Source: Sphyrna mokarran
Taxonomy: Eukaryota
NCBI GenBank assembly: GCA_024679065.1
Contig: JAGIQG010000016.1
Location: 56,234,001 to 56,298,000 of the forward strand
Length of the DNA: 64,000 nucleotides
Direction of reading: 5' to 3'
In this document: positions 1 through 64,000 of the stretch, one piece after another
Numbering within the stretch: the stretch's first letter is position 1
Layout of the letters: every line of letters begins with the position of its first letter
Notes under the pieces: generated by a model
What the model saw: only the letters and a program-made list of their open reading frames with translations
Database searches by the model: none
Told to the model about the DNA's origin: nothing
Program-made: the position numbers and the translations under genes

Positions 1-149
1 GATGTGATAACATACAAACAGGGTAAACTATATAATTGTAAATGTCAAGCAGCACACATGGAGATAAAAATGTCAGGTATTTGGATATTTCCAGCTAGAT
101 TTGGGGACTGTACCTGTACTTGTCAAGCACAGCCACCATTCTTGTACAG

Positions 150-255
150 GCAAGAGCAACAGCTAGTTACCTCAGCAAGATCCCACAAACATGCACTTTT
201 AGTGGTGTTAGTTGAGGTAGGGTGTTGGTCCAGCACGCTAGCAACATTCCCCAGC
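150..255 (-). mobile_element. Deu-domain SINE remnant (SacSINE1/AmnSINE1-like)
   Basis: cagcaagatcccacaaaca...gtgttagttgagg...tggtccagcac resembles the reverse complement of the Deu central domain; related to 10190-10250 and 56315-56835. Confidence 0.45.
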
Positions 256-272
256 TTTTCCTTGAACAATAA

Positions 273-1023
273 CATGGAATAGAGCAGGAGTAGGCCATCT
301 AGCCCTTCGAGCCTGCCCCGCCATTTAATAAGATCATGGTTGATTTGAAGTGAATCAGTTCCACTTTCCCGCTTTCTCCCCATAACCTTTAATTCCCTTG
401 TCCATCAGAAACCTATCTACCCGTGACTTAAATATATTCAGCAAGATAACCTTCAACACTTCAATGGGCAGACAATTCCAGAGACTCACCACCTTTGAGT
501 GAAGAAGTTCCTCCTCAACCTGATCTAAAGTGCACCCCCTCCCCCCTTATTTTGAGGCCGTGCCCTCTAGTTCTGCTATCCTTTCTAAGTGGGAAGAATC
601 TCTCTACCTCTACCCGATCTAGCCCCTTCATTATCTTATATATCTCTATAAGATCCACCTTTAGCCTTCTAAACTCCAACAAGTACAGACCCATCTATTC
701 AATATCTCTTCATAGGCTAACCCTCTCATCTCCGGTATCGGCTGAGTGAACCTTCTCTGCACTTCTTTCAAGGCCAATATATTCTTTTGCAAATGCGACG
801 ACCAAAACTGCACACAGTACTCCAGTTGTGGCCTCACCAGTGCCCTGTACAGTTGCAACAAGACCTCCCTGCTTTTATATTCTATCCCCCTCGCTATAAA
901 GGCCAACATTCCATTTGCCTTCTTGATCACCTGCTGCACCTGCAGACTGGGTTTTTGCAATTTGTGCACAAGGACTCCCAGGTCCCTCTGCACAGTACCA
1001 TGCTGCAGTTTTTTGCCCTTTAA
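273..1023 (-). mobile_element. CR1-clade (HER1-like) LINE, 5'-truncated 3' end
   Basis: ORF 661..993 QRDLGVLVH...KKANGMLAFIARGIEYKSREVLLQLYRALVRPQLEYCVQFWS is typical CR1 ORF2 C-terminus; CR1 3' tail at 273-330. Confidence 0.92.
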
Positions 1024-1036
1024 ATCAGTTCCGCTT

Positions 1037-1190
1037 CTTGTAAATTGAGTTTATCTCTTTATATGTCCTGTTTGTGAATAGAACTCCCATTCACCTGATG
1101 AATGGGCAGCCCTCCAAAAGCTAGTGGCTTTTGCTACCAAATAAACCTATTGGACTTTTACCTGGTGTTGTGAGATTTCTTATTATATTC
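1037..1190 (+). mobile_element. Penelope-like pseudo-LTR fragment with a degenerate hammerhead motif
   Basis: tcac-CTGATGA-stem II-(a)AAAGCT-A-gtgg at 1091-1127, then aataaa and tggactttta cctggtgttgtgag, shared with 59322-59411. Confidence 0.75.
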
Positions 1191-2319
1191 AGTTCTTACC
1201 AGCAGGGGGAATAGGACTTGATATGATCCGTAAATGTGAAAAACATGAACTCAGTAGTATTATTTGAAGTCAGTGCTAGCTTCAAACAGACCCCACTTTG
1301 GCTATTCTAAGGGCTTTAACATACATCATGGAAGTCCCAAATTGATGGAGCAGATATAAACATTCTTTGAAGGGTTGCTGTGTCCAATAAGTACCATAAT
1401 CTGAAGTGCTTTAACTTAGGGGGAAAATGGCTTAAGTTGTCAATGTTAAGAAACTATCATTTGCTGGGTTGCATTGATTCACAGATAATCTGGTATAGAT
1501 GAGAAAAAACATTACCATCTGTTCATACAGTTTCAATAGAGTTCTTTCTTGAACATTTCCCGAGGTTATTATTATGATATAATGTATGTGTGACTGAGCT
1601 AAAGTATCTCAACAGGGAGTTCTAATTTTACAGTTTAAGGGAAAGATTAAAGAGGCTATTAAAGGATTAGCTATTTTGGTGTGGGATCTGAATAGTTTTA
1701 TATATACATAAGATAATGAACACTTGAGGAACTTCTAAAACTTTGAATGAATGGGAATTTTCTGACTATAAATGTTTGAGTGAGATTTGTATTAAATTGT
1801 TCAAAATTATTTTTTTCATCACTACATAGCTCCTGAAATCTGCTCTTGGTCAATTTTGGCTGAGTAACAATGGAGATGACAATGAGATATGAGGGCTAAT
1901 GAGAAAGGTTTTAGGGGGCATGAGGGGAGTAAGTTGACATGGAGGGGCCATGGAGGAGTGGGTGGAAAATGATGTAAAATGTGAAGACCAGGGGACTCAA
2001 AGCTTCTAAAACAACACAGATAAAGTCCCAGGGAACTGAGATGAATCTTCTGTGTAGCCCACCTCAGCACTCACTTGTACCTGTGGTTGCATAGGATCAT
2101 AGGTTCGTCAGCTTCAATGATGCTCCCCCTCCCTTCTCCCTGGAGTGAAAATTGGGAGTAAAATGGCCCTTGATATCAAGAGGAGCTTTCCAAATTGGGA
2201 AATTTCTGCATCGGTAGTAAAAATCCAACCCCAAGTACTCATTGAGATTTTGTACTCAGATCCATAACGAAGTTTAATCCTATAACCTTATGATTTGGAA
2301 GCAAGGGCGCTCTAGTCAA

Positions 2320-2810
2320 CAAAGAAGAACAAAGATTAGTACAACACAGTCACAGGCCATTCAGCCTTCCAAGCCTCACCGACACATGATGCCTTTCTAA
2401 ACTAATGCCTATTTGCCTCCCCATGGTCTGTATCCCTCTATTCCCTGCCTATTCAATATACCTACCAAGGTGTCTCTTCAAAATTGCAATTGTACCTGCC
2501 TCTACCACCTCCTTTGGCAGTGTGTTCCAGGCACTTACATCCCTCTGTGTAAAAAAACTTTCCTCTCACATTTCCTTTAAATTCCCCCGCCTTTTAGGTT
2601 ATACTTATGTCCCCCAGTAATTCACATTTCTGCCCTGGGGAAAAGGACTCTGCCTCTCCGTTCTACCTATGCCTCTCATAATTTTGTAAATTCCTATCGG
2701 CTCACCACTCAGCCTCTGACATTCAAGCAAAAACAGAAAGAGTTTATCCAATCCCTCTGCAAAGATAATATCTCCCAAACCAGGTAACATCCTGGTAAAC
2801 ATTTTCTGCA
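2320..2810 (-). mobile_element. CR1-clade LINE 3' fragment
   Basis: ORF 2605..2811 QKMFTRMLPGL...LDKLFLFLLECQRLSGEPIGIYKIMRG plus CR1 tail. Confidence 0.85.
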
Positions 2811-2970
2811 CCAGAATTAAGTCTCACATTGATCAAGATGTGTATCTTTATACACATAGTGCAAAAATTTTTCTCATTAGGAAGAAATGAGAAATGGTTT
2901 AATCCAACTAGCCAAATAATACCTGAACATTTTTCCATGGAAAGGAAAAGTGTCGGGTTACCCTGCTTAT

Positions 2971-3251
2971 TCATAGAATCCTACAGTACAGAAGGAGGCC
3001 ATTTGGCCCATCGAGCCTGCACTGACAACCCTATCCCCATAACCCCATATATTTACCCTGCTAATCTCCTCGAAATTAGGGTAAATTTAGCGTAGCCAAT
3101 CAACCTAACCTCTTGCATCTTTGGATGGTGAAAGGAAACCGGGGCACCCGGAGGAAACCCACGCAGACAAGGGGAAAGTTTGCACAGATGGTGATGCTTT
3201 GAACCTGGGTCTCTGGCGCTGTGACGTGGCAGTGCTGAGCACTGTGCCACC
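2971..3251 (-). mobile_element. HE1-type V-SINE (CR1-type tail)
   Basis: tRNA-like A/B-box head, V domain gggtttcctccgggtg..ccggtttcct, tail ending gattctatga. Confidence 0.9.
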
Positions 3252-3589
3252 CCATGGCCAGTTGAAGAGAATGGGGAGCGCCAGTGCAACTGAGTACCTT
3301 ACGGAAGGAATAGAGTGAGAAGGAATGAAGCGAGCTCAACAGCACACCAGCAGCAAGGGTAATAGGAGGGAAAAAAAAGAAACGATGTAAACAATTCTGG
3401 TTAAATCAAATGCTTATCTTATCGATGTGGTCACATTTGTTTGATTTTAATTCTACACTGTGGAACCCCAAATCTAAAAAGCATTGAGCAGAATTTACTC
3501 TTTTCCTTGCACAGAGTTCTGCACAGCCAGCTTTTCTCCTCATATTATTCAACATTCTACGTAAGAAGAAATTGAGTCCGTCACACTGG

Positions 3590-4190
3590 CGGGACAGGGC
3601 CAGAAAGGAATAGCAACACTGGGAATCCCGAGATGAGCTTGCCCTTTTTAAAAGGTGTTCAGACCTCTGACTTACAAGAAACAGGAAACCCCACCACACA
3701 CATGGACACCACTTGCTCCACACCCACCGCCACCCCCACTTATATTGGCAACCCCATCTCTATGCTCCACAACTCTGGGAACCCTCACTCCTCCCTGGAT
3801 ACGGAGAACCTTCTCAATCTGGCGGTGTCAGAGGGCCAGGCCAGTGCCATGATGCTGTGGGTGACAGAGTGTTATCCAAGCATATGCCTGCGTGTGTCTG
3901 TGTGTCTCTCCAAAGGGCTACACTTGCCCCTAGTAAGTACCCTTTGCCTGGTTCACATTTTTATAAAGGAATTGTCAGCCTTGCCAGTGTGATATCACAC
4001 TGAGATGGGAGTTCCAAATGTTGGGAGATAAGGTGAGGAAGCTTCACTAATGATATTTAAATATATTTAAATGAGGTTCCCAAATTTCCTGGTTGGTGGG
4101 ATGCGGTGGGCGGAATCATAAAACAAGATCTCCGCAGTGAGGTTCTTCATTTTCTAATTCTCATGGGCATTTGTGCTCATGGGAAATACT
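3590..4190. mobile_element. Decayed GC-rich non-autonomous DNA element
   Basis: C-rich core, ccagtgcca motifs and atttaaatatatttaaat palindrome like those in 31279-32376; termini unclear. Confidence 0.4.
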
Positions 4191-4254
4191 GTTGCAAAAT
4201 GAATTACATTCATTTCAAATAACATTATTTTGATTGGATGGTGAGAATTAGTGT

Positions 4255-5434
4255 GCAGATGAAGATAAAGCAGTTGATGTCGTGTACATGGATTTTAGTA
4301 AGACATTTCATAAGGTTCCCCATGGGAGGCTCATGAAGAAAGTAAGGAGGTGTGGGATAGAAGGAAATTTGGCCAATTAGATAAGTAATGGGCTATCTCA
4401 CAGAAGACAGAGGCTGGTGGTGGAGGGAAAATTTTCAGACTAGAGGCCAGTTACAAGCAGTGTACCATAGGGATTAATGCTGGGTCCTCTGCTATTTGTG
4501 ATTTTTATCAATGACTTGGAAGAGGAAGCTGAAGAATGGGTTAGTAAATTTGCTGATGAACCAAGACTGGTGGAGTAGTGGATGAGGTAGGAGCTCTTGT
4601 AGGTTGCAATGAGACATTGATAGGTCGCAGAGCTAGGCCAAAAAGTAGCAAATGGATTTTAACCCTGATAAGTGCAAGGTGATTCATTTTGGTAGGACAA
4701 ACTTGAATGTGGATTACAGGGTCAACAGCAGGGTTTTGAAGATGTGGAGGAACAGAGAGATCTTGGGGTTCATATCCAGAGATCTCTGAAGGTTGCCATT
4801 CAAGTGGGTAGAGCTGTGAAGAAGGCTTATAGAGTTATTAACAGGTGATTTGAGTTTAAGAGTCATGGGGTTATGCTGCAACTACATAGGACCTTGGTGA
4901 GACCGCATTTGAAATATTGTGTGTAGTTCTGGTCACCTCACTATAAGAAGGATGTGAAAGCATTGGAGAGAATGCAGAGTAGATTTATCAGGATGCTGCC
5001 TGGTTTGGAGGGTAAGTCTTATGAGGAAAGGTTGAGGGAGATGAGGCTTTTCTCCTTAGAGCGGAGGAGGATGAGAGGTGACTTATTAGGAGTTTATAAG
5101 ATGATGAGGGGGTAGATAAAGTGGATGTTCAGAGACTATTTCCTTGGGGGGATGTAGCTGTTACTAGAAGGCATAACTATAAAGTTCATGGTGAGAGATA
5201 TAGAAGGGATGTCTGAGGTAGGTTCTTTACTCAAAGTGGCTGGGATATGGAATGGACTGCCTGCTGTGATAGTGGAGTTGGATACTTTAGGAACTTGCAA
5301 GCGGTTATTGGATAGGCACATGGATCACACCAGAATGATAGGGAATGGGATAGCTTGATCTTGGTTTGGACATAGCTCGGTACAACATCAAGGGCTGAAG
5401 TGCCTGTACCATGCTGTACTGTTCCATGTTCTAT
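4255..5434 (+). mobile_element. CR1-clade LINE, decayed RT through 3' tail
   Basis: Reads DEDKAVDVVYMDFSKTFHKVPHGRL, LGPLLFVIFINDLEE and SKFAD with stops and frameshifts; tail tgctgtactgttccatgttcta. Confidence 0.93.
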
Positions 5435-5448
5435 TAGTTGTTAATAAA

Positions 5449-5766
5449 TGGTGGCACAATGATTATCACTGCTGCCTCACAGCACCAGAGACTGGGTTCA
5501 ATTCCGGCCTTGGGTGACCGTGTGGAATTTGCATGTTCTCCCTGTGTCTATGTAGGCTTCCTCCGGGCACTCCGGTTTCCTCTCACAGTCCAGAGATGTG
5601 TGGGTTAGGTTGATCAGTAATATTAAAGTGACCCTCAGTATCAGGGAGATTAGAAGGACAAAATATATGGGGTTATGGGAATAGGACCTGGGGTGGGATT
5701 GTTGTCTGGGTACGGGCTTAATGGGCCGAATGACCTCTTTCTGCACTGCAGGGATTCTGTGATTCT
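5449..5766 (+). mobile_element. HE1-type V-SINE (CR1-type tail)
   Basis: ggtggcacaatg A box, ggttcaattcc B box, V domain, gattctgtgattct tail. Confidence 0.92.
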
Positions 5767-5799
5767 CTGAAACTAGCAGAACTGTAGCATTGCTCAGGC

Positions 5800-7200
5800 T
5801 GACTCACAGGATGTAAGGTTTTGTAACAATGGCATATCATCACTAAATTGTGTAGTGGAAAGTGTGGCAAGAAATGAAAGTGACATTTACAAGTTGTGCA
5901 TATTATGAATCACCTTTAATATATTTTTTCAAATAAGACGTGATGACAGTTTTGGAATCCAAAATGCAGCAGTTACGAATCCCTGATTATTTCTACGGCT
6001 CTGGTGAACGCTTAACTTGAAGCTGAAAATGATCTCAAATCTCAATAAGGTGTCATCTTCGTAATGACAAACACTTTTCCCACTTGTCTGTAATAATGGA
6101 TGATTGTATTGAGTTTTGTGAATTTAATGAACTTGTAAACTGAAAGTCTAATGATCACATTTCAGTCATTAACTGTAATTAAGCCATTTTGTTGTGACAG
6201 CTTTGGAGCGAATTGAAATCCAAAGGTCATCTGACAAATAACAGCTGCTCCCTCAGTAGACAGGAACGCAGTTTCTTCAGGTCAATAAAATGGGCCTTAC
6301 TCTTCAAAATCCAGACTTGAAAGATAACACTTTGTGAGATATTAGCCCGTTTACAGTTCAGGATAATCATCGCAAGAGATATTTTGTTCAGTAATATGGT
6401 ACTTCTACCTATAATGAGAGATGCACACACTTCATTCTCCTTACTTCCCATTTCCATTTACTATTCCTCACTTGCCTGGCCATTAATAGCCTCAGATTCA
6501 ATTTTGGAAAACTATAACCCTGGGGGAACAAATGAGTATATTCCGAGAATGTTTCTGGGATACTTGTCCGTGCACTTACGACTTATAAAGCATACACTGG
6601 AACAGTGCTACTGCAGTTACATAGAATTATATATAATATTTGTAATAACCATGTTCGTTTGGGACAATTAGTGCAAAACGTGAACTAGATTTCTGATGCA
6701 GCTGGGCATTTTGCCGCTATGGTGTTGCACAGGGATGTATGTTGAGGTTCTGATTGACTGGTTATTTATCCAGCAAGAAATCCTAATGAAATACGAAGGA
6801 AGTATTAAGAAATGGTGCAATCCTGACTGGCTTCTCTGTTATGATAATGAGCTGTTGCTTGAAAAGAATTAAAAGAGAACTCCAGGGATCAACTTAAATT
6901 ACAAATAATTATTTTGTTCACGGTTGCACTATTTTCATTAAGTTTGATTTTTTTTTCTTAAGAACACAAGTTGTGTGTTTTTTTCAATTCTGCATGCATG
7001 TCTGATTTCTGTCAAGGCTGCTTCCTGCATCTGAGATATCAGGTGACCAGCCTTTGATTTTTTTAAAGCAGTCTGCAAATAGCCACTGGGAGCAATGCGG
7101 GAGCAGCCTAGTTGTTGGCTTTCATTCTGATTTTCCTCTTCCTCTCAGGGGGAGGCTCCAATCACAGCCCAAGGCTTTCCTCTGTATGCTTCCACTTGAT
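5800..7200. promoter_or_regulatory. Repeat-free island, candidate conserved non-coding enhancer
   Basis: No recognisable TE; TAATTA 6176, TGACAG 6195, CAAAGGTCA 6221 and GTCAATAAAA 6281 cluster together. Confidence 0.35.
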
Positions 7201-7849
7201 CTGCGTGACTGGAAGCTATTTTTAAAATGCACAACAAAACAGGATGGGGGATAGATATAACATTTGCCTTGAATGCAAAGTGTTTATGTTTTCTTAATAA
7301 TAGACATAAAAGATTCAGCCACTTTAATCAGGTCATTGAAGTTGGCCTATTGGAATACAAGGCTCTGATTAAGGGGCCAACTGATAGTTGTTCGTTATTA
7401 GTTAAAGGATGGCACTAGCCATCATAGGCTTAAATTCAAACATTGGACTTGATGTCCCAAAGCCTTTAAATTTCCTGACATTGTCTAACTTCTTGCCTCT
7501 GGCCCCAGTTGAAAGCAAGGCATTAAAAAGTATTGTTCAATCTTAAAGAAATAATAAAAACAAATAGTTTTCAATTGCAGCTGGAGGGTAGTTTTAACAC
7601 CATTCCAATTTGACTTATCCTTTTTCATTTCAAACAAGTAGGCTTACATTAACGCTGCTTACATGTAGCTCATTGGTTTATTGTTGTGTTTGGTTGTCTG
7701 CAGTCTCGGAAGGTGAGTTGTGGCCAACTTGCAATGCACACCAGCAGTCCGCAATGATGCTTTGTTGTTGTTGGTATTGTTGGCTATTTTCTTTATAATT
7801 TATAATTGTGAGATGGCATTTTTGAAAGTGAAATGTATCTTTGTATTTG

Positions 7850-8115
7850 TGTAACTGTTTTAATAAATAAAAAGTGCAGAGCCAATTGTTGGGCCAATCA
7901 GGGAGACTTTGTATTAAACCAGGAGTGTCGGTTCTTCTGCCACCTCTGAAGGTCATGATGTAGGGATGCCGGCGTTGGACTGGGGTAAACACAGTAAGAA
8001 GTCTCACAACACCAGGTTGAAGGGACACTGACTGATAGCACTCTGTATACTGCTGTTGGAATTGTAAATAAAGGGATTCTTGTGAAGGGAGTTCTGTCTC
8101 TGTGAACATATTACA
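7850..8115 (+). mobile_element. Short solo-LTR-like element, same family as 44782-45010
   Basis: Shared gccaatcagggag, tgtaaataaagggatt and gtgaagg motifs; ends tattaca. Confidence 0.6.
7953..8017 (-). mobile_element. Penelope-like pLTR 3' tail fragment nested in the LTR-like element
   Basis: Reverse complement of acctggtgttgtgagacttcttactgtgtttaccccagtccaacgccggcatc; flanked by tgaagg at 7947-7952 and 8018-8023. Confidence 0.8.
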
Positions 8116-9174
8116 ACCACTTATAAATATTGATTTACTGTAGGATAAAGGGCTTAAAATTGTACAAAATCCAATGTGTCAGTAAACATGCTGCTGATGC
8201 CATAGTTTGATTAAATCATTTTGAGGCACAACTTTAACAGGATATCTTATATATGAAAGAAAACTGGGAGTTGCCAATCAATAATCCATTTTCATCTGAT
8301 AATTCAATCCAAGCAGTACTTCCAGTACAATCCAGTCAAGTACTTCAAATCCAGGATGGAGACAATTTTTGCAACTTGTTGGAAAAAGAAAACAGAATTC
8401 CTTAATTCAAATCGGAATTCCTTAATTCAGTGAATGTGGAACACAGGAAAACAAACTGATGTAATTGCAGAGCACCTTAGGTTAATGGTCCTGTCACTGC
8501 TGATACTAATTCACTTCTGAAACATTGGATTTAATAACCCTCTCATGCCTCTCTTATTTCCCTACATCTGTGCAACTTGTTTAAAATGAAAAGTATAAGT
8601 CAAATTGAAATAGTGTTAAAACTACCCTCCAGCTGTAACTAAAAACTATCCATTTTTATCATTCATGCAAGATTGGATAATGCTTTTTAATATTTCACTT
8701 TCAACTTGTGCCGTGGAAAGAAGTTAGACAACGTTAGGGAACTTTAAGGCTTTGGGGCATCAAGTCTAATGTTTGAGTTGAAGTCTGTGGGCTTCTGTTT
8801 GAGTGATTTCAATGGCATCTAAACTCAACGCAGATTCCCTGTTCTGTGGCAAGAATAGGTATGTGTCCTAATCCCAAGCACAAACATTGCTAAATATTCT
8901 GCCTCATTGGATCCTCCAAGAGTCCTTAGTTCTTCCTGGATGAATGCAACACATTTGTACTGAGGTGGGTGGAGTCTAGGTTCACTGGAGCACAGGGACA
9001 AAACATCCAGTTTTTGGATGCGACCAGTTCTCAAGTAGCCAAGAATTGAGGTACGCTAACTGTATAATCTAGTTTTGAAGTGAACAAGAAACTTTAGAGT
9101 CTGTGTTTTTGGTACAACAAGAAGTGTTCTTCCCAAGATAATATGACTCTCAAACAGTCGCTAAGTTTTTTTAA

Positions 9175-9290
9175 GGTTATTTATTAGTGTCACAAGTAGG
9201 CTTACATTAGCACTGCAATGACATTGCTGTGAAAATGCCCCAGTCGCCACCCTCCGTCACCTGTTCGGGTGCACTGAGGGAGAACATAGC
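9175..9290 (-). mobile_element. V-SINE tail-2 fragment
   Basis: tttattagtgtcacaagtaggcttacattagcactgcaatg matches the reverse complement of the 17072-17370 tail. Confidence 0.8.
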
Positions 9291-9637
9291 CTGGCTTCCT
9301 GCAACATTTCATCCAGAGTCCACTGAATATCCTGCAGGAAAGAAAAGCAGCCAAGGGAAGGGTGCACTGGAGTTTGCCAGCCCGCTTTTATAGATAGGAT
9401 GATTTGTGAAGCCATGGTATATTTTGTCTTGACTCTAGTGTATAACATGGCTCCACTGTGAAGTTGGAGGGAAGGTGTTATTTCAGACTGGTATCAACAA
9501 ACCGCTGGGGCTAAAAGTGTGTGTGTGTGTTGGTCTGAATCTGCAGTAATGCTCAATGTTCCTTCCCTGATCTCGGGGTAACGGTATTCAGCCTGTCCAA
9601 ATAACCTGAATGTGAAACTCAGCTGGCCTCAGCTACA

Positions 9638-9676
9638 TTCAAATTGGATAAGTTTCAAATTGGATAAGTTTCAAAT
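9638..9676. repeat. 16-bp tandem duplication
   Basis: (ttcaaattggataagt)x2 plus ttcaaat. Confidence 0.9.
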
Positions 9677-9752
9677 GGGTACTGCCTGACACAGGCTGTG
9701 CTGAATGAGGAGGAAAATTGGTCCTGTAAAATTTCAAAAAATTGACTTCTTT

Positions 9753-10058
9753 GGCATGGTGCGCAGTTGTTAGCAATGCTGCCACACAGTGTCAGAGACC
9801 AGTCACTGTCTGCATGGGAGTTTGCACATTCTCTCTGTGTCTGCATGAGTTCCTTTCAGATGCTCCAGTTTCCTCCCACAGTCCAAATATATCTTGGTTA
9901 AGTCAACTGGCCGTACTAAATTGTACCTGTGTGTGTGGGGGACTAGCCGAGTAAATACCCTGAGGTTATAGGGATAGGGCCTGGGTGGGATTGGTGTCAG
10001 CGCACGTTTGATGGGCCAAGTGGCCTCATTCTGCACTGTAGGGATTCAGTGATTCTAT
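9753..10058 (+). mobile_element. HE1-type V-SINE (CR1-type tail)
   Basis: V domain and tail; B box deleted. Confidence 0.88.
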
Positions 10059-10189
10059 TTGAAGATCTCTGGTTGATGTGATGTTACCAATGTAAGGTCA
10101 AGTTGACTAGATGATGTCATTTATTGGGTGGTGACACATAAAAGTGAGGTCCATTCTTCCCTTGCAGCACAATTCCAGAGAAGATCCAA

Positions 10190-10250
10190 GAAGGTCTAGC
10201 CAATATTTATTCCTCAACCAACATCATTACAAACCAAATGAGTAATGGAG
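10190..10250 (+). mobile_element. Deu-domain SINE remnant
   Basis: tagccaatatttattcctcaaccaacatca resembles the Deu core. Confidence 0.5.
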
Positions 10251-10681
10251 ATCCGGAAGGAGGAGAAGTTCCAACCTCCTGAAGCTTTCCCAATATGTAC
10301 ATGGTATCTGTAAATAGAGAGTAATGGTTTTTACAAACTACAGGTTTGATTAGCTTATTTTGAGTGAATGGAAATGTCCCTAAGAACATTGTCTGGATAT
10401 TGAACATATGACAAAATAGTTTGTTCATGTCCTGAAGATTCATTAATGTGCCAGTGATCTTTTTCTCCAATACCATCCCTGGATGCTTGCCTCCTGACCA
10501 CCTCCCACTTCTGATGCTGCTTGAAACCTCTATTATTTGCCAGAGAGAAGCCTCCTTTATCGCATCTCTTCTCTTAATCCTGAGGTTACAGAAATATTGG
10601 GCCTGTGAGATCCACAGGTATTCCACAACTTTTGAAAAAGAGAGTTAGTGACATAAAAATTTGTGGGCAGAATTTTGCTTG

Positions 10682-10949
10682 TTTTTTATTAGTCACAAGT
10701 AAGGCTTACATTAACGCTGCAATGAAGTTACTGTGAAATTCCCCTCGTCGTCACACTCCGGCACCTGTTTGGGTTAATACACCAAGCCAGCACCTCTTTC
10801 AGACTGTGGGAAGAAACCGGAGCACCCGGAGGAAACCCACCCACGGGGAGAAATGTGCAAACTCCAAACAGGTAGTGACCCAAGTCAAGAATCAAACCCG
10901 GGTCCCTGGCGCTGTGAGGCAGGACTGCTAACCACTGTGCCACCGTGCC
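10682..10949 (-). mobile_element. V-SINE with tail 2
   Basis: Full head and V domain, tail ...gtaacttcattgcagcgttaatgtaagccttacttgtgactaataaa. Confidence 0.92.
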
Positions 10950-11104
10950 AGCTAGCAGAGTAGTGCAGCAGGCTCCCATTACTTGCCCACTATGGATCCA
11001 ACTGGTACAATCCATTTGTGGTCTTCTATATTAGGTGTATAACACTCAGTGATGGTTATGAGTTTATCACCCAGGTTACACATAGTAGCATCAAGTGGTC
11101 ATTT

Positions 11105-12455
11105 ACATAGAACATAGAACACTACAGCACAAACAGGCCCTTCAACCCACAAGTTGTGCTGATCATATCTATACCTACCAGGCCATAGAACTATCTGCAA
11201 CTCCCAATCCCATTAAATCCCTTGTACTCATCCAAAAGTCTCTTAAAAGACCCCAGCGAGTTCGCCTCTACCACCACTGATAGCAACCGATTCCATTCAC
11301 TCGGCACCCTCTGAGTGAAAAAATTACCTTTAACATCTCCTCTGTACTTGCCCCCCAACACCCTTAAACCTGTGTCCTCTCGTAGCGACCGTTTCAGTCC
11401 TGGGAAATAGCCTCTGAGAATCCACTCTATCTATTCCTCTCAACATCTTATAAACCTCTATCAGGTCGCCTCTCAACCTTCGTCTCTCCAGGGAGAAGAG
11501 TCCTAGCTCTCTCAACCTATCTTCATAAGGCATGCCCCCCAATCAGGCAACATCCTTGTAAATCTCCTCTGCACCCTCTCAATAGCTTCCACATCCTTCC
11601 TATAGTGAGGCGACCAGAACTGCACACAATACTCCAAGTGGGGTCTGACAAGGGTCTTATAAAGTTGCAGCATTTCCTCCTGACTCCTAACTGAATTTCT
11701 CTATTAATGAAGGCCAGCACACCATATGCCTTCTTGACCACATCCTCCACTTGCAGGGCAGATTTAAGAGTCCTATGGACCCAGACCCCAAGATCCTTCT
11801 GTTCCTCAACACTGCCAAGACTCCTACCCTTGATATTATACTGCTTCATCCCATTGGTCCTGCCAAAATGGACCACCACACATTTATCCGCGTTTAAGTC
11901 CATCTGCCACTTCTCTGCCCAGTCTTGCATCCTATCTATGTCTCGCTGCAACTTCTGACATCCCTCCAGACTATCCACAACACCACCAATCTTTGTATCG
12001 TCGGTGAATTTACTAACCCATCCCTCCACTTCCTCATCCAGGTCATTTATGAAAATGACAAACAGCAAGGGTCCCAGAACAGATCCCTGGGGCATTCCAC
12101 TGGTGATTGACCTCCATGCAGAAGAAGACCCATCCACAACTACTCTCTGCCTTCTGCGGGCAAGCCAGTTCTGGATCCACAAGGCCAAAGTCCCTTGGAT
12201 CCCATGCCCTCTCACCTTCTCAAGAAGTCTTGTATGGGGGACCTTATCAAATGCCTTGCTGAAATCCATGTAAACCACATCCACTGCTCTTCCTTCGTCA
12301 ATGTGTTCAGTCACATTTTCGAAGAATTCAAATGGCTCGTAAGGCACGATCTGCCCTTAACAAAGCTGTGTTGACTATTCCTGATCATATTGAATTTCTC
12401 TAAATGCTCATAAATCCTATCTCTCAGAATCCTCTCCATCAACTTACCAACTACT
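11105..12455 (-). mobile_element. CR1-clade (HER1-like) LINE with the best-preserved RT in the window; 5'-truncated and frameshifted
   Basis: ORF 11523..12347: YMDFSKAFDKVPH, GMPQGSVLGPLLFVIFINDLD, SKFTDDTKIGG; ORF 11330..11542 YEDRLRELGLFSLERRRLRGDLIEVYK; (gttctat)n tail. Confidence 0.97.
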
Positions 12456-12727
12456 GAACAAGTTTCTTCCATTAGGAAAAGGATACAAAAGTCGAATACC
12501 AACTGACTCGAAAACAGCTTCTTCACTGCTGCCATTAGACTTTTGAGTGGACCTATCTTGCAATAAGTTGATCTTTCCCTACACACTAGCTATGACTGTA
12601 GCACTACATTCTGCACTCTCTCATTTCCTTCGTTATGAACTTGTCTGTATAACGCGCAAGAAATAATACTTTTCAGTGAATATTAATATGTGTGACAATA
12701 ATATATCAAATCAAATTAAATCAAATT
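12456..12727 (+). mobile_element. Rex1/Babar-clade LINE 3' end
   Basis: aacagcttcttc..tgctgccattagacttttga and gtgacaataat..(caaat)n tail; same family as 22978-23740 and 33670-34385. Confidence 0.8.
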
Positions 12728-13303
12728 CTGCAATTGTTGGCCAGAGGATTTCTGAATCTATTGCACATTCTCCAAAATGTCAAAAATGATGAGAAAGAAG
12801 ACAGCACTTTTCAGCTATAATAAGGATAGCTGCAAGTACTGAGTAGGTCTGTGAAAAAAGAGCTAACTTTAAAACTGGTTTGATTTCAAGAATCCACAGA
12901 ATTTTGCACTTTTCAGCTGCTTCCCTGACCTTGATAGCTTGCCCTTTCTTCATAGGTAGAGACTTGGGAATTTTGCAAGTAGTTCCCAATCTTAAAAATG
13001 TTCCATTAACAATTTACATTGTCTGTTAAGCTCAGACTATGTAAATTTTGATCATTTTCCGAGAGAGAGAGCATTCGAACAGGAACCAGAAAAGAAAACA
13101 TTTTGTTTCAATATAATTCTATTTTATGGTTAAAAATCCCAAAATGTTGCACTTCACACAAACCTTGAGATTTCATGGAGTGATATTGTTGAGATTCTTT
13201 GAGGCTTTTTGAGATTGTTTCATGAGGTACAGGAACAGTTTTTTTCATTATGAACATCAACTTTGAAATTAACTAATATTTTGAAATTACTTGTATTGTG
13301 TTT

Positions 13304-13649
13304 GGGTGGCACAGTAGCACAGTGGTTAGCATTGCTGTTTCACAGCTTCAGGGACCTGGGTTTGATTCCCAGCTTGGGTCACTGTCTATGTGGAGTTTGC
13401 ACATCTCCCTGTGTCTGTGTGGGTTTCCTCTGGATGCTCCGGTTCCCTCCCACAGTCCAAAGATGTGGAGGTTACATGAATTGGCCATGCTAAATTGCCT
13501 CTTGGTATCTCAGGATATGTAGGTTAGAAGGATTCGTGGATAAATATATACGGATACGGGGATAGGGCCTGGGTGGGATTGTGGTCAGTGCAGACTCGGT
13601 AGGCCGAATGGCCATTTTCTGCACTGTAGGATTTCTGTGATTCTATGAT
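13304..13649 (+). mobile_element. HE1-type V-SINE (CR1-type tail)
   Basis: Full-length head, V domain and tail. Confidence 0.93.
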
Positions 13650-13971
13650 CTGAACTCGAGAAAATGTTGCAGATTATTTTGAAAAGAACAATATCAAATT
13701 ACTTAACTTTGTTTACTAAAGTAAACTGATAGAGATTTCTGAGCCCAGAAAGAAGATAGTGGGCTCGATTCTCAAAGGTTTTCTAATGCTTCAACTTAAT
13801 GATTTCCTTGGTTATCACTTGTTGTCAGGGCAATTGAAATGTCACCAGAGGCAAAGTCATTCATCTTGAGGTGCAGAATCAGCTGCTGAACAATTCATAG
13901 TATGTTATTCACATTTCTGTACAATAGTGGAATAGCTTTGACTGCTACAAGGGAGAGGTTTGAGAGAATGC

Positions 13972-14260
13972 CCACTGTCCAGAAGGAGGCCATTCAGCCA
14001 TCATATCTACACCAACCACAATTCTACCCAAGCCCTATCCCCATAACCCCATGCATTTACCCTAACTAATCCCACTGACACTTAATGAGATTAACATGTC
14101 CAATCCACCAAATCTGCTCATCTTTGGACTGTGGGAGGAAACCTGAGCACCTGGAGCAAAACCCATGCAGACACAGGGAGAATGTGTAAACTCCACACAG
14201 ACCCAAGTCGGGAATTGAAACCAGGCCCCTATTGCTGTGAAGTGGAAATGCCACTGTGTC
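13972..14260 (-). mobile_element. HE1-type V-SINE (CR1-type tail)
   Basis: Reverse complement of V domain and tail. Confidence 0.9.
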
Positions 14261-14769
14261 CTCCTTCAATGCTCTACAACTATCCTCATGAGAATTTGGC
14301 TAAGATGGATTGTGGGCTCAAAGAAAGTTGAAAAGAAAACCTTACCTTGGATGGCCTTTTTTGTGTCCAACTATATTCTCACAGTATTGCTCTGGCAGGG
14401 ATACTGCAGTGGTTTTCTTCACATTGACCTCAATTCAAATTGCAGTCAGGTCCCATGGGCAGCATTGAACCATGATCTGCATACTTGAAGAAGCCTCATC
14501 AACTTTTGATGGATGTTTTCACTGCTTGCTTGAAAGATCAGGTAAAAATGATGGATAGCAAGATTCAGGCGGGACATTGCTAGGTAAATCACCTGCTTGA
14601 GTTTAGCTGTTGAAGTGCAGAGTTTTCTTATTGAAGGTAGGGGTAGGGCTAAAATCCAACTCTTGTGTTCCTAGTGATGGTAGTCCCATTATTGGGCTGA
14701 GGTGGATATTATGGGAGGTAGAGGAACTAATAATCATGAATGTAGGAATATAGTGACGCAAGATAAAAA

Positions 14770-14980
14770 TCACCATAATCCCAAATGACCGTAGGCTGCT
14801 GTCTCCTTTGAGGGGGGAGAGCTGATTAGTGGTAACTTGACCTGAGGGTCAAGGTGATGGGCAAGGTTGAGAAGGTGGGCATTCATGAATTAACCTCAGC
14901 AGTACAGAAATTGAACCCGTGCTGTTGGCAACACTCCCCATTAGGAACCAGCAGTGCAACCAACTGAGCTAAATGGACCC
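14770..14980 (-). mobile_element. Short tRNA-derived SINE of a separate family
   Basis: Minus strand has A box tagctcagttgg and B box ggttcaatttc, followed by a non-tRNA body. Confidence 0.7.
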
Positions 14981-15399
14981 ATTAACATACGCACTTTATC
15001 TCTGATAATCTATGTGAGTTTAAACGTTACATGATGGAGCAAACTGATTCAATTTGGGTAAAGTTAAATATAGACCAATGTTATGCCCTGAATCAATTAA
15101 TTCCATTCATCTACCTTGGGGATTGCTAACTCAATGAATAGTTATGATATCAATACAACTTAGAAAACTATAAGTGCCACATTTCATTTTAGTTCACAAA
15201 AACAGTGCAGACTGGTCGATAGATTCAAGTTGTGGGTTTCTGTGTTGTCGGCAAAGTAGCCCAATGATTAACTATTCCACATCTGTACAGGCTGCAAACA
15301 CAACATTATTTGACAGTAGCTATCACACCAGCCAAAATAACTTCTTTGTAGATTTGGTTACTCTGAGGTTAATTTATTAATTAATAGTATCCTCTCTTT

Positions 15400-17060
15400 T
15401 GATTCATCTTCTGAAGCTGAACTAATCACCCCTCATGATATATTAATCTCTCTGTCTTTTTGACTTACTGCTCTATCTCAAACCTGTCTCTACTGTCCAA
15501 CAGCTTTGAATGTGCTGTTATCTCCCAGCATCATTCCCATCGTCCTATGTTTGAATAGCTTAAATCAGGGCCGGAATTTTCCAGCCACTCTCAGCCCATC
15601 ACCACTGCGAGCAAGGATGAAGAAATTGGTGCTCAGCCAAGTCTCCATTCACTGCAATGGGGCCACATGAATGGCCAGAGAATTAGCACACAGTTTTTTA
15701 CCCTTATTGCAGCAATAAAGTGCTCCTTATTGAAGTCACTCTACTGCCTTTGACTTAGTCGATTGCACAATTCTCCTGCTGTCCAGTTCAATGTTATTAC
15801 CCATACTTCCTCCTACTCCTACATAACCAATTGTATTCAGAGCAATGGCTCCTTTTCCTACCGTTGGCTTGGCCATTTTGCAAGTGGCAGGGGTTCTGCT
15901 GTTAGAGACCTAAGAATGTGTGCCATGAGTGATGGTTGTGTGTGTGTGCAGGGTGGGGGGCTTGCCAGCATCAATGTAGTGGATGGCAGGACCCAGGGCC
16001 TTATTTTGCGTGTGGTAATCAATTTAGTGGCTGCTGCAGAGTGAGCTTCTGTGCCTCTTGTAGCAATTTGAGGCATTTTGGAGGGAATGGCAGCCACTGC
16101 TTATGTTGCATTTGTAGAAAGATTGGGTGTGCACCTTCACAATTTAAGTATCGGTGTCGGGGGTCAGCCAGGCAGGGACCAGCAAAATGTGGAATGGTAC
16201 TAGGTGTTGGTGAGGGCTGGTGACATTAATGCTTGGTGGGGGATTGGCTAAGATTACACAAGAGGTTCTCCCCTGGAGCGTGCTGGGAGACTGCAAGGGT
16301 TTTTCTGGCTGTTTCCCGATGTGGTGAAGGACTCCACTACCTCTCTTTCTCCTCTCAACTCCGCTTCCCCCTCCACCCCAGACCCCCTCCACCGCTGCCA
16401 CACTCCACTATCTGCTACCTGCTAGCAAAATATCAGTGGACGAGTGACGAGGGTGAGCTGAATGCCACCTTTCCTGTACCTGGCAAAAAGGCCTGGTGAC
16501 AGGAGGTATCAGGCAAGCCACATGTCATAGACAGCCTTGAAGGAACTGACATACCCTCCAGTTAAACATTTGGAAGACCAAACCCATTGTCACCAGCTCC
16601 CACCACAGACTCTGTACCCATGTCATCAACTCCATCCCACTCACTGGCTACCATTTTGCATTGGATTAGCCTGTTTGCAGTCCCCGCACGTATTTAACTT
16701 CAAGCTGAACATCCATCTCCATTTACTGTTCACCTCAAAGACCCTCCATTCTCCTTAGTGCATTACATCACCCTTATCTTGCTTCAGCCCAACTTCTGCT
16801 GAAACTTGAATCTTGCCTTTATCACCTCCTAACTTAATTATTCCACTGTTCTGCTGAATCTCAATACCCTCTGAACTTAAGCTCAACCAAATTGTACCAT
16901 CTGTACAAATATCTAGTGCTAATCCTACTTGCCCAACAACATCTGAGGTGACTACTTTATTGACTCCCATTTTCCTAATGCCTCCAAGTTAAAATTCTTG
17001 TTTTTAGTTTGTGGTGTTGTCCCTCTTATCATTGGAACCTACTCTTTTATCAACCTTTAC
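15400..17060 (+). mobile_element. Old L2-like LINE remnant interrupted by DNA elements at 15568-15689 and about 15890-16560
   Basis: Pyrimidine-rich; 16790-16860 resembles L2 AETLIHAFITSRLDYSNALL. Confidence 0.5.
15568..15689. mobile_element. ~120-bp MITE, family A
   Basis: gggccggaattttcc...gagaattagcac termini; core aattgg..agccaa..ccattcactgca shared with 21397, 30040 and 43962. Confidence 0.7.
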
Positions 17061-17071
17061 GGCACCTTCCT

Positions 17072-17370
17072 GTGGCACAGCAGTTAGCACTGCTGCCTCA
17101 CAGCACCAGGGACCCCAGTTTAATTCCCAGCTTGGGTCAGTGTCGGTGCGGAGTCTGCTCATTCTCCCCATGTCTGCATGGGTTTCTTCCGGGTGCTCCA
17201 GTTTCCTCCCAGAGTCTGAAAGATGTGCTCGTTAGGTGCATTGGCCATGCTAAATTCTCCCTCAATATACCCTGAACAGGCGCCAGAGAGTGGCGACTTG
17301 GGGATTTTCACCGTAACTTCATTGCAGTGTTCATGTAAGTCTATTTGTGACAATAATAAATAAATTTAAA
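17072..17370 (+). mobile_element. V-SINE with tail 2
   Basis: Head, V domain, tctgaaagatgtgc, tail ending ttgtgacaataataaataaa. Confidence 0.92.
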
Positions 17371-18179
17371 CTTAGTATGCTTGTCTTAAATTGGCATCCA
17401 TTTGTGAAGTCCCTGGCAAAGGTTTTTCCACATTAAAGTCACCAAAAAGTGCAAGTTATTGTAAATTTAAGAATCATAGTGTGTATTTTGGTGCAGAGCG
17501 CCTGTCCCATTTTTTCCTGACCTGGTCCTACTGGCCAGATTCATCCCTGCATCTGCTCACAAAATTTGCTAAAATGGTGACTCACTCGTTAATATAAAAG
17601 CAGGTGAAAGAAAAACGAACCAATGTCAAAAATACCTCCTCGCTGCTCTCAGCAAAGAGAAGTATGCAGGTCATTTCACGCCGGTATGACCACTTCAGAT
17701 CATTGGAAATTTCCCCTGTATCAAATCTTTCTCCAAGTTCTTATTTGCGCAACATTCATTAAATTTATTCAGCTGAAAAGCAGCATTGGAATTGAGTGCT
17801 TAGAAAATACACATCTGAAGGTAAGTACTGAATGCAGTCACCACACAGATGATGAATGAAAGACAAATCAAAGTGGTTTTTGCTCTTTTGTAGGAGGTAG
17901 GAAGTGTAACTCTGTGTTACAAAATTAATCAGAACGACAGGTTCATCTTCTAATCTCAAATGCGGCCGAACTGTTGGTGTGGCATGCAGTCTTCTGAGCG
18001 CTGATAGTCATTGTGAATGCGGTGCACATTTTTCAAACCTGCTGTCCCAAGAAACCAAAGGCTCACCGCTCGAGCTGCAGAGCAACCTCTGGGAGGAATT
18101 GGTTTGCACCGCACACACTTCTAGGTGTCACATGGGCACAAAGCATAGCAGGCTTTGACCCCAGTGCTAAGGCAGGGCA

Positions 18180-18300
18180 CCAGAACATGAAGAGAGAACA
18201 CTGGAAAATCTCAGCAAGTCTGGCAGCATATGTAAGGAGAGAAAGCAGAATTAACATTTTGAGTACTTTCGACTCTTTGTCAAAACTGTGTTCGTCTCTC
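18180..18300 (-). mobile_element. Penelope-like 3' fragment (third family) with a decayed hammerhead motif
   Basis: Minus strand ttgacaa-agagt..actc-aaaatgttaa then tgctgccagacttgctgagattttccag; same family as 20700-20800 and 54228-54312. Confidence 0.55.
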
Positions 18301-18498
18301 ATATATATCTGATAACAATTGAAAAACCCCATTGCAGAAATAAGGCTGTATAGAGCAGACACTGGCAGTGCCCATGCAGAATTCTTCAGTGTATCCATTA
18401 TCGGCCAATGAAAATTAAATTAATCTTTACTTAAAAATAAATCCATTCCATTGAACCAAGAGGAGCAGGAGTGCATCTCTGATTCTTCAGAATTTATA

Positions 18499-18826
18499 GG
18501 AGAGGCAATAGTCTAGTGGTATTATTGCTAGACTGTTAATCCAGGAACTCAGTTAATGTTCCAGGGACCTGGGTTCGAATCCCACCATGGCAGATGATAG
18601 AATTTGAATTCAATAAAAACATCTGGAATTAAGTATCTCCTGTTGTCAATTGTCAAGAAAAACTCATCTGGTTCACTAATATCCTTTTGGGAAGGAAACC
18701 TGCCATCCTTACCTGCTATTTATGTGACTCCAGAAGCATGTGGTTGACTCTCAACTGTCCTCTGAAAAAGGGCAATAAATGCTGGCCAGCCAGCAACGCC
18801 CATGTCCCATAAATGAGTAAAAAAAA
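18499..18826 (+). mobile_element. tRNA-derived SINE, family 3 (gggcaataaatgctggcc tail)
   Basis: A box tagtctagtgg, B box ggttcgaatcc, tail shared with LINE 57095-58080. Confidence 0.85.
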
Positions 18827-19074
18827 TTCTGATTTCACTTCCTCCTCTATTGGCCCATTCCAATATCCCAATCCCAGAACTTACCTGCAGGCAATCTGAC
18901 CGTGATCTCATCGGGTGAGCAGCCTGAGGAGGTGAGATTCATGCTGGCATCCTATGTCCATCTGTCCTGATAAGGTCTGAGGGCCAATTTCCATCAATCC
19001 CCAGGCGTCTCAGTTAGGGTATGTTTTGCTCATGAACTCCTGGGCTTAGGCCCAGACCAAAATCAGTTCCTTTT

Positions 19075-19199
19075 GGAAGCATAAACATAGGGATTTCAAG
19101 GAAATGGTAAAATCCTGCCTGAGGTCAACGGACCTTCCCATTTTTTGCCCCTTCCCTGGTCTGATTGCCATAATGGGCAGAATGGTAAAATTCCAGCCA
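19075..19199. mobile_element. ~125-bp MITE, family B
   Basis: gtaaaatcc..gaggtcaacggacc..gtaaaattccagcc; related to 34797, 38780 and 54357. Confidence 0.6.
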
Positions 19200-20060
19200 A
19201 AGACCCTATTCAGTGCTGCCTCCTTCTTCACCATTGAATGGCAGAACAGAATGTGGGAAGCGGATATTGAGGCCGGCGCTATGAGGGAACTGGAGCTACA
19301 TGTGCAGCTGGAGAAGTTTGCCTTAATTACGCATCTCCTGTCGTTTTTGCTCCCTCAAGCTGTTGGCTCATTCACTCCTGTAAATCAACTTAATGATGTC
19401 ACGATCACGCAATGTTTAAAAATAGGAAAGCAGAAATAATTATAAAGCTGTTGAAGAGGACATATATTTTATTACCAGTGGGAGATCAGTCAATTTACAA
19501 AGTGACATTTCCATCATGGTGACATTATGTTCAAGTGACCCAGTGAGGTTTTTAAGAGGTGCTTTGGCACAAACCTATCATAATATTGGAAGAAGTAAAC
19601 AAAAATTATTTGTCAAAAAGTTTTTTTTTTAACTGAATTTAGTAATAGTAATTCTTTAATACCTTCTTAGCTCCAAAAAAACGCAATATAATTTCTATAT
19701 CCTTGTATTGAAGCAATGTACTTTGACCATCTGAATATGAGAGCGTAGAATATTCATACAACATTCAATTCGTCCTTTCAGCTAAATGTTTCTGCATCAG
19801 AGTTTATTTAATCTTAGAGGTATGAGTGACAGCAGGTCACCGTGAAGGTTATTTCGACGTACACATCAAGTTAAACTGCAGGTCTCGTCTATCAATATAA
19901 CCTACATTTTCTAACACTGATCGGTCATATTTAAGTGATGCCAGTCCAATGTCCCATCGTAACTAGGATTCCTATATTCTGTGGAGTATCTATCCAATTT
20001 TATCTATATTTCTCTGATCTATTTTGCAAGCAGCTTCAGCCAGCTCCTTTAAATAATGAA
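19200..20060. promoter_or_regulatory. Repeat-free island, candidate enhancer/CNE
   Basis: Retained CpGs; TAATTA 19324, GTAAATCA (PBX-HOX, reverse) 19380, TGACAG 19827. Confidence 0.33.
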
Positions 20061-20496
20061 TGGGGTGAGAAAAGGCTAGTCAGTTGATATAGGAAAACCA
20101 TAGGAAGTAAACGACAGCAGTAACACATTAATGTAACACTGTTAATTTAATAAAAGCTACCAAGATGCTTTTCACAGGAGAGAAATGGAACAAGGGCTGG
20201 AGGGTTTAAAGTAAGCTGAAAGCATAGTTTAAAAAAAGATAGCTCAGATGAAACAGCGCAAACATGAAAAGTTCAGGAAGCAGTTGCTCAGGATGAAATG
20301 AAAATCCTTAAGATCCCTGCCACAAAATGAGGAAAATTATGATAGGGTGAAATACAAAAGTCCAGCGTCAGATGGGACATAGATGGGTTGTGATCTGTGG
20401 TGTTATGGTTTCTTTAGATGTCTCAGTGATGAGGTATTGAGACTTGTGTGTTTAAACATGAATATTGATTGTTCATTTTCAATTATGTACAGATCC

Positions 20497-20680
20497 CAGT
20501 TTTTTTTTACTCATTCATGGGACTTTTTTTTAAATTCATTTGCGAGACATGGGTGTCGCTGGCTAGGTCAGCATTTATTGTCCATCCCTTGCTGCCCAAG
20601 AGCAGTTGAGAGTCAACCACATTGCTATGGCTCTGGAGTCACGTGTAGGCCAGACCAGGTAAGGACAGCAGATTTCCCTT
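20497..20680 (-). mobile_element. Family-3 SINE 3' part with a duplicated terminus
   Basis: ggtgtcgctggctaggtcagcatttattgtccatccc is the reverse complement of the family-3 tail. Confidence 0.8.
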
Positions 20681-20904
20681 TTGAAGGGTCAAAAAAAAAT
20701 CCACTGTTTTCTCTCCATACAGATGCTGCCAGACCAGCTGAGATTTTCCAGCATTTTCTCTTTTCGTTTCAGATTCTAGCATCCACAGTAATTTGTTTTT
20801 GAGCTCAGTGGACTGCTGTCTTTATATCTATCAAAATGCAGTGATTATTCTGCTTTCCAGATTTAAGCTTCCTAATTCTTAAATAGTTGTTTGGCAACTT
20901 ACCT

Positions 20905-21655
20905 GTTGTGGGAAAAATAGATGTGATGTCAAAGCTTTTCATCTTGCACAGGACAGTTTTCAAGAATACTGATTGTAAAGAGAACGACAATTCATACTGC
21001 ATGTATGTGAATGCTGATTGGTTTGCAAGTTGACTTTGATTAGTCGAGGCATTGCCTTGGAGAGTGCACCAGGGAACAGTTAACTGCCAAGCTTTGATTC
21101 AAATTCAAACTGAGCAGGTAAAGTGTGATTAGTCAAGGCATTGCCATGGGGAATGAGCCAGGGAACGGCTGCCACCATTGTTTAGTTGTAAAAGGTGCAA
21201 TGTGTAGACTTGTTCCTCCTGTCTGTAAAGGACACAGCCCTTTGTGTGAATATATGTAGCTTCTACCATATAAGTAAGCCACGCTGCAAGCCTGACTGAT
21301 AATATTAAATTGGTATTCAGTGTAAGTTTAACACATTCAAAATTGTTTAGCAAGTACTGTCCAACTATGGAATCTTATCTAATGTTGGACCCTATGGCCA
21401 GGATTTTCCAGCTCTATATGATGGCATCCTCAGCAAATGATTTGGCAGCCCAGCCAAAAATTCATTGAGTTTCAGCCAGCCAGTCTCAATGGTAGGTGGC
21501 CCTGTGTTTTGAGTTTTGTAAGCACAGGCTAATCGGACGCAGTTTGGACTTTGCCTGTTGCGAACAGCCATCAATGTTGATATTATTCTCGTGCATTGTC
21601 CTGATGAATGTAAGATGGAAATCTTCAACCGCATGTCTTGTTTTTTTTCAGCCAT
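20905..21655 (-). mobile_element. Penelope-like element remnant: GIY-YIG C-terminus, 3' pLTR and inverted 5' pLTR
   Basis: ORFs read AVRNRQS..ACAYKTQNT and EATYIHTKGCVLYRQEE; 20912-20968 and 21584-21649 are inverted copies with a hammerhead-like motif. Confidence 0.75.
21397..21511. mobile_element. MITE family A inserted in the Penelope remnant
   Basis: ggccaggattttccagc...atttggcagcccagccaaa...ggccc splits the GIY-YIG-region reading. Confidence 0.65.
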
Positions 21656-22013
21656 GTAAAAGTTCCTAATTTTTGTTTTGCAAAGAGGTTTTATTTTTGA
21701 AAATTAACACTCGTGTTTGCTGTTGTTTGTTGAAGTATAAAACTACTAGGGAATCACTTGTTTGTCCTTTGAGGGCTGTTGTCAGCTTAATGAGCCTCTG
21801 TAGTGTTTTCTTGACGCTAAACAACTTTTCTGAGCACATATAAAATATTCAGCATAACATGAACAAATTTGTTGAGTAAGAGTAATAATAGAAAAAGCGG
21901 TGATTTTCACTTGACACCCACCTCATGTTCCAATGTAGAACGTGTGGCTCACAGTCAATTAAAACAAAAATTGTCTATCCATTGGTTGCTTGATATGATA
22001 ATATAAATGATAA

Positions 22014-22774
22014 TGTGATGATATGAGACTTTAAGAAATGTATTTTTGATCATGTTTATCTGCAGGACGTTTTGTCAGCGCCATGTTGTCTGTAGCTGGT
22101 ACCCTTTTTTGTTACTGAAGCAGTATAATCACGTGGATTTTAATCTGAACTAATGCAGTGTTATGTGATCTTAATGTTCCCTTGGAATGGCAGAGTAGAG
22201 CTTGATTGGGATGATTGACAGGTCACATTATATGACTGAGGAGAGCTATTTTTCACAGGGATTTCCAGTTTTAGTTTCATTTTCAGAAGCTGCTTGAGAG
22301 ATTAAGCACTGTTTTACTCTCTCTGGCACCTGAAGACTGGAATTCATCAGAGATTAGGTTTACCTCTCTGAGGTTTGGCTATTTTGAGGATATATTTTTA
22401 TCTGAAAACTGCTGGCTTGGATTTCTATCCATAGGTGTTAAAAAGCTGAAAATCTGTTTTTGTGCTAAGCCTGAGGAAGGATGTATGTCTGTGGGATGTT
22501 ACTTTACCTTGGAGCAACAGAGAAAGCTAACTGTTAGGAGTTATAATATGTTATGTTTAAATCTTATAATTGGTAAAAGTTACACTAATTCTTTTTCTTC
22601 CATTCCAACCGTGTTGTTAAAAAAACTTTGTTTGAGAAAAGCTTCCTAGTGGGTTATTTGGATCATACCTAGAGTGAAACATCTTATACTCGCAATTGCC
22701 AAACTCAAGTGTAAAACGTAGGATCTTGGCTAACTTCACAAAACACTTGGGAGTCTTTGGCATGGGTCTTAACA
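22014..22774 (+). mobile_element. Solo LTR-like element (possibly Gypsy-type)
   Basis: TGTGA...TAACA termini with ataa/atga flanks; both ends homologous to 60540-61385. Confidence 0.7.
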
Positions 22775-22977
22775 ATGAAAACATTCCAACTTGGAATAAA
22801 ATAAGCATATTGAATGGTTTGGTTTATTTCATTATTAAATGCAGGGACTGGAAAAAAAGGCATATCATAAATAATGCAGAAGAAATTCACAAATAATATC
22901 GGAAGTACAGAAGGAAACTGAATGTGAGATGAGGAAGTTGTCATCTTTTAAGACTTTTTGACTATTTTTACACAAAG

Positions 22978-23740
22978 GATTTTGATTTGGTTTAGTCTTG
23001 TCGTGTATTGGCATACAGTGCAAAGTATTGTTTCTTGCGTGCTATACAAAGCATATTGTGTGTAAAGAAGAAAAGAGAGAGTGCAGATTGTCATATAACA
23101 ATCATAGCTAGGTTGTAGAGAAGGATCAACTTTATATAAGTTCATTCAAAAGTCTGATGGCAGCAGGGAAGAAGTTGTTTTTGAGTTGGTACATGTCCTC
23201 AGACTTTTGTATCTTTTTCTCGACAGAAGAAGGTGGAAGAGAGTACATCCAGTCCTTAATTATGCTGGCTGCTTTTCTAAGACAGTGGGAAGTGTGAACA
23301 GCATCAACCAATGGGAGGATGGTTTGTGTGATGGACTGGGCTTTGTTCACAACTCCTTTGTAGTTTCTTGCTGTTTAGAACAGAGCAGGAACCATACCAA
23401 ACTGTGAAAGAACCAGAAAGAATGCTTTCTATGCTGCATCTGTCAAAGTTAGTGAGAGTGGTAATGGATATACTAAATTTCCTTACTCTCCTCAAAGTAG
23501 AGGCGTTGGGGCCTTTTTAACTATACCATCAGCATGAAGGGACCAGGAAAGGTTATTGATGATATGGACACCTAAAAGAAATGAAGCTCGGGATAATTTC
23601 TACTTTGTCCCCATTGATGTAGTCAGAGACATGTCCTCCACTATGCTTCCTGAAGTCAATGATTTTTGTTGAGGGAGTGACTATTGTCCCCACAACTGTT
23701 CACTAGATTCTCTATCTCTTTCCTATACCCTGTCTCACCA
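22978..23740 (-). mobile_element. Rex1/Babar-clade LINE 3' fragment
   Basis: RRVRKFSISITTLTNFDRCSIESILSGSFTVWYGSCS and HCLRKAASIIKD. Confidence 0.88.
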
Positions 23741-24015
23741 CTGGAGGAAGCAAATTATAATCACACAACTTAAAATGTAATTATCTGTAGTTATGATGCT
23801 AATTGAAGTTGTTATAAATTGCAATCATAAGTAATTCACCTGACATGTCTCAGCAATTAGAAAATGCCTATCTTTTAGTATGTTGCAAAGTTTTTAATTC
23901 CTTTTCATGGTTATGTCGAAGCAATGGATCATTTGTCAATGTGGAGATGAGTATTCAAATGTGAGAGTCAATGTGCAGCATTTGTGAGAATGTTGGAGTG
24001 CAGGAGAGAACATCA

Positions 24016-24270
24016 GGGAAGCGGTGGCCTAATGGTATTGTCACTAGACTATTAATATAAAAACGCAGCGAACGTTCTAGGAACTCTGGTTCAAATCCCG
24101 CCATGACGGATGGTGGAATTTGAATTCAATAAAACAATATCTGGAAGAATCTGCTAATGACCATTGTTAATTGTTAGAAAACGCCATCTGGCACATGAAT
24201 GCCCTTTAGGGAAGGAAATCTGCCATTCTTACCTGGACTGATCTACATGTGACTCCAGAGCCACAGCAAC
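24016..24270 (+). mobile_element. Family-3 tRNA SINE
   Basis: tggcctaatgg A box, ggttcaaatcc B box, body as 18499. Confidence 0.85.
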
Positions 24271-24274
24271 ATGG

Positions 24275-24570
24275 GTGATATCGTGTACAGTGGTTAGCGC
24301 TGCTGATTCACAGCTCCAGGACCTGGGTTTGATTCACAGCTTGAATCATTGTCTCTGCGGAGTCTGCATGCTGTACCTGTGTCTGCATGGGTTTCCTCCA
24401 GGTGCTTCAGTTTCCTCCGAATGACGTGCTGGTTAGGTGCGTAGGCCATGCTAAAATTCTCCCTCAGTGGACCTGAACAGGCGACGGAGTCTGATGACTC
24501 AGGGATTTTCTCGGTAACTTAATTGCAGTGTTATTGTAAGCCTACTTGTGACAGTAATAAATCAACTTTA
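24275..24570 (+). mobile_element. V-SINE with tail 2
   Basis: Head, V domain and tail 2. Confidence 0.9.
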
Positions 24571-25581
24571 AAAAGAGAGTTTGATGAAACATAAATATGT
24601 GATTGTACAGTTCGGATCACAAATGTTACAATATTGCGCAATCAACTCTCTCAAAAGCAAGATGCTCAGCTCACTTTTGGTTGGGACTGACTCACAGATT
24701 CCTTTATGAGAAGATTATATTGGCAGCACGAGCAAAACTGACAAGCAGCTTTGGGAGAGTAACGGTACACACAAGAGGGGAAAGGATAATACAGGAATGA
24801 TTAGGACCACTTATAACATAAAAGGAACCAGCTTGGAAGGGAAGGAGTAGGATTGATGCTTAATATGCATTTTGCCTGAATTTATACAGAGGAAAGTGGA
24901 AACGGAATTGCGAAGTACCTAAAGTGGTTTTGAAGAGCCATTACTGGAGATGGATGTTCAAACCACATTAAATGTGCATTAAAAAGTTAATGATATTGAA
25001 AATAAAGGAGCCCTGAGGCTGTGCATCATGGAATATGAAGGAAAATGAGTAAGTCGTAATAGATTGATCATGATTTTCCAAAAATCTTTGTAAATAGCTA
25101 CAGTACGAAGGATGAGTGGGTGGCAAATATTATTCAAAAAAGAGGAAAACACGAAACTAGTTAGCCTTCTTTATGCAAGGGAAAATTCCAACAGTTTATT
25201 TTGTGAAATCATGCAGCCAGTGTTAAGGCTCATCTGCCCACATTACAGAGCAAGAATGAATGGCTGGGTGCACTAACTTTAGTGGTTTCATATCATGTGT
25301 GCCTTGCTGTAAGCATATATTCGTAAAATCAAACAGCAAAGTCAATAGTAAATAATGGATTTATGTAACCTGAGATGTGGGAAATCAGGGACAGACTGGT
25401 AAAGAACAGGATTTATTTGATTAAGTTGCTGCACTTTATTGAAGAAGTGACAATATGTGTACAGAAGAATCTCTGATTGGGTGCAGGCTTGGAGAGATTA
25501 AATGATCAGAAGGGCTCCGAGAATCAGAGAAACGTTACAGTGCAGAAAGATCATTCAATCCACTGAGTCTGCACCAACAAC

Positions 25582-25920
25582 AGGGCAGCACAGTAGCACA
25601 GTGGTTAGCACTGCTGCTTCACAGCTTCAAGGATCTGGGTTTGATACCCGGCTTGGGTCACTGTCTGTGTGGAGTTTGTACATTCTCCTCGTGCCTGTGT
25701 GGATTTCCTCCGGGTGCTCCGATTTCCTCCCAGAGTCCAAACGTGCGCGATAGGTTGATTCAACGTGCAAAAATTGGCACTTAGTCTCCTGGGATGTGTA
25801 GGTTAGAGGGATTAGCAGGTAAATGTGTAGGGATATGAGATAAGGCCTGGGTGGGATTGTGGTCAGTGTAAAGTTGATAGGCCAAAGGACCTGTTTCTGC
25901 ACTATAGGGTTCTGTGTTCT
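25582..25920 (+). mobile_element. HE1-type V-SINE inserted in an older minus-strand HE1 tail (about 25530-26020)
   Basis: Full SINE flanked by aacagggca / aacagagca; host tail continues on both sides. Confidence 0.88.
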
Positions 25921-26180
25921 AACAGAGCATCCTACCTAGGCCATATACCCTTATACCCCGCTTTTATTAGCATATTTACCCCGTTAATCCTCCTAACCTA
26001 TATATCTTGGCCCACTAAGGGGATGCTGTCCATTTATTTTCCAGGCTTGCAGCCTCATTTCACGAATTGGTGTGATTTTTTTTTAAATTTCCTCTGCATG
26101 CAAATGATTTGGATTGGCAGGAGAGGAATGACATCAAAGTCTGCGAATATCAACTTTGGGGACATGGTAAACTGCGAAGT

Positions 26181-26410
26181 ACATAGAACATAGAACAATA
26201 CAGCACAAACAGGCCCTATGGCCCACGAGTTGCGCCAATCACATCTACCAATCCACAGACTTATCTATAACCCTCTATCCTATTCGTTTCCATATACTCA
26301 TCCAGAAGTCTTTTAAAAGACTGTTGAGGAGTTTGCCTCAACAACCTCCGACGGCAGCCGATTCCATTCACTCACCACTCTCTGAGTGAAAAACTTACCC
26401 CTGACATCTA
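26181..26410 (-). mobile_element. CR1 (HER1-like) 3' tail fragment
   Basis: acatagaacatagaac..., closely similar to 11105-11340. Confidence 0.88.
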
Positions 26411-26604
26411 GATTGAAAAAGGTAAAACACGAGCAGGTCAGTAGGTATGGACAGTGTCAGTGTGGTGACAGAGTGGTGATGGTTTTGAATCAACGATTGT
26501 GAACTAAACATAAATGTAATAAATCTTCAAATCCCACTCCGGGCAGTCCCAACATGTGGAGGCTAAACCTCTGATTCTGAATTCTAACTTGAATTCCTGC
26601 TGCA

Positions 26605-26975
26605 ATTTTTTTTAATTTGTTTTCTAATTCGTTCATCGGCTGTGGGTGTCACTGGCTAGGCCAGCATTTGTGGTCCTTCCCTAATTACCCTTGGTGAGTT
26701 GCCTTCTTGAATATGATTGAAAAGCTTGCTAGGTCACTTCAAAAAGGTATTTCAGAGTGATCTGCACTGCTGTGCAACTAGAATCTTAAATAAACCAGAC
26801 TGGATAATATTGGCAGACTTTGTTCCCTCAAGGACAACAGTGAACCAGATGGATTTGTATGAAAGTATACTGGTTACATAGTCTCAACTGCTGATGCAGT
26901 CTTTTTATTCCAGCATTTTTTTTTAATTTACTGACTTTGAACTCCCCATTTTTTGGGTGGGATTTAAACCCCGGT
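26605..26975 (-). mobile_element. Degenerate family-3 SINE
   Basis: ggctaggccagcatttg..ccctaattaccc tail and gtgaaccagatgg body. Confidence 0.65.
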
Positions 26976-26979
26976 CCAT

Positions 26980-27120
26980 CTGTACAGTACAGAAGGAGGC
27001 CTTTTGACCCATCGAGTCTGCACGGACAACAATCCCATTCTGACCCTATCCTTGAAATCCCACATATTCACTCTGCTAATCCCCCTGACACTAAGGGACA
27101 ACTTGGCATAACCTAACCAG
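26980..27120 (-). mobile_element. HE1 tail fragment
   Basis: tacagtacagaaggaggcc..gagtctgcac..ccccctgacactaaggg. Confidence 0.8.
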
Positions 27121-27449
27121 CAGATCTCCACATCATCAGCCTAGTAACATAAGCATTACATTTCCTTTACTTGTTCAGCGGGTGTGAGGTACCCTTCCCC
27201 TATTATATGGATTGTGGATTGTGAGTAGTATAAAGATAGTTATGGTCCTGGAAGGAGCATTCATACCATGGCCTGTTGGACTCTTACTCTGCTCACAACT
27301 TCTTCCACTATTTTAAGCTACTCGCCATGTGTCACGGCACATAACAACAATTAAGACTCTTTTTTCCTGGTGTTGTGGATTCAAAGCAGTGCAACTTCTC
27401 CGGTTAGCATTCACCTCTCAGCCTACATCACCTACAGTGTATTAGTAAA

Positions 27450-27770
27450 GGGAGTTGGTGGTGTAGTGGTATTATCACCAGACTAGTAATCCAGAGAAAC
27501 AAGGTAATGCTTTGGGAACCAGGGTTCAAGTGGTAGATGGTGACATTTGAATTCAATAAAAAAAAGTCTAAAGATGATTTTGAAATCATTGTCAATTGTT
27601 GTTAAAAACCTGTCTGGTTCATGTCCTTTAGGGAACGAAATCTGCTGACTTTACTGCACCTGGTTATAGTGATTCCATAGCCACAGCAATGTGGTTTACT
27701 CTCAGATTTCCTCTGAACTGGAGGGCAGTTAGGGATGGGCTCAGTGAGTGACACCAACATCCCGTATAAG
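27450..27770 (+). mobile_element. Family-3 tRNA SINE
   Basis: tggtgtagtgg A box, ggttcaag B box, body as 18499. Confidence 0.8.
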
Positions 27771-27774
27771 AATA

Positions 27775-28090
27775 ATGGTACAGCATAACGGTTAATACTG
27801 CTGCCTTACAGAACCAGGGGCCCCGGTTTGATTCCCAGCTTGCGTCACTGTGTGGAGTTTGCACATTCTCCCTGTGCCTGCGTGGGTTTCCTCTGGGTGC
27901 TCTTGTCCCACCACACCCCTACCCCCTCCGCCCCAGTTCAAAGATGTGCAGTTGATTGGCCATGCTGAAGTGCCCCTCAATGTCGGCATAAATTGGCAGG
28001 GTTTATATGGGGTTACAGGAAAGAGTCTGGGTGGGATTGTTGTTGTGCAGGCTCAATGGCTTTCTTCTGCACTGTAAGGATTCTATGATG
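27775..28090 (+). mobile_element. HE1-type V-SINE (CR1-type tail)
   Basis: V domain with a C-rich expansion; gattctatgat tail. Confidence 0.88.
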
Positions 28091-28164
28091 CCAAGATTAT
28101 CTTGCCATTTTGTAGAACCCTCCTGTACCCAAATTAGTTGCAGATTTTTTAACCTACAAAGCAT

Positions 28165-29360
28165 ACCATTCATAGAGTATATAGGGGAGAAGGAAAGGAG
28201 AGGGTGCAGAATTTAGCGTTACAATCATAGCTAGAGTTTAAAGAAAGATCAGCTTAATATATGTAAGTCCATTCAAAAGTCTGATGGCAGCAGGGAAGAA
28301 GCTGTTCTTGAAGTCAGTTGGTACGTGATCTCAGACTTTTGTCATCCTTTTCCTGACGGAAGAATTTGGAAGAGAATATGACCGGGCTGTGTGGGGTCCT
28401 TGATTATACTGGCTGCTTTTCTGAGGTAGCGGGAAGTGTAGACAGCATCAATGGATGGGAGGCTGGTTTGCATGATGGAATGGACTTTATTCAAACCCTT
28501 TGTAGTTTCTTGGACGGAGCAGGGGCCACACCAAGCTGTGATACATCTAGAAAGCTTGTTTTCTATGGTGCATCTGTAGAAATTGGTGAGAGTCAAAGCA
28601 AACGTGCCAAATTTTCTTAGCCTCCTGAGAAAGTAGGGGTGTTGGTGGGCTTTCTTAACTACATTGTCAGAGTGGAGTGATCAGGAAAGGTTGGTGGGAA
28701 TGTGGACACCTAGTTACTTAAAGCTCTCGACCATTTCTACTTCATCACCATTGGCATGTCCTCCAATACACTTCCTGAAGTCGATAACTATCTCCTTCAT
28801 TTTACTGATGTTGAGGGAGAGATTATTGTTGCCGGACCATTTCACCAGATTCTCTACCTCATCCCGGTACCCTGTCTCATCATTGTTTGTGATCCGACTC
28901 ACTCCAGTGGTGTCAGAAGCAAGCTTGAAAATTGAGTTGGTGTTCAGGATAGTTGAAAAGGAGGTGTGATTGCATGTCCTTGCTGATTGCACTCAGTGAG
29001 TTTGGAAGTCTAGGATCCAGTTGCAGAAGGAGCAGCCAAGCCCGAGACTACGTAGTTTGGAGATGAATTTTGTGGAGATAATGGTGTTGAAGGCTGAGCT
29101 GTACTCAATACATAGGAGTCTGACATAAGTCTCCTTGTTATCGAGATGTTCCAGGGTTGATTGTAAAGCAGGGAATTAGCGTCTGCTGTCGACCCGTTGC
29201 GGCGATAGATGAACTGTATGGATCCAGGCAATCTGGGAGACTGGAGTTGATGCATGCCATGACTAACCTTTCAAAGGACTTCATAATGATGGATGTCAGA
29301 GCCACTGGGCAGTAGTCATTAAGGCATGCTGCCTGACTTTTATTTGGTACCATAATGATA
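28165..29360 (-). mobile_element. Rex1/Babar-clade LINE, decayed RT and 3' end
   Basis: [80 protein letters not shown]. Confidence 0.92.
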
Positions 29361-29700
29361 ATACCAATTTTGTAATGGTACTGTTACAAAGTTTAAAGAA
29401 TGCACTTTGTTATTCTCTAGTTTCTCACACTGGCCTACTTATTTGCGGAGCTAACAGCTGCATTGGTTTAAATTCTCTTGCTGCAACGCAAGTATGCAAA
29501 TGTCCCAGTTTTCATTACTTCAATTAGAGTTTAGACTACAGAATGTAACATCTCTCTAATCTCAGCTACCAATCATCAAAATTAAAAAAATTATTGAATT
29601 AAAACAATCAATTATAGACAAAAGAATATGATTCTATAGCTATCATGAGATATGCGGAGAATTTGCAGAAAGGCTCACTAAAAATAAGGCATCCATTTTG

Positions 29701-30015
29701 ATAGAATCAAAGAATCCCTACAGCACAGAAAGAGGCCATTTGGCCCATTAAGTCTATACCAACCACAATCCCACACAGGTCCTATTCCCATAACCGCACA
29801 CATTTACCCTGCTAATCCCCCTGACACTAGGGCTAACTTAGCATGGCAAATCAACCGAATCCACCCATCTTGGGAGGAGACCGGAGCACCCGGAGGAAAC
29901 CCACGCAGCCACAGGAAGAATGTGCAAACGCCACACAGACAGTGACTTGAGGCTGGAATTGAACTTGGGACCCTGGTGCTGTGAAGCAGCAGTGCTAACC
30001 CACTGTGCCACCTGC
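29701..30015 (-). mobile_element. HE1-type V-SINE (CR1-type tail)
   Basis: Full-length reverse complement. Confidence 0.93.
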
Positions 30016-30039
30016 CAATGATTTCAGCATAAATTCTGA

Positions 30040-30174
30040 TCGCAATTTCTCCAGCTGTTTACGCTCCACCCCTGCTGCCAACAGAGACGAAGAATTTGGC
30101 ATTTAGCCAAAGCTCCGTTCACTGCAGTGGGGCTGGAGAATCCTGGCTGTGAGTGAGGTCCGAGAATCCAGCCC
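30040..30174. mobile_element. MITE family A
   Basis: gcaatttctccagc...gagaatccagccc with the family-A core. Confidence 0.7.
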
Positions 30175-31278
30175 TCCTTGTTTGGTTACATTAAACAGAT
30201 ACTGCCTTCCCCCCACCTACGCTGCAGCTTTCAATAAACACATTGCCGCTTGTAAATGTGAAATCTGCAGCTCTCGACTCTGGCACAGTGTCCCTGATTG
30301 AAGCTCAAAATAATGGTCTAGCTGCCAGGGAGGCCTGGCCCCAGGGTCCCGGGACTTGCAAAAAGCTAGCATTTTGAGTTAAAATATCAACAAAAAATCT
30401 AAATCCCCGAATCAGAGAGACTCTGACAAAAAACACAGAAGTCAGGTGTGTAACCACAGCTAATGATTTTCTCATGAATTTTGCAACTCTTTGCCATGTT
30501 ATTTCCAACATCACGTTCTCGGCATCACAAGAAAGCGAGAGGGCAAAAAACATTATGGATTTCCTAAAGCTGCACTCCAGTTATGCATTATGGAAGAACA
30601 GACCCTGAAGAATGCCAGGGCCTTTATCATTTCGAACAACCTGAAGTATTTTCAAAAAAATAACCTTGCTATATCATAGGATCCTTCCGTTATCTTGAGA
30701 ATCTTATTATAACTCTGTGTTTGACATCCCCGCACAAATCTTACTCATTCACAGTGAAATCGTGGTTTGCAATATTACAAAGTAACCTATTTCCAGACAA
30801 AGGAGAAATTGCCCTTTCCTTAAACTCCTGGGGTTTAGAAAGCTAATTGAATGTTGCCAAAACTGCTTTTGTCAAATTTCCCATCATACAAAGTCTAAAT
30901 CAGGAATGTTAAATTGTAAAAGGTTACCCCTGTGATGCACCGCCAAGTAGATTTGATGACGAAGGAATAGGGAATAAACCTGGATACAAAACAGGAAATG
31001 GAAAGTCGTGGGTTTTCATAATTACTCAGACTGGCAGAACACAAAGAGCACACAGTTGCAGGAGTAGGCTATTCAGCCCTTTAAACCTGCTATGTCATTC
31101 GATATGAGCCTAGCGAATCTGATCGTAACCTCAATTCCACTTTCCTTTCTGGCCCTGCCATAATCCTTGACTCCCTTGTTGGCCAAAAGATTCGTCTAAT
31201 TCAACTTCAAGCAAATTCACTGATGCAGCCCCTCAGGGGAAGAAAATTTCACAGACTAACAAACCTCAGAGAAAACGT

Positions 31279-31547
31279 GGCTGCGATTCTCCCAAAAGCG
31301 CTGAATTGGCGGGAAAACTGTTCTGGATCCCGACCGTTTTGTCAGTTCAGCCTCCCATCTGAACCGCCACACTCTGTGAATATCATTAAACACGCAGTGA
31401 GGGGCAGGGCCTATTCGTGCTGGAGTTTGACTGTTCTGGAATTCTGCTTTTGCGCAGTTGTCCCAATCAGTCAGACTTCCCACTTGCTGGCCATCTCGAT
31501 CACTGGCTAGCCCAAGGCCTCCGCAATTCTGCCCTTTCAGCACACCC

Positions 31548-31594
<47 letters not shown>

Positions 31595-32376
31595 CCCCCC
31601 ACAACCTCTCATGGCCCAATTGCGGCCCCCCACAACTATTCCCGGGCCAGTCCTATTCCCTCCACCCCGGTGCCAGAACACCTTAATGCACAGCCTACCC
31701 CAGCAGTGGCGATCCATCCACCTCCCCGCTGATCACCGCTGGAAGGCAGACCCCCGTGCCCCCAGGCAGACCATCTCAGCCTGTCCCAATTACTGCCCTC
31801 CCTCCATCCCAGATGGACCTTGTCTGCAGATTGGCAGCGTGACCCTGCACCCCTACCAATCACCCCTAGACCCCACCCACAATAGGCCCTGCCCCCTAGC
31901 ACTTTTTGATGCCTGGTGGCCAGTGCCAAGGTGCCCCTTGGGCATGGACATTTTGTCTCTTGGGCAGTGCCAGGGAGCACAGGCTGGCATGTCAGGTGCC
32001 CATGCACAGGGGGCACCATTCCCCCACCTCCCCGATCCTGCAGAGATGCTGATTGCCCCCCTTCCATTTTGGTGAAATGTCCCGCTAGTTCCCCGAAAGT
32101 GGAGAGCTAATCTGAACTCTGCCAGGACAAAATACTCCTGATGGGGTGGGAGATTCAATTGGGACCCACAAGTTCCCAATAATTAGATTTAAGATATAAT
32201 TAAAAATACTTTTAAAAAAGAGACCTGCCTTCCCACCGATTTCCAGCGAGGTCTGACTGGTAACTGTTCGCCGAGTCTGGAAGATGCGTGTGTGTTCCCA
32301 GTACAAGGCCGCTGATGCGCATCTTCCACCGCAACCTGCCAGAAAAGTTGAGGGTCGCGAACAGAGAATCGCAATC
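31279..32376. mobile_element. ~1.1-kb GC-rich non-autonomous TIR DNA element
   Basis: TIRs ggctgcgattctc / gagaatcgcaatc (11/13); no transposase ORF. Confidence 0.75.
31551..31592. repeat. (AC)21 microsatellite flanked by C runs
   Basis: Read directly from the sequence. Confidence 0.98.
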
Positions 32377-32639
32377 AATGTCTCCATACTTCAGTCATAA
32401 AGGGGATACCACCTAATATTTAAATGGAGTCACTTGGTTCTGGACTTCTTAAAAAGGGAAATATTCACTCTGTATCCACCCTGTCATGTGTCTTCAGCAT
32501 CTTAAATGTTTCAAAAAGATCACCTCCCAATCTTCTAAGCTGCAATGAGTATAGACCCAAGCTGCTGAAACTTGCCTCATAAAATAAACCCTTCACCCCA
32601 GGAATCAGCACTGTGCGTATATCTACACCACAAAGTGTA

Positions 32640-32895
32640 GGAGGAGGAACTTCTTCACTCAAAGGGTGGTGAATCTCTGGAATTCTCTGCCCATTGAAGT
32701 GATGGAGGCTACCTCGCTGAATATGTTTAAGTCACGGGTAGATAGACACCTGATAGACAAGGGAATTAAGGATTATGGGGACAAAGCAGAAAAATGGAAC
32801 TGAACCACTTCAGATCAGCCATGATCTTATTGAATGACAGGACAGGCTCGAAGGGCTAGATGGCCGACTCATGCTCCTATTTCTTATGTTCTTAC
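32640..32895 (+). mobile_element. CR1 3' tail fragment
   Basis: aggaggaacttcttcactcaaagggtggtgaatctctgg...ttcttatgttctta. Confidence 0.88.
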
Positions 32896-33049
32896 AAAGT
32901 AATGGTTCAAGAAGGCATCTCACCAACACCTTCTAAAGGGCAATTAAGGATAGGCAATAAAAATGCTGGCCTAGCCAGCAGCATGCACATCCCAGAAGAA
33001 ATTTAAAAAACTATTTTTGGATTACATAATATTGCAGGCTATAGATAAA

Positions 33050-33560
33050 CAGCAATAAATTCATAAAATGCATAGAAATATTAACACATTTTCAGAATCA
33101 GCATGTAAATGGCAAACCAATTTTAATATAAGGAGGTATGAATGATGCATTTTTGAGAGGTAGAATAAAGAGGTCACCTACTTCTTAGAGAATAATAGTC
33201 TAAATAAGGTAAGGGCACATGGAGGTACAGATTCACAATCTTTAACAGTAGCAATGAGACTTAATATTACCACAAATAGTGTAAATAAAGCCCTGCCATT
33301 CATTTCATTCAGAAAAGAATTCAAAAGCAGCAAAGATATATTAAACGTAGAATCCTTGGTTGGACCGTATGGTGAGTACTGTGAAGAGTGCTCCTCAACA
33401 TATTGCAAATAGGATACAAAAATACTGAAAAAAAGTACAAAAAAAAATTTCGAAGAAGATACCAGAACAGAGAGGATAAAAATATCAAGAAAGACTGAAC
33501 AAGGAAAAAAAGATGACAAAAGGTGAGTTAATCATGTGCTTTAAAATTTTGGAGGGCTTG
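33050..33560 (+). mobile_element. Highly decayed CR1 RT C-terminal remnant
   Basis: tccttggttggaccgtatggtgagtactgtgaa resembles LVRPHLEYC. Confidence 0.55.
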
Positions 33561-33669
33561 ATATATTGCAGTAGAGATAATGGGCAAGATCAAGTAGCTC
33601 CATTCACCTAGGGCGCAAATCTCATGAAGGTGACAAAGCCTATCCTGGTCCCTCCACACTGTAGTTAAG

Positions 33670-34385
33670 AAAACTACCATTGCCTCTATTTTCTCAGGAG
33701 GCTAAGGAAATTTAATATGTCTGCTACAACTCTCACCAATTTTTATAGATGCGCCAGAGAAAGCATCCTTTCCAGATGTATCACAGCTTGGGATGGCTCC
33801 TGCTCCATCCAAGACAGCAAGAAACTACGAAGGTTGTGAATATAGCCCAGTCCATCACTCAAACCAACCTCTCACCCATTGACTCTGTCTGTATATCCCG
33901 CTGCCTCAGAAAAGCAACCAGCATAATCAAGGACCCCACAAACCCCGGACATTCTCTCTAATTCTTTCTTCCGTCAGAAAGAAAATACAAAAGTCTGAGA
34001 ACACATACCTACCGATTTGAGAGTGAAACCTCACAATGTGATTTCCAGAACATTCATTGGTGAGACCGACACTAACCAAAGCTGTATCACTGATTGTGAA
34101 AGGTGAGCATTAAATAGAGTTGAGTAATACTGATTAAAGTGAGATTTATCTAAAGTGACAACCTTCTTCCAACAGCTTCTTCCCTTGCTACTAGCAGACT
34201 TTTGAAAGGACCTATCTTATATTAAGTTGATCTCTCTCTACATCCTAGCTGTGACTGTAGCAGTATGTTGTGCCTCCCTCCTTCTCCTCATATATTCTAT
34301 GAATGATATGCTTTGTATAGTGCATAGAAGACAGTACTTTTCGCTATATTCCTATACATGTGATAATAATAAATCAAATTTAAAA
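33670..34385 (+). mobile_element. Rex1/Babar-clade LINE 3' fragment with an internal insert at about 34020-34168
   Basis: FLRRLRKFNMSATTLTNFYRC, SRCLRKATSIIKDP; tail acatgtgataataataaatcaaat. Confidence 0.88.
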
Positions 34386-34796
34386 ATCTCATGGGAAAAT
34401 CAAAGTAACTTGAGATCTAACAGAGTGAGTGAGTTAGAATCTGATAAGAATTATTTTACAGACATTTTAATATCATTAACTGCTTTACACCGTAGCATCC
34501 GGCCATATTGAACCTTTCCCCCCCCCCACCCCAGCAATGTAACATCATGCTGGCATGAATTACTACTGGTTTTTGAAAACAGTAGCCAGTTGTGATGACC
34601 AAGCTGGCACATGGAGGTGCCTGGAGGCCCAGATCGGGGTGCCCTTTAAAGATGGCCCTGCCAGAAAATGTCACCTCAAACCTATGCTGCGTTTCTGGAA
34701 AGAAAATCTTGAACTCAGTACTTTATGGAGCAGTTGAGGCAAATAACACAGATGCCATTCTGTGAGAAAATGTGCTTGGGATTGAAAGAAATCGAT

Positions 34797-34924
34797 GGAA
34801 TTGGATTTTCCAGCCATGCTCGCCCCAAGGCCAGAAAATCACAACCAAAGTTAAAGGACCTTTGCATGGTCCGTGTCCAGCCCACTCTGATTCCTGTGGC
34901 GGGCGGAACACGAAAATTCCACCC
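34797..34924. mobile_element. MITE family B
   Basis: ggaattggattttcc...gaaaattccaccc termini. Confidence 0.65.
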
Positions 34925-35055
34925 ACGGAGTCAATCAAAGTAGATCTCAGCCTTGGCAACACATGGACTATGAATATCAGTATAGGTCTTAAATTTGAAC
35001 TGATCAACAGCGTAAATCCATGCAGTATAAGCTCTATCTATATTAAAGCAGCTCG

Positions 35056-35353
35056 TGGTACAAAGGTTATCACTGCTGCCTCACAGTGCCAGGGACCCAG
35101 GTTCAATTCCAGCTTCGGGTCACTGTCTGTGTGGAGCTTGCACATTCTCCCCATATCTGCGTGGGTTTCCTCCAGGTGCTCAGGTTTCCTCCCGCATTCT
35201 AAAGATGTGCGGGTTATGTTGTTGGCCGTGCTAAATTGACCCGAGTGTCAGGGGATTAGCACGGTAAGTATGTGAGGTTATGGGACTAAGGAATGGGTGG
35301 GATTGTGGTCCATGGGTCGAATGAGTTCCTTCTACACTGTATGGATTCTATGA
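35056..35353 (+). mobile_element. HE1-type V-SINE (CR1-type tail)
   Basis: Head, V domain and tail. Confidence 0.92.
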
Positions 35354-35399
35354 TAATTCCATGCATCTCTTTGGGATAAATTAGTTTTTAGTTTTAGGT

Positions 35400-36010
35400 T
35401 GCTATTCTATGAGAGAATCAGTGAGAGTTAAAGAGGAGCTCAGCAAGCAGGTGAACTTCTCCCTTCCTCCCGTGCAGTGTGAAGTGTTTTGCCTCTTTGC
35501 AGTGTTTACCTGGTGACCTTGTTAAAACTTGAAGCTTGAATTTTTGAGAATCATTAGTGTGAAACACTCTGTTACTCACTGTGTGACAATAAGCCAGCAT
35601 GTTTGGCTTGTGTGCATCCGTGAGCATTCCAACGATGGTTTTTAAGCTGTGCTAGTTGGACGTGGACAGGGGGCTTCCTTGAACATCTTACGGGCGTATA
35701 TTCTCTTCAGAGAATTTGCTGTCCTCAAACAGGTCAGTAACATTTGTGCGGGCATCCGTAATCATCATACGCCATCATCAATCGCATCTCAACAACACAG
35801 CTCTAGATTCATTTCAGCTGCTTTAACACTGCAGTGCAGTAGCCATCCTGCACTTGCTCAATCTCCGCCATCTGTGCATTTTCATTTCTTTTGGTGTCTT
35901 TTGGATTTAAAGCGCCATCTGTGTTTGCATAAGAGCAAATCTCTATATATAGAGGAGCTATTTCTGTCAATATGCACCATCTTATCGTCCAGTGATCTCG
36001 CCCTCGCTTC
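35400..36010. promoter_or_regulatory. CpG-retaining unique island, candidate enhancer/promoter or non-coding exon
   Basis: About 14 CpGs in 35600-36010; duplicated cgccatctgtg at 35866 and 35913; TTTGCAT at 35924. Confidence 0.4.
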
Positions 36011-36016
36011 AGTTGA

Positions 36017-36320
36017 AGTTTATTTATTATTGTCATAAGTAGGCTCACATTAACAATGCAATGAAGTTAGTGTGAAAATCCCCTCATCGCCACACTTCTG
36101 GTACCTGTTCAGGTACAGTGATGGAAAACTTCGCATAGTCCAATCCATCTAACCAGTACATCTTTCAGAATGTGGGAGGAAACCAGACCACTTGAAAGAA
36201 ACCCACACAGACAGGGGGAGAATGTGCAAACTCCACACAAATAGTGATCCATGCTGGGAATTGAACCCAGGTCCCTGCTGCTGTGAGGCAGCAGTGCTAA
36301 CCATCTGTGCTATCATGCCA
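36017..36320 (-). mobile_element. V-SINE with tail 2
   Basis: Full-length reverse complement. Confidence 0.92.
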
Positions 36321-36986
36321 TCTACAGATATTATACGTAATAATCATTACTTGATCCATAAGATTCACAATTTTGCATTCAAGCATTAACAATTTGAGAA
36401 AACAACTTTTTCTAATAGTATTGACGCATCACTTGGTGTTATTATCAGATTTTGTTGCCAGTTCTCCATTAAAAACAGAAAGTGTTGTCCAGTTCTGGCC
36501 TCATGGGCAACACAGTATCTGAGAATAAATTTGGGAATTATCCTTTTATCTTGGGGAAGCTTAGGGAAGCTTGTGGTTTATAGTTTATTGGAATCAAGAC
36601 TTAGCTTTAAGCATAAAATGAAAGAACTTTGAAACTGAAATCCTAAAACCTTAATGCTCACCCCTTCTGTTCAGTATTAATGAAAATATTTATCACGTAA
36701 TGTTCAAATCTTTTTGAAGATTATGCTACCTGTCCGGAAATAAATACAGTGCCATTATTTTTGGAACAAATTGAATGGAATGAGATCCCTTTCATTGCTC
36801 AGTTCTATTGTAAAGACTTCTAAAGTTAACTGTTGGAAGATTTTTGAAGTCACACAATTAGGCATTAATGCATTTGTTTTCCGTACAGAGTTATTTCAAG
36901 AAAACTGATTCTCACTGGAGCATTTGAAGCTAAGAGGAGTTAAAAAGCAGATTCACTGGCAATGTAAAAATTTCACTGAATTATTG

Positions 36987-37048
36987 AAATTCTTGTACTT
37001 TTTATAATCCTTGTACTTTTTCCAGAATTCCTTGTACTTTTTATAATC
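36987..37048. repeat. Short imperfect tandem repeat, three cttgtacttttt units
   Basis: Read directly from the sequence. Confidence 0.85.
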
Positions 37049-37384
37049 ATTCTGACAAAATGCCTAACCCAGAAAGGAGACAAAATTATTTCATTGCAAG
37101 CATGAGTGTTTAAACTTCTGTATTCACTGAAAGCCAACTTCTTGCAGTCTTTAGACATGCTTCAAATGAAGGAGGATTATGACAATAACACATCTGTAAT
37201 AACACATTGGGATACTATTGTACAACTGATTAGTTCATCTGAAGGTCCCCTCTCTGCTACATTAGCAAAGATGCTTATTCTAAAGTAAAAAATTTCACAT
37301 CAACAGATTGGACATTTACAGAATAATATAGGACCTAAAAATATATAAAATAGGATTTTTCTTGTGAATCATGGCTTAGAAAGT

Positions 37385-37765
37385 TGACTCCCAATCTCTA
37401 ACTCCCTTTTTGAATAGCGGGTTTACATTAGCTCCCCTCCAAACTGTAGGAACCAATCCAGAATTCAAACTTTTGAAAATTTTAGAAAGTAACCACCTAT
37501 GCATCTGCTATTTCCAGGGCCACTTCCTCAAATCCTCTGCAGTGAAGATCATCAGGCACTTGAGATTCATTCACCATCAATTTTCCCATAAACATTTCTC
37601 TACCATTGCTGATTTCCCTCAGCTCCTCACTAAAACTTGTTCCCCTCAGAACTTCTGGTACATCATTCATGTCTTCCTTTGTGAAGACAGAAGGAAGTAC
37701 AAATTTAGTTCCTCGGCCATTTCCTTGTTCCCCATTATGAATTCTTCCGTCTCTGACTGTAACAG
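37385..37765 (-). mobile_element. CR1 ORF2 internal fragment
   Basis: Minus strand resembles IMGNKEMAEELNLYFLLSSQ and LANVNPLFKKG. Confidence 0.7.
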
Positions 37766-38159
37766 TTAATGATTATTTTTAAAACAATATTGAAGACAGT
37801 GAACAGAGTGACATACAACCTTACTCATCTGCATGTGTTGACATCTGCTGGTTATAATCAAGGACATTAGTTTTGTACTGTAGAGTGTTTCCAATAGAGG
37901 TTATGTCCTTTCACTGTAACCTTTTTCTTTCACAGTAAATGGAACAGTAGTTCGTCACATTAATGAATTCCACAGATTGGCTGAAATTGGCACTTTCTGA
38001 GCACCCAAATTTCCAGAAAGACAATAGCAGACATTATATTGTGTTTTTTTTTAAATTTCAACTATGTTAATGGCACCAAACTTTTTTTTAAATTTCAAAG
38101 CAAAACAACAGAGCTAGGTTGTGGATAATACAAATTCTTAATTAGAAAATGTTGAATTT

Positions 38160-39215
38160 TCACACCAAAACTACAGTAGCTAAATTTGCAGGTGACACAA
38201 AGATAGATAGGAATGTATGTTGTGACGACAACATAAGGAGGTTGCAGATGGGTATAAATAGTTTGAATGAGTGGGCAAAAATCAGACAGGTGGAGTATAA
38301 TGTGGCAAAATACAAAGTTGTTAACTCTGGCAGCAAAAATAAAAAATCAGAGTGTTACTTAAACGGAGAACTGCTGCAGAATTCCAAGGCGTGGAGGGAT
38401 CTCGGTGTTCTCATGCATGAGTCATATAAAGTTAGCACGCAGATACAGTCAGCAATTAAGACTAATGGAAAGTTGTATTTTATTACGATAGGAACCAACA
38501 TGAAAGTAAGGATAATATGCTTCAGTTATACTAGGTATTGATGGGTCCACATTTTGAATATTGTGTACGGGATATGGTCCCCGTATTTAAGGAAGGATGT
38601 AAATACATTGGAGATGGTGCAGAGGAGGTTTGTTAGATTGATACCTGAATGAGTGGGTTGTCTGAAGGCAACAGGTTGTACAGTCTGATCCTGTTTCCAC
38701 TTGAGTTTAGAAGAGAGGTGACTTGATTGAAGTATACAACATCCTGACTGATCTTGGGATGGTGGACATGGAAAGAATCACTGGAATTTTACGGCCCTCC
38801 CACCATGAGAATCAGAGCGGGCAAGGAGCAGACAATGATCTCGGGCAGGATTTTACAGTTTTGGGACGAGTGAGGCTGTAAAATCCCATCCGATGGTTCC
38901 ACTTGTGGGTGAGTCCACGTGGTTTTAAAATTGGGAGTCAGCCTTTTAGAATGGAGAAGAGGAGAATTCTTTTCTCTCAGCGGGTTGTGTGACTCTGGAG
39001 CTCTCTGACTGAGAAGATAGTAGAGACAGAGTCATTGAATATTTTGAAGGTGGAGGTAGATAGATTTTTGTTAGGCAAAGGAATGAAATGTTATTGTAAG
39101 TCGATGGAAATGTGGAATTTGAAACACAAGCAGGCCAGCCATGATTTTACTAAATGGCGGGGCAGGCTTGAGGGGCCCAATGACCTACTTCTGCTCCTAT
39201 TTCATATAATTATAT
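38160..39215 (+). mobile_element. CR1-clade LINE, decayed RT to tail, with a family-B MITE at 38780-38892
   Basis: ORF 38149..38541 VAKFAGDTKI..LNEWAKIRQVEYNVAKYKV..RDLGVLMH. Confidence 0.9.
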
Positions 39216-39746
39216 GTCATGCATCAGGGTATTGTGAACCCCCGCCCCCATCAACCCCATGGAAATTGATGAGTTTGATTCAAGTTAAAATTGTAAAAAT
39301 GTGAAACAAGAACTCATCCTATGTCAAAAGCACCTACTTTGAATTTTAACAGAGACAGGACAAGAGGTAGACAACCAGGATGTAGATTACCTTTCAAGGA
39401 GGTGTGTGCCTCCATTTTAACATTTTTTAGATTTTTACCAACCTCAGCAAACTTGATAGGTAAAAGGACACAGAGGAATGGCTTCAGTCATTAGGTAATT
39501 GTATTTACAGCACACTTAGTGGGCCAGAAATAGTAACACCATTTTGTCTCTACACAACAAGCCACCCTGCATGCTCCTGTGATGTATCTGACCTGCCCCT
39601 GTGTGGTTGAACCTTCCTGAGCAGCATTATGAACCCTCTGACAGTAAGCTCTTCCTTCTACCCATTATCTACTGTGAGGAATGGGGTTAACTGCAACCTT
39701 CCATTTTGGACTGAATTTGCATGTTAATTGTTCAATAGTACTCACT

Positions 39747-40059
39747 GGTGGCACAGTGGTTAGCACTAAGGCCTCACAGCACCAGGGACCCAGGTTCAAT
39801 TCTGTCCTCAGGTCACTGTCTGTGTGCAGTAAGCACATTCTCCTTGTGTCTGCGTAGATTTCCTCCAGGTACTCTGGTTTCCTCCCACAGTTCAAAGATA
39901 TGGGGGTTAGGTTGATTGGCCATGCTAAATTACTCCTTAGTGTCGGGAGATTAACAGGGGAAATGTATGTGGCAACAGGGATGGGGCTTGGGTGGCATTG
40001 CTGTCAATGCAGGCTCAATGGGCCGAATGGCCGCCTGCTGTACTGCAGAGATTCTATGA
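39747..40059 (+). mobile_element. HE1-type V-SINE (CR1-type tail)
   Basis: Head, V domain and tail. Confidence 0.93.
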
Positions 40060-40849
40060 CATAAAAAGGATAGAGGTGGTACTGGGTGTTGGGTGTACAT
40101 ATGTAGAGTTGAATAGGCGAATAAGGTGAGTTTGTGAAAAAGCTGAACTTGCATTATTTTTTATTATTGTACTGCAAGTGAGAGACTTAGCATTTTCAAC
40201 TATTGCTCCCCCCTCCTCCCCTCCAGCTCCCCCACCACCTTGGCAGTGACCACCCTCTCCATTATTTATATTCCATCCTACTTCCCTAGTTTAACTCCCG
40301 AACAGCGGTGTCTCTCTGCCTCCCAACTTGCTCTTGCGTTACATGCTGCAGGCTCTCTGCACCACAGGCATTCAATCTGACAATCAGATTGTCTGTCAAT
40401 TGAGAAATCTGGAGAGAACCTTAAAGAGACACCAGGCCATCCAAAATACACGTACGTCAGGATTTCCAAATTTTAACTTCTTCCCCCAAATCCCCACTGT
40501 GATCCGCACATGCAGAGACATCAAGGCCAATGTGTATAACAAACATTTTTAATTTTACATAATGTTGTACAAATTATGAGACACTATGAATGTATATTAC
40601 CTTAAAAATAGCACAGTGAAATGTTGCTCATACATTTCCCATTTGAAAACAATCTACATGTTTTTGTATATTTAAAGTGCTGCAAGTGCCTTGCAAGTTC
40701 TCCTCATTAACCTTCGTTCCTGTGCCAATGCTTCTCTGCCACAAGCAAATTAGAGCTAAAGAGATAGAAATCTATAAAACAGAACAAAACCTGGTAGAAA
40801 ACTGCTGGTTCAAGATGTATAAAAACTTTGTAAAGTAATTAACTCGACT

Positions 40850-41486
40850 CCCAAAGGCCAGTCCCAATACCCCCCTCCCCTCCCTCACCCGAATGGCCAG
40901 CCCTGTTTCCCCTCTCCCCTGCCTCAGCCAGCGATCCTAATGCAAAGTGGCAGCAGTCCCAACTATTGCCCCCTCCCGATTGTCCTCAAAAGGCACTGCC
41001 TTCCCACCCCCCTCCCATCCCTGTAGGCTCTTGGGCAGGGTCAATTTGTCCTTTGGGCAGTGCCACGGGCCAGGCTGGCACTGCCAGGTTGGCATTGCCC
41101 AACGGGCAAACCCCCACCCTTACCCTGAACTTCCAGGGGGATTTTCAATGCTCTGTCTCCCCTCCAGTGGGATCAGGCCACCAGTTCCTTGTTAATGAGC
41201 AGCAGGAGTAAACCCTATTGGAAGGAACCATTTCTGGCAGGGGAGAGACACTAGCAGCCCTGGAGAATTCAGTCCTGGGCCTGCTAATCAGATGGAAATG
41301 CTGATTTCCATGCTGAAAACAGCTCAGTGCCAATTTCCGGCCCAGAGCTGATGATGTTGAAAAACTTGGTCCCGGACACGTGTGGAGGCCATGGTGCCCA
41401 GCGGGAATCCTGCGAAATGGACCCAGCTGATATCTGCCAGCTTGTTGTGCCACTCGAGCAGCACAGTGGGATGGGAGAATTGCCCC
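40850..41486. mobile_element. GC-rich non-autonomous TIR element, right part
   Basis: ggcagtgcca/tggcactgcc core; terminus ggagaattgcccc resembles the family TIR. Confidence 0.6.
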
Positions 41487-41649
41487 ATCTTGTCAAAACT
41501 TTTCATGTTGCACTTATCAGGACAGATACAAGAATACCTAATTTCAATGAGAGCAGCAACTCACACGGCACTAAAATTCCTACATCACATTAGTCATTTG
41601 TCTGATGGACCAAATAACTTTTTGATTCAAGGGCAGCATTCTGTCAGTG

Positions 41650-42090
41650 GAAAATATCATTCTGTTTCTGTTACTTAGTAACAGTGTCAAATGGCTAGCC
41701 TCACCTATTCAAATGAAATGAGCTGATTGATCGCTCTGTATCACGTATATTCACAAGGGGGCCAAAGGCTGTCTCTCAAACCTGAAAAATGGCCAGTCCA
41801 TCTCAAGTTCCCAGGGAAGATAAGGTTTCTCAAAAATGGGAATCAAAAAAAACTCAAAAGATAATGCCTGGCATTAGATGTGCTCCACAATTGGACAGTA
41901 CTTGCTGAACAGTCCCGTGTTACAAAAATTGCATTCACAACAAATTGAAGATTGTGAGCTGGGCTGGTTTGCCAGAAGCTACATTTATGCACACTTTTTA
42001 AAGGATGCCTGCCTCAATTTTAGCACATTTTTAGCATCCTCAGCAGGCAAAGAAAATGAACAAGTAAAGCATCTTTTTTGAATGAAACAA
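41650..42090 (+). mobile_element. Decayed Penelope-like linker and GIY-YIG remnant
   Basis: PEKWPVHLKFP and STIGQYLLNSP..EATF motifs; related to 21000-21560. Confidence 0.6.
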
Positions 42091-42799
42091 AAAGATGGGG
42101 GCAGTAGTTCCTTGGTATATTTTCCATGGCAATACTTGGACAAATCAGAATTGATTTGCCAACTAATTAGCAACCTTCCCTCATGATATGAATGGTTTCT
42201 CCCTTTGATATTTGCATCTATTCTGATAAGTGCAAGACAAAAGCCTCAACAGCATACCAGTAATTTTCCAGTAATACTCAAACTCTTTAAAACCAAGCAG
42301 ATATTTGTAAACCAATTTTGTTTTAAAAGTCAACCATTTGAATCCATCAATATCACTTTTGGAACTCATACTAAATATTACATTTTCTATCCCACAATGG
42401 CTAATTTCAAAGATTTATTTCTCATTCAGACATATGAAATTTAAGCTCATAACATCTGGAAATATGAAAAGAAACTTAGCGGTAGATCCAGATTAACACA
42501 TGTTTTGCAATTATATCAGAAGAGAAAGGTTAGTCAAGGATAATGGCAATGGCATAAGGAAATTGCAGACTTGTTGAATGATTACCTTGTGGAAGCCTTT
42601 GCTGACATTCCAGTGAAGCTAATTAAAGACTGAAATTCACTAAAGTTAAAATATAAAGAAAATAGCATTAGTGAAAAGAATGACACAAAAGACTGACTAA
42701 TCTCCAGAGCCTGGTGGCTTCCATCCCAGAGTTTAAAAGGCACAAGGAAATTGCAAATACTTCAGTCAGAATCTTCCAACATTCCCACAATTCTAGAAT

Positions 42800-43495
42800 T
42801 AAGACCATAAGACCATGAGACATAGGAGCAGAATAGGCCATTTGACACATCGAATCTACTCCACCTTTCAGTGAGATTGTAATTGATCTGATGTGATAAT
42901 CCTCAATTCCACTTCCCTGCCTTATCACCATAACCCTTGACTTAATTACCAATTAAAAACCTGTCTATTGCAGCCTTGAACATAGCTCTCCTGCAGGAAA
43001 GATTTCCACAGATTCACAGAAGAAATTCCTCCTCATCTCTGTCTTAAATGGGTGACCCTTACTCTGAGATTGTGTCCTCTGGTCCCAGATTCTCCCACAA
43101 AGGGAAACAACCTCTTAGCATCTGCCCTGTCAGACCCCCCTGACAATCACATGTGTCTCAGTAAGGTCACCTTTCATCCTTCTAAACGCCAAGGAATACA
43201 GATCTCAACCTCATACGAAAATCCCTCCATATGCAGGATCAACTTAGTGAATCTTCTCTGGATTGTCTCCAGTTCTAGGATAAGAGGAACAAAGCTATTC
43301 ACAGTGTTACAGTTGTGGCCAAACTAGTGCCTTGTATAGTTGTAGAAGACCTCCCTGTTTTTATACTCCATTCGCTTTGAAATAAAGGCCAACATTCCTT
43401 CACCTACTGAGCATGCATGTAAATTTTTTTGATTCATGCACAAGGACTTTCAAGTTTCTGTATGCCTCAGCTTTTTGCAGCCTTTCTCCCCTCAA
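42800..43495 (-). mobile_element. CR1 3' fragment within an older plus-strand CR1 remnant (about 42450-43620)
   Basis: taagaccataagacc tail; GMLAFISKRMEYK-like reading. Confidence 0.85.
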
Positions 43496-43961
43496 ATGTC
43501 TATTTAGATTGGATAACTGCAAATGTAACTTTAAAAGATAGCCAGAAATCGGGAAATGATAAACCAATTAATCTCTAACATCTGTCATGGAGCAGTTATT
43601 GGAATCCATAATTATGCTCAAAGGTTAGATTTTCATGTCATTGAGTGAGCTTCGAGATCTTTTAAAATGGCCCAACTGGGAGGGGCTCAATTCCAGGATT
43701 CCTGCCTTCATTCTCTGCTTGACCGGCAGCTCCCAGGGGGTAGGATTTTGTCACCATGGTGCCAAAGCTTAGGTTAGGCCCGACATTGGCAACATAGCAC
43801 TTAATTCAATCAGGCCTCCCCCACTGAAGCAATGCTGGTCTCCTGCCGGTTCTCTAACGAGAGGGCAGGACCCCCATTTAGAACACTAAATCCAGCTCAG
43901 TGCCGTTCACACTGATGAGGTATGTGTCGAATTGGAGGAAATAAATACAGCAAAATATAAA

Positions 43962-44070
43962 GGGCTTGATCTCACCGCTCGTTCACGCCACCGTCCCACT
44001 GCAGCAAAGTCAGAGAATTTGGCAGCCAGCCAAATCATTGTTCACTGGGTCAGGACGGGAAAATCCCAAA
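43962..44070. mobile_element. MITE family A
   Basis: gggcttgatctcacc..gagaatttggcagccagccaaa..gttcactg. Confidence 0.65.
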
Positions 44071-44076
44071 TGTTAA

Positions 44077-45178
44077 GTGCGGAATTCTCCCAAAAAAAAT
44101 CTGGTGGAAAACTGGAATGATTCATGCTGATTTTTTCAGTGAGATTTCACAGAAGAATCTCTCACAATCTATGCACTGCAGAGGACATCAGCGTGAAGAT
44201 CAGTAAATTTCAGAGGGTAGAGTTCATCCCGCTGGAGAGGCACAAATCAGTGCATGGTAGTCCCACACTGATGACCTCAGCTCAATCGTTGGCCAGCCCC
44301 GCGACACCTGCAATGCCGGCTCCCCCCCGCCCCCCAACAATGGTCCAATTGCTGGCCCCCCCAATCATTCCCACTCCCCACGAATTTTACCCCCATAGTG
44401 TTAATCCTCCCCCTTTTGCAGGCTGACCGCAACCCTCTCCCCTCCCAACTGCCTCCCCCCAATCCCCCAGCCTGCCCCAATCACTGGCCTCCCTGCTTCC
44501 CCCACCGATGGCTATGCAGAATGGTAGCGGGATCCCCAATTCCCACCAATCACCTATGGGCACTGCCCAATGAATGTTGAGTACCAGGTGCAAATGCCCC
44601 CCACTTCCCAACCTTCTGGAGGGCCCAATTGCCCCCACTTCACTCCAATGGGTTCAGGCCACTAGCTCTCTGAAAGTGGGAGCTACTGTAATCCCCACTG
44701 GAGTGAAATATTCTGGTGGAATGGGAAATGCTCGTGGGCCTGGAGACTTCAGTCATGGGCCTGCTCATTGTCATCATTTACAGTAATATAATTTTAATAC
44801 AATCAGGCCATTGAGATTAATCTACTGGACTATGAACTCCCTGATTAAGCGTCTAATTGATGAGCCAATCAGGGAGTCTTTGCCTTGTACTTAACCAGAG
44901 TGTCAGTTCCTCTGACACCCCCAGAGATAGACTGCTAACTGTTTGCACTCTGCTGTTAGAGTTTGTAAATAAAGGGATTTTGGTGAAGGAGCTTCTGAAG
45001 ATTTATTACAATTGCAACGACCATGTAAATGATCTTTCTGCATCCCCGCCGATTTCCAGCACCAGGAGATGCAAGAGGGGCACGAATGCTCATACAAACA
45101 CTGCGAATCAGTCAGCGCTAGAATCTCAAGGCCCGCTGCACCAATGTTTTAGCACAGCAGGATGAGAGAATCGCAGCC
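44077..45178. mobile_element. GC-rich non-autonomous TIR element with a nested LTR-like insert
   Basis: Right end gagaatcgcagcc is the exact reverse complement of the 31279 TIR; left end gtgcggaattctccc. Confidence 0.75.
44782..45010 (+). mobile_element. Short solo-LTR-like element
   Basis: gtaata...tattaca inverted termini, CCAAT and AATAAA; homologous to 7850-8115. Confidence 0.6.
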
Positions 45179-46029
45179 TGGATATTAATATTGAAATCTC
45201 GAGCCCCTGCGCTCAAACCTGGGCAGGGAGTTGTGTCTTTTGCAGCCTCCTTAAAATCTTTTGGGCAATCCTTGAAAATCCATGTCCAAGGGATGCCTGA
45301 CTCACTGCTTTAGATTTCTAGAATAACGGCTGATGATAAATGTTTTTTTCTCATTTCAAAAACATGTCGGCTTTCACAGTCATTTCGTTTATAGCAATAG
45401 AAAAGAACTGACTTTCTCATCTCCTACTCTCAACCTAGAGCAAAGTCATTATGACTGTAAGCAGTCTACTGTCCACGCATTTCAGTCAGTATTCATAGAG
45501 CTGTGCTAAATTCCAGTCCTCCATTCTGTAGCAATATGAGTGGGCAATGTAACCATGGCTTCCCACTTGCATTGCTATAGAAATCCTGATCACACTGCAT
45601 TGGCGTGCGCTGTGTTGTGACAGTGTAGGAACTTAAAGTGTTCCCAGAAAGTTCTGGCAAGTTGAATTCTAAATGCTGTGCTGGAATCATTACCCACATA
45701 GGAGTAGGCAGTGCATTTTCCTGGAAAATGTAGCTTAATTGATGCAATGACTATGCTCACAACAGGAAGGTTTCAGCAGTGAAAATGGTATAATTACTAT
45801 CTGAATGCTGTGCTTGGGATTTGTGTTAAATTGTAACACAGAAATTGCAATCACTTTATCCATGTGAAAGTATCAGAGAGGCTCCCTAATACAGTTGAAA
45901 ATACTGAGTGACTGCTTCTTAATGTGCAATTCGTAAGTGCACTTCTGTTCATTAAGCTTACCAGAAGCAGAAGAAGATTAAGGACATTCAGCAGCGGCAG
46001 TCGGGAAGTGATGTCTTGAGAGGAATGAG

Positions 46030-46292
46030 CCTCGGAGCTCCAGAGATCCAAGTTTGTTTCCCAGCTTGGGTCACTGTCTGTGCGGAATCTGCATATTCCT
46101 TCCGTGACTGTGTGGGTTTCCTCTGGGTGCTCCGGTTTCCTCCCACAGTCTGAAAGACATGCTGGTTAGGTGTATTGGCCATGCTAAATCCTCCCTCAGT
46201 GTACATGAACAAGCACCGGAGTGTGGTGATTAGGGAATTTTCACAGTAATTTTATTGCAGTGTAAGCATATTCCTGACACTAATAAATAAAT
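46030..46292 (+). mobile_element. V-SINE with tail 2, degenerate head
   Basis: V domain and tail 2. Confidence 0.88.
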
Positions 46293-46707
46293 GTGAATGC
46301 ATTCCAATCTTTCTTTCAGAGAATTGGATGTAGTTGTATTTTCTTATATATTCAGTTGTCACGGTAATGTATGATCCTTAAGTGCACCTATGGGAATAAA
46401 CACTAGAGTCAAAAATAAGAAAAGAAAATCTGAAAAATGAAACCTAACGGATGAGGGTACTTGTTTGATGAAAGAGAAGAGATTAGTAATATTAGCAAAC
46501 AAGTGAGACACAATCAAGGGATCATTTCCATAGTCATCATTCAGTATGGAATGGCTTCTTGTTCATGCATATTTTATTGAAGTTGATTTTGAGCAGATTA
46601 AATTTTACCCAGAAAAATCTAGTTCTGATGTGGCATAGAATTAGGAATGCTGAGCAGGCAACATGGGAATGTGCTACTATCCCATTGCTGTACAAAATGA
46701 CATGATA

Positions 46708-47022
46708 CCATAGAATCCTACAGTGCAGAAGGAAACCATTCAGCCGATTGAGTCCACACTCACCACAATCCCACCCAGGCCCTATCCCCATAACCCCATG
46801 CATTTACCCTAGCTAGTCCCCCTGATACTAAGGGGCAATTTAGCATGGCCATTCCACCTAACTTGCACAGCTTTGGACTGTGGAAGGCAACCGGAGCATC
46901 TGAAGGAAACCCCCACAGAGACACAGGGAGAATGTGCAAACTCTACACAGACAGTGACCCAAGCCGGGAATCGAATCCAAGTCCCTGGCACAATGAGGCA
47001 GCAGTACTAATCATTGTGCCGC
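46708..47022 (-). mobile_element. HE1-type V-SINE (CR1-type tail)
   Basis: Full-length reverse complement. Confidence 0.93.
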
Positions 47023-47649
47023 CCCACACCAAGTGCTTTCACCGGAATAAGCATTACAGGGAACGTAGGCTTGTTAGACTTTGAAATTGTGATGTCCTTG
47101 TTCCTTGATGCTGTTGTAATATTTCTTTTGGTCGTTGTACTGTGCCTGAGGAAATATGCCATTCTGCATAACCTGGAGTCATACTTCTTGCAGCTTTTGT
47201 GTATTTAACATTTCAGAGTATTTGACTTAATCTTTTTGTTATTTGTAAATGTCTGCCTGCAAGGTGAGAGAAAATTCTGGAATTTGTGCATGCATTAGAA
47301 TGAATAACATAAATAAAAAGCAAAGCAAAGTTTCATACCTGACTGAGATTTAATAATTTTCTGGGCAGAATCTTGTGAAACTTAAGTGCAATTCAAACAT
47401 TAATTTATGACTGTGATGATTGGCTGAGAACGAGAACTGTTGTTTCACTATTATTTCTTCAGTGCATTCTGAAATCAAAGATATTTTTCAGATGTGTGCT
47501 GATTTTGTCCCTGTATTTATTGGCATCATTTTGATCTAGTTATAAACTAGTTCTTTTTTTCATAGGCCAGAAGAAATCTTTAGTTTTCAAACATTGGTCT
47601 TTTCGTGATTCAATTGTTGCTTGGTAGATAACAAATAGCTCACCCAAAA

Positions 47650-48170
47650 AGTTTATTTATTTTGTTGGTGTCACAAGTAGACTTCCATGAACACTGCAAT
47701 AGAAACATAGAAAGAGAGGAACAGGAGGAGGACATTTGGCCCTTTGAGCCTGCTCCACCATTCATTATGATCATGCCTGATCATCCAATTCAACAGCCGA
47801 ATCCTGCTATTTCCCCATAATCCCTGATTCCATTCACCTTAAATGCAGTTTCCAGCTGCCTCTTGAATATATTCAATGTTTTGGCATCAACTACTTCCTA
47901 TGGTAATGAATTCCATAGGCTACTGAGGTTAATGTAAAAATTTCCTAATTTTTATCTGTTCGGGTACACTGAGAGGGAATTTAGCATGACCAATGAACCC
48001 AGCCAGCACGTCTTTCTGACTATAGAAGGAAACCAGAATGCCTGGAGGAAATCCATGCCAACATGGGGAAAATGTGCTGATTCCACCACAGGCAGTCACC
48101 CAAGTCAGGAATCGAACCCAGGTCCCTGGCGCTGTGAAGCATCAATGCTAACCACTGTGCCCCCATGCCA
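47650..48170 (-). mobile_element. V-SINE with tail 2, interrupted by a CR1 tail at 47700-47920
   Basis: Tail 2 breaks at actgcaat|agaaacatagaa and resumes near 47923. Confidence 0.85.
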
Positions 48171-48184
48171 ATTCTTACCTGTCC

Positions 48185-48310
48185 TGAGCACCCAGAGGAA
48201 ACCCATGCAGGCAGAGGGAGAACATGCAGACTCTGCACAGACAAGCCAGGAATTGAACTGGGTCAGTGGCACTGTGTGGCAGCAGTGCCAGCCACTGTGA
48301 CACCATGCCA
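48185..48310 (-). mobile_element. Partial V-SINE (head and V domain)
   Basis: gagcacccagaggaaacccatgcag..gccactgtgacaccatgcc. Confidence 0.8.
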
Positions 48311-48687
48311 TCCCCAGATAAAGTGATCAGTTTTTACTTCCATCACTTTGCTCTAACAGACTGGAAAGAACAGTTGATAGCTTCACCATCTTGATCCCAC
48401 TGACAAACTACTTATACTGGCATTTTGAAAGGGCCTTCTGTTGTGTTCCCAATTTACCCACCTATTTCAGGAGGTAGGTTCCTTTTAACATATAAATCTG
48501 TTCAGCTGTACAGGTAATGGATCTGAAAAGTCCTAGCCAAGATATGCTTGGATTATTTTCATGTGGCCCAAGGGAGCAAGGGTCTGTAGAGGAAAATATT
48601 TAACTTGGTGTTTGATAATTGAAAATACATCAAACCTAATTTTATTTTGACTGCATTAATTGAATAAAAATATGCCAAACCATTCTA

Positions 48688-49210
48688 CAACAACAACAAT
48701 TTTATTTTCATAGTGCAATTAAAATGTCCGGTATAATTGAGTGTTAGCATTATGGTAAATTGTCCCAAGGTACTGCACAAGAGCATTAACAAACACAATT
48801 TAACAGTCAGCAACATGAGGTGTTTCGACAAATGACCAGAGGTATGTTTTAAGGAATGCCTTTGGAGGAGGTAAGAGAGGTCAAGAGACAGAGAGACAGC
48901 ATCCGGTGATGGAGTGATTGAAACCGGAATGTCCAAGAGTTTGGAGTTGGAGGAGGACCAAGATTTTAGTGTGTTGTGGGATTGGAGGAGATAACAGATC
49001 TAAGGTGGGATGGATTTAAAAACAAGGAGTACATAAAAATGGAGACATTGCTTAACTGGGGCCTATGCAAGTCAGCTAGCTAGTGACGTAGTGGACATGG
49101 GCAATATTGGATGAGTCAAGTTGATGGAGGATGGAATATGGGAATCTGGTCAATAATACCTAGGGACAGTCAAGTCTAGAGACACAAGATGCAGAAATGA
49201 GAGCTGTTTT
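48688..49210 (-). mobile_element. L2-like LINE 3' remnant
   Basis: (caa)n tail, cccaaggtactgcaca, ttttaaggaatgcctttggaggag, caagtctagag. Confidence 0.55.
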
Positions 49211-49800
49211 TATTTGTCATCACAGAACTTGCATTGGCAGAAACCTGACTGAATTATACATGGATTCCTTCAGACTGTCATTTTATGTGAGAGAAAAGCA
49301 AAGCACGTAGTCACACATGCTGAGCAAGTTAACTGAGGATCTAGTCATTTATAAGCTTCAACAGAAAAAGTACTGTGAAAGTTTCATATAAAAAAAATCT
49401 AGCTGCACCATTAATGTCCTCCAGAAATGTTATTCCACAACATGACCTTTTTGGATAATTTTGATTTCAAAAATGGATGGGTTGGTAGGAGGTTGAAGTA
49501 TTAAAAATTGGAGTCCCAATACTTACTTTGCCCATTTCCAGCATTAATGGAGGTGGGATGGATTCTTCCAGGAGGCAGATATCAAGTTAAATAGGGTTTG
49601 TGCATCATATCTACCCACAATTTTATTTTGGCCAGCTATATTCATTGAATTTCAGGAAAACAACCTCCTCCCATTTCTCTTAACTGCTGAAATATTCCAA
49701 ATTGAATACCAGTTGAAAAAAACAGAGGAAGCAATTTTTCTGCCCCGCAGCAGGTCGAGTAGAATAATGGGGTAGGAAATTTCATAGGGAGCCTAAAATT

Positions 49801-50128
49801 GGGGCATGGTAGCACAGTGGTTAACTGCTTCACAATTCCAAGGACTTGGGTTCTATTCCCGGCTCAGGTCACTGTGGAGTTTGCGCATTCTTCCCGTGTC
49901 TGCGTGGGTTTCGTCCAGGTGTTCCAGTTTCCTCCCACAGTCCAAAGATGTGTGGGTTAGGTTGATTGGCCACGCTAAATTAACCCTTAGTGTCCTGGGA
50001 TGCTTAGGTTAGAGGGACTGGCAGTGTAAATATATGAGGAGAGGGCCTGGGTGGGATTGTTATCGGTGCAGACTTGATGGGCCAAATGGCCTCCTTCTGC
50101 ACTACAGGGTTTCAGTGATGATGATTTC
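49801..50128 (+). mobile_element. HE1-type V-SINE (CR1-type tail)
   Basis: Head, V domain and tail. Confidence 0.92.
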
Positions 50129-51743
50129 TAAGCCATACCCTCTAAATATAAAGGGGGTGAGTATCCTCAGTTCCTGCTAGCTGGATCGGGATCATTGTTG
50201 GCCCATTGAATTGGGAATGAGACCAAAATATGATTCTCACTGGACATCAAACCTATTGCCCATCTGTTTGCCTGCTGCACTGTTCCCAATCAGGTTCCCT
50301 CACAGAGTGGGCAGGAACCCTATTACCCTGCACGCTTCCTAATTTGAATATCATCATTGGGCTAGAATCCATTTCTCCAGCCTCCCACAAATCTCCCGTC
50401 CTCAGCCTTTCCCCCGCATTCTCCTCCTCCCCAAGTTGGAAATCCTGCTGGCACCAAACAGTACAGGGCCTGACAACTGTGAACCTGGCACTTTGGATTC
50501 TGAGTGAGGGCAGGTAGGTAAGTTATGAGCCCATGTGCTCCTCTGCCACTGCCAGGCTGCCAAGGGAGATTTTACCCCAAGGAACATGCCTGTGCATTGG
50601 CTGAGGTGAAAGAGTTGAACTTGGGACTCTCTGCCAGGATAGGGCTGTTAGGGTGGACTGTTTCTTCTTGTTCTCTTAAAATGATCTCAGGTAACTTTCT
50701 GTTAAAAACCTTCACTTTTGTCCCAATACTGTAAAACCTTTGAAATGACCTGATCACTTTAATGTACTGAAAACCAGGAAGTCTTGAAAATCACAGCAGC
50801 ACTCCATTCAACACAAGGGATTCCCCTGTTCACTCTCAGAAGCCCCAGGTATGAGCAAACCCATGTGAAGTCTTCTGACTGACAGGAGATGCCAATTTCA
50901 CCAGGGGAATTCCTTTTTGTAGCCTGAGTGAGAAACAGGTGCAGCCTGGCCACTTTGAATTGCTCTGATTGACATCTCCAGAGCAGATCAAACAGTTCTT
51001 CATTGATACAATAAGTTCAGTCCAGTCTAATAAGCCTCAAGTATAGCTGCTCACTCAACCCCATTTTTTCAATACTGCAGTTTTTTTTTCCAATTTTCAA
51101 CCTTCTTAGAAAGCTGAAAGACTTTGAAATGTTTTGTTTGCATTCAATTTCATGCCGTAGAATCTTTTAAGAATCTCCTGATTGATAAGTCTGGGCAAAT
51201 CTCAGTAGGCAGCAGCTTTGTTTCCTTTCAGGGATGATTGAATCTGAAGTACTTCCTCTTTTCTAACTTTTTTTAAAACAGGCTTGTTCTTTGTTCCGAA
51301 GACCTTGGCTCAATTTTTCTTTGACGAGTGTGTCTTCAACCTCTCATACTGGAATAGCATGCCTGCACTGGAAATTGATTTCAGCCACAGAAGAGACTGG
51401 CACCACTTCCACTGTCATCCTGGCACTGGCAGTGTGCTAGGGTGGCACTGCCAAGGTGCCACATCCAGTCTGACACACCCGCACATGATACTCTGTGCTT
51501 GGGCAATACTGGGTGCAGTGTGGGTATCACCCTTTCCTCCTAGGGGTTGTGCTCAGCTATGTACCTCCAGTGAGTTCTCTTGGTCAGATGCAGGTTGTGA
51601 GTGGGTAGAGGGGGTGCTGTCATGATTCACATCGGTGTGAGGGCACATTGACATAAAATGGACAAATTAACATGGGGGAACCACTAGGCATTTATGCATA
51701 TGATATTTAAAGTGAAGCAAATGGGGATCCTGACTTGTAAAAT

Positions 51744-52063
51744 TCATAGAATCCTACAGTGCAGAATGAAGCCATTTGGCTCATTGAATTTGCACCGACC
51801 ACAATCCCATCCAGAGCCAATTCTCATAACCCTGTGCATTTACCCTAGTTAGTTCTTCTGACACTAAGGGGCAATTTATCATGGCCAGTACACCTAAACT
51901 GCACATCTTTGGACTGTGGGAGGAAACCAGAACACCCAGTGGAAACCCACACAGACACAGGAAGAACATACAAACTCCACACATACAGTGGCCCAAGCTT
52001 GGAATTGAATTCGGGACCTTGGCACTGTAGGCAGCAGTGCTAAACACTGCGTCACTGTGCTGC
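51744..52063 (-). mobile_element. HE1-type V-SINE (CR1-type tail)
   Basis: Full-length reverse complement. Confidence 0.92.
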
Positions 52064-52455
52064 CTGTGGGGATCTTTATTTCAGTAATTGTTAAATCCAT
52101 ATTTGGCTCAGAAACATCAGGTGTGGAAGTGACTCTTTGAAATGATGGAATGTGCTTGAACCAGAACTTTCAAGCCTCATTACATCGAGCAATGTTTTTT
52201 TTAAGACAACCTCTTTCTGTCTGTCATTGTGTTATATAATGCCAGCTCCATTTAAATTTGTACGTTTAACAACTGCATTGCTGTGTGATTAAGAGGTTGC
52301 GATGTTTCCAGCAGTTTACATTGCCAATATTGCTTGAATATTTTAAACCCTCAGTAATGAAAGTAAATTGACCTAATTTTTCTGCTTGACTTGCAAGTCT
52401 TACTAAGTTGTAATGCATTTTGTTGAACGTGAGGAGCTATAAGATAGAATGATTA

Positions 52456-53338
52456 TGTGTTGGGATTTTATCTTTAATTCAAGGGTAAAATGGAGTAGTG
52501 AGAAGGGTCACATGATTGGCTTTGAATCCTGCCCAATAGCGTAGCCAGGTTACCATGGGGATAGGAGCACCGAGGGTGAGACTTGCTGAGCAAGGTGTGA
52601 AGTTATTATACCTAAAAACAAAGGCAAAAGCAGCTAAGTAGACTTTCTGGTTGGGACTTTCTGCCTGCCCTCACCCCAAGACCGGAAGTTCCCTCCTGAG
52701 GTCAACAGATAATGCATGGTGACGGGCTGGACAGGAAAGCTCTGTCCTCTGAGACTTAGATAGAGAGAGAGAAAAAGAGTTTTTGCAGAGAGACAAAAGG
52801 ATGCAGCAAGTATGATCAGCAGAGAGGTGAATTTGGCCTTTGTGTGGAATACCGGGTGGAATGCTGGATGGAACAAGATCTTTAATTGAAGAAATGCAAC
52901 TTGTGACAATCTAAAGACTCTGAAAGAATGGTCCTGATATGGCCAGTGGAAGGAATTGCTGGAATGGGCCTTATTACTGGTCATTTCATGAAACTGAGGG
53001 GAGCACTCTTTTGATGATCACTTGTTGAAACAGCAAGAAGTGAAACCATTGGACACTGAGAGTGATTTTGGACCAGTTCCTGTAAAAACTGCAGTTTCAC
53101 AGAGATTGGGTGATGTATAAGTCTGACATGGATTTTTAATTTGTGTTAAAAATTAAAAGAACATATCTTTGCCACAGTTTAAATCTATTAAGGAGTGTTT
53201 AGTCAATGTTGCTTTTAGATTGTTTGTAACAGTAATAGTCTTAAAACCGGAAATATTCTCGTGTAATTCCTTAATTGTTCACTGGGACTTCAAATATCTT
53301 TTTAAAAGTTATCAGTCTGCACGAGGATTGTCACAACA
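52456..53338 (+). mobile_element. Solo LTR-like element
   Basis: tgtgttg...cacaaca termini and internal AG-rich tract; composition like the other solo LTRs. Confidence 0.5.
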
Positions 53339-54470
53339 TTTTCTTTTGGAAGCTGAATGTCTGACATATGTAGAAACTCATCATTATATTTAAGAGTCTC
53401 TGATTCAAGCCAATGAGATTTCTGATTGCCTAACATGCAATGCAGAAATCTCTCTTGTAGTAACACACGTCATTTACCTAAGTCCAGAGCACTGGATTTA
53501 GTGCTGTCTGGCAAGCCACATTTTATAAAGCCACCAAGTATACACAAGTAATGCTCAAGAATATCCAACTAAATCCACGCAGCTTACTTTTACCAAAAGA
53601 AAGAATCAATATGTCTTTCATTGCTTCTGAAGTTCGGACCACCCTAATTCAGTAAAACTTTGGCTAGTCTAATTGGGAAGGGCTGCAGCTCCCACTGAGT
53701 TTTTATCTCTTCACATTCTACGAATGAGTGGGTTTAATTGATCAATTGTCAACAGTACCTTAATGTACTGTCTGTTTTAACTCTGGAATTTTCCATCTGG
53801 AAGATTAGCTTCCAATGCTTAGCATGGCACCTTAACAAACTTCCATAGGAACAGGAGGATAACATTCAGCTCATCAAGCCTGTTCCACTATGCAATGTGA
53901 TCTATATCTAGAACCTGCGTTTGCCCTATATCGCTCAATATATTTAACTAGAGCAAAAACCTATCTCAATTTTAAAATTAGCACAGGCAAAGCATCTTAA
54001 ATGCTGCTGATCTCTCTTACCCTGAGCAATATGGTGACTAGTTGGTTGCTAAACAACTAAGAAGAGTAGGTTTTAGTGCGTACTACATGAACAGTCAATG
54101 TACCCCATTGAATAATCTTACAAAGTGTGTGAACTTCAGTGACACAACTCAGTTAGGACAGGTATTTTAGAACCGGGAAGGTCGAGGCTTTTGGCTTGTT
54201 TGATTCCAGGCTAGACAGTTATTAATCAAAAGCAAAATACTGTGATTGTTGGAAATCAGAAATAAAGAGAGAAAATGGTGGAAATACCCAGCAGGTCAGA
54301 GAGCATCTGTAGAGGTACTCTACAGATCTCTAGTATCTAGATGTACTAGGTTTAGTACTCGAATTCCACGCCTTGCCTTCCATGGAATCAGAGCAGGTGA
54401 GAGACAGACAACGGAAATGTCTCAGGCGAGAATTTTTGGTCTCGCTTGAGCGATTTTAGATCAGTAGTGA

Positions 54471-54780
54471 GGCAGCATGGTGGTACAATGGTTAACACTG
54501 CTGTCTCACAGCGCCAGAGACCAAAGTTCAATTCTAGCCTCAGGAGACTGTCTGTGTGGAGTTTACGCATTCTCCGTATGTATGCGTGGGTTTCCTCTGG
54601 GGTGCACCTGTTTCCTCCTACAATCTGAAAAATGTGCTGGTTAGGGTGCATTGACCATGCTAAATTCTTCCCCAGAGTACCCAACAAGCGCTGGAGTGTG
54701 GCAATTAGGGGATTTTCACAGCAACTTCATTGCAGTGTTAATGTAAGCCTACATATGACTCATAACTAAATTTTAACTTT
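54471..54780 (+). mobile_element. V-SINE with tail 2
   Basis: Head, V domain and tail 2. Confidence 0.9.
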
Positions 54781-54999
54781 TAGTCTTTCACTAGAACAGA
54801 TGAAGTGAGTCATCAACTGTATAAAGAATTTCAAACAAAGCTTATAATTGCAGAGCACAAAACAGAATGCAGGATAATCAGACTATTGACCTGGGCATAC
54901 TGGATTGACTATTTTCATGTGTCTTTTTGTTCTTTTTGTTGGCAGTCGACAGTTCTCAACACTGATGGGTTCCCAATGACACTGCAATGCCCTTTGTCT

Positions 55000-56300
55000 G
55001 CTTCTCAAGCTTTGCTTTGCACTTTCTAGTGCATTGATAAACACCTTGCCATGAATGGACAATCTCAGTTGTTTTTGAAGATTGATCCATACAGGAAATA
55101 TTTTAATTCAGACTAATTGAAAAATTGAGATGAAAGAATGATCTTTCTTTCTTCAAAGTGTGCTTTAAAAATGCTGTGTACAAAAAAGCCATTTTAGTCA
55201 GCTCTCCCTTAATGTACTTCAAACAGAACTACCATTAGGATATCTGCAATCTCGGGCTAAATCTCTGCAGATTGGTGTTACAGCTACCATTAGCTGTCTA
55301 AAATAGTGATTGATATTCTGACTGTAGTCCAAGGGAAATATACCCCATCTCCAAGAAGGTCAACTGTTCAGTTAAAAGGCTTTCCTTAACTGGAGCTGAG
55401 ATCTACATTTCAGGAACGATTTTCAAGTTTCTATTTGTGCTACATCCCTGACTCAAACCTATCATTTACCACAGTAGAAATGATCAGCAGAAACATGCCT
55501 TGATTTACAAAGTGGTTCACGTTTTCAGGCTCTTGTAAAGCCTCATAAGCCGCCTTGTCAGCTGTCAAAATGAGACAGCTTCCCAGTATATTTTTTCTTT
55601 TACTCTGGACATAAATTCATTCTCCAGTGGCTTTACGGTAGCCAGTCTTGAGGTTAGACAAGTTGAAGGTTAGACTGCAATAACTAATTGCTGTAAAAGT
55701 CAGAACTTATTGTTGTACAATATGCATACTTTTCCATTTAATGGGACAAAAGTGGCTATATGTTATTGCTGCCTTTAGTTTTAATAAGAACACGTCATCA
55801 CAAAGGATAACGTATTTTATAAGTGGCAGAATTGCACTGCCCTAGTATTGATAGCTGATCTGGTTCATTTTCCTGACCCTCTTCATTTCCAAGTGCCTCA
55901 CTTAACTGCCTGCTATGCGAAACCTTTTTTTAAAAAACAAATCCACTGCATTGTACAACTCTGAACATTTTTTAGCTGTGCAGCCGTCATCGATCAATTG
56001 TTACCTATTTGCCCAAGTGTTCGAACTGGATAGCAGCCAGGACAGAAGCAAGGAATAGCAAATATTGCAACCTGATCACTGTCAACAGCCTCTGTTATAT
56101 TCCCAACTGCTACTGGTTTTTCTGCATAACAATTAGTTCTTGTTTTGCCATTTCAGGAATAATAACAAATATAGCAAAGCATAATTGAAAAGTGTTCATC
56201 ATATAAATAGAATGCTGCTATGTAGACAATGCAATACACTCAGGCTATAACAATTGAATCAATTGCGTGTCATCAAAATTGCATATGAATGGGATTTGTT
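55000..56300. promoter_or_regulatory. Repeat-free island, candidate enhancer/CNE
   Basis: TGATTTAC 55501, TTGTCAGCTGTCAA 55555, ATCGATCAATTGTT near 55989. Confidence 0.38.
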
Positions 56301-56314
56301 CTTTTCACAAATAA

Positions 56315-56835
56315 AGGTAGGGGAGTTCTTCTGGGTGTTCCGATCAATATTCAACCAGTGTCTTTTAAAAACAGATCATTTGGCGGCACAGTGGTTAGCA
56401 CTGCTGCCTCACAGCGCCAGGGACCTGGGTTCAATTCTGGCCTTGGGTCACTCTCCATGTGGAGTCTGCACATTCTCCTTGTGTCTGTGTGGGTTTCCTC
56501 TGGGTGTTCCAGTTTCCTCCTACAGTCCAAAGATGTGCAGGTTAGGTTGATTGGCCATGATAAATTGACTCGTGTGTCAGGTAGATTAGCAGGGTAAATA
56601 TATGAGATTAGAAGAGTGGGGCCTGGGTGGGATTATGGTCAGTGCAAACTGGGTGGACTGAATGACTTCCTTCTGCACTGTAAGGATTCTATGATTCTGT
56701 TATTCATTTGGCTGTTATTAATTTGCTGTTTGTGGAATCTTAATGTGCACGAACTGACTGTTGCATTTCTTAGAATGATTACACTTCAAAAGTACTTAAT
56801 TGTCTGGATGACCCTATGGTCATGGAAGACCACAT
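56315..56835 (+). mobile_element. Deu-domain SINE split by an HE1 insertion
   Basis: ggggagttcttctgggtgttc..aaaaacagatcatttggc, then after the HE1 ttgctgtttgtggaatctt..acacttcaaaagtactt. Confidence 0.65.
56381..56700 (+). mobile_element. HE1-type V-SINE (CR1-type tail)
   Basis: Full-length; flanked by tcatttggc direct repeat. Confidence 0.93.
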
Positions 56836-56872
56836 AAATATGTGCATTTGTGTGTCTGTGTACATGTACATG

Positions 56873-57044
56873 GTAAGAAGTCTGACAACACCAGTTTTAA
56901 ATCCAACTGATTTATTTGATAGTAAACTCGCAAGCTTTCGATTCTATGGTCTTTGTCAGGCTATCAAATAAATCGGTTGGATTTAAAACTGGTGTTGTCA
57001 GACTTCTTACTGTGTTTACCCCAGTCCAATGCCAGCATCTCTAC
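56873..57044 (+). mobile_element. Penelope-like fold-back mini-insertion
   Basis: Arms 56873-56922 and 56961-57010 (49/50), antisense hammerhead in the loop, TSD tacatgtacatg. Confidence 0.85.
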
Positions 57045-57094
57045 TACATGTACATGCACAGATATACATGTGCACACAAATGACCAAGTGTATT

Positions 57095-58080
57095 ATCAGG
57101 GTGACAGAGCAAATATCAAATTAATGAATAGCAGGGAATAAATTTTTCACTGTTTGGAATCGTACCTTGTCCAAAGGAAGATGGTCCTGGTTGTTGGGGG
57201 TCAATTATTTCAGTCCCAGAAAATCAGTGCAGGAGTTTTTCACCGTAGTATTTTAGAGCCAACCATCTTCCGCTGCTTCACAATGATCTTCCCTCCATAT
57301 GAATGTCAAAAGTGAGAATGTGCAACCATCAGTAAACAGCATTCAGCACCATTCAGAGTCCTCAGATACTTAAACAGTCCATGTCCACATGTAGCAAGAC
57401 CTGGACAATATTGAGGCTTGGGCTGATATGTGGCAAATAGCATTCTTGCCAACTAGTGCCAGGCAATGACCATCTCCAGTGAGAGAGAATCTAACCATTT
57501 TCTTGTGATATTCAATGAAATTACTGAATCCCCCATTATCAGCATCCTGAGGATTACCATTGAACAGAAACTGAACCAGCCATATAAATACTGTGGTTGC
57601 AAGAACAGGTCAGAGGTTGGAAATTTTGCAACAAGTAATTCTCCCCCTGACTCCCCAGAGCCTATCTACCATCAAATCACTAGTCAGGAATGCAATGGAA
57701 TAATCTCCACTTGCTTGAATCAAAGTCAAAGCAGCCCATTGCAGCAGCCCGTCCACCACCATCAGTGCATTATATGTGCCATTCACAAGATGCATTGCAG
57801 AAGTTCGCCAAGGCTGTTTTGATGGCAGATTCTAATTTTGTGACCTCTGCGACCTTGAAGAACAACAACTACAGATGTATGGGAATAACACATCCTAGAA
57901 GTTCTCCTCTAAGTCACGTGCTATCCTGTCTTGGGACTATATCACTTGTTTCTTCATTGTCACTGGGTAGAAGTCCTGGAGTTTCCTCCCTAACTACACT
58001 GTGGATTCTATAAAGCATCTCAACAGCACTTCTTAGGGGTAGTTATGGAAGTCAGTAAATGCTGGCCTTGTTAGTAATAT
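57095..58080 (+). mobile_element. Decayed CR1-group LINE of a second lineage; probable partner of family-3 SINEs
   Basis: LESYLVQRKMVLVVGGQ..ISAGVFHRSILEPTIFRCF (GVPQGSVLGP-like) and QDLDNIEAWADMWQIAF; tail gtaaatgctggcc. Confidence 0.8.
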
Positions 58081-58096
58081 CCTAGTCAGTAATATT

Positions 58097-58392
58097 GGGG
58101 TGGCACAGTGGTTACTACTGGTGCCTCACAGTGCCAGGGATCCAAATTTGATTCCCACCTCGGGGGGATTGTCTGTGCAGAGTCTGCATGTTCTCCCTGT
58201 GCCTGCATGGGTTTTGTCCAGCTTCTTCCCACAATCTGAAAGATGTGTTGGTTAGGTGTATTGGCCATGCTAAATTCTTCCTTAGTGTAACTGAAAAGGC
58301 ATCGGACTGTGGCAACTGTGGGATTTTCAAAGGAACTTCATTGCAGTGTTATGTATGCCTATTTGTTGCACTAATAAATAAACTAAAAAAAA
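58097..58392 (+). mobile_element. V-SINE with tail 2
   Basis: Head, V domain and tail 2. Confidence 0.9.
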
Positions 58393-59228
58393 TACATGCA
58401 ATGAATGAACTTTTTAAAAGATTATGTCATGAATATTAGTGAATGAATGCTTACATTTGGTTAGTTTTACTGCAGCCTAACAATTTCATTAAAATAATGG
58501 ACTAAGAGATTTCATGTTTGTAAGTAGTTTTGCTTTATATTGTCCAAGACATAATTTCAGGGTTGCAACGTTCAGCAAAACCTTAGTTGGTATGGCAATG
58601 CAACAGCTGCTTTTGTTTCTAACCCTCTGGAACATTCTCTGTGACTGTCGCATTCAACACAAGGGACCCTGGACTGTCACTGCAACAATATGCTTGTTCT
58701 CATCAGGTGGCTCTTCTGTGTTCAATTAGCAATATTCAAGTATAATATGTGTCACTAGCCTATGTTTAAACATGGATAAATAAAGTTTAACTCCCCAGTG
58801 AACAACAGGAACTTGTTAAAGCATCTTTATATTTTTGAAAGCTTTTCAGGAAAGGAAGTCAATGCTGGAAATCATCCATCACTGAGAATCAGGAATGAAT
58901 TTACAGCATTGAATGTAGGCCAGTCCAACGCAAACAACTAAGTTTCTGAGACATGTTAAATGGGACAATTTAAAGACTAGAATTTGGTCTCCTTAAAGGA
59001 AACATTTCAGCAAAAAGAATGATATTAGTCCTGTTTTTTTGAAAAACGAAAGTACAGTTTGGTACAGAAATTGTGATGCTGGCCAAAAGAGAGATAGGGA
59101 GTTAATGGCCTTTAGAGGAGAAAATCTGCTGTCCTTATCTAGTCTGGGCAAAATGTGACTCCATATCCACAGCTATGTGGCTAACTCTCAATTGCCCTTC
59201 GGCAATTAGGGATGGGCAATAAATGCTG

Positions 59229-59447
59229 TAAGAAGCCTGACAATACCAGGTTTAAATCCAACTGATTTATTTGATGGTGAACTCACAAGCTTTCAAGCCT
59301 CTGGTCTTTGTCAGGTCTTTCACCTGACGAAGACCAAGAGGCTCGAAAGCTTGTGAGTTTACTATCAAATAAATCGGTTGGATTTAAACCTGGTGTTGTC
59401 AGACTTCTTACTATGTTTACCCCAGTCCAACGCCTGCATCTCTACAT
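59229..59447 (+). mobile_element. Penelope-like fold-back mini-insertion
   Basis: Arms 59228-59316 and 59322-59411 (about 91%), TSD caataaatgctg at 59217-59228 and 59448-59459. Confidence 0.88.
59320..59356 (+). ncRNA. Minimal type-I hammerhead ribozyme motif (Penelope-associated)
   Basis: UCAC-CUGACGA-A-GACC(AAGA)GG.UC-GAAA-GCU-U-GUGA; stem I UCAC/GUGA; palindromic AAGCUU at helix III. Confidence 0.65.
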
Positions 59448-59818
59448 CAATAAATGCTGGCCAGCCAGCGACACCCATGTCCCACGAATGAATTAAAAAA
59501 AAATTCACTTAAACATTGAAACTTTGTATGTGCATGTCCCAGATTGGCTTTGGGAAGTACAGTGTTTCAGTCATTATACTTGCAAATATTTCATGCTATA
59601 AAGTGACAAAATGTTAATTCCCAACCATGTTTTCAAGTCAGCCAAAATAAAATCTCAATCCTGAAGTAGTTTTAGAACAGAAACTTCAGTTGCAGCTCAG
59701 CATTCTTTAAGTTAACCACACGTTAAAGAGTTAAGCAAGTTTGATCTTAAAATCAAAATGTTAATATTATGACTACCCAGCATAAATTTGCATTATTATT
59801 TTGTTACTTACTTTGCAG

Positions 59819-59974
59819 GTCTTTGACCTCACTTGGCATCAAGTGCCTGTTCTGCCAACCTACTCAGTTTGACGTGCTTTTGGAAGTACTGCAGTTCTAC
59901 ATTGAAGACTTCTGACAAAGTAACCCAGTGTAACCAACAGAAAAACAAGCTACCAGTTGATGCTTACTCATCAG
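59819..59974 (+). other. Candidate non-coding or UTR exon (156 nt)
   Basis: Acceptor ttattattttgttacttactttgcag|G and donor CAG|gtgagt; stops in all three frames. Confidence 0.4.
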
Positions 59975-60041
59975 GTGAGTGCAAATGCCTCACCTGCATA
60001 ACCAACCACATCACCATTATAAACAGATCTCTTCTCTCTCG

Positions 60042-60071
60042 CCCCCCCCCCCCCCCCCACCCCCCACCCCC
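60042..60071. repeat. C17-A-C6-A-C5 tract; G-quadruplex potential on the minus strand
   Basis: Read directly from the sequence. Confidence 0.9.
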
Positions 60072-60539
60072 AACCACCAAGCAACATTTAGATGCAGACA
60101 TGCTTAGGAGATGATGAGAAAATAAAACAAGTGCTTTATGCTGCTCCACTGAGTTTGGTCTGCTTTTGAGCCTCGAGGAATGACTTACAGGTACACAGAG
60201 TGAGATGTGACAAGAAAATAAATGACCTAAATTCCAACTTGTCTTTTTTGAGCTGTTTGGTACTGTTCTTAATAAAAATCTTTCTGGAGCTATGCTGCAT
60301 AGTTTGTGGAGACCAGTCATGATTCATGCAGAGTTCCTGTTGTGCCCAAGGGTCGGAGAATCCAGGAACAGGGAGCATCTGGCTTGAAATTAACTATGCA
60401 TATTTAAATATGTTAATCTGGTTCCCAGCCAGAGAGGGCCAGAATCAGATTATAACTAGGTGTGCATGTTGGGAAAATCGCAAAGGTGTTTCAAACTGCC
60501 AATAAATGCACCCATCCCCTCCCCAAGGATTCTTCGACC

Positions 60540-61385
60540 TGTGATGATACTGTGCCTTTAAGAACCGTATTTGTGCCATGTTTCTTCTGAAGGGACTGCT
60601 TTATGCTTCATCTCTCATAATAATGCCAAAATATTTCCAGCTGGCAGCCCATCTGCTGAATCAGCGGAAGAATTAATAAGTCCTAATTAATGGATTGTTT
60701 GTTTTAATCTAGGCTAATGATACTTTTAGAGTTTTTCCTGGGGTTCAGAGTAGGGTTGGATTAGACTGACTGACAAGAGATTCATGCATGTGGGTGGAGC
60801 TAGGCATACAGAGAAAGGAAAAAAATAAGCAGACAGTTTCAGCTTGAATTTGAAAAGAGCAATAGCTCTTTCTCTCTATATATATATATGGAAATTTAAG
60901 TCTGTGGACCTGCTAGAAAATAAGAGTCCCTCTCTAGAAGTCTGCAAAAGGAAAAAAATGTTTTCTCTCCCTCTTTCTAACACTGAAGTCCTGCTGTGTA
61001 AAGATAGATTTTCCTCTGGAAGTTACTATCTGAGGGTTAGAAGATGGGTGTCTCTCTGTATCTCTGTCTGAGGAGTTACCAGGTTGTTGGACTGGGAATT
61101 CACATAAGCCTGTGTGTCTTGCTAACTGATGAATTTATGCCTATGGGGATATTGCTTAAATTGGAATTAATAGAAATAGTTAACAATTCAGAATTATATC
61201 TTATGCTTAAGGCTTTCAATTTTTGTTATATTCAACTGTGTTGTAAATTAGCATTTGTTTTTAATAAAAACCTCCAAATAGATCAATAGAATCATACCTT
61301 AAGTGGTATGCTCACACTCATGCCAAAATCAAAAATAGTTGGGAAGTAGGTTAACTTCATAATAAACAATGGAATTTCTCTTCCT
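60540..61385 (+). mobile_element. Solo LTR-like element, same family as 22014-22774, within a GC-rich DNA element (about 60300-61450)
   Basis: Starts tgtgatgata..ctttaagaa; 3' part gaatcatacct..tgccaaa..taacttca; host terminus aaaatcctgccc at 61450. Confidence 0.65.
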
Positions 61386-62104
61386 GAATAGACTCCACAC
61401 AGCCCCAACGTGAGCTGCGCCAGGTGCAATGCTGGTAAAAAATCCTGCCCTATAAATCTGATTGGAGTATTTTTTCCTAAAATAGTATTTCAAAGAGTTC
61501 TATTTAAAGCCCATTAATCTCTCTATTCCTGAACTATCCCATAGCAATCAAGAAACATGGAAGGCATTGCTGGAACTCAATGCTCTGTAAATCTGAATCT
61601 GCTTGCACATTTCTTGGGTGCAGTGCCCATCATGGTCATTGTGTATTTATGATTCTTATATTGATTGACCACATTATGAAGAACCATTAACTCCTCATTT
61701 ACACAATGATACTGTCCACAGAAACTACTCAATTTTACCCAGTTTCTCTTCAGCTGAAATCCTTATGTGGTTCCATACCTGAGAAATTAAATAGGCAATT
61801 ACACTTTATTGACATGCGAACAATCCACCAAACAACCTGTTTCTGCCTGAAATAGCCAATGTGTTTAACACTGCAAGGAGCAGCTTTATCATCAACAATA
61901 ATGATAATGGCAAATGGATTGTGCTATTTGCGAATTTCAATATGGGTAGCTTAAATTGTGGTTGTTTTTAAATGATAGTTAAACTGTTTTGTAATTTTTG
62001 TTAATAAACAAACTATCAGGAACCCTTAACGTTATTTGGTACGCTCTGTCAAAGCATAACAGAGTGAATGATAAAACAACATTTGTTAAAATAAAGCTGG
62101 TCTT

Positions 62105-62377
62105 CATGGTGGCACAATGGTTATAACGCCAGGGGCTCGGCCTTGGGTGCGGAGTTTGCAAATTCTCCCTGTGTCTGCATGGGTTTCTTCAAGGTGTTCT
62201 GGTTTCCTCCCACAATGCGAAGATGTGTAGGTTAGCTTGATTAGCCACGCTAAATTGCCCCTTAGAATCAGGGGGATTAATTGGATAAATGCGTGGGCTT
62301 GCAGGGATGGGATTGTTGTTGGTGTGGGCTCGGCGGGCCAAATGGCCTCATTCTGCACTGTAGGGATTCTATGATTC
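62105..62377 (+). mobile_element. HE1-type V-SINE with internal deletions
   Basis: V domain and gattctatgattct tail. Confidence 0.9.
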
Positions 62378-62772
62378 TTACCAACCATTTAAGCAAACAT
62401 GGGGTGACAGATGTGATGGTTGTACAAAAGGAGTCAAGCTCAGTTCAATTATAAGAGTATCAGTTCTGAGTATGTGACAAGAGGTGGATGAGTCAAACTA
62501 TAACTGGTAAACTAGACATGGAGATCAGAGCCCTGAAGTTTGCATGCCAGAAGAGCAGGGTGAAGCAAAATACACATTTGAGAGATAATAATAAATTGTA
62601 ATTTACTTTATTTTACTCTAACAGCAAAAATGGATTTCAACACAGATAGTGGACAATTTTGCCTGTGCCCCTTAATAGACTTAACCTACATTGATCTATA
62701 CAGTCAAACAATGGGAGAGTAAAGAAAATAGTTGATTAGGACATGAAAAGGGTGATTTACTGGTATCATGAG

Positions 62773-63068
62773 CAGCACCACAAGTAGCAAAGTGATTAGC
62801 ACTGTTGCCTCACATTTCCAGGGACATGGTTTCAATTGCCAGCTTGGGCCACCGTCTGTGTGAGATTCGTATGTTCTCCCCATGTCTACGTGGATTTCCT
62901 CTGTGCTCCAGTTTTCTCCCACTGTCTGAAAGATGTGCTGGTTAGATGCATTGGCCATGCTAAATTCTCCCTCAGTGTACTCGAACAGGCGATGGAGTGT
63001 GGCAACAAAAAGATTTTCACAATAGCTTCATTGCAATGTTAATGTAAGCCTACTTGTGACACTACTTT
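62773..63068 (+). mobile_element. V-SINE with tail 2
   Basis: Head, V domain and tail 2. Confidence 0.9.
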
Positions 63069-63886
63069 AAGGTGACATAGATGCTGAAAAAATGGTTAAA
63101 TAACGTGGCTTGGTTTTCACATTGAAAAGTACGAGGATCTCCCTTTGGCTAGCTTGTGATCTAATCTGTATTAGCAAGATTCCACTATACTTGTGCATGA
63201 CTTGAGCCTAACGAGGAGAGGCTTGTTCAAAAACAGTGTTTATTTCTAAGACATTCATAATAATCTTCCAGGTAAACGCAGTTTTCTCATGCACATGCTA
63301 ATCTATTTTTCTTCTTAATCTCTTGTATATGACTGCTGGAGCTACTGTCATATCGTACTACACATCATTATATCATTCCCAGAGATAATAACACTATAGT
63401 TTCTTTCTGGGCATCAGAATTTTTACACAATGTGCCAGACAAGACTTTGAGAGTTAGGGTGCTGGAAATGAGGATCTGTCAATGAACCTTTATCCTGCCA
63501 TGGAGCTCTCTCACTTCTGATCGGCCAATTATCACTCAATTCTGCAGGCGTAAGTAATGACCGGCAATGATGTTTCATCAGTCAGAAGTGAAACTCGCTG
63601 TTGGCAATACAAAAATGCTCCATCACCACTTTCAAATACGGTTGAGGGCTAGTTCTATCACAAGAGATTTGTCCTTTAAAATAGGTCTAAGTGAGCCATC
63701 TTATCTTGCCTGTTCCATCCCTCTGGGTTCAATTATAACAACATATGGATCTGCCCTGTACAAAAAAAAGCCACCTTATTACAAAAGTTCAAAATGAAAT
63801 TCAAGCCTTTTTTGATACAAAGTGAAAATAAATTTGTTGGATGGAAAGAATGCAGTTGTCGAAATAATAATAATTATACAGACAGT

Positions 63887-64000
63887 GGGGTGGCACGATG
63901 GTTAACACTGCTGCCTCACAGTACCAGGGACCCGAATTCGACTCCTAGCTTGGGTCACTGTCAGTATGTGTGGAGTCTGCACATTGTCCCCGTGTCTGCG
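63887..64000 (+). mobile_element. V-SINE 5' part, cut by the window end
   Basis: gggtggcacgatggttaacactgctgcctcacag...gggtcactgtc. Confidence 0.9.

Follow-up and report, generated by a model that had tools for sequence, protein, structure and literature searches.

A hammerhead-bearing fold-back insert in a Sphyrna mokarran SINE is likely a truncated Neptune-type Penelope-like element copy

The insert, its host SINE and its family of origin

The feature analysed here is a 219-nt insert at positions 59229–59447 of the window (the whole 64,000-nucleotide stretch of DNA under analysis), and is flanked by identical 12-mers, CAATAAATGCTG, at 59217–59228 and 59448–59459. A sequence-only reading had described an insert in a SINE between perfect 12-bp duplications, made up of an inverted repeat of about 90 bp, whose loop is 5 nt long, plus a tail of 36 nt. 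This anatomy was borne out by measurement: the TSDs agree at 12 of 12 nucleotides, and the SINE empty site is spanned by 21 of 29 BLAST hits. The left arm (59229–59316, 88 nt) differs from the right arm (59322–59410, 89 nt) by seven substitutions and one indel, with a loop of 5 nt (59317–59321) between them and a one-sided tail of 36 nt (59412–59447). The folding energy of the insert is −149.3 kcal/mol (z −26), and none of 200 shuffled sequences was equally stable. The features of the locus and its surroundings are as follows.

56868–57044, no strand assigned: second fold-back of the family, 2.2 kb upstream; asymmetric, with its left arm reaching −1 and its right arm beginning near +37
59104–59228 (start approximate), + strand: 5'-truncated tRNA-type SINE, portion 5' of the insert; homology to other copies from about 59103
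59217–59228, + strand: left TSD copy, 12 nt
59229–59316, − strand: inverted, tail-less pLTR arm, extending to 2 nt upstream of core C3; core G8 mutated
59317–59321, no strand assigned: hairpin loop and arm-arm junction
59319–59357, + strand: minimal type-I hammerhead (stem I, CUGACGA, extra A, stem II, GAAA-GC-UU)
59319–59411, + strand: direct pLTR arm that begins 5 nt upstream of C3
59368–59373, + strand: AATAAA within the pLTR
59412–59447, + strand: PLE tail, 36 nt
59448–59459, + strand: right TSD copy
59460–59505, + strand: SINE 3' end and A-rich tail
59819–59974, + strand: host gene exon, AG before and GTGAGT after, with RNA contig matches

The host SINE has a tRNA-like A/B-box head that is visible by eye in longer copies, and it may be a DeuSINE; the repeats look shark-like. 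In this SINE family, one other insertion of the element (L130) starts after CAATAAATGCTG, at the identical base, another (L140) lies a few bases from that site, and a third (L089) is located elsewhere within the same SINE. Going by these insertions, the SINE family may be a preferred target of the element. A separate 12-nt match to the tail, at 58920–58931, was taken as chance or an old remnant.

A 28-nt word of the insert occurs exactly 5,868 times in the genome, compared with 0 occurrences of a control pattern. When the arm and tail were used as a query, all 40 of the places scored (out of 933 candidates) matched at 92–96% (100% for the locus itself), and longer copies extend upstream into a GIY-YIG domain and RT. 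Eight long loci (L165–L172) display the whole element, with the order pLTR-tail-ATG-ORF-pLTR in six, and self-alignments reveal that most additionally carry an inverted pLTR copy. One of them, L165, is 90–92% identical to the arm and tail examined here, and in full-length copies the tail is the stretch immediately 5' of the ORF start codon. Two near-identical copies with the same flanks, L010 and L011, lie 6 kb apart on contig C1215 and represent a local duplication or an assembly duplicate.

RVT_1 was matched in long copies at E values of 6.8e-9 and 3.8e-10, the latter in L169, and GIY-YIG was matched above the cut-off in L035 and L044 (E 5e-5 to 7e-5). The single 806-aa frame of L169 contains RVT_1, a GIY-YIG match that is under the Pfam cut-off (E 1.1e-3; 19.7 versus 22.6 bits), a DKG motif, and a CX4CX2C linker at residue 668. 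A Pfam search of a 126-aa fragment from L027 found no domain, and matches were obtained with longer copies. Four of the long loci (L166, L167, L169 and L170) constitute a young sister subfamily whose direct pLTRs are 96–100% identical and whose open frames span 746 and 806 aa, which suggests that it was recently mobile.

The Penelope origin proposed in the sequence-only reading is thus confirmed by the link between the arms and full-length copies elsewhere in the genome that encode RT and GIY-YIG. The inverted pLTR that it had also proposed is present as a tail-less arm positioned head to head with the direct arm, as is also seen in relatives. Features that serve to recognise EN+ PLEs were found in the family and at the locus, namely RT and, C-terminally, GIY-YIG in one ORF, direct and inverted pLTRs flanking this ORF, a one-sided tail of 30–40 bp (36 nt here), and a TSD (12/12 nt here). 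The CX4CX2C linker motif, which fits the CX2-5CxxC pattern of Neptune linkers, suggests that the source element is likely a Neptune PLE; a Zn-finger-like linker between RT and EN is also a mark of Nematis, according to the accessible portion of PMC8557442.

The hammerhead motif

On the + strand, stem I is formed by 59319–59323 and 59353–59357, between which lie CUGACGA (59324–59330), the extra A (59331), stem II (59332–59344) and GAAA-GC-UU (59345–59352). Within stem II a single C is bulged or mismatched, a trait common to the subfamily with an imperfect third pair to which this copy belongs. With the core, the extra base and the palindromic 15.2–16.2 pair all present, the sequence supports the earlier claim that the right arm carries a minimal type-I hammerhead, and cleavage is predicted between 59352 and 59353. 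The hammerhead core on the opposite strand of the left arm is broken, in that G8 reads A. A scan of 57000–62000 with Rfam models yielded no hammerhead match at E ≤ 10, and the best Rfam match in this interval was a chance snoRNA (E 0.089). The lack of a hammerhead match likely reflects the absence of helix III.

The extra A is present in 102 of 102 core-bearing copies and the palindromic GC (15.2–16.2) in 90 of them, in a set (L002–L172) where one or more hits are false and some loci are duplicates. These copies carry 73 distinct stem-II sequences with an otherwise constant core, and constitute a natural covariation series. Pairs 2–4 of stem II are Watson-Crick in 58, 57 and 49 of the 73 variants, compared with shuffled maxima of 52, 43 and 34, such that covariation at these pairs exceeds all 2000 shuffles, and a hand-picked alignment of 22 rows chosen for variety is 90.5% paired, with related copies inflating both of these tests. 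This pattern points to selection in active lineages, not on the present copy.

The proposal that the upstream left arm would sequester the ribozyme in a read-through transcript agrees with structure modelling. With the left arm present, the predicted probability of stem I pairing is ~0, and core nucleotides are predicted to pair with the left arm instead (mean P 0.93). The programs used do not score the catalytic core; with them, a hammerhead-like fold of the monomer has a probability of 0.009, and the unconstrained dimer MFE structure differed from the hammerhead dimer. The inverted arm cannot act as a dimer partner. Although sequestration is predicted, little is gained from the further idea of a self-silenced ribozyme: monomers of a lone minimal hammerhead are reported to be inactive in vitro (PMC4209133), and decay of the arms is like that in other copies. 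The hammerhead of an Anolis PLE required the protein of the element (PMC11167929).

Arm divergence in this copy amounts to 6 of 80 columns, and the family median is 8.6% (n=32). All six changes reside in the tail-less left arm, and the right arm carries 0 substitutions in the 80 columns when compared with relatives. Arm asymmetry as a family trait was rejected, given symmetric counts of 115 versus 130. The arms of this copy have decayed ordinarily, like those of other copies.

Formation of the hairpin

The arrangement of arms was evaluated in a genome-order sample comprising 90 of the 100 listed 28-mer matches, on contig C1, with one match near L120 and the last nine left out. An adjacent inverted arm is present in 59 of the 90 copies, and in 49 of these the arm ends at the tail boundary. 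Counted from core C3, inner arm ends are spread between +77 and −1421, and near-symmetric junctions occur all along the element. Across family copies, the outer boundary is fixed and the inner junction is variable. TSDs of at least 7 nt were found for 31 of the 49 copies, compared with 12 of 480 mismatched controls, using a search for 7–17 nt that tolerated one mismatch from 10 nt upward.

We consider it highly probable that the insert represents an EN+ PLE (likely Neptune) that was truncated at its 5' end on insertion and is now a dead end, in which an inverted tail-less pLTR arm is joined to a direct arm with its tail, and that the two arms likely derive from two cDNAs made at staggered nicks. 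By this mechanism, the protein of the element would nick both strands of the SINE, 12 nt apart. Priming of one cDNA would take place where the tail ends, immediately 5' of the ATG, and that of the second where the tail starts, 36 nt upstream of the first priming point. Both would run ~90–130 nt to the RNA 5' end just before the hammerhead, where they would be joined. Because it lacks an ORF and a second same-sense hammerhead, the resulting copy would neither move nor cleave, and an 88-bp hairpin would arise from it as a by-product in the pre-mRNA of the host. A PLE protein is known to cleave and extend both strands, with two RT starts that bracket the tail (PMC11167929), and inverted 5'-truncated copies with a tail of 30–40 bp have been published for PLEs, as judged from the accessible parts of PMC8557442 and PMC3846280.

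Additional evidence on the inner junction comes from tight hairpins with both core starts intact, 55 of which were found and 50 listed and analysed. Their arm ends accumulate at −4 to −9 before the ribozyme core, around an initiator-like TCATTC (67 of 100 ends). This compares with null means of 32 for independent arms and 40 for correlated arms, and 0 of 2000 simulations reach 67. At −10 to −15, 9 of 100 ends were found and 24–34 were expected. The arms of the present copy end at −5 and −2. Judging by these end positions, the pile-up likely marks the start of the RNA of the element, against which it counts that the 5' pLTRs of six full-length copies begin at six different points.

The pile-up is clear only in the tight hairpins. 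Among the 90 genome-order copies there is no clear truncation hotspot, with tail-bearing arms (45 reaching the core) showing 6 ends at −4 to −9 versus 2 at −10 to −15, and tail-less arms showing 2 versus 2. A cap-derived extra G was seen in 19 of 46 cases, which is not significant (p 0.16). A spliced template was considered as the source of the cluster and rejected by eye, as the fillers have no common sequence and no AG is located there.

A possible but less likely origin for an insert of the same identity is a single cDNA that folded back, by self-priming or microhomology, and was then copied as far as the second priming point. In that case the pile-up would reflect local microhomology around TCATTCACC. 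The near-symmetric junctions all along the element are in keeping with this process, as are the common occurrence of 1–4 nt of microhomology and the recurrence of some junctions, and palindromic junctions were interpreted as self-priming in the portion of PMC3846280 available. However, the cluster persists among 34 junctions that carry filler and have no microhomology, and the mean of the correlated-arm null is 40 compared with the 67 ends observed. Copy-back alone also gives no reason for the second arm to end precisely where the tail begins.

A second tight pattern comprises 267 hairpins, of which 40 were examined near the predicted cut, with degenerate letters that blur the ends. Among these 40 hairpins, arm ends located exactly at the cut site (+28) are not significantly enriched (5 of 80 versus 3.1–3.5 expected). 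Ends at +28 to +30, a range picked after looking, number 28 of 80 in the same 40 hairpins compared with ~14 expected. For windows around the cut, the two counts out of 1000 were 3 and 71 (27–29), 35 and 255 (26–29), and 0 and 1 (28–30). The excess at +28 to +30 is a hint only. We regard as doubtful the broader proposition that fold-back stubs form a fossil map of RNA 5' ends, in which −4 to −9 (this locus included) would be the transcription start and +28 to +30 the ribozyme cut. If true, both arms would be run-off cDNAs, one started from each side of the tail, and the map would provide in vivo evidence of PLE hammerheads cleaving the RNA that gets copied.

Genomic context and relation to known systems

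A + strand exon (59819–59974) starts ~360 nt downstream of the TSD. RNA contigs from three runs match from 59817/59819 to 59959/59974 with 0, 8 and 9 differences; all runs used have a small word share (0.04–0.12) and were used as contigs only. The X1 contig match ends at AG and GTGAGT on the + strand, and ~260 nt more of this contig lie upstream. The exon has stops in all three frames and an ATG 15 nt before the donor, and may be a 5'-UTR exon that holds the start codon. Because this spliced exon lies downstream on the + strand, the insert is likely intronic and in sense orientation, ~360 nt before the acceptor, and it is plausible that its hairpin forms in the pre-mRNA. No RNA contig connects the insert with the unique sequence flanking it. 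Contig coverage over the insert stems from other family copies and coverage of the SINE-adjacent flanks is 0, such that neither expression nor silence is shown.

The window contains three further pieces of the family. One is the second fold-back, which has a different junction and is possibly located in the same intron and able to pair with the first in pre-mRNA. The others are a 64-nt stub with a tail at 7958–8021 (− strand) and an older hammerhead copy of the sister subfamily, without a tail, at 1117–1189 (+ strand). Decayed LINE-type RT fragments were recognised by eye in ORF translations at 661–1050, 11523–12356 and 38146–38541.

Exaptation of the insert as an intronic RNA element, acting through ribozyme silencing or through dsRNA, editing or small RNAs that affect the host gene, is very unlikely. 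The exon covered by contigs of three runs 360 nt downstream, the great stability of the hairpin, and the contrast between 0 substitutions in the right arm and 6 in the left arm would fit such a role. However, the family as a whole lacks this arm asymmetry, the copy was chosen for its intact core, and no contig joins the insert to its unique flanks. Two of the seven changes disrupt + strand pairing, and thus there is no sign of selection on this copy. Moreover, similar hairpins number in the hundreds, with 55 and 267 for the two tight patterns alone. There is no sign of exaptation.

Least probable, and already largely refuted, is a non-autonomous family, whether fold-back or, as suggested earlier, retrozyme-like, whose units are copied whole. 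A search for identical fold-back units at other sites found one exact genome match to the junction, which is the locus itself, and three with one mismatch. These three have different flanks, as a copied unit would, and one of them (L144) has the stem-II variant of this copy, but in the other two (L142 and L143) the stem-II variants of both arms are different ones, the tail of L142 is on the opposite arm, and by eye the left-arm changes of this copy are absent from all three. Because junctions nearly all differ (44 of the 50 tight hairpins have distinct junctions), each hairpin is a separate product of the autonomous element. Tandem units define non-LTR retrozymes in the accessible text of 10.64898/2026.07.22.740005, and the window holds one sense hammerhead motif and no direct tandem. 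The unique junction, together with the anatomy of a broken-off PLE copy, likewise rules against a self-copying mini-element.

The locus is a real feature of ordinary identity. It is likely a Neptune-type PLE that was truncated when it inserted into a SINE, and it probably lies within an intron. On its own it matters little, as one of thousands of decayed PLE stubs. However, neither the formation of inverted PLE pLTRs nor the role of PLE hammerheads is settled (PMC8557442, PMC11167929). A junction map of the family could bear on both, and this genome offers thousands of natural products as well as a young sister subfamily. The junction pile-up was not found described in the PLE literature searched, which excluded most subscription papers and supplements that may hold similar data.

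The insert shares with EN+ PLE insertions, including Pen2a_Av, a head-to-head inverted pLTR, a tail on one arm, a TSD of ~10 nt and a palindromic junction, as described in the accessible parts of PMC8557442 and PMC3846280. Relative to the insertions described there, this locus is extremely truncated and has no ORF left. In addition, the Pen2a_Av tail is located inside the ORF (PMC3846280, available portion), whereas the tail of the present family ends at the start codon. Anolis Poseidon PAc (PMC11167929) likewise has a hammerhead in the pLTR, a tail set by two RT starts, cutting and extension of both strands, and an AT-rich target. However, PAc belongs to the Poseidon clade and its RT starts lie 111–118 nt inside the ORF, whereas the family examined here has a Neptune-type linker and a tail before the ATG.

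With the minimal hammerheads of metazoan PLEs (PMC4209133), the motif shares the extra nucleotide that separates position 9 from 10.1, the G10.1-C11.1 pair, the palindromic 15.2–16.2 and a short helix I. That study had already reported dual motifs on opposite strands, at distances of ~100–700 bp, as well as single motifs that stem from truncated PLEs. In contrast to those examples, helix II here is only 4 bp long and is bulged in this subfamily, and fewer than 20 nt separate the two motifs. Non-LTR retrozymes, as far as the accessible portions of 10.64898/2026.07.22.740005 and PMC7229834 describe them, are similarly PLE-derived, non-coding and equipped with a type-I hammerhead, but consist of head-to-tail tandem units, whereas the present locus has one pair of units, arranged head to head, and only one ribozyme in the sense orientation.
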